64,000 nt of DNA. It comes from Eledone cirrhosa. Taxonomy: Eukaryota. The notes beneath the pieces were generated by a model. It was not told the origin of the DNA. It saw nothing but the letters and a program-made list of their open reading frames with translations, and did no database searches. Location of the stretch: positions 216,070,001 through 216,134,000 of the forward strand of contig OZ024742.1 of assembly GCA_964016885.1 (NCBI GenBank), in the 5' to 3' direction. Position numbers and translations under genes: made by a program. This document shows, one piece after another, positions 1 through 64,000 of this stretch. Each line of letters starts with the position of its first letter. Positions within the stretch are counted from its first letter, which is position 1.

Positions 1-10
1 TGTACATTCC

Positions 11-48
<38 letters not shown>

Positions 49-49
<1 letters not shown>

Positions 50-672
50 TAGCAGATGTACCCGGCCTTGCTCGGGAAAGGAATGACAGCCTGTTTGTAC
101 GTATAAAGAGAGCCAAAGGTTGAGCAAAGAATTGAAATTAATTGTAAAAAAAGTTTAACAAAATGGGTGTACAGTGACATGATTGAGTGAAATAAACGGC
201 AACATAAAAACAATTCATGGGGTAGCTTGAGTTAATTGACGTGAATGATTTCAGGTCCGGCCTTGCTGTAATAGGTATGAGTAAAGGGATAAAGATGGAA
301 TAGACGCACCGTATGTTCTTCAGTAGACTAAACGCTATGCGTAAGATGGCGCTGCCACTACCACGTTGACCATCCACTGGACATAGAAATATCATTCCTT
401 GAAGCAAATCGACCTAGTACTTCAAAAGTTAAAAGGAGCCTAGTATTTGTACACAGACAGATACACACACAAAATCGATTTTTCGGCCCCAATATCGATT
501 TTTTTAAAATTTGTTTTTGTCCAAAACCTGCTCTGGCATATAAGCAACATGTGTGCCAAATCTGGTTGAAATCGGCCTATTACTTCAAAACTTAAAAGGA
601 GCCTAGTATTTGTACACAGACAGACACACAGACAGACACACACATAGACCGACTTGCTTTTATATTTATAGA
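49..672 (-). mobile_element. Non-autonomous Helitron-like element
   Basis: On the minus strand it starts TCTATAAATATAAAAG and ends with a GC-rich subterminal hairpin (CCCGAGCAAGGCCGGG) followed by GCTAG|T. It is inserted in (TA)n. Confidence 0.7.
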
Positions 673-769
673 TATATATAGTGAAAAATGGAACGGGAAC
701 AAAACAGAGAGGCAGTACAAACAAAGGTTTATTAGTTTCACGCTCTTAAGAGCGGGATATATATATGTA

Positions 770-1028
770 CAAGTTCTATTTAAATTGTTGGGATACAACA
801 TGCAAATATTTTTATAACTGATATAAACCACTCAACAAATAATTGGCGTAAAAATACGGGGAGCTTCCAACAGTAATGGTTGCATTCTTTAAAGGTATGT
901 CAATATTTATTTATAAAACTGCTCTAGATTATATTTTATCTCATGAAAGCACACCATAATTTAACTTGGTGTCCTTGAAATATGTATAATTAAATAAATA
1001 TGGTTTTATAAATATAGTTTCCATTTGT
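770..1028 (+). mobile_element. PLE pLTR-like fragment (family D) with decayed hammerhead
   Basis: Similar to 40490-41009. At 931-997 it reads CTCATGA-stem-GAAA-tatgta-TA followed by AATAAA; the core has G5->C. Confidence 0.55.
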
Positions 1029-1036
1029 TAATATCG

Positions 1037-1075
<39 letters not shown>

Positions 1076-1878
1076 ATAAATATATATATATAAGCTTCAG
1101 AAAAAAAATATATATAAGCTTCAGACAAGACAACGAACGGAAACAAGACAAGAGTAAAAATTCAAATGAAAAATACAGAACTCCAGGTCATCGGTCGTTG
1201 AGATGTACTTTGGCAGTTTCTACTTCTAACAACGGTATTCCTGGTCCACCCGAGGTCACAGCGTCCGGTACAATCCAAAACACAGTAGAGTAGAGTAAGG
1301 GACGCGAGACAAAATATTAATTCATAGCAATTAAGCTACATGTCCACAGAGACATTTTTGTGACGCCAAGGGAAAGAGTGGTGTTCTCATAGCACGAGAG
1401 TCTCACGGATGAAATAAAGGGACAAGTTAATTTAAAGAAAAGACTAGAACAATAAAGTAAGATTTTGTGTTAAAGGATGTAAGCCATTAAAAAAAAAAAA
1501 ACGTATTATTTCCACAGCATTCAATCCTACAACTGGGGCTAACTTACATTGATGTTAAACCAATATAGAAATTTCACACGTTTTTTTAATTTCTCTTGGT
1601 TATCTTATTCAGCATAAATAAGAGAATATAATTATAAAATACAAACATATTGTGTGTTATTTTGTGCAATGAGACATTTATTTATCACACAGTAATATTT
1701 CATATACATGCAAACGATACTCTTGCACTTAAGGACGAGCCATTAGAATGAACTGAGAACAAGATTTTACAGAGCTTATATGTGAGGTACGAAGCTAGAA
1801 ACCATAAAATATGTTTTTACAAATGAACTATCAACTCACACAAACATATATACATACACCTCTCCACACAAACACACG

Positions 1879-1917
<39 letters not shown>

Positions 1918-2415
1918 CCCCCCCCCCCCACACACACACACACACGCATACACATATATATATATATAATATTTCCACATCCAATATGCGTAAAGTTTGT
2001 ATTAATGCTACCGCCAATTAAATATGATTGGTCACCCTCACACTATATGCCAATGACTACTTTCAGCCGTTTTGTTATGCTTTGTGGTATACAACAGAGC
2101 ATCACATGATCATCACACGAGTAAGTGATCATCAGACAGGATTCTATAGAGCTTATAGTCTATTTCATAAGATTATATTCTGAGTGAGTGTCATGGATGT
2201 AAAATTACCAAATCGTCAAACAGCTGTCTGTCATTCTTAAACTATATTTGGAACTTGATGTATTCAGTGACGAAAATAGAGAAAGATATAGATTTCTTTC
2301 GTTTTCATTCTGTAGAGAAACGTATTTGTTTTCGGGAGAGGGGCAACCCATACGTTTATTGTTTTATGGATATGAACGTAATATATACGTTTACGTAAGT
2401 TTTCATATAAACATA

Positions 2416-2542
<127 letters not shown>

Positions 2543-2589
2543 ATATATCTCTCTTTCTCTCTTTCTCTCTTTCTGTATATGTATATATA

Positions 2590-3330
2590 CTAGCAGAATG
2601 GCTCGGCGTTTGTCGGGCTTCTAGATAGATTGGCATGTTTATCCCTCCTTTCTGAAACAGTACAGAGAAGTATTTAATACTAAGGGCTGGGGATGGTGTC
2701 TACATTTTGTGCTTATAAAGAAAATGTCGTCGTAGATTACCAGGGGTTTATCTTAATTGGGTGGCTGAGAGTAAAATGTTCAACCCATGAAAGCCAAGAG
2801 GATAGGGTTAAGTAAAAAGGCATTCGACATTGTTGTGCTATGGTACAATGAAAGTTACAGAGCAGTAAGCATGTGGGACTGCATTGGTGGAGAGCATGAA
2901 GGAATTTAGTTGGATACTTTTATGGTTACAAAAAACTACCCGATCTGATATAGACCGAACTGTTACCTCGGATTCCGAACGCTTCGGAGTTACTATTGGG
3001 GTAACCGTCAACAATTTCAAGGGATGTACGTTTAAGTAGAGATAATATAGTCTATAAAGAGATGTAACTCTTTCAAAATACTGAAGAGTTGTCTCTCTTG
3101 AACATTGTAGACAAAATTGCCGAACTGACAGAAAGGGCTTAAGGTTTTAGTGAAAAGAACGCCTTTAACAACAGAAAATTGAAAAATAAAAGCTGCAGTT
3201 ATTATCTTTAGACCGCAAGAAATATATAAATGTAAGTTTGAAGTCAATCGGAGTAGAAATAAGGATTTTTATAGACTTTCCAAAATTAGGAGACACCCAC
3301 ACACAGACAAATTCAGTTTTATATATAGGT
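2590..3330 (-). mobile_element. Non-autonomous Helitron-like element
   Basis: CTAGCAG...CTCGGCGTTTGTCGGG hairpin end at the left and TTTTATATATAGG at the right; same architecture as 49-672. Confidence 0.6.
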
Positions 3331-3351
3331 ATATATATATATAGGTATAAA

Positions 3352-4971
3352 ATATATTTGAAGACTAAAATCCAAAGAGCGCTCAATAACGATGAATATA
3401 TATCAGATATATAAGAACCGAAGAGCAAATATTTATTAGAATAACAGATTAAAGTTTAAACAAAGAATCGCTGCATTCACCCTTATCGGGATCTTCTGAA
3501 ACTAAAGAAGTCAATCTGTGAACGCAGAAGTAAATATTTCAAAAAACGTTACAACCGAAGGAAGACAGAAAGACAATACTTTGGTTCGTGCAAACGTTCC
3601 CTGGCAAAGAACGGAAAAAACAAAACAAAATCAAAGAAGATAATTATTTGGTTCGGTGAAAACAATTACACGGAAAGACAAAACCAAGTTTATGGTATAA
3701 ATGAAGTCGTAGACTAATATTCTATTAGGTGGTTCATAGAGACGTTCTCTGGCAATGAACGAAAAAAACGAAGATAATACGTCATTAAGTGGAACGTGGA
3801 GAACAATTGCCTGCAAAGACAAAACCACGTAAATGGTATAACTGAAGTCGTAGACTAAAATTCTAACTAGGAAACCGAATGATTCTCGGCTTCAGAGTTA
3901 AGAATAAAGTAAATAAAATACAGAGGTAATTGAAATTAAATATATACATCGCATCCATATACGTACATACACAAGCATACGCAATAGAAAAAAAAACACG
4001 CACGCACATTCAGAACCCACGCAACGCCAGTACCCGCACACATACGAATGTATACAGCAAATACACATAAAAATATATATACAAATATATATATATATGT
4101 GAGTGTGTGTGTGTGTATACATAATTAAATAAACGTATAAAATATACACAAAAAAATACGTATATAACGCGCGCGCACACATACCTACATGTAAATACAC
4201 ATATGTTCGCGGACGACGTCAACCAAAACACAAAGTAAACATATACCAACGCCCTACATACGTACCAACCCGCATACTCACACAGACGCAAAACTCATGT
4301 ATACACATAACCAAATGCACATGTACCAAGATATATAATATATACGCCATAACATATACAAACAAATATACGTACGAGAAAGTATATGTACCTTCACAAA
4401 ACATACAGGTAATATATACTTACCTATACAAATAAATAATGATAAACAGAACATATACTTAACTACCACATCAAGACGTAAAATATCTGGCTATAGTTCG
4501 TACTATCCGTTAGGGTATAAGGTGGGGCTGTAATACAGGAAAGTTTTGTGCAATTTATGTTTACAAGCCGAAATTGCCTCATATTCTTTGTTTAAGATGT
4601 TGTCTTTGGAGTAGAGTATTTCCAGGGCCTCAGCAGCGCAGAGGTCACATGGTCTTTTATTTCCGTTATACGATCTAGCCCAAGCTAGGATCTCCCAGTG
4701 TAACTTATATTGACTGTGGTCGTCTTTTAGGTTCCGGATATAAGCTGAAAGTGACGTCATATTCCTTTTTAAAGTGTTCAGAAAAGAATGGGTATGCATG
4801 TAAAGACGCTGCTTGAATCTATTGGCGGTTAATCCTATGTAGACCCTACGGGACGTGGGTGTTTCAACCTTACATTTGTAGACAATATTACTAGAGAGGC
4901 ATTTCCCGGATAGGGGGCAGTCAACCCGATTCCTACAATTACAGTTAGTACTAGCTACAGGGTTGCATGTT
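3352..4971 (-). mobile_element. 5'-truncated Penelope-like element, family A (GIY-YIG C-terminus, 3' UTR and pLTR)
   Basis: ORF 4503-4799 (TSLSAYIRNLKD...WEIL...CDLCAAEALEI...LNK...CKHK) and the non-coding 3352-4500 are diverged reverse-complement copies of 60178-61646. Confidence 0.9.
3445..3518 (-). ncRNA. Family A hammerhead ribozyme, decayed copy
   Basis: agttt-CAGAAGA-tcccgataagggt-GAAT-gca...tgt-TT-aaact; GAAA is mutated to GAAT. Confidence 0.55.
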
Positions 4972-4990
4972 TATATGTATATATATATAT

Positions 4991-5135
4991 ATCATCATCA
5001 TCAGGTCGAGCTTGCTCGGCTTTCTACGACACGTTTCCTCCATCCAACTCTGTCTCTCTTCCGCTGTGCATCCAGTATCGTCCCCAAGTTGCTTGACGTA
5101 TGTCTTCTTGGGACGACCAGCGTTTCTTGCTCCAT
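4991..5135 (-). mobile_element. RTE-clade LINE 3' fragment
   Basis: Minus strand translates GARNAGRPKKTYVKQLGDDTG...W, followed by a (GAT)n tail. Confidence 0.7.
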
Positions 5136-5339
5136 ATATATAGCACAGGGATGACTTTCACTTAATAATTGTTGCGGAACAGATTTATATGTGTCCGGGT
5201 ATAAAAACAACGATTGCCCAATATAGGTTTGTTATTTGTATTGATTTATTACTTTAAATCGAGACAGGCAAACCATATTTTAAATTAGTATGTTTCAACC
5301 TATTTTTCAATTATATATATATATATGTATATAGTAATA

Positions 5340-5550
5340 ATAATAAATCTGAAGACTAAAATCTAAAGAGCGCTCAATAAGGATAAATATATATCAAATA
5401 TATATAAACAATAGAGCAAATGTTTATTAAAATATTCAGATTAAATTTTAAGCAAAGAATCGGTGCTTTCACCCTTAACGGGATCTTCTGAAATTATTTC
5501 AGAAGGAAAGCGATTCTTTGCTTAAACTTTAATCTGTTATTTTAATAAAT
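5340..5550. mobile_element. Family A pLTR fold-back containing the CAGAAGA hammerhead on the minus arm
   Basis: Inverted arms around ~5495 (cttctgaaat-t-atttcagaag). The plus arm has lost stem II. Confidence 0.75.
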
Positions 5551-5556
5551 AAATAA

Positions 5557-5629
<73 letters not shown>

Positions 5630-5631
<2 letters not shown>

Positions 5632-5720
5632 AAAAGAGTCGGGACCCCGATGGCTGACCTCCGGCCGTTTCGAGAGCTAGGTCTGAACTGTTCAGACCTA
5701 GCTGTCGAAACGACCGGTGC
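5630..5720. repeat. Fold-back palindrome related to the 7706-7918 and 52369-52564 family
   Basis: ccggccgtttcgagagctaggtctgaac-t-gttcagacctagctgtcgaaacgaccgg (5661-5717), preceded by a similar gaccccga...ccgtttcga lead-in. Confidence 0.7.
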
Positions 5721-6273
5721 CGTATAGAGAGAGAGTATGTACGATGTGATAGTGTTAATCCAAGTAACTTAGTATGTAAACCACTAATATATGTTAAGGT
5801 GAAATGATATAATGCAAAACATTAGGACCTACTCTTTCACTACTCCACACTGCACAGTAACTGCAAAGTAAAGTGTTTGAGTTGAAATATGTTAAGGGAA
5901 GGAAACTAACTGAATGAATGTTGAATATTTAAGCTATTAATGAACTGAAATGTTGCGTAGATGAAAACAGAAACGTAAAGCATTCCAAAACAACATCAAT
6001 AATTAAATAGGTGAGATATTCAATATATTTTCAGCTTACCCATTATTATCAACATAGAAATAATTATAATCAAATTTCAATAGAAAGAATTGTGTTGTTT
6101 TTATTTTCTATTTAATGGGGATTTGTTCAGGATCGGACTTGATGTAAGAACAATATGATCAAGTGCTTCAACTGCGATCAACTCTTTCTATTTTTAAAAC
6201 AGGTGTGGATTAGATAATCCAATACTGCCACAAGGAAAACATAACTCTCGTATGCCACACGAATGAGTTAAAC

Positions 6274-6540
6274 AAATCATGGGCAACCTGCTTGCCGCGA
6301 CGCTTTGTGAATGGCTCGCCTAAGTCACCTAACTGAAAACATTTCAGTTGTAATTTATCTGTCTTTCATTTTTTACGATCGAGGGAAACAACGTGTTCGA
6401 ATTCTGTAGACACAAATCAAAACAATCCGAGTTACCGCCATTTTATATGTCGGCACGAATGTAAATTGGCGCTTGGGGCCCGCCTGATGATGAGCCATAT
6501 CTCATGCGGCCCGCTTCTTTAAGAAGGTTGCCCGTGCCTG
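6274..6540. mobile_element. hAT-like MITE
   Basis: Imperfect TIRs (aaatcatgggcaacct / aggttgcccgtgcctg) and a degenerate 8-bp TSD (agttaaac / tattaaac). Confidence 0.55.
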
Positions 6541-6877
6541 TATTAAACACTACGTGAAACAGGCGATAAACACTGATTCTATATTTTAGCTGATTTTCAT
6601 CTCGTAGAAGAAATGTATACAAAAAGGTTACTTAAAGCACATTATGGGAATTGAAATGTGTATGTTCTAATTATAATAAAAGTCGACTACAATAATTAAT
6701 GCTGAAGAATATCTGGTAACATTCGTGTGGAGATGGAAATTCTTACGTCTCCGGGGGTACTTTATAGGTTGTTTTCGCTATCATATTGAGTGAATGTCTA
6801 TTATCATAATCATTTGCTTGAGACGGACACTTTTCGAATTTAAAATGTTATTAATTTCATTCAATTGAAAAGCCTTG

Positions 6878-6933
<56 letters not shown>

Positions 6934-7521
6934 ATTATACAGATATATATATATTTTTTTAATAACTGCGATAATATTGCTATTTTGCTGAACTCCTTAC
7001 ATTTTGTAGAGTTTTTTTCGGAATGCTTTTGACTGCTGTTTCTTGTAAATAGACATTTGTCTCATTCTAACGTAACAAGCCATGTCTCTCCATGTGTGTT
7101 TATTTTCATAATTCCCGCACGAGGTGAACTAGCCTTCTTTCAAATTCCCTTTTTGGCATATTTTGGCAGTGGCCCCTAGGGATATCGTGTTTGAGCTCTA
7201 CTGTGGAACGATTCCAACCGTGACCATCCCCACTGAAAAGTTTCGTGAAATAGTCTTTCTAAGACTATATGGAGCATTTGTAGTTTTTCCAAATTGAAGG
7301 ATGAGTATTTAAACTTTATTTTATTCTGAGTTAAGACTCCATTGGTTTTTTTCCCTGGATTTCACAAAATCTGTTAATAAAATCTGTCTTGATTTCTTTT
7401 GAATTGAGTTTGAATTATTTTCCCACATCTTAAGTTAATTCTTTTTCCATTTTGACGTTATAGTCACTTATATATTATGAAATACTGTTGGCTCCTTGGT
7501 CACATTAATTTCTATATTTTC

Positions 7522-7564
<43 letters not shown>

Positions 7565-7609
7565 GGTGTGGGTGTGGGTGTGGGTGTGTGTGTGTGTGTG
7601 TGTGTGCGT

Positions 7610-7697
<88 letters not shown>

Positions 7698-7705
7698 TTA
7701 TATAT

Positions 7706-7918
7706 CAAAGAAATTGTGGTAAGGAACCAGATGGACCATAACGCACCAGAGTACTCAATACTTAGGGTAGTAGAGTGGGAAATAGAAAAAAAGTATGACC
7801 CCGAGGGCAGAGCTCAAGCCGTTTCGACGGTTAATTCTGGACTAAATAGTCCAGACTAAATAGTCCAGAAACAGCCGTCGAAACGGCTTGAGCTCTGCCG
7901 TCGGAGTCATACTTTTTA
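7706..7918. mobile_element. PLE pLTR-like fold-back element carrying the 3' half of a hammerhead
   Basis: Palindrome 7788-7917 is centred on ctggactaaatagtccag and followed by GAAA-C-AGCC-GTC. An inverse-oriented sister copy lies at 52369-52564. Confidence 0.7.
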
Positions 7919-7941
7919 CTATATATATATATATATATATA

Positions 7942-8425
7942 TATTGTTATACTTGGGGAGGGTCATGTTTGTGTAATATTGCCAGAATTAATAACAGAAC
8001 ACACTCACTGTTTGGTTAGTTTTCGCTTCTCGCTGTCTTTTATATCTGCTATCTAACTTAATCGGTCCTCAATGTTGCCATTGACTGACCGACGGTCAAA
8101 AATAATACAGATACAATATAGACACAAACACATATATATAGTTTACATAATTTACATAAATCTTTCGTTGCACATCTGCAACATCGTCAGTGGTGTTATA
8201 TTTTTTTGCTCCTGTTGTGTTGTATGTCTACGCCATTTTTTATTCAGTCTGTCTATATATTTATTTATTTATTTGCTTGTTTGTTTATTTTATTTTGTCT
8301 TCTTTGCGCATGCGTTTGCGTGTGTGTACAGTGTTGTGTGTGCTGTGTGACTAGTGTGTATAGTGTTGTGTCTGCTGGGGGACTAGTGTGTGTTTATGTG
8401 CTTGTTGTTATTGTGCTTGTGTATG
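7942..8425 (-). mobile_element. Solo pLTR fragment of PLE family C
   Basis: Homologous to 52687-53135 and, as reverse complement, to 53980-54428. Confidence 0.75.
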
Positions 8426-8444
8426 TATATATATATATAATATG

Positions 8445-9190
8445 CAGATACAAACAGTAAATTAACTGTCTAAAATTACGAGGATAGAGAATACCACAAT
8501 TGTTTTATATATTTAGCCTGAAACATACAGTAAGATATGACATTTTATATACAGACCATATCAATAACCATTTCAGCTCTCGGACAGATTAGAGATTTAA
8601 TCCGTTTCGCCCTGAAAATTGTGTTTGTAACAGTTAATCCGTAGGCTTTTCGTCAGCAAGTGATACGATCAATTGAAACAAAACACTTTTAACAACCACT
8701 CAGGGGTAAATAATACACCTCGTGGGTTGCACGCTATACGTGGTGTTAATGGATATGCTAGAAATAATAGCCTTATTCCACACAACTTATAAGCTCACCT
8801 AGTTAGGGAGCCGAAATACAAATAAAATACAGAAATATTAACTCATATTGATACCCTGCAATTAACAAGTTCAAAGTATAAATACTGAACATTATATAAT
8901 AACATATGTCGAAATAAACACACAGAGATGAAATGGTTATTGATACGGTCTGTATATACAATTTTATATCTTACTCTATGTTTTAGGTTAAATATATAAA
9001 TCAATTGTGGTATTCTCTACACTCGTAATTTTAGACACAGAGTTTACTGTGTTTATTTCTACATATATTATTATATAATGCTGGCCTTGTTCCAAAATGT
9101 AGAAACAATTATTATATAATGCTCAGTATTTATACTTTGAGATTGTTAATTGCAGGGTATCAATATGAGTTAATAACTCTGTATTTTATT

Positions 9191-9192
<2 letters not shown>
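8445..9192. mobile_element. Rearranged pLTR-like element with nested inverted repeats
   Basis: 8445-8580 is inverted to 8924-9062, and 8817-8923 is inverted to ~9047-9192. Flanked by (TA)n; contains an HHR. Confidence 0.7.
8577..8662 (-). ncRNA. Type I hammerhead ribozyme (family E)
   Basis: cttg-CTGACGA-aaa-gcc[long loop]ggc-GAAA-cggatta(aatctc)taatctg-TC^cgag, giving a 7-bp stem III and a GUC site. Confidence 0.7.
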
Positions 9193-9253
<61 letters not shown>

Positions 9254-9612
9254 TAGATAATGTACAAATGTTTATTGATTACTCTGAGTGGCGCTAATAG
9301 GAAAAGCCAGTGCTACTACTTGAAATGGCCGTTTCCAAAGACACTTCATTATTTCTGAGTTATCTTTTTGTCAGATGTTTTCAGGTGGAAATATTGACCT
9401 TTAGAACTACAAGTCTGATTACACTTTACTGGATTCATATTTATCATATGTCTAATGATTTTAAGCCGATCATATATCACGTTGGATATACAATAAAAAT
9501 ATAATATGCAATTTCGTTATCTTATTCATATTATATACATACATATCTATATATACCTATATGCATATATTTATTCATTTATTTATACTCATATATATAT
9601 ATATATATATAC

Positions 9613-9677
<65 letters not shown>

Positions 9678-9762
9678 CATACATATATATATACATACAT
9701 ATATATATATATATATATACATACATATATATACATATATATATATACATACATATATATAT

Positions 9763-9841
<79 letters not shown>

Positions 9842-9924
9842 CATAAAAGTAAATCAGATCACCCAAATACAGATACACACACAGTCATATAAATCTGAAC
9901 GTCTAACATATAAATATGCGATGA

Positions 9925-10029
9925 ATTTTTTAATTGCATTTGTGATAGTATTTTACGTTTTTATTGTATGTAAACTTCCCCCTTTGTATTTGTCCACTTC
10001 TTTTGTGCCCCTGTGACTAATAAAGAAAC
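9925..10029 (+). mobile_element. L1/Tx1-like 3' tail fragment
   Basis: Near-identical to 43033-43138 and resembles the tail of 44420-45240; ends aataaagaaac followed by (TA)n. Confidence 0.5.
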
Positions 10030-10699
10030 ATATATATATATGTGTGCGCGTGTGTGTCTATACATATATAAATATGTATGTTTATATATGTTTATGCATA
10101 TGTATCTTTATATATGTTTATGCATATATATGTTAGACGTTTATGCATATATATATGTTAGACGTTTAGATTTATATGACAGTGTGTGTCTGTATTTATG
10201 CGTCTTGATTAATGTAATATTAAAAGCAAATTCACCCACAAACTCTTCGGTTTATACCTCTTTGTGAGCCACTTTTATATACGAATAGGCTAAATATTTT
10301 TAGGCTTTTCACTATAATACATTCAATAAATATTATGTATTTCCTATTCTTTATTAAATTTTCCATATCAAATCTTTATATACACATATAGAAAACATGA
10401 ATAATATATAACATTTTAACATTTAATTTCATTATTTTATTTGTTAAACATGAGGTCTAACTTGGTATATTTGCAATAGCTTGGTGGTTTATACTCAGAA
10501 TCTCTCTCTTACGCAGACATACACATAACCACACTCTCTATCTCAGTCTCTCTCTTCCTCATCTAGCTCTTTCACTCTTCGGGGCATATTTTTCACTCTA
10601 ATTTGAATAGCAATGTATATTTCAATAAAGGTTTACTGTTCACTTCCATAGAATTTATTAATAAGTACCATTTTTCGCCCGAATTCATATATTTCTACT

Positions 10700-11400
10700 G
10701 TTCTCATATTAGAAAAAATCTAAGACTTATTTAAAATTCATCTGCTCACCAGTTACCGCTTGGGTCAAAGTTATACTACATATGTATTCTTTAGACCCAA
10801 CTTTTTGTAGTTCATTGAATTCATAATTATACTGGTGTTCAGCGACTTGCTTTAAGATACAACCGATTGTTTGAGAATAGAACTAACTTCTTGGTCCATT
10901 AATAAATTGGCAAAATATCTTGTAGTTTATTTTTAAGCTTGCTCAACTCAATTTCCATTATAATGTAGCAGAGGTATGGAAATTGCAATTCACCTTTCTT
11001 CGTCTGCCACCAATAGTCAATAGTTAAGGTGATTCATTAATGAATATCACTGATCTCTTTATTGCACTAGTCCATGAGATAAATGTATATTTTATGCTAA
11101 ACCTCATGTGTGTCTATCAATTTATGAGAAACATTCACAAAGACTCATTAGTTATTTCTATTACCTTTTAAAGCCTTCTGCACTATTCAGCTCTCTAAAT
11201 GCTTAAAGTAAATTTCTGGCATACAATCTATTATAGCTAGCTCCATCAACCGTGTAGAAGAATTAGATCAGTTGATGGAAATATAACTATGTGAAAATGT
11301 CTGCTGCTACATTTAAATGAAGCGAGCAAAATGTTCCAATTTCAGCATTCATTGATTAATCGTTGCAGGCTCTATTAACATAAATTTCTAAACTTTATTT
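10700..11400 (-). pseudogene. Highly decayed pogo/Tigger-like transposase remnant
   Basis: Frameshifted minus-strand peptides in the expected order: FYTVDGAS (~FNVDETG), YWWQTKKG (~W..N.KAW), LMDQEV..ILK (~PMDQGVI..K). Confidence 0.35.
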
Positions 11401-13044
11401 CTTTCGTTACGTATCTAATTCCACATGCATTCACTAAGTCAAATAATAATATACAAAATAACTGAAGAGTTTCCCCAAACCTATGTTAATTTAAATTGAA
11501 ATTCAAGTTATAATAATATTGATTTACTTGTTAGAAACAAAAAAATTATATTTTTATATTATATTATACTACTAGACAATACTGAAAAACACTAAACTTT
11601 AATTTCATTTCCAATAACGCGTAACTTCTGGCACAACAGTCAACCTGGCTCTAAGTAGGTAGCATTTTAAAATTCCGCTCACTTTGTATTGATGTGTAAA
11701 TTCAATGCAGTGCCTTCTCCCTAGAAATCATATAAATGAAGCATCTACATAAATACCAACAGTAATATTCCAATCATTGGTTTACTGTGATCGATCAATA
11801 GGTTTTCGCTTGATCCTGAAGTGGTCGATATCAAACTAATTATATTTTTGTTGCATCGAAATGCTACAATCATTATAGAAATCTGTTGTGTGCCGAACGT
11901 TGTTCCCGATTTAATAACAGACATTATACATTTGGGTTAATCATCTCACAAGAACACACACAAAATGATTAAACAATGAAATTTCAGGCATGTTAAGCAA
12001 TAATATATGCGTTCGCTTAGATGCACCCATAAAATGTTTCCTATTTGTTAAAATTTCTTAACGTTTTATTACATAAAAATGTTTATGTCTCACAATAATA
12101 CACAGTGTCAATTTTTTTCATCGAAGAATCGGATGTCAATAGCAATTTTAAAAGAAATATATTTATAATGTATTAGATGTTATAAATTGAAAGAGAAATC
12201 TGATTCGCACTTGACTCGATTACAGATTCTCTTTTCTGTATAGTGCTTAGCAACCCAATTCTAAATGATGGCTTCTAATTTAGGCACAAATCCTAGATTA
12301 GTAATTTCATTAATCAACCCCTGGAAGGCGAAATACAAAATTAAACTTAGCAAGATGTGAACGCAGAAAACAAATACCTGGAATGAATGCTAAAACTCAG
12401 CTATTCCTATTGTTTTTCATTCTACTTATGATAATACAATTATACAATTCAAATAATGTGGCCAATTAAATCAACCACATGTTTCACCACAAAATGTGTA
12501 CCCTAATCTAAGTACAAAATATTTGTTGTTAAATTACAATATTCGTTTTTAACACGCCAAATAATTTAACAGTGTAATTACAAATATTAACACATTATAT
12601 TATTTGGTTTCATTCCTTCAATATAATTCTTTATTTTTTAATATTAAATATCAAAAAAGAGTTTATATATATATCTCAGTTATTTACCGCGTCTAACTGG
12701 TATCCTAATATATCTAACACGTCACCATAATTTAAAATTCTGTAAATATATTCGAATAATCACATACGAAATATTAAAGGCCTTTCATGTTTAAAGACTA
12801 TTTGAAAACAGTGACGATTTCTCAAGAAACATATGTAAAATTATATTTAAAATATAGTAAAATGTCTTAAAATATATAAAAATACATAAAATTATTTTTA
12901 GAATATAAGTTACAAGCATATATACTGACAAATTACATTTGTCAGAAATCGAGTGTTTAAATTAGAGAAAGGGGAGGGAAATTGATGTGATTGTTAAGCA
13001 AAAAAAGAAGGGAGGAAGGAGAGAGCGGAACATGATATACGCTT

Positions 13045-14090
13045 ATGTTAGAGTAGCGTCTCGGCTTCATTTCTGCAGACAATGGCCAATCAAACCCACT
13101 GGAACACACACATCTTGCGAGGCGCCTTGCTAAGACGGGTTGCTTTCATTGCGATTTTATGGAAAAGGTAAGATCTACTGAATCTGAGTACACCTAATAT
13201 CTCGAAGGTGACCGTCTGGACGTTCCCCTGTATTTGCTTATCATCCTGTCCTCTCCATTGCGACATCGGTACTGGGGTTTCTGGCTGATGCGAATAGGAT
13301 GGAGGCAGAGAATGTTTTGCAGATTATGGATTTATCTCTCTCGAAGGGAGAGTAATTTCATATGGGGCCTTTACCGTCTCCGTGGTCGAGAGGATACCTG
13401 CCGAAATGTGACGGGAATCCGATTGCGATTAGGCTCCATTTCCTTGTGTCGTTCAGAGAAGCATGACGTGGGAATTGGCCTGCGCTCTGGTGACTTGGTA
13501 GTGGCAGCGACCTTTGAGTTGCTCACACACGCGGTGGCCAAGGCGTTTGGCAACTCCAGTGCGAGTGCAATCATCCTCAAGTAGAGTACCGATTGGTGAG
13601 GAGGCCACCCAATTGAGCCAGGCGCCGCTCTTTGGCTGCGAAGCGGAACGGAAGTAGGCGAGGTGGTGAAGGAAGACCTGTTATTAATGTTATGTTGGAT
13701 AATTGCACACTGGGTGACGGTGAGGCCTTCGCCAGACCAGTGGGTCTGAGCTAACTCCTGTTCATAATCCACGCTAGTTTTGTTCTGTTGCTGAGGACCT
13801 CGATAATGAGAGTGTAACTGGAGAAGATTGAGAAGAGGTAGGCTGACAGCGTCAGATCCAACGTAGATCGGAGGCAAGGTTACAGAATCTCTCTGGGAGC
13901 TTCGCCTGTTGCCAGTCGGCGTTTTCGAAACTAACATTGCAGATGAGTTCCGCACATAATCAGATGTTGGCATCTAGTTCAACCCGGTGATCTCGTAAAT
14001 GGTGGCAAGGTGCACCGTGCAGTGTGGACAAGAATTTAGGAAGGGTCAATCAGTTCCTCAGAAAGAAGTTCGTCGAGTGCGCGTCAATGT
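13045..14090 (-). mobile_element. CRE-clade non-LTR retrotransposon 3' fragment (restriction-like endonuclease)
   Basis: Frameshifted minus-strand peptides LRMIALAL..., HGDGKGP..SPFERDKSII..TFSASIL..SA..P, SKY, EILGV and FQWV*LAIVCRN match the CRE RLE pattern GDGKRPDG...W...KY...ET.G...FQRLSLAI.RGN. Confidence 0.75.
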
Positions 14091-16514
14091 GGCACAACCT
14101 ATCATATATATATCGGCCTATATGTCAGATTGAAGTAAGAACAAATTCGAAAAACATATCAACGTAAAAATAAATATATACATTTCTTTATTCATTAATG
14201 TATCTAATGTTCAGTATGCATACCTCATAAGAATCTTTAATAATGGGTTTTGCCTCCCGTTTTTTTTGAAAATAATTCTTTGATATCAAATGCGAGTTTA
14301 TTTCTATTATATATTTTTCCATGCAATTATAATATTCACAAAACGAAATGAAAAATATAAATTTCAAAATCGATAAACATAAACGCCAACTTCCTTACAA
14401 CTTTGCGAATGTCCAGATATTTAGAGTAATGGAAAGATAAATGTTTGTGGTTTAACTTTTTGTTTCATCTAAGTCTATGCATCTTTTGGAGATTTGCATG
14501 GTCATCCAATTTTCATTATTAATTATTTCTAACCTAAGTATTATTTTAGATCTACTATAGTTACGTTACACCTGGCATTTTATTTTAATGATTTCAGACG
14601 AGGGAAAAACAAAACTTGATCCCGGGTGGATTTAATTCCCTAGCCCGACATAGCCCAATGTCCCCAAAGAGCTCAAACAATTTTTATGGTGTTCTACAGA
14701 TTCCGGTACACCATAGCCATTCGATATTAAACAAGGAATGACAATACATTTTGTCTATTTTTTAGACGCTTGAACTATATTTTTATAATTTTAAAATGCT
14801 TCGTTTGTTTTTGTACGCTAATAGTGATTAATTTCCATCGCCCTGGTGATGTTTGTAACCACTTTTCCCTCTAATCCTGAGAGTTTATTAAATCTCCCAA
14901 AATAGCAAAATATAAAACTAAGACTGATTTATTCCTCCGATTAATTCAATATTCCCTCATTATATTTTCTAGCCTATAAATGTGGGTCACAATATATGGT
15001 GGATGGAAATGTCATTTTGCTTAGTCATTCTTGAAGTTCTATTTAACATTATTATTTTCATTTTTATCCAATTACGTATTACATTTAAGTGAATCAAGAA
15101 GATTGAACGCATTATTCTATTTATACACATTCTTTTTGAAACTTTGTTCTGTGTTATCTAATACCCTGTCTGATTCTGTGATTTCCAATGCTTCCTTTAT
15201 TCACCATTAGTTATGTTATCGAATGATCATATTAAATTACTTTTAGGTAATACCTAATACTGCAATGCGTTGGTAAAAGGTAATATTTTATAATTTTTTT
15301 ATATACTTCAGCATAAATAGAGACTATATCTATACCATCTGAATATATTGTCTATGCGTAGGGAAGAGACAAATTTCTTCCATGAGCAGATGTTTCTGCT
15401 TGGGGTGTTTTATCTCAAGTATTTCCGATAATGGAATAGTGTTTACAGAGTTTTGGTATTTGGGAATATCGTCCATATGGAGCGCACCACTCTCATAGTT
15501 AGAAATACCAGTAATTGGTAGAATACATTGAATTATCTAGCCATTACGGAATTGTTTCTGGCATCACTGGAAACAAATTGTTAGCATTTAGGATTTTTAT
15601 GTGTGAGGACTATGTACGTGTTAACAATATCGTAATAGATTTCCCAATAGATTATATATAAAGTATTATAGATTATTTCACTTCTCATCTTCACACAGAC
15701 TATACTTTAGAGTTTTCAGGAAATGGTTCTATAGGCTTACTATAGAAATTGTACTTATTATTATTTTGAGAATATTGGGTAGATGTGTGCCTCTTTTCAC
15801 TTCTTAAAACAACAAATATTATAATATAATAGTTTAGTTCCCAGCCTTCACATTCCGGTTATCCACAGGTAAATGTATTAATGCCCACCACTCTCATTGA
15901 AAATATCGCAATATCGATAAAGAAGCTTTTTTAGATTATACATGGCATCTTTGGTAAATATAACAAAAAATTATATAGACGAGATAGTATTTCAAAGACC
16001 TCAAATAAAGTGGCACTAAATTTCTATATGTGAAAGCTACCTGAATGAATAGATTTAACGTAAATTATGAATGATAGCATATCTTGTGTGGAGCGTTTGC
16101 TAACGAATGCGATATATAATCTGCCCACTAAAATTAATAATTCGTCTTGTTTGAAATAATAAGCGGGTTATTCCCCCGTTTCTTAGCTCCGTCTTCTATT
16201 TTTATTCTATCCTTAGGTTATCTCACTGAAATTCCCATTCGGACTATTTGCCCAAACCCTGTGACAATTATAGATCTCCCTCCTGTACAGGTGCAATCTA
16301 TCCGAATATCTAATTTGATGTCAATTGCATGAAATGCAGATTCGTTTATCTGATAGAGATGCAATCGCACCGATTTTGTCTCTATTAATTGAACAAAATA
16401 CATTAAATTATTTAATGATTAATAATTTATTCATGTGTTTAATCAAAACATTTACTAGGCTAAAAAAATGCTCTACTATTTATTGATATTCTTGTTGGGT
16501 TTGTAATAGTATTT

Positions 16515-16720
16515 TAATTTAGGCTCGAGGCCAGGATATTTTAAGAGAAAAGGAAAATCAATTAAATCGGTGTCATTACTTCACATGTGGCATTTTATAG
16601 ACCCTGAAACGGTGAAAGATAAAGTTGATCTCAGCAGGATTTTAAACCCCCAAATTAAGGAGCCAGAAACATTGCTGCAAAGCACTTCTACGATGCCCCC
16701 AACTATTCTGCCAATTTACT
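16515..16720 (-). mobile_element. Decayed tRNA-derived SINE
   Basis: Diverged reverse-complement match to the SINE at 41380-41560 (gaccctgaaacggtgaaagataaagttgatctcagcaggattt). Confidence 0.45.
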
Positions 16721-18999
16721 ATCGTTTTGATGTCTTGTTTTATTAAGGTTATCCATGTTGAATGGGTCATGTATTGTCTTAACATTGGCTTTGCATGATT
16801 TGTTTATAGATTCTGCACAATCGAACAATGTCAAATGTTTTTTTTTTCCGTAATGAATTTTCCAACCCATCTTGATATTTTTGGGGTTTTATTATATATA
16901 CCTCAGTATTGGGAAAAACAACATTCAGGGTAAATGCACTACTACTATGCTGCAGGCATCAACCCTAGTGCTTCAGTTATGAAACTGGAGCAGTTAAGCA
17001 TGCGTAGATATTTTGCGTTTAGCCCAATAGATAATGTAATATTTTATTTTAATACTCGATCTCATTCGTTTGTAGTGACTATTCGTATATTATGATGGTA
17101 CCATTTTATTGCTGTTTTCCTGGCTGTGGTCTCTTTTCACCTGTTAATATTTAATATTTTTTCTAGTAAAATCTCTTTCATTTCAGATTTGAAATGGAAG
17201 TGGTTTCGCCATTAAGGATACAATCGGCATATGTTTCTCTGTTGTCGATTTATTGTAAGAATCTAATCGTATATTGGTTGTTGTTTAACTGTATTCTATT
17301 TGTGTCAAGTCCCCCTTTCCTCCCACCCTGAAATAATTGGATAGGAAATTTTGATCTGCTCAGTAGGCTGCAAATCTGTATTTGATTTTGGAGTATGTGT
17401 TTGCATTTAAGTACATATAGATGATGTCGACGTCATATGCTATTAATTGAAGAGTTATTGGGAAAGGTGCTCCAAATTTATTTTTCCATTGGGGGGGGGG
17501 GGGGCTTATATCACACGTCTTATTATTTGATTTGAATATTTTTAATCTGTGAATATGCTTAATTCATTAGATTTTATTTGATTAGGTTATGCTCAATGTT
17601 ATCTAAAAGGATGCAATATTGAAAGGGTTTAATATATTCTTTGTCAGACCATATATCACAGTGGTTGTCAGAAGCTGCAAAATGTTTGTTTAAAAAGCTT
17701 CCTTCTACGTAGACATAACTTCGAAATCGCACCAAAATTGTTTTGAATTTCATTAGTTTATTTTCAATTATTGACACACTACAAACCATATAGCCAACTA
17801 TAATTAATCCGAAACATAAAGCAGCTGTCAACTCACCAAAGTATGTTAAAATTGCTTTTAAATAAAAAAAAATGTTTGTTGTTTTTCAGCAGACGATTTT
17901 AAATAATTGGAAATATATCTTCATTTTGGAACGAAGTTTCACACATTTATATATGAGACTATATTAATCAATCATTGATTAAATCATTTTACCTATTAAT
18001 ACGGATGTCGATTATTCGCTATCATACAACATTTATCTTCTCGATTTAGTAAATGACATTTCTAACTGTTAGTTGTCGGAGTAATATAATTGATAGTTTT
18101 GAATGCATGAGAAATATATGGTAAGATCCATTTGATCATTCTCCACGTAGAAAGTAGTTATGAATGCTGACATTCTGAAAGATTAGAAAGACATTTCAAA
18201 TGAAGTATAAGATGAATCAAGAAAGTAGTTAATATATCTTTGTACGGTTGTCAATTTCGTTCTACATTAAACTGATGATGTGTTACGTAGGTGTCTTGCT
18301 TTCAGTGCGGCCATTGTTTTCAGGAAACATTTTTACATATTCACAAAAATGTCGTATGTTACTCGCAATTAGTATAAACATACACATCAAGGATGTGAAG
18401 ACCGAGTAATCACAGTAATTGTAACATAAAAGCACACAGTCGTATTATTTTAAAGGGAGGGGAAATTATTAAGGAAACAAAGTATGAAAATAATCCAAAT
18501 ATTTTGACACTTTACCATAACAATGTTTCGTTTTATATTTATGTCCTTTTGTGAGAATATAAGCATTTAAAGTGTTCTACAAGTTGAAATGGCCATCATA
18601 TCATCACCGAATTTGTCATGTAAATTCAAAGTGCATATTTGAAAAGTCGGTCGCTAAAAAGTAATTAATGATACACCGCAGATTATAAAGCCCACGACAT
18701 AGATGCGTCAGCTTATATCACAGCAGGGAAAAGTGAAAAAGCACACACACACACGCACACACACATACATAAACACACACGTATACAGATAAACACACAC
18801 ACATACACATAAACACCCACACACATATATATATATATATTGATTAACTGCTTAATGGTACCTAATTTCGCTCTCAGCTCTTTACCTTGAATCTTAATTA
18901 ATATATTGTTATAATGCTTGCTGATAAATATGATGTAATTTGCTCGCATTAAATGATGTCAGTGATGTGACTATCATATGAATAATGATTTCTGGCGCA

Positions 19000-19160
19000 A
19001 GGCCAACAATTTGGAAGTTTATTAAATCGACCCCAGTGCATTACTGTTGCTCAAATATATCACCCCGTAAGAGTGAAAAGTAAAGCTAAACTCTGCGGGA
19101 TTTGAACTATGTACGTAAAGGGCCGTAACTCTACCGATACTGCCAATCGACCACCCTCGC
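19000..19160 (-). mobile_element. tRNA-derived SINE
   Basis: Reverse complement of the 41380-41560 family, including the B-box-like gttcaaatccc. Confidence 0.65.
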
Positions 19161-19663
19161 TGTCGTATGGGTGATAATATACAATAAGCTCCTTTATTGC
19201 ACAAGAATTTCTACGATGTGTAATGAAAGAAGTAGAATTTTTTTTATTAATCAACAATAGCAAATAATATGGATATTTAAACCTGATCGTAACAGGCCAA
19301 CACCAACACCCCTTCTATTATAACTTATTGTCATAAAAAGCAAATACACATTGATTGATAAAGTCTAATTCTTTAATACACTTTCCTATAGGCAAATAAG
19401 ATTAACCACTGCAGATAAGCTTTAGATTATAGTTTTGCTCAATAAAGTATGAGGTGAAACTAAACTACAGCAACAAAGAATACAAACTTAAACATATTGA
19501 TAGCTCGAAAAGAATTATAAATCACCCTATTCGGTGTTAACGTCGAGGGCAACTTTATATTATATCCATAATGACAAATATATAAATGCCTGAACCATGA
19601 GTATGCACATGCATAGATTTATATAAGTTTCCAAGTAATATATGTAAGAGATGCGTGAGAGTT

Positions 19664-19727
<64 letters not shown>

Positions 19728-19738
19728 CATATATATAC

Positions 19739-19838
<100 letters not shown>

Positions 19839-19874
19839 GTATGTATAGAATTCACAAGAATCAAAGCTATGTTG

Positions 19875-19947
19875 AAAGCATTTATTCACTTACAGTTGTT
19901 TCATCCAAACCTAGGCTTGGGATCTTCCGAGCATTTTTCAATGTTTG
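19875..19947 (-). ncRNA. Family B minimal hammerhead (CGGAAGA core)
   Basis: tgct-CGGAAGA-tcccaagcctaggtttggat-GAAA-c-aact-GTA^agtg-aataaa. Confidence 0.6.
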
Positions 19948-20035
19948 TACACATAATTAACCTCCTTTCCAACGCAAGAGACATACAGTTACATATGTAT
20001 ATATTGATGTACAGTGGAGTGACATATATTATATT

Positions 20036-20130
20036 TCACTTTGCCTTTCATCCTTACGGGGTCGATAAAATAAAGTACCAGTAATGCACTGGGTAATTGC
20101 TGGCCTTGTGCCAAAAGTAGAAACAATTAT
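20036..20130 (+). mobile_element. SINE 3' half inserted into the family B pLTR
   Basis: tttgcctttcatccttacggggtcgataaaataaagtaccag...aaacaattatt is absent from the inverted pLTR copy at ~23530-23545. Confidence 0.8.
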
Positions 20131-21529
20131 TTCTGTATAGCAATTCAAATTAAAAATTAAAATCAAAATTAAAATTCAAACAAAATTTAAATAAAATTAA
20201 AATACATTCGGCAGTAAACATAGATAATACAAGAGGATAGTTTGTTAGTCAGATGTAGTAGTTATTTTATGCGTTAGTTACACGTGGGGCATGCACGTGT
20301 GTTTCATATATATATGATTAATGTGTGGCAGGGTGCTACATGTAATAGAAGCACTTTAAGCGGGTAAGTAAGAGTATTATGGAGCTTGTAGTGGTAAGGT
20401 ATTTTTTGTATATAATATAAAAGTATGTGTGCAGAAAAATAAAAATAAAAAGGAGAAGCAAAAGAAAGTTATGGTTTTCGTATCTACCACCATTTTCACA
20501 TTCAGGAAATGTAATATATAGTTTATACATCCATCACATAATTAACGATGATTCCGTATTGGATGTTTGATGCATTAAATTAAATTATTTTAGCTTATTG
20601 CGGCTCAGTGTTCTTTAATCCAATTTTATAGAGCAGGTTGTTTCTGCTGCGAGAATTTACATCGGTTTATTATCCGGAAGTATGTGTATAATTAAGGGAA
20701 GTTAATGCGTAAGGGGAGGTAACTAGCTGATTTCCATAACTAAATGTATTGTTCTAACATACATTATAAGGTGTCTCAATTGAGTCCCTTATATAGACGG
20801 TTATATATTTATATTCAGTTTCCAATTTTAAATACAGTCTACTCTATCATGATGTACTAAAGGTATTTATATTATGATGATTACTCCCTATCATAGAGTG
20901 TTACAACTGAATATTCCATACACAGAGCCATATCTTTATATCAAAGTTCTTTGCAAATGTAGTCTACTCACAGAACATGTCAGGGGACCTATTAGAACTA
21001 TGTCTACATAAGCCCTGGTAAGCTGTGGAGCAGCGCATGGCTGTTTGCATGGCAAAGCCAAATCATCTCTAGGGCAGACAAAAACATCCCTCATTTACAA
21101 TGTCAATAATCTATCCATCAAGTTATACATGCATATATAACTCACATACCATTCATACACAATTCATTGCACTCAACATATATGTTATACCGATCTCTTA
21201 TGTTAATAAATTAATCTTATATATATCCAATGTTATCACTCCATACATACAAATACATTTCCACAAATAATTCATTATCGAATCTGGTATTTACAGCTTA
21301 CATAGACTGTATTGTATCACTATATAATTATAAGTAATTGAAAGTAATTATACTAAAAGTAGGTGTACATAGGGATATTTCTAGGGTATAAAGTTATAGA
21401 TAGATGGAATAATTTGTGTTGAGATGGGGTGGATCAGAGAGTGTGGAGTTGTGGTGTAAGGTGTGCCATTGAGGTGTAGTATTAGATGTGGTGATGGGTT
21501 CAAGTCTGACATTGTTATATATTGGGTTT

Positions 21530-22885
21530 AAAGTTTTGGAAGGAGTGCCGGGAGCGGTGCTGGCACAACGCGAACACTTCCGATTTTTTATTAAGGAGGT
21601 TATGGTTTGAGAAGATTATAGTATGGGTCTCTAGTAGACAGAGGTTACAGATTTATTAGGTAGTTTGTACGGTGCCGCCTTACATATCACTTCCCATTTA
21701 AGTGTATAAGATCTATTTTTAGTTTTTAGAATGTGTATGTAGCTAGATAGTGAAGTGGAGTTGGCTAGACTGTGATTTTGAAAGAATGGAGGTGTGAATT
21801 GTATCTGGTTTTGAAGCAGTTTGAAGCAGAGCCTATATATGTTTCAGAAGAGTTGCTAGTTATGACGGTGCATGAGTATATGATGTCCATGATTAAGCAT
21901 TTTTTATCTAAAGGGCAGGTTCTATTAGATCTACCGTTACAATTATTTTGGATGTTAACCTGCCGGTTATTATGTTGTGTAGAAGTCTGGTTGCTAGTTA
22001 TTGCATTATGGCTATGGGGGTTGTCGCTCTCAGCGTTATTGCTTACACTAGTGTTATTACTATTATTACTATTGATATCAGGGTTTGTAGATATAATGTT
22101 GTTTTGAAGGTTTACCCCCTGCCGTGTTTTAGTTTGTTGGAAATAAGTATTATTTTTTCTTTTATTGCTACTAGCTATGTGGTATGCTATGTTAGGCGTG
22201 GTACAGTAGGAGATTTTTATTGTATTTTTTTTATAAGACTATGGTACTTGTGGCCAGATGGGAAGTTTTTTATCCAGGAGTGAGAAGAAAGCGTTATGTA
22301 GGTTGTTAGAGACGTTTAGATTGAAAGGAGGGTTGAAAAATGTTTATTTCTTCTATTTTTGTTTTTTATGTCTGGTGAGATGCTTCCGTTTATGGTATTA
22401 TGGTGACTTCTGTGGTGTGGGTTACGTTTGTTGCCACTCTTCGTACTAGTGTGTGTGTGGTTATTATTTTTATTACTATTTTTCCTCATGGACATATTGT
22501 GCGAAATAATGTTGTAACTATGTGTTTTTGTAGGTAGGAATTCGATCTCATTATTATGGCCTGATCTAGCTAATGCCTGATTATAATATTGTGAGTTTTT
22601 GTTAAATATGTTTTCGTCATAAGATGGATTAGAGATTCTATTGGATATTCCCTTAGAGATAGAGTTTAATATTGATCTAGGGTGGTTAGACTTGGTATCT
22701 ACGTAAATCAGTTTTTCGTTAGGTTTATGGAATGGTGTATATATCCTAGAGTCTAGGTAAAGGGTGGCAAATAGGAAGTTAACGTTTTTAGTGTTTTTGT
22801 CTATGGTGATACATAGGTTATAGTTTTTGAAAGTCTTGTGCAAGAGTTTTCTAGTTCTTTCTATATTAATTTTTTTATATATTAA
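21530..22885 (-). pseudogene. PLE RT C-terminus, linker and GIY-YIG endonuclease (frameshifted)
   Basis: ORF 22316-22843 PFHKPNEKLIYVDTKSNHPRSIL...YYNQALARSG, then FFNPPFNL, CPLDKKCL, YIGSASNCFK. Confidence 0.85.
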
Positions 22886-23625
22886 ATGTATGTTTTATGT
22901 ATGTTAGAACAATACATTTAGTTATGCAAATCAGCTAGTTACCGCCCCTTACGCATTAACTCCCCTTAATTACACACATACTTCCTGATAATAAACCGAT
23001 GTAAATTCTCGCAGCAGAAACAACCTGCTCCATAAAATTGGATTAAAGAACACTGAGCCACAATAAGCTAAAATAATTTAATTTAATGCATCAAACATCC
23101 AATACGGAATCTTCGTTAATTATGTGAGGGATGTATAAACTATATATTACATTTCCTGAATATGAAAATTGTGGTGGATACGAAAACCATAACTTTCTTT
23201 TGCTTCTCCTTTTTATTTTTATTTTTCTGCACACATACTTTTTTATTATATACAAAAAATACCTTACCACTACAAGCTCCATAATACTCTTACGTACCCG
23301 TTTAAAGTGCTTCTATTATATGTAACACCCTGCCACACAATAATCATATATAAATGAGACACACGTGCATGCCCCACGTGTAACTAACGCATAAAATAAC
23401 TACTACATCTGACTAACAAACTATCCTCTTGCATTATCTATGTTTACTGCCGAATGTATTCTAATTTTCTTTTAATTTTGCTTTAATTTTAATTTTGATT
23501 TTGATTTTTAATTTGAATTGCTATACAGAAATAATATAATATAATATATGTCACTCCACTATACATCAATATATACATATGTATCTGTATGTCTCTTGCG
23601 TTGGAAAGGAGCTCAATTATGTGTA

Positions 23626-23699
23626 CAAACATTGAAAAATGCTCGGAAGATTCCAAGCCTAGGTTTGGATGAAACAACTGTAAGTGAATAAATGCTTTG
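23626..23699 (+). ncRNA. Family B minimal hammerhead (CGGAAGA core)
   Basis: Core 23644-23650; stem II tccaagcc/ggtttgga; GAAA 23671-23674; near-palindromic acaactgt; GTA^ after 23682; AATAAA downstream. Confidence 0.62.
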
Positions 23700-23767
23700 A
23701 ACATAGCTTTGATTCTTTGAGCTATTTATCTTACTGCTATTAAATTACTGACCTTCTCTGTTTAGTG

Positions 23768-23849
<82 letters not shown>

Positions 23850-26800
23850 AAAAAGAAAGAAAGATGAGACATACAGAAGAGAAAGCAGTTAGAGAGAGGA
23901 GGGAAGGGAGAGAAATTAGGCAATTGATAGATAGAGAAATGCTTTCGATGAAATTCAAACTTATTCAAAGTGCTAAAAATAAATACTTCGTACTCATCTC
24001 AAGGACGAGGCAAAGCCATTACATAATATACAGGTAGCCGCTTTGAAAACACTGTTTGTAAATGGATGATCAATAATTGCTCTTTTATTATATTTTTATT
24101 CTCGTTTTCTCATTCCTGCTGAGACTGAGATTTTTATCTTCAATATGAACGACAGATAATCGAGCATAGCGTATATTCTACGCATATTCTTCCCTATAAC
24201 TTTTTTCGTTTTACTTACGTCTCTTTCATTTTCTTTTATCTGGAAGGCCGTCTGTTAAATACGTCTGATAAATGAGCTGTGGAATTTTTTTTTAAGAGAA
24301 CATAGCTCTGGAACATAAAATGAAAAAAAATAATTAACTCCAAACCGAGATGGCAAATTGCAGGTCAACTTACTGTAATGCTTACTCTTATAAGCTAATA
24401 TTATCCCCCTTCCACATTATAGGCAACACCAAAACAAAAATAAATGGCCTTCTAGCAGTAAAGAATCTCAAACTATTTAAACTTCAAATATTTTCCCAAT
24501 GTCTAGTAATAGTTTTTTTCCTTCTTCTAAGAATGAACTTTATATTGATATGAATGCGTTTATTCATAAACACTCTCGTCTTCAACTGAGCTGTTTTGGC
24601 ACTCGTCATACTGGTTTTATTTCTCTCCAATTCAGTGTATCTTCGTGAATCGCCTCTGTGCATATTGCCTAACCTGATACAGGCACGAAAGGTATAGAAC
24701 TGTCAGCACCTGCGCTTGTCCGAAGATGTATACAGGCGAATGAAACTGTTCGGCCTCAAGTTGTATGGTATTTAAAATGAACAATCACAGTGTTTATCAA
24801 CGGATCGGGCTACTTGTTGTGTCCATAATATGGTTTGACCCACAACATTCCCTTGGCCAGAACTATGAGACGATCTTTATTTTGTCTAGTCAATATGACA
24901 AAAGAGGTTGTGTAGTGGACATGACTGATATGAATGATTATAGACATTTTTGATTCTTCATGTCTTAATCGACTTATTAAGTTTCCACTTGAAAGGTAAA
25001 TATGTGTGTCGACCATGGCACGGGTAAATAGAATTAGGATCTGCATAGAGATATAAGACGGCGTATGGCAGTTAGAAGAGTACATGTTCTATTTCTTTTA
25101 CATAACCTTGTATTTGTGAGGTTACACTATTTTTACATGATTCTCTTTATATATTTGTTGAAAAAATGTCCAATGTTTTGTATATCATTATTCAGATGTC
25201 TCCAACGTATTTGCCATCCTTTGACCAAAAAATAAATATTGCCAACATTATTATTGCTATTATCATCGTTATTTTTTATATTCTAATTATTATGCTTTCA
25301 ACGATAAACAGCATTCAAGAAGCTGGTCTCCACAGCATATTTTTCTTGATAAATTAACTCTAATTTCTTGTCTTCTTTCATTTCGTTTTCTTAGAAAAAA
25401 AGACAGGAAATCGAGAAAATTCAGTTTAGGAAAAACATGTCTTTTAGAGAAAAAAGAACCCGAAAAAGCAGAACTCAAACAAAAGAGAAAAAACATCAGA
25501 GTTTGAAATCGTTTAACGCTATGATAGTTATTAGATTATAGACTATCTACTTGATTTTAGACGCCGTGTAGGATCTGTTTAGGGATTTCGCTCAGGTAAT
25601 TCGTCTCCAACTAATTTATCTCCATATTGATTTATATTGATCTAAGATCTGGGGAATCTCCTGTTTATTGAACAGTTTAATAACATTAATTGTATTTGAA
25701 TGCGTTCGAAACACGGTATTCTGTAAAACCACTAAAAATATTTTTTCTTTCATATTTAGAATATTGGACTTACAAACAAAAGCAATCAGATAGATTTGAA
25801 TAATGTTTAATATATTTGTTGTCTAGAGACCCTAATTTGTTAGATTATTTCAACATTTCCACACATAGATTGATGAACATCGTATTGAAAAGGCGAGCCA
25901 ATGACAAATAGATTCAAATCGCTTCGAAATTCACAGTTCTACAGCATTAATATGCTTTCTAACATAGGTAGAAGGCAAATAATTTGGAAGATAAAGTAAG
26001 GTGACGTCAGAAGTATCAATGGTGATGTTGAACTCGTCTCATTCCAACAGAGATTGCAAAGAACCGTAACTAAACATAGAAAACCATTTTTTCGGATTCA
26101 TTAACGATTTTGACACCCCAACACCTCCAAGACCTTAATAATGAGATAGAACATTGGACAATACAGTCGATATAGATACAAAATTAGTTATGATTGAAAA
26201 ACATTTGACCTTATGTCATTGTCAGGGATGAGCTGTAGTTAAACAACAAAAACTGACTAAAGCAACATAAACACAGGTACAAGAAACGCATGATAAAAAA
26301 AAGAAAAACAATAATGTATAAATAAAAGAATTAATTCATAAATAGATGAATATTCTGGCTTGATCTGGCTAATTATTGGCTTGGATATAATACGTTCTAT
26401 TCAGAGGCGCAAGCCCGGGCAAGAATAGTTTGAGGGGAGCTAGCAGACATTCGTGCATGCTAGTCTCCCCTCACAAATCCACCGATACTTTCCAGTTTTG
26501 CGAATTATAACAATGTGAAAAAGATTCTTGCTGAAGACATCACCCCACATTCGGCTCCGAAAATCAAACATTACGAGAGCCTCACTCAATTGACTAAACC
26601 ACGTAACTTCATCTGATACGAATATCAATCAAGTATATTTCAAAAATCCATATTCGAGACGTATTTGATGGGCTTAAAACAGGCTACAATTCCTAAATAA
26701 AAAACGATTACATCAAAATCGTTATTTCTACCAATTACTAATACTTGCATTTTGATAAGTTAATCGATATGTTAATCAGCTTAGTACAAGACTGGCATTA

Positions 26801-29409
26801 AAATAAAGAATGGAAAAATAAATCCAGACTAGATTTGAACCGAGTTGTAAGAAATTAAGGTAATATACGTTAAACGCAATTTATTATATTCGAATCTCTA
26901 ACGTTTCCATTAATCCCATTTACCTCCTACTTTGAAATAACACGTTATCATATGGATACAAGGTCAGGCAGTATCATGAGAGAATCTTTGATTATATCAA
27001 TTCTATTACTGTACTTAAGTTAGTGCATCGAGGCTTGAAATATTAAAGGGAAAATTGATCTTGGTGGAAATAGATCTCGGAACGTAGTATTATTTTAAAG
27101 TGTGTTTTCTCCGCCATACTTCCTATTTTTGTCAGTCCAGCCCGTTCTTTATTGAAATTTCAACGTTTTAAAACAACACAATTCTATATATTTTATGGTA
27201 GGAGGGGATAATCTATTACACCAAATCTAGTAGGTGGATGGCTCTTTGTTTTGTCGATTTCCGAAGAAATGATACAAATTAAATAAATGGAATGATACAG
27301 GAAAACAGCAGTACATCATATACGTTCTGATGTATGAGGCAATAACGCGGGTATTCTCGGTCCATAGATGGGTATATGCCACGTAGTATGCTTTACAATT
27401 TTTCTTCGTCTTTGCTTCGCTGGATTAATTCTATTTTCTACAAACTTAGATTTTCATCTCCCAAAATGGGGGTAACGCAATATATTTTAAATCTATGAGC
27501 ACATTTCATGAATATAATGTAGCAGCTCATGCATCATGCATGTTAGTGACTGTCAGGCTTATATTTAACTATACATTACAGTAGGTTTACTTCCATGAAT
27601 CGAATTGAGAGCCTTAAACGGAATCAACTTATAATTATGCATGCAAAAGCTTGTTGATGTTGACATTAGCTTTGCAATTTATAATATATACACAACGATT
27701 TTGTCATTGCACAACAATACATAAATGAAATATGTTAATCTATAGATACCGATGTTGTATCAGATTGAATTATGTTAATATTATGAGATGAATACTTTTG
27801 AATAAATGTAATATTCAGAGTTTGTACCTTGGTGAAGTAAATATTAAATTTTGTGTGGCCACGTTTTGTTGCGTACAATTTAGGTAAACGTGAGTGCAGC
27901 TTAATATATATTAAGCGGTTTATTTTGTGAGATGGGGGATCATTGTAAGATAAGGACTTTATAAATCATCATAAACTCTCTTACTGTCATGCAAATTATG
28001 TTTGGTGATATATTAAGATGCATTGTACCATATTGGTGATTTTCCAAAATGTTGCCAGTTGAAGTTCATTGACTATAATTATAGCGTTTCATATTATATA
28101 ATGCATCTAGTGCATCTTTCAGTGATACAATAATTGACATAACGTTATCCAGCTCTAACCTGTGATTGATTTTGTATAACATTACACATTGCTGAAGGTT
28201 ATCCTTTTGAACTTTCCTTTTACAAGTCATCATAGTTATCCGCTTTGTAAAAGTTCAGTTAAATCTATTACAAAATGGAGATAAAATGATGCTCCATAGC
28301 AAAATAACTAGATTTAAACAAAGTAAATTTTACTAAATATATTACTTCGAAAATATTTGTGGGTTAAAATAATGCATTGGATCTCTTCGTGGATATCATT
28401 AAGATTGAGTTTACTTTTTCCATGATCGTTATTTTAATAATCTATGAGAAAATAATAAAAAATATTAAAAAGCAGCACAAAACAGAGATCTCATGGATTC
28501 CATATGGATTTGTTTAATCAGTGCATTCAAATACATATTTTATTCCCTAACGTCTCGGATTACGTTCCCGATTGATTGATGCTAACGAAGTATGATGATT
28601 CCACGGTGATATTCCTATACTCTCATGTAGTTTGGTGCATCACTAAATAAAATATGCATCATTTAAATGTTTCTTTTACTCAGTTGCTAAAATAAACCCT
28701 GTAAGGTTGAGAATAACATTAAACGTTGCAGATCACATTGAAATAAAGAATATATTGTAATGATGTTTTCATTCAGAATAAAATAGTATGTAGTCCACTT
28801 CAAAGTTATACATGTTTGTCAGTTACTTAACACCCTGAAAAGCTTTGGCGAATTAACATACATTTCAACAACATCCTGTTGATAATGGAACTTATAGGTT
28901 GAATGTGGGAAAGGAAATTTGATTTTCTCTTTTATATGTAATTATTTTAGACAGTGAAATCCGGAATCCGAGGAAACTTTTAGAACTCTGAATAGGCAAA
29001 CAATCTTGTTAGCTACAACAGACTTTGTCATAAGTGAAAATGTTGAACTGGAACACTTAGGCGCTGGTCTAATCTAAATACGAAATATAAATATTCAATG
29101 AGGAAGTATGATATATTTACAAATAAACATAAAAAATGGATACATATGTATACGAAAATTATTCACAAAAACGCAGGCTTAGACAGACATATGCGCATAT
29201 GATTATCAGTGAATATATTTTTATATATTTCAGATTTATATATGTATGTAACTATGATAAGTATATTATATATGTATGCGTATATATATAATATTTATAG
29301 AGAGAGAAAAGCATATACGAATACACGAAGACACACACACAAACACTCAGATTTCTTACAGAGAATGGTGAAGTGCGAGAATATGGAAGTGAGAAAGGGA
29401 TATAGAGGA

Positions 29410-29555
29410 AGAATCGTCCCCAGTAGTAGAGTGGTACGTTTATATCGACCTCGAATGGATGAAATGTAAGGGTGACTGTCGCGGGATTTGAACTCAAGCC
29501 GAAACGAACATTACAAAGCATTATATCCATCGTTCTAACGGCTCTGCCAATTCGC
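29410..29555 (-). mobile_element. tRNA-derived SINE (diverged)
   Basis: tcgacctcgaatggatgaaatgtaagggtgactgtcgcgggatttgaactc matches the family reverse complement. Confidence 0.55.
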
Positions 29556-29561
29556 TCCCCT

Positions 29562-29611
<50 letters not shown>

Positions 29612-32600
29612 TGTGTGTTTGTGTGTGTTTGTGTGTGTGTGTATGAACTAAATAGAAACATGTTTAGTTCTTTTATTATCGTACCCTCAAACTCCTATTT
29701 AGATATCATTCGCTCCTATTCTCCATCTAATCTGTTGTACATTTCTCTATCTCTCACCCCCCCCCTCACCCCTTTTTTTTCTCAATGTCTGTAGCTCTCC
29801 AATAGTTGTCCAATTAATTATTTCTAAACTACGCATTCGTAAGCAAGTAAAGTGAATGAACCCGAAATACAAATATCTAAGAAATGATATAGAATACATA
29901 TGTGAATTCCTAGAATCAATTACTTCATTAATGTGCCCAAAACACGGAACAATCACGTCAGCTTCACAACACAAATGAGTTGTAATTTCTATTTATTCAT
30001 GTATATAACACATACATTTACATACTCATGTATAGATGTTTTATCTTTTCTTTTTCTTTTTTTGTCTAATTCTTCCTATTGAAAAAGAAGATCTTTTCTC
30101 ACTCAGAGAGAAGACTACTTCATTGTAATTTAGGAAAGAACTACAGAAAAATCTTGCCAAATCATAGAATGGTACATATTTAAACTTTCAGAATCCCTGA
30201 TAAATTATCTCATTTTCTCTGCTTAAGAATGGTCTTATTTAAACAATTCTCAATATAAAAAATAGAAAAGGCTAATACAATGAATATATTGAATACAAAT
30301 ATTGCTTAATTAATTAAAATTCCAACGGAATTCATGAAAATGCCATTTGTTTGAATGAATAATTGTGGTCCAGAAACGCAACAGTGACAACTTCATATGA
30401 ATGACAAATTAATTGAGGGTCTTTTGGTATATCTGGTATATACATGCACAAAAGTATACAACCTGGATTTGAAAGCGATATTCCAAGAAATTAACAATAA
30501 ATGTTGTCCCATTTATCGATTTTCAAAGAAATATACATATCGGTTTCATTTTCCTCCAGATATTTTCTTACATTTTTTTCATGATATATTGTTGACCTAT
30601 AAAAGAGTTTAAGGTATATTTAGTAGTAGCAATTTCACCACTTCACAGACGCAGAAATTTCTGGTCTTCTAATCATACTGGAAGTGATTTAAATCGACAA
30701 AATAACTGAAAATAACTGGGGAAATTATTCAATAATATAGCGCTGACGGATTTGTATTTTGTTACTCACTAACGGTTTCTGATTTAGGCACAATGCCAGC
30801 AATTTGGATTGAAGAGTAATATCGATCGCATTTCCTTACTGATGATTTATCTTTTTGACCCCATAAGAATAAAAGACAACGCTAACATCGACGGGATTAC
30901 AACTCAGAAGCTAATAGGACGTAACCATATGGTGCAAAGCATGCTGTTCGATGCCTTAGCGATACTGCCAATGCATGCCCGTTTATTACTCATAGCTAAT
31001 GATGCCTATACATAAACGTCAGCTGCCACTATATAGCTAGCTCGGTTCTTTCTTCGGTGGAAAAGTAGAATGATGAACTTAATCAGAACTGACATGCGAT
31101 TATAAAAAGACAATACAAAAAAGACAGGCATATTAGATGAGCTAAGTCGAAATTTGTACATGCTCACACTCACTTTGCTAAGACTAACAGCTGAATTATT
31201 TCCGAATAAGCTTCAATCGCCTTAAAAACATGGCATATTAAATAATGTCATCTTGGAAAAATAAAACTTGATGCGAACAGAGCAGTATTGTCTTTAGTCA
31301 CAAGGAACCCTTGATGCTTAAAAATAAGAACAATTAGTCACCATGCATGCAATATATTGATGCTGTTCTGAGTGCATTACATCACACTGTGGAGTTGTAG
31401 AATACGTGAAACAACATATATCTGAAGTCGAAACTTCACTAATGTGCATGCCTTTGATCTAACGAGGGCTGATTCAGCCATAAACACAACAACCTTCAGC
31501 AACATTAATAAAGGTCCAACAAAGAAATATTTGATTTATTTGCCGGACCACATAACCAAAATTGCAGATAAATATCTTTCACATCTCATTCCACCGTAAT
31601 TTTAAATACACCAGGAAGACGAGATGATCTTCGATAGAAGGAATTTATTCAAAAGTTTTCTAAATCCGATTTTATCTGGATTAATAAACAATCCTAATAA
31701 TATCGAGAACGTATGAATGCATCTACACATGCACTAATCTTGTTGGAAAAGGCAAACAGTTTTTGTCACCTTCCTTACAAATTCAGAGTTGTCCTGAACA
31801 AGCTTATGACCAAGTGTATTGCAGGCCTGATATTGGAGTCATTTTATGGCATTATATAAGTGAGACTACGTTAGACAATTCGTCCGTTGGTGGCTTAGAA
31901 TTTATTTCTTTTGATGTCTCTGCCATTGATTTAAAATTACTATGATTCTTCCTTTATATATTTTAAAGATCTCTTTATCAAATCACAATTTGTATGATGA
32001 ATATGAAACATGAAAAAAAATACCATATATTTAAGATAATATTGGAATCGGTATAGTTGAGGTGAACATGAATTTTAAGATCTCTCTAATCACGTGTTCT
32101 AAATTGTAACACGTGATTAAAATCATATTGTATTCATTCTGGGAGCCATAGACAAGCGTAAATCATATATTATTTGGCATCATTCGATTTAATAGTGTAT
32201 AGTTTAAAATAGTTGGTCGTCTAATATACGATTTTAATTATAAGCCAATAATGTATCAATGCATTACTAAGCATGAAATAAGTTGGCACTTTAGCCAAGT
32301 TGCCAGAATGTGTCGAGTCATACAGAACAACAGGCATTGCACACAATATCTTGCTATAGAACTTGCTTTTACAGATTCATTGTCATAATTGAATATAGTA
32401 ACAAAAGAATATTTTCATTGTAGACTTTTGGATATATCATTTCCTTTATATCTTGAAGTGAAGTTATATGTTTCAAGTTGTGTGCTGGATTTTCTACCTG
32501 AATAGCTGGATGTTTGCATAGACGCACATGTTTGTAAGAGAGATTTCTGAAATATGAGCTTTCTAGTCATATATGGAAAATAATATTTTATAATTATAAG

Positions 32601-33427
32601 CACTCCAATAGCTATTGAAATATGTAACTAATGAGAAAAATAATTCATTTGATAAGTATGTGAATTAATACAATATTACAAGAATCTGAAAGCCAAAGCA
32701 TTTTTTCTAATATTCTATATTTATTTGTTACTTTGATGCACATTTTTCTGAAGCTCAACAGGAAAGGTCTCGGTGAATTTTTCTGAAGCTCAACAGGAAA
32801 GGTCTCAAGAATTTTGAGTGAACCAAGATGAATAGTGTTTAATAGCTATTTCAACCAATTTGTCTAAAATATGAATTCATGTAATTATATATAATTTCGT
32901 CATCAATATATTCAGACAAATTCTGATACAAGTGCTAATTTGAACATGATCTCCTCTACTATATAGTACATATTATATATTTAGACGTTAACAGTTGGGA
33001 ATAAAATTGGTCTAAGTATTGTGACGGAAAAGAATCTTGTTCTGGATCTTTCAGACAGGTTGTAAATTGTTTAATACCGAATTCGTCTGGAAATTGTTAT
33101 ATTATGTTTAGACGGAGAGGATTTTCAGAAAAGTGTGTGTTATTGTGCGTGCTTTAGACCTAGTTTATATGATTATATTTATTCTAAGCATTGACATCTG
33201 CTATTCTTTTGTATAGTTAAATTTAGATTATTCCGTTTTTAAGATAGTCTATAAGACAACTGGCTGCTATGTCTAGATGAACGTATCCTGGTACTCTAGG
33301 AACCAGGGGTATATTACGGTGAGAGAAAGCAAAGGACGAATAATCAACATAGTTAAAGTGTAACTGATATAGTGTCCCTGAATATATTGATAATCTTGTT
33401 AATTTGAAGCTACATTTGGACTTGTTA

Positions 33428-33774
33428 ATGCTGAGGATGGCTCTGAACATTAATCAGTATACACTGAGGATGAAAAACTGAGAGCTGTATGGGAGCCTCC
33501 CAAATGTCAGCTCAAAAGTTACACAGAGGAGACTGAGGTTAGCTGGACATGCTCACCGACATCCAGAGTTGACATTGCACTCAGTGCTCCTGTAGGAGAC
33601 CCTACATGGACACACTGGAAGAGGAAGATCAAGGTTAACGTATGTTGATGCCCTAAGGACAGACACTGGTCTGTTGGAGATGCAGGACATGGCAACAATA
33701 ATGAGGGACAGAGACCGCTGGAGAGAATTCGTCCCGGGATCTCGGAAATTTTACCCGCCCTAGATAGATAGATA
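33428..33774 (+). mobile_element. RTE-clade LINE 3' fragment
   Basis: MLRMALNI...ELYGSLPNVSSKVTQRRLRLAGHAHRHPE...GRGRSRLTYVD...RDRDRWR followed by a (TAGA)n tail. Confidence 0.85.
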
Positions 33775-35924
33775 ATGTATGATGTTTATCAGAGACTAAT
33801 AATCCTACAGTCAAAACGTGTAAATGTCAAGAATATTTAAATGAATTAGTGTAAAGCGTTAATATCATGGATGTTATAGAACATATTTTCTCTCATTACA
33901 CTTAGAAAAGAACGAGGTGTAGTGAAAATAATTCCGAAATCTGAAATGTAATATTTATAATGTTAATCACACGTCCTGATCTAATTGCTTAACTAATTAA
34001 ATATGATTGCTGTGAAAAATAAAGATCTTAATTACAACTGTCACAAAAGCAAATGAGAGGCAAGAAAAATATTTTTACTCTCATTTACAAGGATTTTTCG
34101 TTATCGATATCACGAATATTTCAGGCATTATGTACGTTTAATTCACACCAATTCCTCTATTATAATCGCTGAGACAGGAATAATTTGGTTCCAGTTTTCA
34201 ACAGCAAATGATTCGAGGTAGAGCATTTAGCTTCAATCTTTAAATTATATTGATGCTGTCGAAAATTTAACATTGAATACCATTTCAAAAGTGTGCAAAT
34301 TCATATATGAATATCAGATCTGAAGAGTAACAAATTGAATTAGAAAGGTTTGGAGGGTTTTATATCAAATTACCTAGATCTAAGGTTTGATTTAGATTCT
34401 TTCGTAGTATTTTGTCAGGTACAAAATGCAATGATTTTCGTTTTATGCTTAATAAATTCTAAGTACGTCAGAGGTAATTACATTCAAAATGTATTCCGTC
34501 TTCAAATAGAGAAGAGGTCATATTACAAATTCAGTCATTCTGTGTCAATAAATAATACACAAAATGAGTAGATTTTCTGTCTTCCCTCTTCCTATCTTTG
34601 TTTATCTCTTTCTCTCTCTGGTTCACTCTGAATGTAAAATCCACTCAAAAACGCACTTATGTTTGTGTTGTTGAGTGTATGTTATATTCAGACAGGCTTT
34701 CCAGATGATTCTATACGAAATAATATTCTTCAATTGATGCGGCTTATTCCTCAAGTGAAGCCAGCCGGGCTCATGGATGTTATCTAACCTTGTAGCTCCA
34801 TGCCTAACCCTTCGTTTCCTGCCTCTTGCCTTTGCACATAAAATCTGTCCACCGATTCTTTCCCTGAGACATTCTAAATTACATAAATTATTTTACCCTA
34901 GGTTTATTTTCGTTGCTACAATACTACACTAGCCATACGTTCCATATATCATGGTAGGTTATCAAGTACCATATATGGACTACATTTTTTTATGTTGGCA
35001 CAACTTCAAATGTTTGACCTAACCAATAAGTCAAACCGAGTAAATAACTGGAAATTATAACTTCTATACTAATATTGATTGGAATTCGGATTACATTCAC
35101 CACTACACATATTCTAGGAATTTGGGTGTGTGTGTGGGGGGGTGGGGGTGGGGGGGGGGCATTTTTCAGTGCATATTTTATGTTCATGTAGGTTAACGTT
35201 TTTTGGTATGTGTATAGACTTCAAACCTTTGCTGGCTCATATCATTTCATGGACCCTCAGAAAGCCAAACGCTAAATCCTTAGAATTTAAATAAAGAATA
35301 TAAATATGACAAGGATTTCGTCATTCATTTTCAGGATGATATGGTATTGTTTTTAATGTTGTCATTGTATAGATTCTGTGACTCACCTCCACTCAAAAAT
35401 GTACAGGGCCAGAAATGTGTAAATTTCTTTCAAGATATTAGGATTATATCGAATACAGAACTTGAGAGGTACTTTATTTTATCGATTCCGTGAGGATTAA
35501 AGGAACGTTTTGCCTTGGGGGATTTTGAACACAGAGTGTAGAAGGACGTAGAGATATGGCACCGGATATACGATTACCCTCAAAGATTATTAACATTGAT
35601 TGAACAGACATTTTACAGAGACAACGATTGCCTCCAATGTTGTTGCATTGAATACACAGGCATTTTCTCTGCATTAAATTATGGTTTATGTATTTGGCAC
35701 CTAATTCGGGTAGGCAGACGCTGAATAACTAGATGAACATTTTCCTCTGGTGTTTATTTAGTAGCTACAGAAGTTGGTGATTTCAAAGTTCACTTGGGTA
35801 TCATTGAAAATTAAAACAACAATGATATACTGCGTATCGTTACACTCATTCTGCTACCCCATGGTTCGTAAGATATTTTTGAAGAATCACAATATATTTT
35901 GTGTAACATGTTTCCACACTATTG

Positions 35925-36105
35925 GATTGGCAGTATCGATAGAGCATCGCTCACCATGCTTTGTGGGATATAGTTACGGTTCTTTAAGCTTTGCTTTTCA
36001 TCCTTATGGGGTTGATAAAATAAAGTACCAGTAACGAAATGAGATCGATTTAATCGACTTTTCCATCCCCCAAAATTGTTGCCGTTGTGCCTAAATCAGA
36101 AAACC
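35925..36105 (+). mobile_element. tRNA-derived SINE
   Basis: ttggcagtatcgatagagcatc...tcatccttatggggttgataaaataaagtaccag. Confidence 0.7.
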
Positions 36106-36274
36106 TTATATGTAATAATGATTTTTATAATAAACTAGGTGAGGTACCGGGCTTCGGCAAGGTTAACAAATGATGAGAGAAGACCGTCAGAAGAGAAAAC
36201 GTCTGTATTGAATGCATTGTCTTATTTATAGTGTGTGTATTGTGTGTGTGTGTGTAAGTTTGTGTGTGTTTGTG

Positions 36275-36313
<39 letters not shown>

Positions 36314-37309
36314 AGGAGTGTTCGTGTGTGTGTATATATCTATATATATATGTGTGTGTGCGTGTTCCTGTGTGAGTGTTCGTGTGTGTGTGCGTGTGCG
36401 TGTGCGCGTGTGTGTGTGTAATCCACCGCTGGAATCGGAGACATAGGCCGCGAAACACGATAATCACTGAAAATGAACTCGCAGAGAGAATCCCTTATGG
36501 TTTATTCCCAACCTTCTAGAAATAAATAGTAGTCAGGCTGGTTAGTATACGTGGTATATCTTTCTTCTTCTTTGATGTTATAAAATTCGTATCAATAAAC
36601 TTTCCTGGATATACTCTTATCCCAATCCTGTACATACTTTCTGATTGTCACTTTTCGTTTTTTTCATGTGATACGCGAAGGAACCAACCAGCAAACATCT
36701 CTCCTTTATATCTCTTTTATTTGTTCATTCAACATATTTTTCAGCTAATTCTGTCGTACAATATACATCAGCAATCGTTATCTAATATTTAAAACATATG
36801 AATAGCGGCGATATATGCACCATATCAATCAAAAACGATATGAGAATTGAATAACATACTAAAGCGCCAGTAAGCTTGTTAAGAACCTGCAGACTGAAAT
36901 GTTAATAAATACAACATTTGGCTTGGGTAAACTTTAAGATTTTCTTTCATTGTAAGTTTCTTTTCTACTTCGCTCCTCCTCACCTCTTCCTTAATTCACC
37001 CTAGAGCATGCTACATACAATTGACCATGGTTTTCCTAGATGAAGGCCAGCCACATTTAGGGTTTGACCCTGAGCTTTGATGATGGTAATCGCGAAGCTT
37101 AGTCTCTCTGTTGCTCTAGTAACATTTTTTCTTCAGGAAAATCTAATCTAGCGGCCAGGCTAGGACATTTTGGGTGGCATATCGGCAGTAACAATGACGA
37201 TAAGCCGTCTGTGCTTTCGTGAAATAAAAACGTTTGTTTATATTTTGTTTTGGTGTATGCAAAAGTATCTGTACATGAATAAATGATTATATATATATAT
37301 ATATACATA

Positions 37310-37915
37310 TATATGAAAATTAGAATTGGTGCTCTGAAATAGCGATATATATATGAATGTATATATAGTGTATTTTGCAATACAATGTATGCTTAATTAA
37401 AAGCATTTCGAAGGCCTTACGCCGCTATTCTTTTAGAGTAGTGACAGTCTCACTTACTTTAATTTTCAGCAAACAGGGGAGATAAAGCTGACAGAGCCCT
37501 GTTTCGCACTTTTTGGTGCTTATTAAAGCTAAATGCTTCTAATTAAGCATACAGTGTATCGCAAAATACACTATATATACATTCATATATATATATCGCT
37601 ATTTCAGAGCACCAATTCTAATTTTCAATTTCTGCTTGACCGGCAACCGCTATGTATATTCAGTTCCTGATTATTACTAGAATTCTATAAGAATCAAACA
37701 TTCATGATTTTCAGCAAACAGGCGGAATAGTTAGCTTTGATAAGCACCAAAAAGTGCGAAACAGAGCTCTGTCAGCTTTATCTCCCCTGTTTGCTGAAAA
37801 TTAAAGTAAGTGAGACTGTCACTACTCTAAAAGAATAGCGGCGTAAGGTCTTCGAAATGCTGTTAATTAAGCATACAGTGTATTGCAAAATACACTATAT
37901 ATACATTCATATATA
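37310..37915. mobile_element. pLTR-like inverted-repeat element (family F)
   Basis: 37342-37532 is inverted to 37731-37918, with an internal partial repeat at 37535-37627. Confidence 0.75.
37707..37801 (+). ncRNA. Type I hammerhead with U3:A8 covariant core
   Basis: agct-TTGATAA-gcac(caaaaa)gtgc-GAAA-cagagctctg-TC^agct, with a long distal stem I (ttttcagcaaacagg / cctgtttgctgaaaa). Confidence 0.85.
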
Positions 37916-37919
37916 TATA

Positions 37920-38070
37920 TTAAAATAACAGATTAAAGTTTAAGCAAAGAATCGCTGTTTTCCTCCTTAAATTAAAAAAACTCAATCTGCGAACGCAGAA
38001 ATAAATATTTCGAAAAACGTTGCAACCGAAAGAAAACAGGAAGATGATACTTTGGTTTGTGAAGACGATA
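37920..38070 (-). mobile_element. Family A pLTR fragment with HHR core deleted
   Basis: Matches 3438-3595 but lacks cgggatcttctga. Confidence 0.65.
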
Positions 38071-39484
38071 GGAATGTCGTATAACCGGAAGTGTTGACAT
38101 TTGAAAATCTAAAGAAGTGAATATTTAAATAAAGTCTTTAATCTTTTAACAAAATTCAGTAGACAAAAATTCCCTCATTTTCTTATTTGGAAAAAGTTAC
38201 ATCTATAGTGCAAATTTAGTGCCGTTTGGTCTAGCCGCTTGGGGGAAAGTTTGTTACTTGCATACGGACGTCAGCTTTATAGTATAGATTCCGTTACCGT
38301 AATTTATGGCAACCGAAGATGTCAGTGGGTAGAAAATTAGATCTAACGAAATGTACGTCTTGTACTTTGTTTCATTGACGTGAAATAATAAAGAAACACA
38401 TGAGCTAGTATAAACTGGTGTAACCGCACCCGTAGAGTATATTATCCTCGGAAAGATTTTGTCTTGTTTTTAGTTAGAAAATAATTGATTCTAACTGTAG
38501 CGCAAGACCAGTCATTTGAAGGGAATATTTCATCAGATGAAAAGTAAAGTTAACGTCAGCGAAATTTGGACTCAGGACATAAGATGGCTGAAACACACCA
38601 CAACGTATTTTGTGTGACGCTTTAACCATACTGCCAAATCAAAGTCTTTCTTAGATTAGTAACAATGCCAACACTAGTAATTACAGTAATAAATAGATAA
38701 ATAGTTTACTGAAATATTGTGATTTCTTCACAGGCAAAGGAAAAATTGTGTTAGCACATGAGAGGTACAGACACGTAAATAAATATACACATGTGCTCGC
38801 ACATACACACATACATACAAATACACGCACAAACACAAAGTGCACAGACAGGACACGCTGGTACCTATACTCACTAACACGACAGCACAATCTTACGCAA
38901 GTGGAATAGTGCAATAATTCAACCCGCAGTACTATAGAAATGTCTAATACAAAAAGATGTATACTTTCTTTTCCTTTAATTTTTTTCTTTCTGAGCTATT
39001 ACTCTTAAACAAACGAATCAAACAAAACACGACAAAAAAATTCATAAGCAGAAATGTAATTTAAATAAAATGCGGAATTGAAAAGAAAAGAAATACAAAT
39101 ACAAATAGTAAATAAAAGAGAATCAAATCAAATTTCAACTAAATTATCTTGTCAATGATTGAAATACTTAGAAAACAAGGGATAGCAATAAAGTTGAATA
39201 AAACCACTACTACTCTCTTGCAGACGTAATTTTTAAAAATATTTAGTTTCTCCAATTGTTTCCATGACTCTAGTTCAAAATAACATGGAAGGAGAATGAT
39301 TAAATATATAACTATGTGCAGATAGATAAATGAATAATTGTTATATAGAAAGAAGATGAATACAGCGCTTTATTTGTTTGTTTGATTTGAGGGTTGGTTA
39401 GCTAACAGTAAGTATGGCCGGATAAACAAAGGATCTAAAATACAATTAAGTATTATAGGGAGTTTGCCTGGTGATTATATGTGT

Positions 39485-39541
<57 letters not shown>

Positions 39542-39586
39542 TGTGTGTGTATGTGTGTATGTGTGTGTGTGTGTGTATGTGTGTGT

Positions 39587-39652
<66 letters not shown>

Positions 39653-40409
39653 TGCGTGATGTATGTAAGCTCGCTGCCGAGTAATTGAATCGTACTTTTT
39701 TTCCATTGAAGTACACCGAACATCCCCGTCAAGTTCGCTCATGTAAATGAGATTATACAATACTACACTAAATGTATTATGGTTATGAAATGGGCAATAT
39801 GAGAAAAGGATAAAATAAAATAGAATACAACATATATCAAGCTAAACATAAAGCAAGCATAACAACAACCTATTACAAAAAGGCTGTAAATACTTTTCAT
39901 CTACACGAAACTAAAAACGACCACACCACTGAACGTAATTCAGGTAACCAATATAAGTTTTAAAATTTCAATGTAAACCTAAAAGCTGTAAGCATCGTGA
40001 AACAAACGATTTCATAGGACAAGACATATTTTCCTTCGTTAACCATGCATTTTCAAGATGACGGCACCGTATATCCCAATACATGCAAAGCTTTTAGAAA
40101 TAAAATATTACAATAATACAATTCTATACTGCATCCCATATAAAACGATGTGCTACTATGCACTCATTAGTATAAACCAATCCTTAACACATTGTAAGAG
40201 AATATGTGGAATAGGTTATAAAATGCTAATGCGATTGTGTGTAAGTATTTGTATGGGTGGGTTACGATTTGAGAAAAACACATTGATAAATCCGTTATAT
40301 CTGTGGGAGGGAAATGTGAGTAAGATGAATACGCATGTTCAAATACTACTTTTAAATGTGCTGTGTGAAAATATATATACTAGAACCTGACCATTGTATT
40401 AAGATTTAT

Positions 40410-40494
<85 letters not shown>

Positions 40495-40620
40495 AAGTTT
40501 TATTTAAATTGTTGGGTTACAACGAGTAAATATTTATAACTGATATAAAAGCACTCAACAAGTATTTGGAGTATATTTACGATATTAAATAAATGGAAAC
40601 TATATTTATAAAACCATATT

Positions 40621-40686
40621 TATTTCATTATATATATTTCAGGGATATCATATTAAAAATATGGTATGCCTTCTTCAGACAAAATA
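40621..40686 (-). ncRNA. Canonical type I minimal hammerhead (family D), mirror copy
   Basis: Exact reverse complement of 40912-40977. Confidence 0.85.
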
Positions 40687-40911
40687 CAATATAAACAGTC
40701 TTATAAATAGATAGATTTGACATACCTTACAACTTCAACTTCCATTTAAAAAGTTGATTTGGTAGTGAAAAATGTTAGGGACAGTTATAAAAAGAAAGAA
40801 AGAAATTTTATAACTGTCCCTAACATTTTTCACTACCAAATCAACTTTTTAAATGGAAGTTGAAGTTGTAAGGTATGTCAAATCTATCTATTTATAAGAC
40901 TGTTTATATTG

Positions 40912-40977
40912 TATTTTGTCTGAAGAAGGCATACCATATTTTTAATATGATATCCCTGAAATATATATAATGAAATA
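40912..40977 (+). ncRNA. Canonical type I minimal hammerhead (family D)
   Basis: tattttgt-CTGAAGA-agg..catatt/aatatg..cct-GAAA-tatata-TA^atgaaata, giving an 8-bp stem I, with AATAAA overlapping its end. Confidence 0.85.
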
Positions 40978-41003
40978 AATATGGTTTTATAAATATAGTT
41001 TCC

Positions 41004-41099
<96 letters not shown>

Positions 41100-41379
41100 C
41101 ATCTGAGTGAAAGCTTCAGTAAAATATATTGATATTCGACGATGAATGTGTTTCCCAATGCAACCGACAACATCAACAACTTAATGTCTATAATAACTAT
41201 AGACAGACGCCAAGGACTCTTAACGAAATATATATTATGTTATGACTGGAATAGAATTACACAACCGTTCGTGGCTGTTCGATGAAATCTCCACACTGAA
41301 ATCATATAACTTATAATACTTACAACATCAAAACACTTCAGACCTGTGAGAAAATGTATTCTATCCTATCAGAGTCACA

Positions 41380-41560
41380 TTGGCAGTATCGGTAGAGGGT
41401 CGGACGCCATGCTTTCCAGCGTAGTTACGTCCCTTTACGATCTGAGTTCAAATCCCGCCGAGGTTGACTTTGCCTTTCATCCTTACGGGGTCGATAAAAT
41501 AAAGTACCAGTAATGCACTGGGTAATTGCTGTCCTTGTGCCTAAAGTAGAAACAATTATT
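41380..41560 (+). mobile_element. tRNA-derived SINE, near full length
   Basis: A-box-like tggcagtatcgg, B-box-like gagttcaaatccc, and the body shared with at least five other copies in the window. Confidence 0.8.
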
Positions 41561-41585
41561 TCTGAAAGATTAACGTTAGCACAAT

Positions 41586-41632
<47 letters not shown>

Positions 41633-41803
41633 CTAAGGCGGGTAAAATTCCCGAGATCCATGGACGAGTTCTCACCAGCGGTCTATGTCCCTCATTATCG
41701 CTGCCATATCCTGCATCTCCAACAGACCAGTGTCTGTCCTTAGGGCATCAACATATGTTAACCTTGGTCTTCCCCTTCTAGTGTGTCCATGTAGGGGCTC
41801 CCA
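41633..41803 (-). mobile_element. RTE LINE 3' end (same family as 33428-33774)
   Basis: Reverse complement matches 33592-33763. Confidence 0.8.
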
Positions 41804-42894
41804 ATATATATATATATCCAGACCACTGTGCTACCATTACACCAATACACATCCTATCTCCTTCCATTCGAATTAGAAGCTATGAACTTAGCAAGTGAAT
41901 GATAAACAAGCAAATTATAAACGTAAACATGTAAGTATGTTTTTGAAGCGGTGCGCGAGTTTGAAATTAGAAATTAGAAATGATAAGCTTTCACCGTATT
42001 TTTAGACTAAAGAAATTTCTAGCCTGATAGTGGGGTTTATAACCCTCGGAGAAATGGAAAAAGATGAGTGTTGCCGTACGGCAACACTCATCTTTATATA
42101 TATATATCCATATCTCGAGTTCCGTCGATGACTGTTATTCCATGGAACGAATTCGACCGATATATGTATATAAATATACATTAAAATAAATAAATACACA
42201 TATATATATCATGCTATCACTAAATATATATGTATACATAACTAAATATGATTCTGGCTGTCTTCATATATATATATACATATACACATACAGACATACC
42301 TTAATGCATGCATACATACATACATACATACATGTGTGTGTTTGTGTGAATGTATTTGAGAGAGTTTCCGAACAATGTCTCTTAGAATTATTATAACCTA
42401 GATGAACATTTTACATATCGCATTGAGTAATACAAGAGATAAAAACAATGAAATTAGTTAGATAATATTAGTTACTTCGTTATTTTTCTTGGCCAATAAA
42501 CTCGAATAACAATGTTTCATGGGGAAATGTACATCTAAACTAAATCCCAAAGCCGAATCCACTTCCTTTGTAGCGTGGAAGAATGTCGAACACTAATTCT
42601 AGCGTGAAATATATTGGAAGAACTCTAATCTCCTTTTCTTAAGATGAGTGATAATTAATGTTCAACTAAGTAGAACTTTCATCAGTAGCAATACATGCAT
42701 TGTTCAAATATATATGATAAAACACGTGTTAGTAAGTTGGGGTAATATTATCACACAATTCCTGGGACCTTTCGCTCTCTCTCTTTCTCTTTCTCCTCCC
42801 TCTCATTTTCTCTCCCTCCTCCCTCTCTCTCTGCCACCGCTCTCTATCTCTCCCTATTCATCTATCTATGTACCTACCTTCTCTCTATATCAGC

Positions 42895-43138
42895 CTGTAG
42901 GTTGAGGAAAAGGAGGAGGAGAGGAAATGGGTACAAACTCTTCGTACTCCTGGAGATGAGGGTTGCACATTTTTTCGGGGATATGTGTTACCCATATGTA
43001 ATGTCTCCCCCTATTGGGGAAATTCGATTAACTTTTAAATTGTATTTGTGATAGTATTTTACACGTTTTTATTGTATGTAAACTTCCCCCTTTGTATTTG
43101 TCCCCTTCTTTTGTGCCCCTGTGGCTAATAACGAAACA
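42895..43138 (+). mobile_element. L1/Tx1-like 3' UTR fragment
   Basis: Shares ctcccctattggg.aa and the terminal motif with 45090-45237 and 9925-10029. Confidence 0.5.
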
Positions 43139-43173
<35 letters not shown>

Positions 43174-44419
43174 GTCACACTATCCGTCCCCTATCTCTTT
43201 GTTTGAGATGAACGCCGAATCCTGTTTCGAGCAACACATTGCTATTCTATTTTTTGAAACATTAGTTAACGCTTATGGAAAACGAAATTAATTCAAAATT
43301 CCAAGATGGTCTCATTTACTTGTACAACCCCAGGTAATCTACGTGCAGATAGAGTACTGAGTGTGGGCGTTCCTGCGATGACACTTTCATTCATTCATTT
43401 TCCCATATGTAATATAAACGTGATTTGGCTCGCTAGCATCTGTTTATTGTATCGAGTTGACGGCATTCGATCAAATGCCTTTTATCTCATAAATAATATG
43501 AAATTAGGTAATGAAATATGAACAATTAGTTATATTCTAAGCGTGACGTCAGCTTACTATGAAGCTACAAAATTCATGCTTTCTATACAAAATTACTATA
43601 CCCCTAAATGACAGATTTACATTCTATATAGTCTTTATGCACAGATATATGTTAAGTCACAGCATATCTTTATTATAATGAAATATGTTATATATGTGAG
43701 ATTCTTGAGATGCTGTGCAAGCGGTATACCGATGTACCTGCAGATAATTGTGTACCGAAAGATCCACTCTAATATGATTAACAATACATTTTACGAACCT
43801 GCAATGGATATACTATGCACTTACACGACTGGCTTGAAATGGCAACTGAAATCAAACATATAACACCCTTTCTTCATACAAAAAGTAACAACATATTTTT
43901 CAAGGTAATTCCTGACATGAAATATGTCGCAATGGTCACGACCGGAATGTCTTTAATCACAGGCCCGTTAAGTCAGAAGATGTATGGGATTGAACAAGAC
44001 CCATAAAATCGATGTCTGCAAAATCACACGATCTATTTGAAATTGAAGCAACATCCCACTCAGTTCTCAAGATGCATATCTTTAAAAAAAAGCTCTTCTA
44101 ACCTAACGTTGACCTGAGATGAAACAACAACAGCAACCTTTCTTATGTACATTTGTGCATGGAGATACACACATATGTTAGTTACTAGTAGGAGAAGGAG
44201 TTGGTAAAATGAAAAAAACGCAAACACAAGAAAAACAAAGACGCAGCAAATATCCCACACACACAGACAACTGTAATCCCAGAGACCACACTCACGATCA
44301 GCACAGGTACATCCACAACACCAAAACCACAAGAACCACCATATTCCTCCAAACATAAACAACCACAACGATTCCAAGAATAAAACAAGACACACAACTT
44401 TGTGCATCTTTGACTTTCG

Positions 44420-45240
44420 ATTCCTACAGTGGAGGGCAAGTGCAAAGACGAAATCGAACTGGCTAGTGTGTTCCGGGGGACATTCGAGACGGCAGTGCTA
44501 CCGGGAGGGTACTACCGGTTCGAGATAAGTTCTACAGACACGGAAGTGCTGTTGGACGGAAGTTCCCGAGATGCATGCTGAACGACGAAATAGTTCTGCA
44601 CGCATTCGTTCAGTATCAATGCATTACTACGGATTTGCAGAGTTATGTAGAAGAGCTGTTGTCGCGTGTAGAACGAATCCATCTATCGACTATCTCCATA
44701 GTGAAGATCAACCAACCAACCGTCTTCTTTTCTCTGGGAAGGATAGGCAATTTTCCTCTGTCTGGTGGAGGTAGCAAAAGAGGTTCTGTGGTGGACCAGG
44801 CTGAAAGGACTGAAGACAGACATTTTTCTCTTCACCATTCCTTCATCAACGTTTTCAAGTTTTTTCTTGGAAAGGAAGGTGAGGGTGCAGTGAGAGATGT
44901 TGCACCCCGCCTCCCAGTACATTTGCTAAAATGTGGGTAAATGTAGCAAGAATTCCCGTGTTAATGGCTCTAAACATACGGCTGTAGGCTAGATGATTTG
45001 AGGAGGAGAGGAGTACCCTTTCCGGGTGCCATCAAAGCGTCGCGTGGTTCAGGATTAGTGGGTTACCTGAGTCAACCCTGGTTGGTCATCCTCCCTATTG
45101 GGAAACTCTCTTGTTTGTATTTTTCTTGTTTATTGTTGTTTTTATATTTTCACGCGATTTTTGTGTAAGACACCCACTGTCCCTGTCTAATGTATTCTCC
45201 CCCATATGTCGGCCCGTGTGGCCAGTAAACGAAACAACTA
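44420..45240 (+). mobile_element. L1/Tx1-like ORF2 C-terminal zinc-knuckle region plus 3' UTR
   Basis: QCYREG/LPVRDKFYRHG...RCMLNDEIVLHAFVQ...YVEELLSRV...LVEVAKEVLWWTR, a decayed CCHC-type C-terminus. Confidence 0.7.
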
Positions 45241-45875
45241 TTATTATCATCTCCATCATCATCATTATTATTTACGTTAGTCTTATTTCTATTGCTTGTC
45301 GTCTCTGTATTATCGAATAGTTATGGCTACAATATTGAGTGTACTCCTCGAAATAGCTTTTCACTGTCAAGTCATGCTATTTTCTATATTCGTTATATTG
45401 TAACTCCTGGGGTTTTGGTTAGTTATCTGTCATGTGTTACCATAGAGAATGATGCTATTTTCATCATTCACATTCATAATACCGTATATATATATGGTCA
45501 CTTTTTCTCTTTTCTTGATAGATATATTGTCGTCTGTGGGGATGGACTTGATATGTCAATTAGAAGACAGTTTATTCTTTGTGTATTTTACTACAATATC
45601 CGAGAGATTGGCTTCAATCTCTATGTGTATTGGCATATTCTAGAGTATGCTTATGGGCTGTCTTTCGTCATTCTCCGATATTTTTTATGCCACTCTTTTT
45701 TCCAGCAAACATATAGATAGTAGGCTGTATCGTATTATGTTCCTGAAAATCATGGTTTGCCTAGGGACACATTTTCAAATGTGCTTTAATTTTCTAAGTA
45801 TAGCTATTTATGTATTTTTTTCTAATTGTAACTTCATTTTTCTTTCTGTATATAAACGTGTTTATTTAAAAAAAA

Positions 45876-46799
45876 CTAGCAGTGGTACCCGGCGTTGCAC
45901 GGTATAGGTATTTTGGAACGCGGGCTGCCAGCAGACCTAATCGTAGAAAAACTGCATGCCTGGACAATATGTAAAGAAAATAAACCGAATACATTGATGG
46001 CTGGATAATCTTTAGGAATTTCCTCGATGAAGCAGGAAAAATGTAGGTTTTCACCTAATGCGGGCTCTAGGCGATCAACAAAATGAATATTTTTATGTGC
46101 ATAATATGCCTTGAAATTTCGGTAAAAAATCGGCTAGACGTAACGCCTCAAAAAAGCCCTAAAAAGCTGAAAAAAATGAAGTTTGTCACCTAATGTGGGC
46201 CGTAGATAATAAAAAGGTTGGATTTTCTTTGCTTACGGTATGAAGAAGAGACTGACTAATACATAGTTACAATTTCAAGGAAATCAGTCTGACGTAACGA
46301 CTCAAAACACCCCAAAAATTCTGAAAAAACGCAGTTTTTCAACTAATGCGAGCCCTAGGGGATCAAATAGTTGAATTTTTCATGTGCATAACACTCCCTG
46401 AACCATAAGTAATACACATGTAAAGTTAGAAAAAAGTCGGATGGGTACTTCTTTAGATTTAGGGATTCAAACTCACAGACACACACACACACAGACATCC
46501 TCAGGGAAGTGACGTAATACAGACATCAGACATACAGACAGATATTATAAGGGCGCGACGTTATATGTATATATCTATCTAGAAAGAGAAAGACTAAGCA
46601 TTATAGAGAGAGATCGATAAATCTCCTAATGCAGTCCCTAGAGCATTGAACATTTTAAATTATTTTCGCTCAGAACACTCCCTGAAACATAAGTATTATA
46701 TGTGTAAAGTTTGAAAACAGTCGGTTAGGTGGTTCTCGAGTTTTAGCGATTCAAACTCACACACACACAGACATACATCCTCGGTTTTATATATATAGA
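45876..46799 (-). mobile_element. Non-autonomous Helitron-like element with internal ~135-bp repeats
   Basis: CTAGCAG...CCCGGCGTTGCACGG at one end and TTTTATATATATAGA at the other; the unit ttttcacctaatgcggg recurs at ~46048, 46182, 46337 and 46622. Confidence 0.7.
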
Positions 46800-47243
46800 C
46801 TAGCAGAAAACCACCCGGTGGGTAGTTTTCTGCTGGTCGATATATATTTAACACACACACAAACACAAACACAGACACACACACACATACATATATATAT
46901 ATACACCCATGTTCATATTTTGAGATGCATTATTCTCAAATCAGATTATTATCTCTGACAGGAAGAACCAGTTTATAATGTTTCAGAAAAATTAAGCATA
47001 CAGACATATTTTAGGAAACTTATGAATTCCTGTACACACACACACACACAGATACACACAGACACACGCACAGACATACACACACGCATACAGACACATA
47101 CGCTAACACACACATACCATACACACACTCATACATACGCACATATGCGCTCACGCTAAAAACACATACACACGCACATACACTTAAACCTATATATATG
47201 TATATATATATAGAGAGACACACATAATATATGCATATATAAT

Positions 47244-47285
<42 letters not shown>

Positions 47286-47873
47286 ATATATATATTATAT
47301 ATACACACACACATATAACGCACACCCATATATAAAACACACACACGCACACACATACAAACACACATAACACACACACACATATATAACACACACGCAC
47401 ACATACATACACACATACACACACACATACACACACATATAACACACACACGTATAATACACACACACACATACGCATACACACACATATAACACACACA
47501 CACACGCATACACACACATATAACACACACACACACATATATATATATTATATGCTCAGCTCCAGTGAGTTGGTTAAAACACCAAAAGCCAGTCTTAAAG
47601 TTGTCGTCTGTAAATTCAAAGAACTCGGCTGTGTCTGGCTAGATCTCCATGGTAACTACTCCAAGGTCGCGCGTTCCATGGCTAGGAACGCAGGTGTCAC
47701 GTGCTGGCCTAGAACGCTGGTTGTTGGAATCAGTGGTCGACGACATAACATATATATTATATGTGTGTGGAATAGTATAAATATTTCTTCGTATTTACTA
47801 ACATATATATATATATATTATATATTATATATACATACATTATATATATATTATTAATATATTACATACGTAC

Positions 47874-47933
<60 letters not shown>

Positions 47934-47942
47934 TAAAATAAA

Positions 47943-48003
47943 AGATTAAAGTTTAAGCAAAGAATCGCTGCTTTCACCCTTAACGGGATCTTCTGAAACT
48001 AAC
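47943..48003 (-). ncRNA. Family A hammerhead (CAGAAGA core), solo pLTR fragment
   Basis: Identical core and stems to 61574-61624; embedded in (TA)n. Confidence 0.65.
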
Positions 48004-48264
48004 CAATATATATATATATTCCTGGTGATTTCTCAAGAATGAAACAGTTCTAGTCTATATATATATTACACACAGAAATGTATATATATTTATGTGTGTG
48101 TATATATATATATATATTATATACACAGAAATGTATATATATTTCTTAGAACAAAATTATTATTAATGTTTTGCTGTTCATAACAATTGGAATTGAAAAA
48201 TTACTTTTGAAATTATTAGTTATTTTACTAATGCTTAGATATGTAAAAATGAAGCAATGTTTCT

Positions 48265-48458
48265 AATAATTGTTTCTACTTTTGGCACAAGGCCAGCAGT
48301 TATCCAGTACATTACTGGTACTTTATTTTATCGACCCCGTGAGGATGAAAGGCAAAGTTAACCTCGGCGGTATTTGAAATCAGACCGTAAAGGGACGTAA
48401 CTCCATGCTATGAAGCATGGTGTCCGACTTTCTACAGATTCTGCCAATCCACCGCCCT
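48265..48458 (-). mobile_element. tRNA-derived SINE
   Basis: Reverse complement of 41380-41560. Confidence 0.8.
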
Positions 48459-50075
48459 AATGTCTGTACGTAATGAGGGAGTGAGAGGGGAGAGAAAGAA
48501 AGGCAGAGGTGAAGTGACGATGTGACTCTCTCCTCCTCCTCCTCATCCATCTCCCCATTCGTCACAGCGATAGAGTTAGTGTGTTACAAAGAGAAAGAGT
48601 GAGAGTGAGAGAAACAGACAGACTAAAAGAGAGGGATAGCTGGAGAGAGAGAGAGATAGCAACCACGCACGCACGTGTTTCCACTGTCGGACAGACAGAC
48701 AGAGAAATTGCTGGTTATATATTATAAGGAGATAACATTGTGAAGAGAAAGATAACGCATCATATGAACGTAGGAATAATTTATATTGCTAAAGTCCTAA
48801 CTATTTAATAATTTTGTTACATTTTATAACAATTCTATATTCAGTAATACTTACATTAAACTCTAGGAACATGAAATGCATTTCTCATATCATTTGATTA
48901 CAATAAAACAATTAGTATGTGTCAGTATTAGTAGTAGCAGCAAAAGCAGCAGCAGCAGCAGCAGCAACAGTAGTAGTAGTGGTAGTAGTAGTAGTAGTAG
49001 TAGTAGTTTATTGATTTCTTTCTCACAAACACAACCAACATATTTTGTGAGATTAAGCAGTCAGTCAAATATATCTACACAGTATTTGACTGGTAATTTA
49101 TTTTGTCAATTTCGCGAAAGATGAAATATAAATTTGACACAGGTGACATTTGAAGTCAGGACGTAAACGGACACAGCAAAATGTCATAAAATATTTAGTC
49201 CCCCACAATGCAAATTTGCCAAAACTCAGCATAGTAGTATGAATACTGCTACAAAACTCATACGTTACCAATGTTAGTTGTGGTTTTATATTTTGTATTG
49301 CGTGAGCCACAAAAATATTGATATTAAATTTGATTAATCTTCACAATAGGAGCTATTTTTTAGTAAATGTTAATGCCCATTTTACCAAATGTCATCATTA
49401 TTCGATTATAATGATCGCATCTAAAAACACAATAATACCTGACTACGGTGTTAAATTTTGTTAGTTTTGAAAGCAATTTTTCTCCAGTTTCCGTAATATT
49501 AGGATAATATGATGCAAAATTTACAATAATATATTCATAAACATATTGACAGGAAGGATTTGATAAAAACTAATATTTCACTTTCATGAACTGCAAATGA
49601 CCAAAATAATGTATGAGCGAAATCTCACTATAAAAAAAACAACACGTAATGAGTCATATTAGTACATAATTCCTTTAAAATTGCGCTTGTATGCGGATAT
49701 AAGGAAACGCGGTAGCCAATATTTTAATTGAAGGAAAAGTTGCAAGATTTTTTAAAAGTTGTTTTGATAGAGAGATGGGAGATTGATAAGAGGAGTGGGT
49801 ATGAAGAAGTAAGATATGCCATTGACAGGTTTCTAAATGGTTTTAAATATTGCAAGTCTAGCGTAGTAACTTCTAACATGAATCACACTGTCTTGGTTTT
49901 CGTTACTCATCATTAAATATTCCATATTGAAAAAAATGCCTAACATAATTACATATAGCAAAACAGAAATTGATTTTGATTACATTTCTACATAGTAATT
50001 AGAGCAAGGTTTTGAAATATATATTTTCTTGTATGTTTACATACATATGTGTGTGTGTATGCGTGTGTGTGTAAG

Positions 50076-50723
<648 letters not shown>

Positions 50724-52158
50724 TATGTGTGTGTGTGTTTATGTATATGTGTGTGTGGTGTGTGGTGCATGCACAAAGTTAAAGGAAACAACGCAGCAAA
50801 TAACACAGTACAATGAAGAAATAGGTAAAAGTTTCTTTACGTTTGGGACACGCGTCTTACATCAAAAGATAGAATGAGCTATAAGAGATGAAATAGAAAG
50901 ATAGAGAGTGAAGGAAGGAATGAACGGGAAAAAATATTTGAGAAAAAAGCAGGTGTGTATTCAGTCAGCCATATATATATATAATGATATCTAAAATCTG
51001 ATCACTTATTTTATATCTAATGTTATCATATTTGAGCTATATTTATTGTTTTTGTTTGTCATAATAATTTAAAGATTAAGGTGAATCATTCAAATATTAA
51101 AATATACCCATTCATTATGTTACTACATTCAATTTTGAGATTGCAACACTTATATATATATACATATGGTAATTTATTTAATTATATTGATACTAGAATT
51201 TACTCTAGTGGTAATTATATTCTCCATTAAACTCCAATGATCCTAGTTATAAACAGATTATTGCAGTCATTTAGCGAAATAAGTACGATGAAATATATTG
51301 CACCTGTTTACAGAGACATGCATACATATATTCACACTCATACACACACACTCACACGCGCACTCACAAATACACACACATATATACATATCTATACATA
51401 TATATGATATCATATGATATCATATGATATCATATGATATCATATCGTATCATGTCTTGGCTTTGTGAATGAAGATTTAGAAGGGGTTGTATGATGACCC
51501 GGACTCTTCAGGCCAATGAAGGACAGATGGTGTTGTAGTTCTTCGTCCTTCACCTTTATCATTGGGGATGACCCTGCTGTTGTTTTATAAGGAGAAGACA
51601 GCATGGTTGACGGGGATACGCCAGGAATAACGGTTTTCATCTAGGGTGATGGTCGATATAACAGGCACCAGGGGATTTTTTCAAATGGCCCTAGTATCGC
51701 TTCCTTGGTCCTTCCCTGTCGCGAAGGCTACTGGTGAGTTCACCGTCATCTTGTCAGTCAATCATCCTCCATCTTGTTGTCGTGCTCTAGATGTAGATGG
51801 GACTTCGGTAGCATGGCTGCATATTTATCTATCTATGTATCTCTCTCTATCTCTCTCTCCATATATATATATATATATTAAAATTATAAGTTTGAAGAAC
51901 AGTCAGATAAAATTTACCGATTTTTTATTCTTATATATATATATATATATATATACATATATGCATGTGCACGTAGACGGGCGCGCGTGTTTGTGTAAAT
52001 CATTGTCATAAAAAACATAACATTTTCTTTCTAACTAAAAATCCTGCCTATTGCATATATTTAGAATATAAAATTGTATGAATTCCTGATAAAGCAACAA
52101 TAGTAAATATACACACACATATTTATATATACACACATTCACTCACACACACAGACAC

Positions 52159-52238
<80 letters not shown>

Positions 52239-52368
52239 CGTAGGTAGTACGCTGAAATACTGATATAGGTTCCAAATCAAGCACTCTATACACAGGCAGA
52301 GTGTACTTAATAGAAAAATCGAGCAACTTTCGTTTATATATATACACATATATATATATATATATATA

Positions 52369-52562
52369 TAGGAACAAGTATGACCCCGGCGGCAGGGCTC
52401 AAGCCTTTTCGACGGCTATTTCTGGAGTCCAGAAATAGCCGTCGAAATGGCTTGAGCTCTGCCGTCGGGGTCATACTTGTTCCTATTACCCACTCTACTA
52501 CCCTAAGTATTGAGTACTTTGGTGCGTTATGGTCCATCTGGTTCTTTACCACATTTCCTTCG

Positions 52563-52564
<2 letters not shown>
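52369..52564 (+). mobile_element. PLE pLTR-like fold-back element carrying the 3' half of a hammerhead
   Basis: Palindrome 52369-52485 centred on tctgga-g-tccaga, followed by GAAA-T-AGCC-GTC; sister of 7706-7918. Confidence 0.7.
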
Positions 52565-52615
<51 letters not shown>

Positions 52616-52646
52616 CACATATGTATATGCATTTATATACATATAT

Positions 52647-52686
<40 letters not shown>

Positions 52687-54470
52687 GGGGAGTGTCATAT
52701 TGTTGTAATAATATTGCCAGAATTAATAACAGAACGCACTCATTGTTTGGTTGGTTTTCGCTTCTGTATCTTTTATATTTGTTAATTTATTCGGTCCTCA
52801 ATGTTTACCATTGACTGACCAACGGTCAAAAGTACAGATATAATATAGATATAAACACATATATATAGTCTAACAAAGTTCTTTCGTTGCACATCTGCAA
52901 CAACGTCAGTGGTGCTATTACGTTCCTCCTGTTGTATTGTTTATTTAGCCATTTTTATTTAATCTGTTTATTTATTTATTTATTTACTTTTGTCTTCTCT
53001 GCGCATGCGTTTGCGTGTTTGTATAGTGTTTGGTGTGTGTTCGCGTTTGGGTGACTGTGTTTTGGTTATTGTATTCTATTTCAGTTTACTAGTGTGTGCT
53101 TTTATGTGTTTGTTGTTATTGTGCTTGTGTATATATTTACTTATTTATTTATTAATATTTCTCTTGGGTCAGTATTGTTTGTTTAGGTGTCGTCGTTATT
53201 CCATTCATTTTTTCTGTTTAGCTTTGGCCTTCTAAGTTCTATTTCATTTGCCTCTCTGATTTACCTATCTGGTGGGTTATTTCTATGTTTAGATATTACT
53301 TCAATTTCTATGTTGTCTATGTTACCGTTATGTTGTTATCTGGCGTGTTCGTATAGTACTGAACCGTTTTTTCGTCCTTTTAGCCCCCCCCCCCCCCCCA
53401 GTGCTGGTCTATCCATTAACATATGCTACGAGATGTATCACCTATGTATGTTGTTGTCATGTTTCTTCAAGTACCCTCTGTACATCTTGTCCAATAGACT
53501 ACGTTTCTAGTTTTACAGTTTATCCGGGGGTTTACTTTACATATAATACATTTCCTATTAGTACAGTGGGTTTTCTTAAAAAGGTATGTTTTGCTGATCA
53601 GGGATTTTATGGTAGTTCCTGGCTTTTCTACCACCTTAATCTTTAAGTGGGTCTTTCTCAGGGCCTTTCTACACTGGTTAGCTAATTTTCGACCAGAGGT
53701 AGCGTCCACAAACATGACACTCTGGTACCAGAGCGTCACAAAAACGTATCAGTACTATAAGAACACGCCAGACAACAACCTGACGACAACATAGACAACA
53801 TAGAAATTAAAATAATATCTAAACATAGAAATGACCTAGCAGATAGGCAAATCAGAGAGGCAAGTGAAATAGAACGTAGAAAGCCAAAACTAAACAGAAA
53901 AAATGAATGGAACAACAACACCCAAACAAACAGTACTGACCTAAGAGAATTATAAATAAATAAATAAATATATATATATATATACACAAGTACAATAACA
54001 GCAAACACATATAAGCACACACTAGTAAACTAAGACAATAACCAAAACACAACCCAAACGCGAACACACACCAAACACTATACACACACGCAAACGCATA
54101 CGCAAAGAATAAGACAAAAATAAATAAATAATTAAATAAACAGATTCAATACTTAAATATACAATACAACAGGAGGAACATAATAGCACCACTGACGATG
54201 TTTCAGATGTGCAACGAAAGCACTTTGTTAGACTATATATGTGTGTTTATATCTATATTATATCTGTACTTTTGACCGTTGGTCAGTCAATGGTAAACAT
54301 TGAGGACCGAATGAATTAAAGGATATAAAAGATACAGAAGCGAAAACCAACCAAACAGTGAGTGTGTTCTGTTATTAATTCTGGAAATACTATTACAACA
54401 ATATGACCCTCCCCAAGTATAACAATATTTGTCTCGACACACGATTTCATATCAAAAACCTCGCAAAACA
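52687..54470 (-). mobile_element. Penelope-like element family C (Naiad/Neptune-like): GIY-YIG fragment between inverted pLTRs
   Basis: Inverted repeats 52687-53372 vs 53740-54415. Region 53400-53735 translates SVMFVDAT..KLA..KIKVVEKPG..C....C..C..NCKTRNVVY...C...*...YIGDTSRS. Confidence 0.85.
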
Positions 54471-54526
54471 AATATAATATATATATATATACATATACAT
54501 ATATACAAACACACACATATATATAT

Positions 54527-54741
54527 AAGGAAATACAGTTTTAGGAAGCCGTAGCTATGCAAACACCGGGGCCTGTCTTCTAGTCCAGCAGTCGCAAGCG
54601 CTGGGAGGGACCGTCCTGACGAAGGCCAGTTAAGCCTGAAATGAATAGACAGTTGTCCCCCTTGCTTCTGCTGGATATCACCAGAGGGCGTTATTCCCCC
54701 GGTGTAAGCATCGCTACGGCTTCCTAAAACCGTATTTCCTT
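54527..54741 (+). ncRNA. Rod-like hairpin element capped by a canonical minimal hammerhead (family G)
   Basis: gtc-CTGACGA-aggc(cagttaa)gcct-GAAA-tgaa-TA^gac at 54613-54650, inside ~45-bp terminal inverted arms. Confidence 0.82.
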
Positions 54742-55734
54742 GGAGATACAAAATCTTTATGCATATATATATATATATATATACATGCGTGTGTACCTAC
54801 ACGTATCCGACCAATATTAAAACACCTGTCATAATATTTGCTATAATTTATGAATATTTCCTTTCTCTATATAGATTCGCTTGGTAATCATTCTTCAATC
54901 TATTCTATCGAGTTTTACCACTAAAAAACAGGAGGCAAAATAAGTATGTCGTGTGGGAGAAGATACCTAGCGAATTTATGACTACTTTAAAAAAATGAAT
55001 CTGAAAACACGAATAATTTTCTCTCCAGTCAAGCAAGTAGAAATCACCGGTCTACGAATGACTGAATATAGAATCTCCCCACTTTAGAATCTTCTGTTTG
55101 TATAGTACATTCTCTCTCTCGCATATTCAATCAAATTCTTCCATCACTATTTCTATGTGTGTTATATTATTGTAGATATTTTTCAAATCTAACAATAAAT
55201 CTGAATAAGAGTGACACCCACACGCAGGCACATGCACTGACATACCCTCACATACACCAACACACATATACTTACACGCCCATACTTGCACTTACCCAAG
55301 ACGCACCCGCATCCTCACATATACATTCAAATAAATATGCATTTTTGGATATTAGGAAAACTATGTTTGCATATAAATTGAAATATTTTGTCCATTTTTG
55401 CGCTGCCTTTTATAAGTTCAGTTTGAATGTATGTTTATCTATGTATACAGAGGTTTAACTGATAATCATACTATTGCAACACACTATCTGTAACTATCTT
55501 TATTTATGTTCGTTTAAGTCACCATATTTCGATGATGTTTTTTAGTTTTTTTATATAGGTGTTGAAACACTCACTGTAGTAAATGAGAAATGTTACTTCT
55601 TTCGTTTTTCATCAGCCGTATTCTAATAGAGACGGAGTAGACAATCTTAGACTCACTACAATTACCAATAATATAATATTGAAAAACATTATAGTAATGA
55701 ATATGTCTAAAGTCTAAAGTCTGTCTTAAGCCAG

Positions 55735-55990
55735 AAGGCTCATTTGGCCGGTGCTTATCCCGGTTTCATGGCGTGAAGCGACTGACAGTACAAGACACCC
55801 CTCTGAACAGGACGCCAGTCCATCGCAGAGTTAAACCTCCAGCTATTGTTGGTACTCATTTTCAGCTGAGTATACTGGAGTAACGTGAAATGAAGTATTT
55901 TGCTCAAGAACACAACACACAGCCTAGGAATCGAACCCACGACATTATGATCGTAAGTCCAAAACTCTTACCACTAGGCCACGTGCTTCC
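55735..55990 (-). mobile_element. tRNA-derived SINE with Nin-like domain
   Basis: tRNA-like head (gtggcctagtggtaag...gggttcgattcc) on the minus strand and the central ggtactcattttcagctgagt..actgg motif. Confidence 0.7.
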
Positions 55991-56163
55991 ACCAATGAAT
56001 ATTTAGGTTCTGTAATATTCAAATGAACCCACATCACGATTGGAATTATTTACGTGGCGTGCTTTTACAAGGTTACACCATTCTTAATTAATTGGAGACT
56101 GAATATGCATAACTAACTACTTATTAATCAAACAATATATATGTGCGTATGTGTGTGCATGTT

Positions 56164-56465
<302 letters not shown>

Positions 56466-56852
56466 GTGACCACGCGATTCTCCCTAAACAGTGCCATGAT
56501 ATCATCAGGCATCTTCTTACATGATAAGGTTAATTTCCCAAGGCAAACCAAATTAAAACGACAAGGGAAAGGACAAAGATGATTTTCTTTAAGACTTCGT
56601 CCGTTCCCTTGTGAGCACTAATTCTCCTCCACAGCTTTGCTCAGGCGCAAATGTGAAGATATTTCACGATCCAACTACTACACAAAACACAACGAAACTA
56701 GCCTAGTCACACCACCCAACCCCGATCAATCGAACACCCTTATTTCGTAATAATTAAAACAAATGATTAGTTAATATCTTCGTCTATCACATGAATAAAA
56801 AGCAAAATGTAGATACAAAATAAGAGTGGAAATATATATATGGGAAAAATTA

Positions 56853-56895
<43 letters not shown>

Positions 56896-58641
56896 GATGG
56901 GAATGGGGGTACAGATGACGAAATAGTGATTTCAATTACATTTACATGCAGTGGGAATATTGGGTGTTCGTAGCTCGGAGACCAGTCGCTTCTGATAGAA
57001 CCACTACACCTCCAAATATAGAGATGGCAGCTCTGTTACTACGGATATGGTGTTAGAATATCTAAGGAAAGAATGGCTGGATACATTTTACAAACTTAAG
57101 CCAATTGACTGAAAACAAGAGGATTCCTTCGAGGAAGATTGTTGAATAATATCTATGAGCTCGACCGGTCTCGGTTGATGAGCGAGATGGATCAAGCGTT
57201 AGATGGTCTTGATTCATATAGGTGGCTCTGCAAGCTGTGTCAGATGACACTGCTTCAACGATCCAACCAGGATTAAGTAGGCGAAGAAGAAAAAGCTGTC
57301 TGAAAGTGTATGTATATATGAATGTTTCAAGATATATCTGTGATGTGTGGCTGTGGTTGATTATTGTTCACCTTTGAATTTATCAGTAAGCGAACCTCTT
57401 TTCACTTCATATAGTACAGTAATGACGGTTTAACAGTTTTATCCAACGCAAAAGTTCACGCCATACATAGATACGTGATAGCAGTTTGGCTTAACTATAC
57501 ATTTTTCTAGTAACGCACCTAGGCTAATTCCGAATAATTATAATACATATTTTAAGAGAGCTAAATACCACTACCATTGGTAGGTTTCGTATGTGTCCCT
57601 AGCCAAGCCTCCTAAATCATGTAAAGCAAAACTAGAACTATCTATACAAAGAAGTTAATTAATATAAATAACTCAATAGCCACCGCGAAATAGAAGAGAA
57701 GTAATAGGTGGAAGGTAACCTTATTCCACCTACATACTATGCATTATTCGCCGCCAAATATTTGAAGGAAGTTGTTTTCGATATCTTCATTTCTTTAGGT
57801 AAAGAGATATTGTAAACTCGACTTCCCTATTTATTAAAGAGCTAAGGAATAACTGCCCAACTATTACTTGCCCAACGTCTCATACAGTTATTTTCGCTGG
57901 TTAAATATGTTTTGCTGTACTCTGCTTTCATGTTGATGCATTTCCTTTTTCTAGTGCTTAATTCCCCCTTCCGTGGAACCTCTTTCGCTGAAGCACATTT
58001 GTCATAATGTGAGTTGTGATATTTGGTGGATTCTACAGAATTGTTGCTACTACAAAAAAGCACAAAATCTTATTGCTGCCATCGTTTAAAGGTAGAGTGG
58101 CGCCAAGTAAACATTGAACAATTTGACTGGGAATGCAATGAGCGCAGAACTGTATCATCATGTGTATAGTTTCGATGAGTTTACCAACATCAAGCTGCTC
58201 TACGCCAGGTTGGGTGTTTTTCACCGAGCGTTAATGTATCTCGAAATAGATAACTCTTCTCGAAACGGTATTCCATATACACACCTCTATAAATATAGTA
58301 TTCTTGCTTTCAATGTCTGCTGTATGAGTAGGGGCCTGTGCTAGTATATTTAAAGGATCATGTATTAAAGATAGGATGCACACAGTTATTTCCCATGGTA
58401 TATCTGTGCTGTTCATGTGATTATTGCTGGTCCAAATGTATATGCCATATAAGTGAAATTAATGTTGGTAGAATGAAGGCATCCACAAGGCTTTGAAAAT
58501 TTCTCGATATTACGACGCACAAAATATCATAAACAAACACTTATGTCAAAATCTGTGAGATACGGGACATAAGTATTTACCTTTTTAATTTTGAGTCATA
58601 GACTATTATTCAAAACTCATGACAAAGCTGACCTGAACCAG

Positions 58642-58715
<74 letters not shown>

Positions 58716-59112
58716 TATATATAAATATATATATGTATATATATATATATTAGAAAGTGAGGTTTTTTTACAAAATGAAAAATAACCGAGGTGTCCTACA
58801 CGAGTGAAAGTATAAGGAAAAAAAATGAAATCGAAAGTGCAACTGCAGTCTTTTTTTTTTTAAATATATATATTTATTTGGTTCCTTTACCGGTTTCGCA
58901 GTTCTTCTGCTTTTTAAAAGTATAGTTGAGGTGGAGGATCTGTGGTTTTTCTCACATATATATATATAGTAATAATAATAAATTTGAAGACTAAAATCCA
59001 AAGAGGGTTCGATAAGGATAATTATATATCAAATATATAAGAACCGTAGAGCAAATATTTATTAAAATAACAGATTAAAGTTTAATCTGTTATTTTAATA
59101 AATGTATATATA

Positions 59113-60641
59113 TAACCCTACGAATCCGATTTAGGTAGACTTAGTAAAACGATTCTTGATAGAATTATACCTGAAATTAGAAGTCTGGCCCCTCTTGCAC
59201 TGTGGAACAATTCTTTCGCGGTGATTGATTGGTTCAACGGCATATGTAACAAGGAACATTGCCGTTTTATCCAATTTGACATCAACAATTACTACTCCTC
59301 CATCACTTTACCACTTCTCCTTAGAGCTATCAATTTCGCTAAAACACTCACAGTGGTTAAGGATTTCGAAGTTGATGTCATCCTCAATGCCCGTAAGTCG
59401 GTGATTAATTTCGACGACTCTATTTGGATTAAAAAATCCAATAGTACCCCATTCGACGTGAGTATGGGCGTCAGCAATTCTGCGGAGGTTACTGATCTTA
59501 TCGGCCTTTTCCTTCTTTTCTCTCCCAAGGACGAATTCCCCAACGCGGGCGGTGGTTTGTACAGTGATGATGGTCTTTTGACCATGACTAAGTGCGGACC
59601 TCGTGCTTGCGACAGGTTCAGAAAATAACTCACAGCCTTCTTTAGCGGCTTCAACCTCTCTATACAGGTTGAGGCCAATCTCTCGGTCGTTAATTACCTC
59701 GACGTTGCCCTCAATTTATTGAATGGGTTGTATTACCCGTATAGAATGCCGAATGATACGCTTAATTACATAAGTAAGCATTCCAACCATCCTGCCAGCA
59801 TAACCAAGAACCTGGTAAGAAACGTTTCGTTGAGGCATTCCCGTCTATCTACTAACGAGCATATTTTCAACGACCATTCCACTTATTACAATGAAGCTCT
59901 TGCTCGGAGTGGATTTGTCGATAAGGTAGCATATACAGAATACGAAAATAGACCTAGAAGAAATAGATCCCGTCGTATTTGTTGGTATAACCCACCATAT
60001 AATATGGAGGTGGCCACACCATTAGCTAAGATATTTCTTTCCCTTATTACGAAGCATTTTCCCGCAACACATAAATATAGTAAAATGTTTAATAGAAATA
60101 CTATTTCTTACTCTACGACTCCTAACCTTGCACATAACATCACAGCTTCAAATTTAGCTAAACTACCTAGCCGTAGGAACACGTGCAACCCTGTAGTTAG
60201 TACTAACTGTAATTGTAGGAATCGGGTTATTTGCCCCCTATCCGGGAAATGCCTCTCTAGTAACATCGTCTACAAACGTAAGGTTGAAACACCCACGTCC
60301 CGTAGGGCCTACATAGGGTTAACCGCCAATAGATTCAAGCAGCGTCTTTACATGCATACCCATTATTTTCGTTACCCTCTAAGAAGGAATATGACGTCAC
60401 TTTCAGCTTATATCTAAAAGACAACCACACCCAATATAAGTTACACTGGGAGATCCTAGCTTGGGCTAGATCGTATAACGGAAATAAAAGACCATGTGAC
60501 CTCTGCGCCGCTGAGGCCCTGGAAATACTCTACGCCACAGACCACATCTTAAACAAAACATCTGAGGCAATTTCGGCTTGTAAACATAAATTGCACAAAA
60601 CTTTCCTGTATTACAGCCCCACGTTATACCCTAACGGATAG
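59113..60641 (+). pseudogene. PLE reverse transcriptase - GIY-YIG endonuclease (interrupted)
   Basis: FIQFDINNYYSSI, FDVSMG, GLYSDDGL, SNHP, WYNPPY, CNCR...CPLSGKCL, IVY...AYIGLT...FKQR...H; contains stops and frameshifts. Confidence 0.92.
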
Positions 60642-61558
60642 TACGATCTATATGTCGATATTTTACGTCTTGATGTGGTAGCTAAGTATATGTTTTGTTC
60701 ATACCATTACTTATTTGGATATATATTACCTGTATGTTTTGTGAAGGTACGTATACCTTCTCGTCCGTATATTTGATTGTATATGTTATGGCGTATAATA
60801 TTATATTTTGTGGTACATAAAGGTTTGGTTATGTGTATACGGGTGTTTTGCGTCTGTGTGATTATGCAGGTTCGTACGTATGTAGGGTGTGTGTATATGT
60901 GTACTTCATGTTTTGGTTGACTTACGTCTCCGAACATTTGTGTATTTATATGTAGGCATGTGTGTGCGCTTGTGATATACGTATTTATTTATTTATATAC
61001 GTTTATTTAATTATTTATTTATTTTTATACACGCATACACACACACATATACTTATATGTGCGTGGTTTTGTATACCTATGGTAAGTGTTTTTGCGTATG
61101 CTTGTGTATGTACGTATTTATATGCGTGTATGTATTTATTTAATTTCTATTACCTTTGTATTGTATTTATTTACTTTGTTCTTAACTCTGAAACGGAGAT
61201 TCATTCGATCTCCTAGTTAGAATTTTAGTCTACGACTTCTGCTATACCATTTACGTGGTTTTGTCTTTGCGTGCACTTGTTCTCCACGCTCCACATATGA
61301 CGTATTTTCTTCGTTTTTTTCGTTCATTGCCAGAGAACGTCTCTATGAACCACCTAAGAGAACATTAGTCTACGACTTCTTTTATACCATAAACATGGTT
61401 CTGTCTTTGCGCGTAATTGTTTTTCACCGCCCCTATTAATGACGTTTTATATTCGTTTTTTCCCGTTCTTTGCCAGGGAACGTTTCCACGAACCAAAGTA
61501 TCGTCTTCCTGTCTTCCTCCGGTTCCAACGTTTTTTTAAATATCCACTTCTGCGTTTA

Positions 61559-61632
61559 CAGATTGACTTTGTTAGTTTCAGAAGATCCCGTTAAGGGTGA
61601 AAGCAGCGATTCTTTGCTTAAACTTTAATCTG
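61559..61632 (+). ncRNA. Family A type I hammerhead (CAGAAGA core)
   Basis: cagatt..agttt-CAGAAGA-t-ccc(gttaa)ggg-t-GAAA-gca(gcgattctt)tgc-TT^aaact..aatctg, with AATAAA downstream. Confidence 0.7.
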
Positions 61633-61724
61633 TTATTTTAATAAATATATATATATATATATATATATTTCGTTTCTGAATTTGGTTAGCAAGATTCTTT
61701 ATCTGAAGTCGTGTGTTGAAACTG

Positions 61725-61904
61725 ATATTGTTATACTTTGGGAGTGTCATGTTGCCAATAAGAAACACATGCACCAGTTGCTTTCACTTCATTTTATTAT
61801 AATAAATTTATAAATTCCTAAATTTATAAATTTATTATAATAAATTGAAGTGGAAGCAACTGGTGCGTGTGTTTCTTATTGGCAACATGACCCTCCCAAA
61901 GTAT

Positions 61905-61910
<6 letters not shown>
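61725..61910. repeat. Fold-back of a pLTR-like terminal sequence
   Basis: ~90-bp arms around aaattcctaaattt; shares tattgttatactt.ggga.ggtcat with 7943 and 54405. Confidence 0.75.
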
Positions 61911-61966
<56 letters not shown>

Positions 61967-62344
61967 GCATGTATATATGTGTGTGTGTGTTTGTTTGATT
62001 TTCGGTTCCATAATAAATGTTGGTTGATCCAAGCAAAAAAAAAAACTATGGTGTAATTAAGCATTAGCTCTAGAATTGATAGGCACCCATAATGTATTAC
62101 TTATATGTTATCAGATGGAGTATCAATAATAAGTACGAAGATTAACGGTTTTATATCTTCCACTACACTTTATTGCCATGCTCGCCGCGTAATGTACAAT
62201 TCAAACGCATTAAAATGTATTACATAATAGTTATTTAATCCAGATGTTGAAAATATAAACAATATTCTTGATTCTGGTCTTGAATATACTATCTGTGGAT
62301 GGATTTTTGTTCATCCGATTAATGTAAAACATTGTCTGTTCTCT

Positions 62345-62382
<38 letters not shown>

Positions 62383-62396
62383 CACATACACAAACA

Positions 62397-62511
<115 letters not shown>

Positions 62512-62717
62512 GTGTGTGTGTGTATATGTTCGTTGCTGTGGTGGTTTTGTCCCCTTAACCACTGATTTCAATATAATCACGCCTTTTAACGTATGTTTAT
62601 TACTCTGGGATGTAACTAATCGATTTATCGATATCTTCTTATTGAGTGTTTCGTTCAAAGCATCCGAATATTTTATTCTCGCGGATGCTGGTCGAACTTT
62701 GAGTTTACTCACTTCCA

Positions 62718-62783
<66 letters not shown>

Positions 62784-62827
62784 TATATATATATAAATAT
62801 ATATATATCTATATATATATCTATATA

Positions 62828-62891
<64 letters not shown>

Positions 62892-64000
62892 TGTGTGTGT
62901 GTGTGGTTCAGATACTCAAGTTCACAAATAGACCGTAAATATATCTCACTATGTACGAAACAAGGTTATTTGTTTCAAATTAGCGTTATCTTCTTTCTTT
63001 ATGAGATCAATATATTTTGGTGATTACAATTTGGTATGTAGGTGTTACTGGAGTATACTTTCTGCAATGACAGATTCCTCACATCAAGCATTTCTGAGGC
63101 AGGTGTTTTTTTTCCATGCATTAGTAACACAAGGTAACTTTCTATTGAAAAATGCTTGTAGATGATATTAGACATATGTGGTTACTATAACAAATAACAT
63201 TGGATAAGACATTAGGTTCAGTATAGAAATAAAACAAAGATAATGGAAAGCGGAAACCTCCTCACAGCTATTCGCTCATTCTATTTTATTATTCTGAGTG
63301 TTTGCTTTTCCTGATTATTTACCTCAACATCCTACGTATATAGAATTATTTTACACTCGACGAACATCATAAATGAATAAAGGACAGGCAACTCAAATGG
63401 TTCACAGTGAGAGTTCAGAAGTGGCCAACAAAAAATTCCCTCGCAAGCGACTTGTAAGCCTGACGTTTATGTTTTATTGCTACATGACATAAAATATATT
63501 GTACTAATATACACAAATTGGGAATTTGAAAGCATAAGAAAAGTTTAGGTTATAAGATTACAAATGTAAGATTATCTATTAACTATTATGTACAGCCTAC
63601 ACCATCTAACGATGCTCCAATTTATTATTTTTATCGGTTACATTTATTGGTCAAAATATCGTAAAAACTAAGACGAGCAGAAAAGACAAAAGTTCGATAT
63701 TGTGTTATATAGGCCATCAATATGTCGTATCGAATATGAGTAAAACAACTGCCTTCTACATAGGAGAATTAACTGAAAGTTCTTCGTATAACTATTTGCC
63801 TATGATATATGATAACACCAGGGGAATTAACGTCTTCAACCACGTAAAGTATAATCTTCTTACTGTCTAGGACATTATCTAAATCGGTATATTGCTGGTC
63901 ATTTGACAAGCCAGTGAAGATACTTGAAATGTTAAATCCATTGTGCTTAATAAGATAATAAAATTTAAATATTTGAATGCTATTCTAACATAAACTAATT

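What the first reader, a model, noticed from the sequence alone, without database searches (positions are those of the whole stretch)
37707..37801. U3:A8 covariant hammerhead with long stem I, paired with a disabled mirror copy
Seen: core TTGATAA, a perfectly palindromic stem III (cagagctctg), a GUC site after 37773 and a ~15-bp distal helix. The inverted copy (37461-37532) reads TTAATAA (G5A). Established: positions 3 and 8 form a tertiary pair, so U3:A8 is compensatory, while G5A inactivates. No ORF is attached, so this looks like a non-autonomous element.
Basis: partly seen in the sequence, partly recalled or inferred. Interest (0 to 1): 0.7.

Follow-up and report, generated by a model that had tools for sequence, protein, structure and literature searches.

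The report
Penelope-moved retrozyme with swapped core pair
This is one decayed copy of an abundant 320-base non-coding repeat that carries a hammerhead self-cutting RNA motif and was likely pasted in by Penelope-type jumping genes; its unusual core base pair is a real, already described swap whose history can be traced in this genome, and the broken mirror copy is most likely ordinary insertion debris.

Summary
The hammerhead is real: type I, U3:A8 core, 12-nt palindromic stem III, 16-bp distal helix. It lies in a 324-nt ORF-less tandem unit, a non-LTR retrozyme family with at least 1,683 ribozyme copies. The insertion has the published Penelope layout: partial tandem, inverted 5'-truncated arm, one-sided 31-nt tail, (TA)n target (52 of 75 places are two-armed). 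Covariation holds between subfamilies, not within one: 61 U:A, 32 C:G, 7 mismatched of 100 listed; a tree shows one C3:G8 to U3:A8 swap. U3:A8 is already in print (Perreault 2011; Cervera 2014). The 'disabled mirror' is not a designed pair: G5A is in 1 of 20 short arms and 2 of 42 long arms, and this arm is truncated inside the ribozyme. New here: the swap and the perfect palindrome arose on the same short branch, and folding predicts that U3 eases a misfold the palindrome creates, leaving a dimer-favoured ribozyme. That is predicted only. No autonomous parent was found; cleavage is untested. The scan already noted the sister 310-nt family and this two-armed layout on other DNA of this genome.

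The parts
37314..37532 (-). Inverted, 5'-truncated arm of the insertion; begins inside the hammerhead and runs outward to the tail
   Evidence: 188-nt arms 97% complementary; shares a private variant with the plus arm seen in no other locus held; sequence
37314..37344 (-). 31-nt one-sided tail beyond the internal (TA) end point
   Evidence: one TA end plus one tail end in 31 of 37 two-armed places with both ends classed
37486..37530 (-). Mirror hammerhead remnant: G5A at 37524, loop III change at 37498, no 5' strand of the distal helix
37531..37920 (+). Direct arm: about 1.2 tandem units (partial tandem), ending in (TA)n
   Evidence: 66-nt direct repeat at spacing 324
37597..37920 (+). One full 324-nt retrozyme unit (subfamily A1), no ORF
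37707..37722 (+). 5' strand of the 16-bp distal extension of stem I (pairs with 37786-37801)
   Evidence: 16 of 16 paired; 8 of 15 pairs show double changes across subfamilies
37733..37777 (+). Type I hammerhead: U3 37737, G5 37739, A8 37742, stem II 37744-37757, GAAA 37758-37761, C17 37773
   Evidence: 3:8 pair U:A in 15, C:G in 11, unpaired in 1 of 27 aligned units
37761..37772 (+). Perfect 12-nt palindrome forming stem III; predicted self-duplex -20.1 kcal/mol
37786..37801 (+). 3' strand of the distal helix
37877..37896 (+). Conserved 8-bp hairpin just before the (TA) end point
   Evidence: 99% of cells paired, 2 of 8 pairs with double changes
37287..37313 (.). Left (TA)n target tract
37921..38067 (-). 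Right flank: 3' end of a separate Hydra-type Penelope copy, into whose (TA) tract the element inserted (not part of the unit)
   Evidence: 79% match over 147 nt to 61481-61640

Best explanation
This is a dead-end genomic copy of a non-LTR retrozyme: a 324-nt non-coding unit with a type I hammerhead, likely transcribed as tandem RNA, likely self-cut to unit length, and likely written back into (TA)n tracts by a Penelope-like element's enzymes priming from both ends of the break, which would give the direct arm and the inverted truncated arm. Shown: unit, tandem copies, two-armed layout with one TA end and one tail end, both arms of this insertion from one template lineage, structure kept by compensatory changes, and a single C3:G8 to U3:A8 swap in the family's history. 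Predicted: the palindromic stem III makes the single ribozyme misfold (3-5 kcal/mol off) and favours the double hammerhead in tandem RNA, so cutting would happen mainly in multimers. Inferred: G5A in the mirror arm is neutral decay. This copy has only one whole ribozyme, so it could not release a unit-length RNA, and a read-through transcript is predicted to bury that ribozyme in a 188-bp duplex with the mirror arm.
For: Family: 973 candidates, 40 scored, best other copies at 95-96% identity; 1,683 ribozyme matches, 0 for the reversed control; arrays of 13 or more units (L036/L037). Layout: 52 of 75 distinct places two-armed; 31 of 37 with both ends classed have one TA end and one tail end, as described for Penelope insertions (PMC8557442). 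Structure: 17 of 36 pairs with double changes, 96.2% of cells paired against 34-52% for slid controls. Swap: U:A clade 99/100 nested in C:G rows with the 310-nt family as outgroup; ladder of intermediates. One template: private stretch in both arms, in 1 of the 224 loci held. Folding: double hammerhead 3.4-4.3 kcal/mol above the ensemble against 9.6-12.2 for two single ones.
Against: No autonomous parent found: the two Hydra-type families compared share no sequence with the unit. Nothing here shows transcription, cutting or a circle. Even the double hammerhead is 3-4 kcal/mol above the ensemble minimum, and 8 of 9 predicted Xenopus retrozyme dimers did not cut in vitro (Li 2026). Six of 37 two-armed places break the one-tail rule (4 tail/tail, 2 TA/TA). 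Arms of one insertion are only slightly more alike than arms of different insertions (median 4.4% against 5.7%, p = 0.04 on non-independent pairs). Covariation counts copies, not events; the 3:8 swap is one event.
Confidence: 0.8

Rival explanations
1. The copies are truncated pseudo-LTR remnants of an autonomous Penelope-like element, not an RNA that spreads on its own unit.
For: 5'-truncated Penelope copies often keep only the terminal repeat with its hammerhead (PMC4209133); the ends are Penelope-type; Hydra-type elements with 3' hammerheads exist in this genome.
Against: Whole units follow each other head to tail with no ORF between (L022, L025, L027, L036/L037, L055). In the 52 two-armed places the arms meet at their 5' ends, leaving no room for an ORF. 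The sister 310-nt family forms long pure arrays.
Confidence: 0.1
2. A satellite amplified at the DNA level, with a vestigial ribozyme motif.
For: Some copies are long tandem arrays; copies decay after insertion at similar rates in core and flanks (2.0% against 3.0%).
Against: Dispersed over many chromosomes, fixed 3' ends with variable 5' truncation, inversions and (TA)n targets. Compensatory changes in every helix between subfamilies need selection on the RNA fold while the family spread.
Confidence: 0.06
3. An active ribozyme and a deliberately disabled antisense mirror form a functional on/off pair.
For: The mirror carries G5A, and a read-through transcript is predicted to pair it with the whole plus-strand ribozyme.
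Against: G5A in 1 of 20 short-arm cores and 2 of 42 long-arm cores (C:G subfamily not counted by that script); 2 of the first 100 of 192 and 1 of the first 100 of 240. Inversion points vary from place to place. An antisense arm would block the ribozyme by pairing whether or not it had G5A.
Confidence: 0.04

Closest known systems
Metazoan non-LTR retrozymes (Cervera and de la Pena 2020, PMC7229834, passages and section 14 read; Li, Clavereau and Pollet 2026, 10.64898/2026.07.22.740005, parts 1-3 of 5 read)
   Same: About 300-nt low-GC tandem unit, one type I hammerhead per unit, no ORF, thousands of copies, mostly monomers and short multimers, proposed Penelope dependence; known in a mollusc (mussel).
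   Different: U3:A8 core; 4-bp stem III in a 12-nt palindrome; 16-bp distal helix; two-armed insertions with a one-sided tail, which the parts of those papers read here do not describe. Cutting and circular RNA are shown for coral, mussel and axolotl, not here.
EN+ Penelope-like element insertions, Hydra/Neptune/Naiad type (Craig et al. 2021, PMC8557442, passages read)
   Same: Partial tandem, inverted 5'-truncated copy, 30-40-bp tail at one end, (TA)n target.
   Different: No RT or GIY-YIG frame; tail is 26-31 nt; no parent element identified.
U3-A8 hammerheads of Schistosoma Cercyon Penelope elements (Cervera and de la Pena 2014, PMC4209133, parts 1-2 of 4 read) and natural U3-A8 variants (Perreault et al. 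2011, PMC3088659, passages read)
   Same: Same core swap; about 1,300 hits in Schistosoma; palindromic stem III and dimer cleavage proposed.
   Different: Those are minimal hammerheads without a helix III; here helix III is full and the swap can be placed on a subfamily tree with intermediates.
310-nt two-armed retrozyme family of this same genome (scan notes e1-8668911 and others; L038, L061, L063)
   Same: Homologous along the unit, same ends, same architecture with a 15-bp distal helix.
   Different: C3:G8 core, U.U at the base of stem II, 6-nt palindrome, much younger and far more abundant.

Membership tests
Type I hammerhead ribozyme | Conserved core (3:8 pair, U4 G5 A6 A9, G12 A13 A14 A15.1, U16.1 H17) with three stems, open at stem I | tested here: met
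   3:8 is U:A, a published active variant (PMC3088659)
Type I hammerhead ribozyme | Hammerhead fold is the favoured fold of the single motif | tested here: not met
   4.8 kcal/mol above the ensemble for this copy, 3.2-4.8 for 9 stem-intact copies with U:A and GCAC or GTAC stem II outside the non-palindromic set; secondary-structure model only, tertiary contacts not counted
Type I hammerhead ribozyme | Self-cleavage after position 17 | not testable with these tools
   needs an assay
Non-LTR retrozyme | 150-400-nt unit in tandem, from dimers to multimers | tested here: met
   period 324 here; tandem pairs and an array of 13 or more
Non-LTR retrozyme | One type I hammerhead per unit, GC under 45%, no ORF | tested here: met
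   96 of 262 consensus sites G or C
Non-LTR retrozyme | Two complete ribozymes in tandem at this locus ('active' by Li 2026) | tested here: not met
   one complete ribozyme on the direct arm; met at other loci such as L027 and L055
Non-LTR retrozyme | Expression as linear and circular unit-length RNA | not testable with these tools
   needs RNA data of this organism
Penelope-like element insertion | Partial tandem plus inverted 5'-truncated copy | tested here: met
   52 of 75 places two-armed; this locus
Penelope-like element insertion | Tail of about 30-40 bp at one end; (TA)n target | tested here: met
   31 of 37 places with both ends classed; flanks
Autonomous Penelope-like element | RT plus GIY-YIG ORF | tested here: not met
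   no frame of 120 codons near the element
Non-autonomous derivative of a named Penelope family | Terminal sequence shared with an autonomous family | tested here: inconclusive
   two Hydra-type families compared, no match; other families of the genome not compared

The most novel reading that the evidence does not exclude
The U3:A8 swap was fixed because it partners the perfect stem III palindrome: the palindrome turns a monomer-competent hammerhead into one gated on dimers, but creates a 7-bp misfold with the C3 core, which U3 weakens. The genome would then hold a dated, step-by-step record of epistasis between a ribozyme's catalytic core pair and its folding switch, selected on a mobile RNA.
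Probability: 0.3. Interest if true: 0.6.

Novelty: new member of a known kind. Interest (0 to 1): 0.36.

Why it matters
The locus itself is ordinary. The family is useful: four related subfamilies and their intermediates give natural variants to test how a strictly conserved ribozyme core pair is swapped, and whether dimer gating controls when retrozyme RNA is cut. It also adds an older, U3:A8 branch to the evidence that Penelope enzymes move animal retrozymes, which the papers read here propose from co-occurrence and sequence likeness but do not show directly.

Tried and rejected
Rfam: no match at gathering score in the window. C3:G8 with the window's own stem II: 0 hits, so no covariation inside subfamily A1. 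Public runs: no RNA holder listed; two runs of unknown kind were laid as contigs and say nothing on expression. Autonomous parent: the Hydra-type element at window 59116-61645 (713-714-aa frames in some copies) shares no sequence with the unit and my descriptor found no hammerhead in the 3' end of L100 (the blast part of that output was cut and is not used); a second Hydra-type family with a 3' hammerhead of similar stem II and stem III has no match outside TA-rich bits. Pfam found nothing for the five window frames tried. A-to-I editing scars: A>G exceeds T>C in 81 A1 units (64 against 32) but not once the L037 array is removed (38 against 29, p = 0.54); the excess in 11 A3 units (19 against 3) may be sublineage structure. 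Order of swap and palindrome: one search suggested swap first, but those rows were picked for the non-palindromic loop; one search showed that most intermediates already have the palindrome, so the order is unresolved. A spreading C3:A8 intermediate: 11 copies, compatible with decay of about 500 C:G copies. The first end-classing script mislabelled ends and was replaced. In one search, L025, L146 and L023 gave only one pattern match, L142 was confounded by its inverted arm, and no natural C:G tandem was found to test. Two relevant papers were not held (Przybilski and Hammann 2007; Lunse et al. 2017) and are known here only from reference lists and a review.

Full report
Observation. The motif is as described. 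On the plus strand, 37733-37777 is a type I hammerhead with core TTGATAA (U3 at 37737, A8 at 37742), a 4-bp stem II, GAAA, a 12-nt palindrome forming stem III, and a GUC site ending at 37773; 37707-37722 pairs 16 of 16 with 37786-37801. A strict descriptor gives one hit in the window and a hit in 1 of 200 Markov copies. The mirror reads TTAATAA. Rfam has no match at gathering score.

Anatomy. The ribozyme sits in a 324-nt unit. The insertion is an inverted arm (37314-37532) joined at its 5' end to a direct arm of about 1.2 units (37531-37920), inside a (TA)n tract. The direct arm ends at an internal TA run; the inverted arm runs 31 nt further. The arms differ at 5 of 188 sites and share a private variant found in no other of the 224 loci held, so they come from one template lineage. 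The mirror arm starts inside the ribozyme and lacks the 5' strand of the distal helix. The right flank is the 3' end of a separate Hydra-type Penelope copy. No frame of 120 codons is near.

Family. The genome (3.0 Gb, animal by its repeats; earlier notes call it cephalopod, not tested here) gave 973 candidates, 40 scored, and 1,683 exact matches to a ribozyme pattern with 0 for the reversed control. Of 90 loci examined, 15 were dropped as repeats of the same place; of the 75 left, 52 are two-armed, 22 one-armed and 1 of other layout. Of the 52, 37 had both ends classed: 31 have one TA end and one tail end, 4 two tails, 2 two TA ends. Thirty of these loci were best hits and 60 were pattern hits, so they lean to intact copies. 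Partial tandem, inverted truncated copy, one-sided tail and (TA)n target are the published marks of Penelope-like insertions (PMC8557442, passages). Tandem pairs and an array of 13 or more units exist. A 19-nt motif shared with a 310-nt sister family occurs 21,203 times; that family was already noted by the scan several times.

Covariation. Within the window's subfamily U3:A8 is fixed: 89 of the first 100 listed of 192 read TTGATAA and 11 carry single changes, none C3 with G8 (counted by eye). Across the family the pair covaries: of the first 100 listed of 1,683, 61 are U:A, 32 C:G and 7 mismatched (counted by eye). On 27 aligned units (9 A1, 6 A2, 8 A3, 4 of the 310-nt family, chosen by me), 17 of 36 pairs show double changes, including 8 of 15 in the distal helix and 3 of 4 in stem II; 96.2% of cells pair against 34-52% in slid controls. 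These count copies, not events. A 102-row tree puts all U:A rows in one clade (99/100) nested among C:G rows (bootstrap not settled). Intermediates fill the branch: stem II closes with G-C while the core is still C:G (L206-L208), then U:A appears on a largely ancestral background (L200, L205 and others), then the crown. So the swap happened once, in the spreading lineage. U3:A8 is known to occur naturally and to be active (PMC3088659, passages) and has about 1,300 hits in Schistosoma Penelope elements (PMC4209133, parts 1-2 of 4).

The mirror. G5A abolishes cleavage (PMC4027429, passages), but it is not a feature of inverted arms: 1 of 20 short-arm cores (one of the 20 is probably a false match) and 2 of 42 long-arm cores carry it (that script missed the C:G subfamily), 2 of the first 100 of 192 and 1 of the first 100 of 240. 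G>A is among the commonest changes in these copies, 2.7% per G. The simplest reading is decay.

How it likely works. Tandem copies are transcribed, cut after C17, possibly circularised, and reverse-transcribed in trans by a Penelope enzyme from both ends of a break in (TA)n. Only the genomic footprint is shown. The single ribozyme is predicted to misfold: stem I and the start of the core pair with the palindrome, 4.8 kcal/mol below the hammerhead fold for this copy. In tandem RNA the double hammerhead is favoured over two single ones by 6-8 kcal/mol (two natural tandems and this unit doubled), in line with dimer cleavage proposed for Penelope hammerheads (PMC6765202, passages). In the C:G subfamily, whose loop is not palindromic, the gap is 2.0 and the two forms are close (3.2 against 4.8). 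Putting C:G into the palindromic background raises the single gap by 2.9-3.0 kcal/mol and, in the window's unit, the double gap from 3.4 to 9.3; in the C:G background the same combination leaves the double gap unchanged (3.1 against 3.2), so the effect depends on background. Genome-wide, C3:G8 with the palindromic loop occurs 4 times, while 98 of the first 100 of 870 palindromic matches are U:A. Swap and palindrome fall on the same short branch, but about 6 of 36 diagnostic changes do, so this is suggestive only, and linkage by descent explains the counts as well. Their order is unresolved. This copy has one whole ribozyme, and a read-through transcript would bury it in a duplex with the mirror arm: a dead end.

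Against. No parent element was found among the two Hydra-type families compared. Cutting is untested, and 8 of 9 predicted Xenopus dimers did not cut in vitro (10.64898/2026.07.22.740005, parts 1-3 of 5). Folding energies ignore tertiary contacts.

Novelty. Non-LTR retrozymes, their proposed Penelope origin, the Penelope insertion layout and U3:A8 are all in print. Searches for a cephalopod description and for U3:A8 work found no paper on this family or on coupling between the 3:8 pair and stem III; supplements of PMC4209133 and PMC8557442 were not read and may list such motifs, and two relevant papers were not held. Verdict: new member of a known kind, with one testable extra. Interest 0.36.

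Noticed in passing
window 59116-61645 (+): Broken Hydra-type Penelope copy (RT, CxCx5C linker, GIY-YIG; RWR and DKT motifs read in the fuller copy L100). The family is very abundant and some copies keep 713-714-aa frames, yet my descriptor found no hammerhead in the 3' end of L100, although Craig 2021 calls hammerheads universal in Hydra.
   Followed up: partly
window 21768-22894 (-) and 4506-4970 (-): Two more Penelope remnants, one of a different family (27-40% identity) and one of the same family (88%).
   Followed up: no
L038 1-1265; L063-L078; L084-L090: Young 310-311-nt sister family in long two-armed arrays with 100% identical units; arrays differ from each other in core position 7 and stems.
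   Followed up: partly
L104 3565-3760 (-); L151-L170: Second Hydra-type family with a 3' hammerhead whose stem II base (U.U) and stem III ends resemble those of the retrozymes; ORF pieces follow the end directly in L154 and L165. No match outside the motif.
   Followed up: partly
L020 1230 (+), L111 3242 (+), L125 2629 (+), L137 2186 (+), L140 2518 (+), L042 1073 (+): At least six further hammerhead types lie beside family copies, some after GIY-YIG-like frames; the genome's Penelope ribozyme diversity is large.
   Followed up: no
L036/L037: An array of 13 or more A1 units with 8-12% divergence and the only clear A>G excess among A1 rows; could be an older array or copied from edited RNA.
   Followed up: partly
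window 36800-37290 and 38070-38330: Both flanks are themselves high-depth repeats in the laid contigs; not identified.
   Followed up: no

Follow-up and report, generated by a model that had tools for sequence, protein, structure and literature searches.

Structure of the hairpin locus

The 215-nt hairpin occupies positions 54527-54741 of the window, by which we mean the whole 64,000-nt stretch of the Eledone cirrhosa genome analysed here. To its left lies a degenerate head-to-head insertion of an autonomous family of Penelope-like elements (PLEs) that we call PLE-N (52673-54469), which carries an endonuclease remnant on the minus strand and a minimal hammerhead at 54192 and is not part of the retrozyme; another remnant with a minimal hammerhead is present at 7941-8305. 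The hairpin is bordered on the left by a TA/CA microsatellite (54477-54526), common to the end of the neighbouring PLE insertion, and on the right by the TA microsatellite that constitutes the target site (54762-54786).

The element between these repeats consists of two arms. The main arm (54571-54766, plus strand) is a 5'-truncated retrozyme monomer that spans family positions 153-348 and whose fixed 3' end, termed A, is fused to the TA run. It is preceded by an inverted short arm (54527-54571, minus strand), which corresponds to family positions ~279-323 reversed and makes the outer stem of the rod. Over family positions 162-348 the copy differs from the family column majority at 13 places, and both arms carry the minor allele at family position 321. 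Within the main arm, a conserved stem domain (54583-54676, plus strand) bears the hammerhead at its tip and, unlike the outer stem, is a feature of the family, its outer helix being paired in 97.9% of cells among 44 sequences.

The outer stem pairs 54527-54571 with 54697-54741, with four mismatches in 45 positions (54537/54731, 54556/54712 and 54561-62/54706-07). The 231-nt stretch containing the hairpin has a predicted fold of -114.6 kcal/mol (z -11.2), which was equalled by none of 200 shuffles. With 41 of 45 arm positions paired and this z value, the hairpin that had been proposed from the letters alone is real; its extent of 215 nt holds for the hairpin itself, but the element continues to ~54766. 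Among the contigs listed for four runs of one study, none spans the junction at 54571, but contigs within the repeat are too short for this to count either way. An artefact of read fold-back at this junction is unlikely, because the two arms disagree at 4 of their 45 positions.

The hairpin belongs to a family of 323-nt tandem repeats

With the 215-nt hairpin as query, a search of the same 3.0-Gb genome gave 2,298 candidates, 40 of which were scored. The outer arm is missing from 36 of the 40 best-scoring places, which match only from query position 45-47; the other four, window included, match from the first base, and the three other rod-like loci each have their own breakpoints and flanks. 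Mapping the loci on a natural copy revealed a unit of 323 nt that runs head-to-tail into itself. The ribozyme domain, counted by flanking anchors, has at least 745 copies in the genome, and its 37-nt core is found 376 times in exact form (controls: 0). Head-to-tail dimers with the 323-nt period number 47, and one array of ~10 units (3.3 kb; G000:C2:83920630-83923934, loci L147/L148) finishes at A. Six matched cores of this array have a common helix I variant, and an identical internal deletion recurs five units apart, a pattern that suggests rolling-circle copying followed by local duplication. All loci were chosen by similarity or by ribozyme patterns, not randomly.

We collected 37 distinct cut-to-cut monomers of 312-339 nt with a GC content of 0.40-0.45; the ribozyme core was not found on their antisense strand. 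The longest ATG frames in three 700-nt dimer stretches with flanks measure 93, 70 and 37 codons. By its sequence the family thus appears non-coding, with GC under 50% and no LTR structure, as expected of a retrozyme. Folded as a circle, the monomer reaches -99 to -104 kcal/mol with 61-64% of its bases paired, in a branched rather than a rod-like structure (z ~ -5 in 40 shuffles) in which the hammerhead is predicted to be free to form, and the antisense strand folds better (z -8). On the sense strand no A>G excess indicative of A-to-I editing of the template was seen (9.2 versus 11.6 T>C per 1000).

An older subfamily, with 95 matches, has a 339-nt unit and an extra small hairpin, and both subfamilies form tandems despite their different monomer lengths. 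A relaxed hammerhead pattern gave 30 further matches, which by their matched letters resemble variants of the two known subfamilies; a related further family was hence discarded.

The hammerhead ribozyme

In the window copy, the type I hammerhead motif (54609-54654, plus strand) comprises the CTGACGA core (54616-54622), helix II with a 7-nt loop (54623-54637), the GAAA element (54638-54641) and helix I, formed by 54609-54615 with 54648-54654. Helix III is a single pair, and the cut is predicted after 54647. Helices I and II show ensemble pairing probabilities of 0.6-0.99, except for one mismatched pair, compared with 0.68-1.0 in family monomers. The description of an intact hammerhead at the apex was accurate as to the location and the invariant core and too generous otherwise, given substitutions at 54644 and 54651 relative to the family. 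The first breaks the palindrome that forms helix III in the family, changing the self-duplex from -4.7 to +2.6 kcal/mol, and the second creates the mismatch in helix I. The ribozyme of this copy is therefore predicted to be weak or dead. Palindromic helices III are found in the dimer-cleaving hammerheads of both axolotl retrozymes and PLEs (PMC7229834, PMC6765202).

Rfam gave no match in the window at the gathering score, and the hammerhead family was absent among 16 matches at E<=5 for three loci; our own hammerhead pattern scan does not pick up two minimal motifs, at 54192 and 8190. Evidence from the family comes from 44 aligned ribozyme domains of both subfamilies, in which three of the four helix II pairs and one helix I pair are altered on both sides between the subfamilies. 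The 60 compensatory cells were reached by none of 500 shuffles, but the count of four compensated pairs is not above control (426 of 500 shuffles), so that only the cell-level measures exceed it; moreover, these changes represent one or two evolutionary events per pair, not 44 independent ones. Two further differences between the subfamilies within the motif sit at the free positions N7 and H17, as named in established hammerhead numbering. We infer that the ribozyme was kept by selection in a replicating lineage.

At family position 205 (column 43 of alignment A1), 13% of the copies carry a variant that puts U-U in place of the base pair at the foot of helix II, as has been described for axolotl HHR_Amex2 (PMC7229834). 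Since the variant is common to both arms, it likely existed in the replicating RNA.

Two fixed 3' ends and two arms with shared alleles

The 3' ends of the insertions cluster at two points, A (~348) and B (~391), 43 nt apart, and the 5' ends are variable. TA/CA repeats are abutted by 163 of 197 A or B ends, compared with 13% of random window positions; the targets are microsatellites, in which a target-site duplication cannot be read. A first set of 74 simple two-armed insertions comprised 46 that end in A at one side and in B at the opposite side (A+B), 4 A+A, 1 B+B and 23 unclassified cases (p 1e-9). In a second set of 36 further loci, 20 insertions were found, of which 14 were A+B, 1 was A+A and 5 were unclassified. 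When these sets are included in a pool of 118 head-to-head insertions, A+B accounts for 74 of the 80 classifiable ones, and the remaining 38, including the window's through its left end, have an end that fits neither of the two. In the older subfamily, the insertions end at the two homologous sites.

The window's exception is a look-alike of B, 68 nt short, and such an end is seen in about 2 of 244 cases; it may have arisen by a mis-start or by later slippage. Arm lengths range from tens to hundreds of bases, and some arms contain several units. One arm with the ribozyme and the other without is the arrangement in 28 of the 118 simple two-armed insertions. That the window's arms enclose the ribozyme rather than duplicate it was therefore seen correctly in form and is nothing special: the enclosure, and with it the contrast with the other fold-backs of the window, reflects the truncation point of the inverted arm.

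We further asked how often the two arms agree, using 13 polymorphic columns inside the element. Where the first arm has a minor allele, the second has it too with a probability of 0.80 (81 shared, 40 discordant, from 127 junctions), compared with 0.85 (80) for tandem units and background allele frequencies of 0.08-0.33. At the same time, 39 of the 74 A+B pairs are not nested, which means that in many insertions neither arm can have been copied from its partner. Because the arms share rare alleles yet are often not nested, the simplest reading is that they would represent two primings of one RNA, or of sibling RNAs from one locus. Multi-unit tandem arms with shared alleles fit a circular template, and a linear multimer would fit as well. 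The insertions as a whole carry the signature of PLEs, namely a tail at one end, an inverted 5'-truncated copy, partial tandems and an AT-rich target.

The main competitor keeps the same retrozyme and PLE helper and derives the inverted arm from fold-back self-priming on the first cDNA or from later gene conversion. Self-priming has been proposed for inverted PLE structures (PMC3846280), and gene conversion after insertion could be a source of the allele sharing between the arms. Nesting is seen in 35 of the 74 A+B pairs, and the window's own short arm is nested. However, in the 39 non-nested pairs neither arm can be a copy of its partner, fold-back alone leaves the A+B rule unexplained, and breakpoints showed no significant hot spot where the conserved stem has its base (27 of 236, p 0.08; 8 of 236, p 0.99). 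We thus consider this explanation improbable, though it is the strongest of the alternatives, and prefer two primings.

PLE-N as a candidate helper

PLE-N is a very large and young family in this genome, with 19,607 candidates, many of which have open frames of up to ~1,217 aa within tandems of 4.0-4.15 kb. Intact ORFs of ~1,210 aa contain an asparagine-rich insert, and both tandem and head-to-head copies occur in TA runs. Among 15 head-to-head PLE-N loci picked from the match list, 13 are A+B, lie in TA runs and have a tail of 41 or ~57 nt, and two are unclassed. The PLE-N protein had no match in Pfam and weak matches to RTs in the PDB (E 0.048 and 0.14); its assignment as a PLE rests on motifs read from the sequence.

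The retrozyme monomer and PLE-N are not homologous overall (best E 0.43), which is why PLE-N is a candidate helper lineage rather than the identified parent. The A sites of the older subfamily and PLE-N have about eight letters in common at the start point, half of them TA-like, a likeness that is suggestive only. At one locus (L261:1700-3234), an older-subfamily retrozyme arm with a B end is joined head-to-head to the 3' part of a PLE-N relative (65% nucleotide identity over 479 nt), which has a hammerhead of its own. Direct joins of this kind were found at 1 of 248 loci, and this one could also have originated by sequential insertion.

A more radical alternative holds that the repeat is the pseudo-LTR (pLTR) of an autonomous PLE, or a derivative of one gutted by internal deletion, that its short copies are ordinary 5'-truncated insertions, and that a self-propagating ribozyme RNA is not involved. 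Indeed, every insertion feature described above is a PLE feature, vertebrate retrozymes are related to pLTRs (10.64898/2026.07.22.740005), and at locus L015 the endonuclease end of a PLE is immediately followed by a retrozyme arm. The original prediction had itself named an ordinary internal pLTR segment of a described PLE as a finding that would refute it. What stands upstream of the monomer, however, is the monomer itself, as in the 47 dimers and in arms of up to several units, and the two subfamilies are both tandem with different monomer lengths. Twelve wider older-subfamily loci have no RT-endonuclease ORF in register between the copies, and an RT and GIY-YIG ORF flanked by the repeat was not found in a sample of ~250 loci. 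The PLE at L015 was dismissed as the parent, since none of its 29 other copies carries a retrozyme at that place. Widely spaced older-subfamily copies were likewise considered as a pLTR-ORF-pLTR arrangement and proved to be duplicated segments. This origin is therefore very unlikely.

Proposed mechanism

Altogether, we are confident that the hairpin is a truncated, mutated copy of an animal non-LTR retrozyme, a 323-nt tandem repeat with a hammerhead. Self-cleavage of its RNA is predicted and circularisation likely, and a PLE enzyme acting in trans likely reverse-transcribed it into a TA run, leaving an inverted arm. In the mechanism that we propose, dimers or longer arrays would be transcribed, and the array RNA would be cut once per unit by hammerheads acting as dimers via the palindromic helix III. 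The resulting monomer would be ligated into a circle, as shown for the retrozymes of coral, mussel and axolotl (PMC7229834). A PLE protein would nick both strands of (TA)n, and each nick would prime its own cDNA, one starting at A and the second at B, on a single RNA or on siblings from one source locus; the cDNAs may circle the RNA more than once and would then be joined at their truncated ends.

The most specific form of this mechanism, in which a PLE dimer copies a single circular retrozyme RNA from two fixed starts, one per nicked (TA)n strand, is put forward tentatively, as a possibility somewhat short of probable. If true, 'one RNA, two starts' would explain the inverted copy, the one-end tail and the partial tandems of PLEs in one step, the TA-targeting PLE-N lineage would be identified as the helper, and the 323-nt circle would be a natural minimal substrate for PLE retrotransposition. 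Because the same genome has an intact ORF of this candidate helper, the model is open to the existing in vitro PLE assay.

The notion that the mobile unit is a 215-nt viroid-like rod RNA, or else a MITE whose terminal inverted repeats measure 45 bp, is largely refuted and has next to no chance of being right: the rod is very stable, has similar counterparts at three other loci and lies between TA-rich flanks, but 36 of the 40 best places are without the outer arm, the arms can be tens or hundreds of bases long, a fixed length with terminal inverted repeats is not the rule among the copies, the main arm goes 25 nt beyond the inverted repeat, none of the four arm mismatches is compensated, the family monomer is a branched circle with 61-64% paired bases, and the other strand is without a ribozyme core. 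A viroid-like or delta-like circular RNA was also rejected, given the branched monomer, a ribozyme in one polarity only and hundreds of genomic copies.

The outer stem is a stretch of the element's own 3' region in inverted orientation, and the 215-nt rod is a by-product of the insertion of a retrozyme, not the element. The idea of a retrozyme-like non-coding mobile RNA accordingly stands for the family, on the evidence of its copies, dimers and compensatory changes, and falls where it took the rod as the unit. With a single unit and a weakened ribozyme, the window copy is likely a dead end. The hairpin as such is an ordinary, decaying insertion, and its significance lies in the insertion rule at the level of the family.

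Comparison with known systems

The family resembles the metazoan non-LTR retrozymes (PMC7229834), especially axolotl HHR_Amex1 (~330 nt), in having a type I hammerhead once per non-coding unit of 320-340 nt, GC under 50%, head-to-tail units, co-existing PLEs, a one-pair helix III and a palindromic tetraloop; its two length variants recall those of coral retrozymes, which are a ~20-nt indel apart (PMC7229834). It agrees with the metazoan non-LTR retrozymes in every property that its genomic sequence lets one read; the window copy alone is a partial monomer, and tandem units are a property of the family only. In contrast to the retrozymes of PMC7229834, which are satellites, the copies here are mostly dispersed insertions of one to two units with inverted arms in TA runs. 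The accessible text of that paper does not describe fixed 3' ends or inverted arms and treats a PLE helper as a strong candidate only; expression and circles are shown for its retrozymes and are predictions for the family here.

The present family also fits the working definition of vertebrate retrozymes, there regarded as non-autonomous PLE derivatives, by which complete type I motifs must be present in two units in succession (Li, Clavereau, Pollet 2026, 10.64898/2026.07.22.740005), and co-occurrence with PLEs is alike. The vertebrate case, as set out in the accessible part of that study, is built on co-occurrence and pLTR homology, mainly in Xenopus, whereas here we observe PLE-type insertion ends and found no homologous pLTR.

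With endonuclease-bearing PLEs (Penelope/Poseidon, Neptune, Nematis; PMC8557442, PMC3846280) the insertions have in common 5' truncation, partial tandems, a head-to-head inverted copy and a one-end tail; unlike these elements, the family is without an ORF, and its tail measures 43 nt compared with 30-40 nt in PLEs. The biochemistry of the PAc PLE (PMC11167929) offers further parallels, namely two internal RT starts that bound the tail, AT-rich targets, cutting and extension of both strands and a dimeric protein model. In vitro, PAc displayed no strand preference between the start sites (PMC11167929), whereas the genomic insertions here pair A with B far above chance.

Because the 323-nt unit is short, whole two-armed insertions can be read by the hundreds, which makes the A+B rule, the allele sharing and the non-nesting direct. 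In L1 twin priming, a single RNA primed twice likewise yields an inverted 5' part, but its source is a stretch further upstream that does not overlap; here, the arms overlap and have their starts near one place.

The retrozyme kind is already known; the insertion rule is new and testable. In a literature search covering largely open-access main texts, we found no account of the A+B rule with shared alleles or of a direct PLE insertion signature on a retrozyme. The rule bears on two open points, the enzyme that moves animal retrozymes, for which proposals have been made (PMC7229834, 10.64898/2026.07.22.740005), and the origin of head-to-head PLE insertions with a one-end tail, called undefined in the accessible text of PMC8557442.

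Other repeats in the window and at related loci

Further fold-backs of other families, most of them beside TA runs, are found in the window at 40572-41026, with a hammerhead on each arm (40678 and 40920), and at 56164-56465, 61725-61912, 20126-23535, 37345-37918, 5630-5717 and 7788-7917; they are probably two-armed PLE insertions of the same pattern. A second RT/endonuclease family is represented by fragments at 59116-60417, 21765-22894 and 4503-4970, and its homologues are mostly unnamed proteins of ~700 aa with 36-43% identity. Searches of the PLE fragments and their homologues against Pfam gave no relevant match. A GC-rich island (50%) at 13198-13973 contains a 200-codon open frame on the minus strand, for which Pfam had no match.

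Retrozyme copies also border on other repeats. At L026:750-1038 (L027 is the same site), a retrozyme arm with an A end is joined to 43 nt of the end of another TA-associated repeat, which in the window makes the fold-back at 52368-52564. At L010:1801 and L052:1713, retrozyme copies are cut at the A site by the end of a further repeat that finishes in CTAG and that we take to be Helitron-like.
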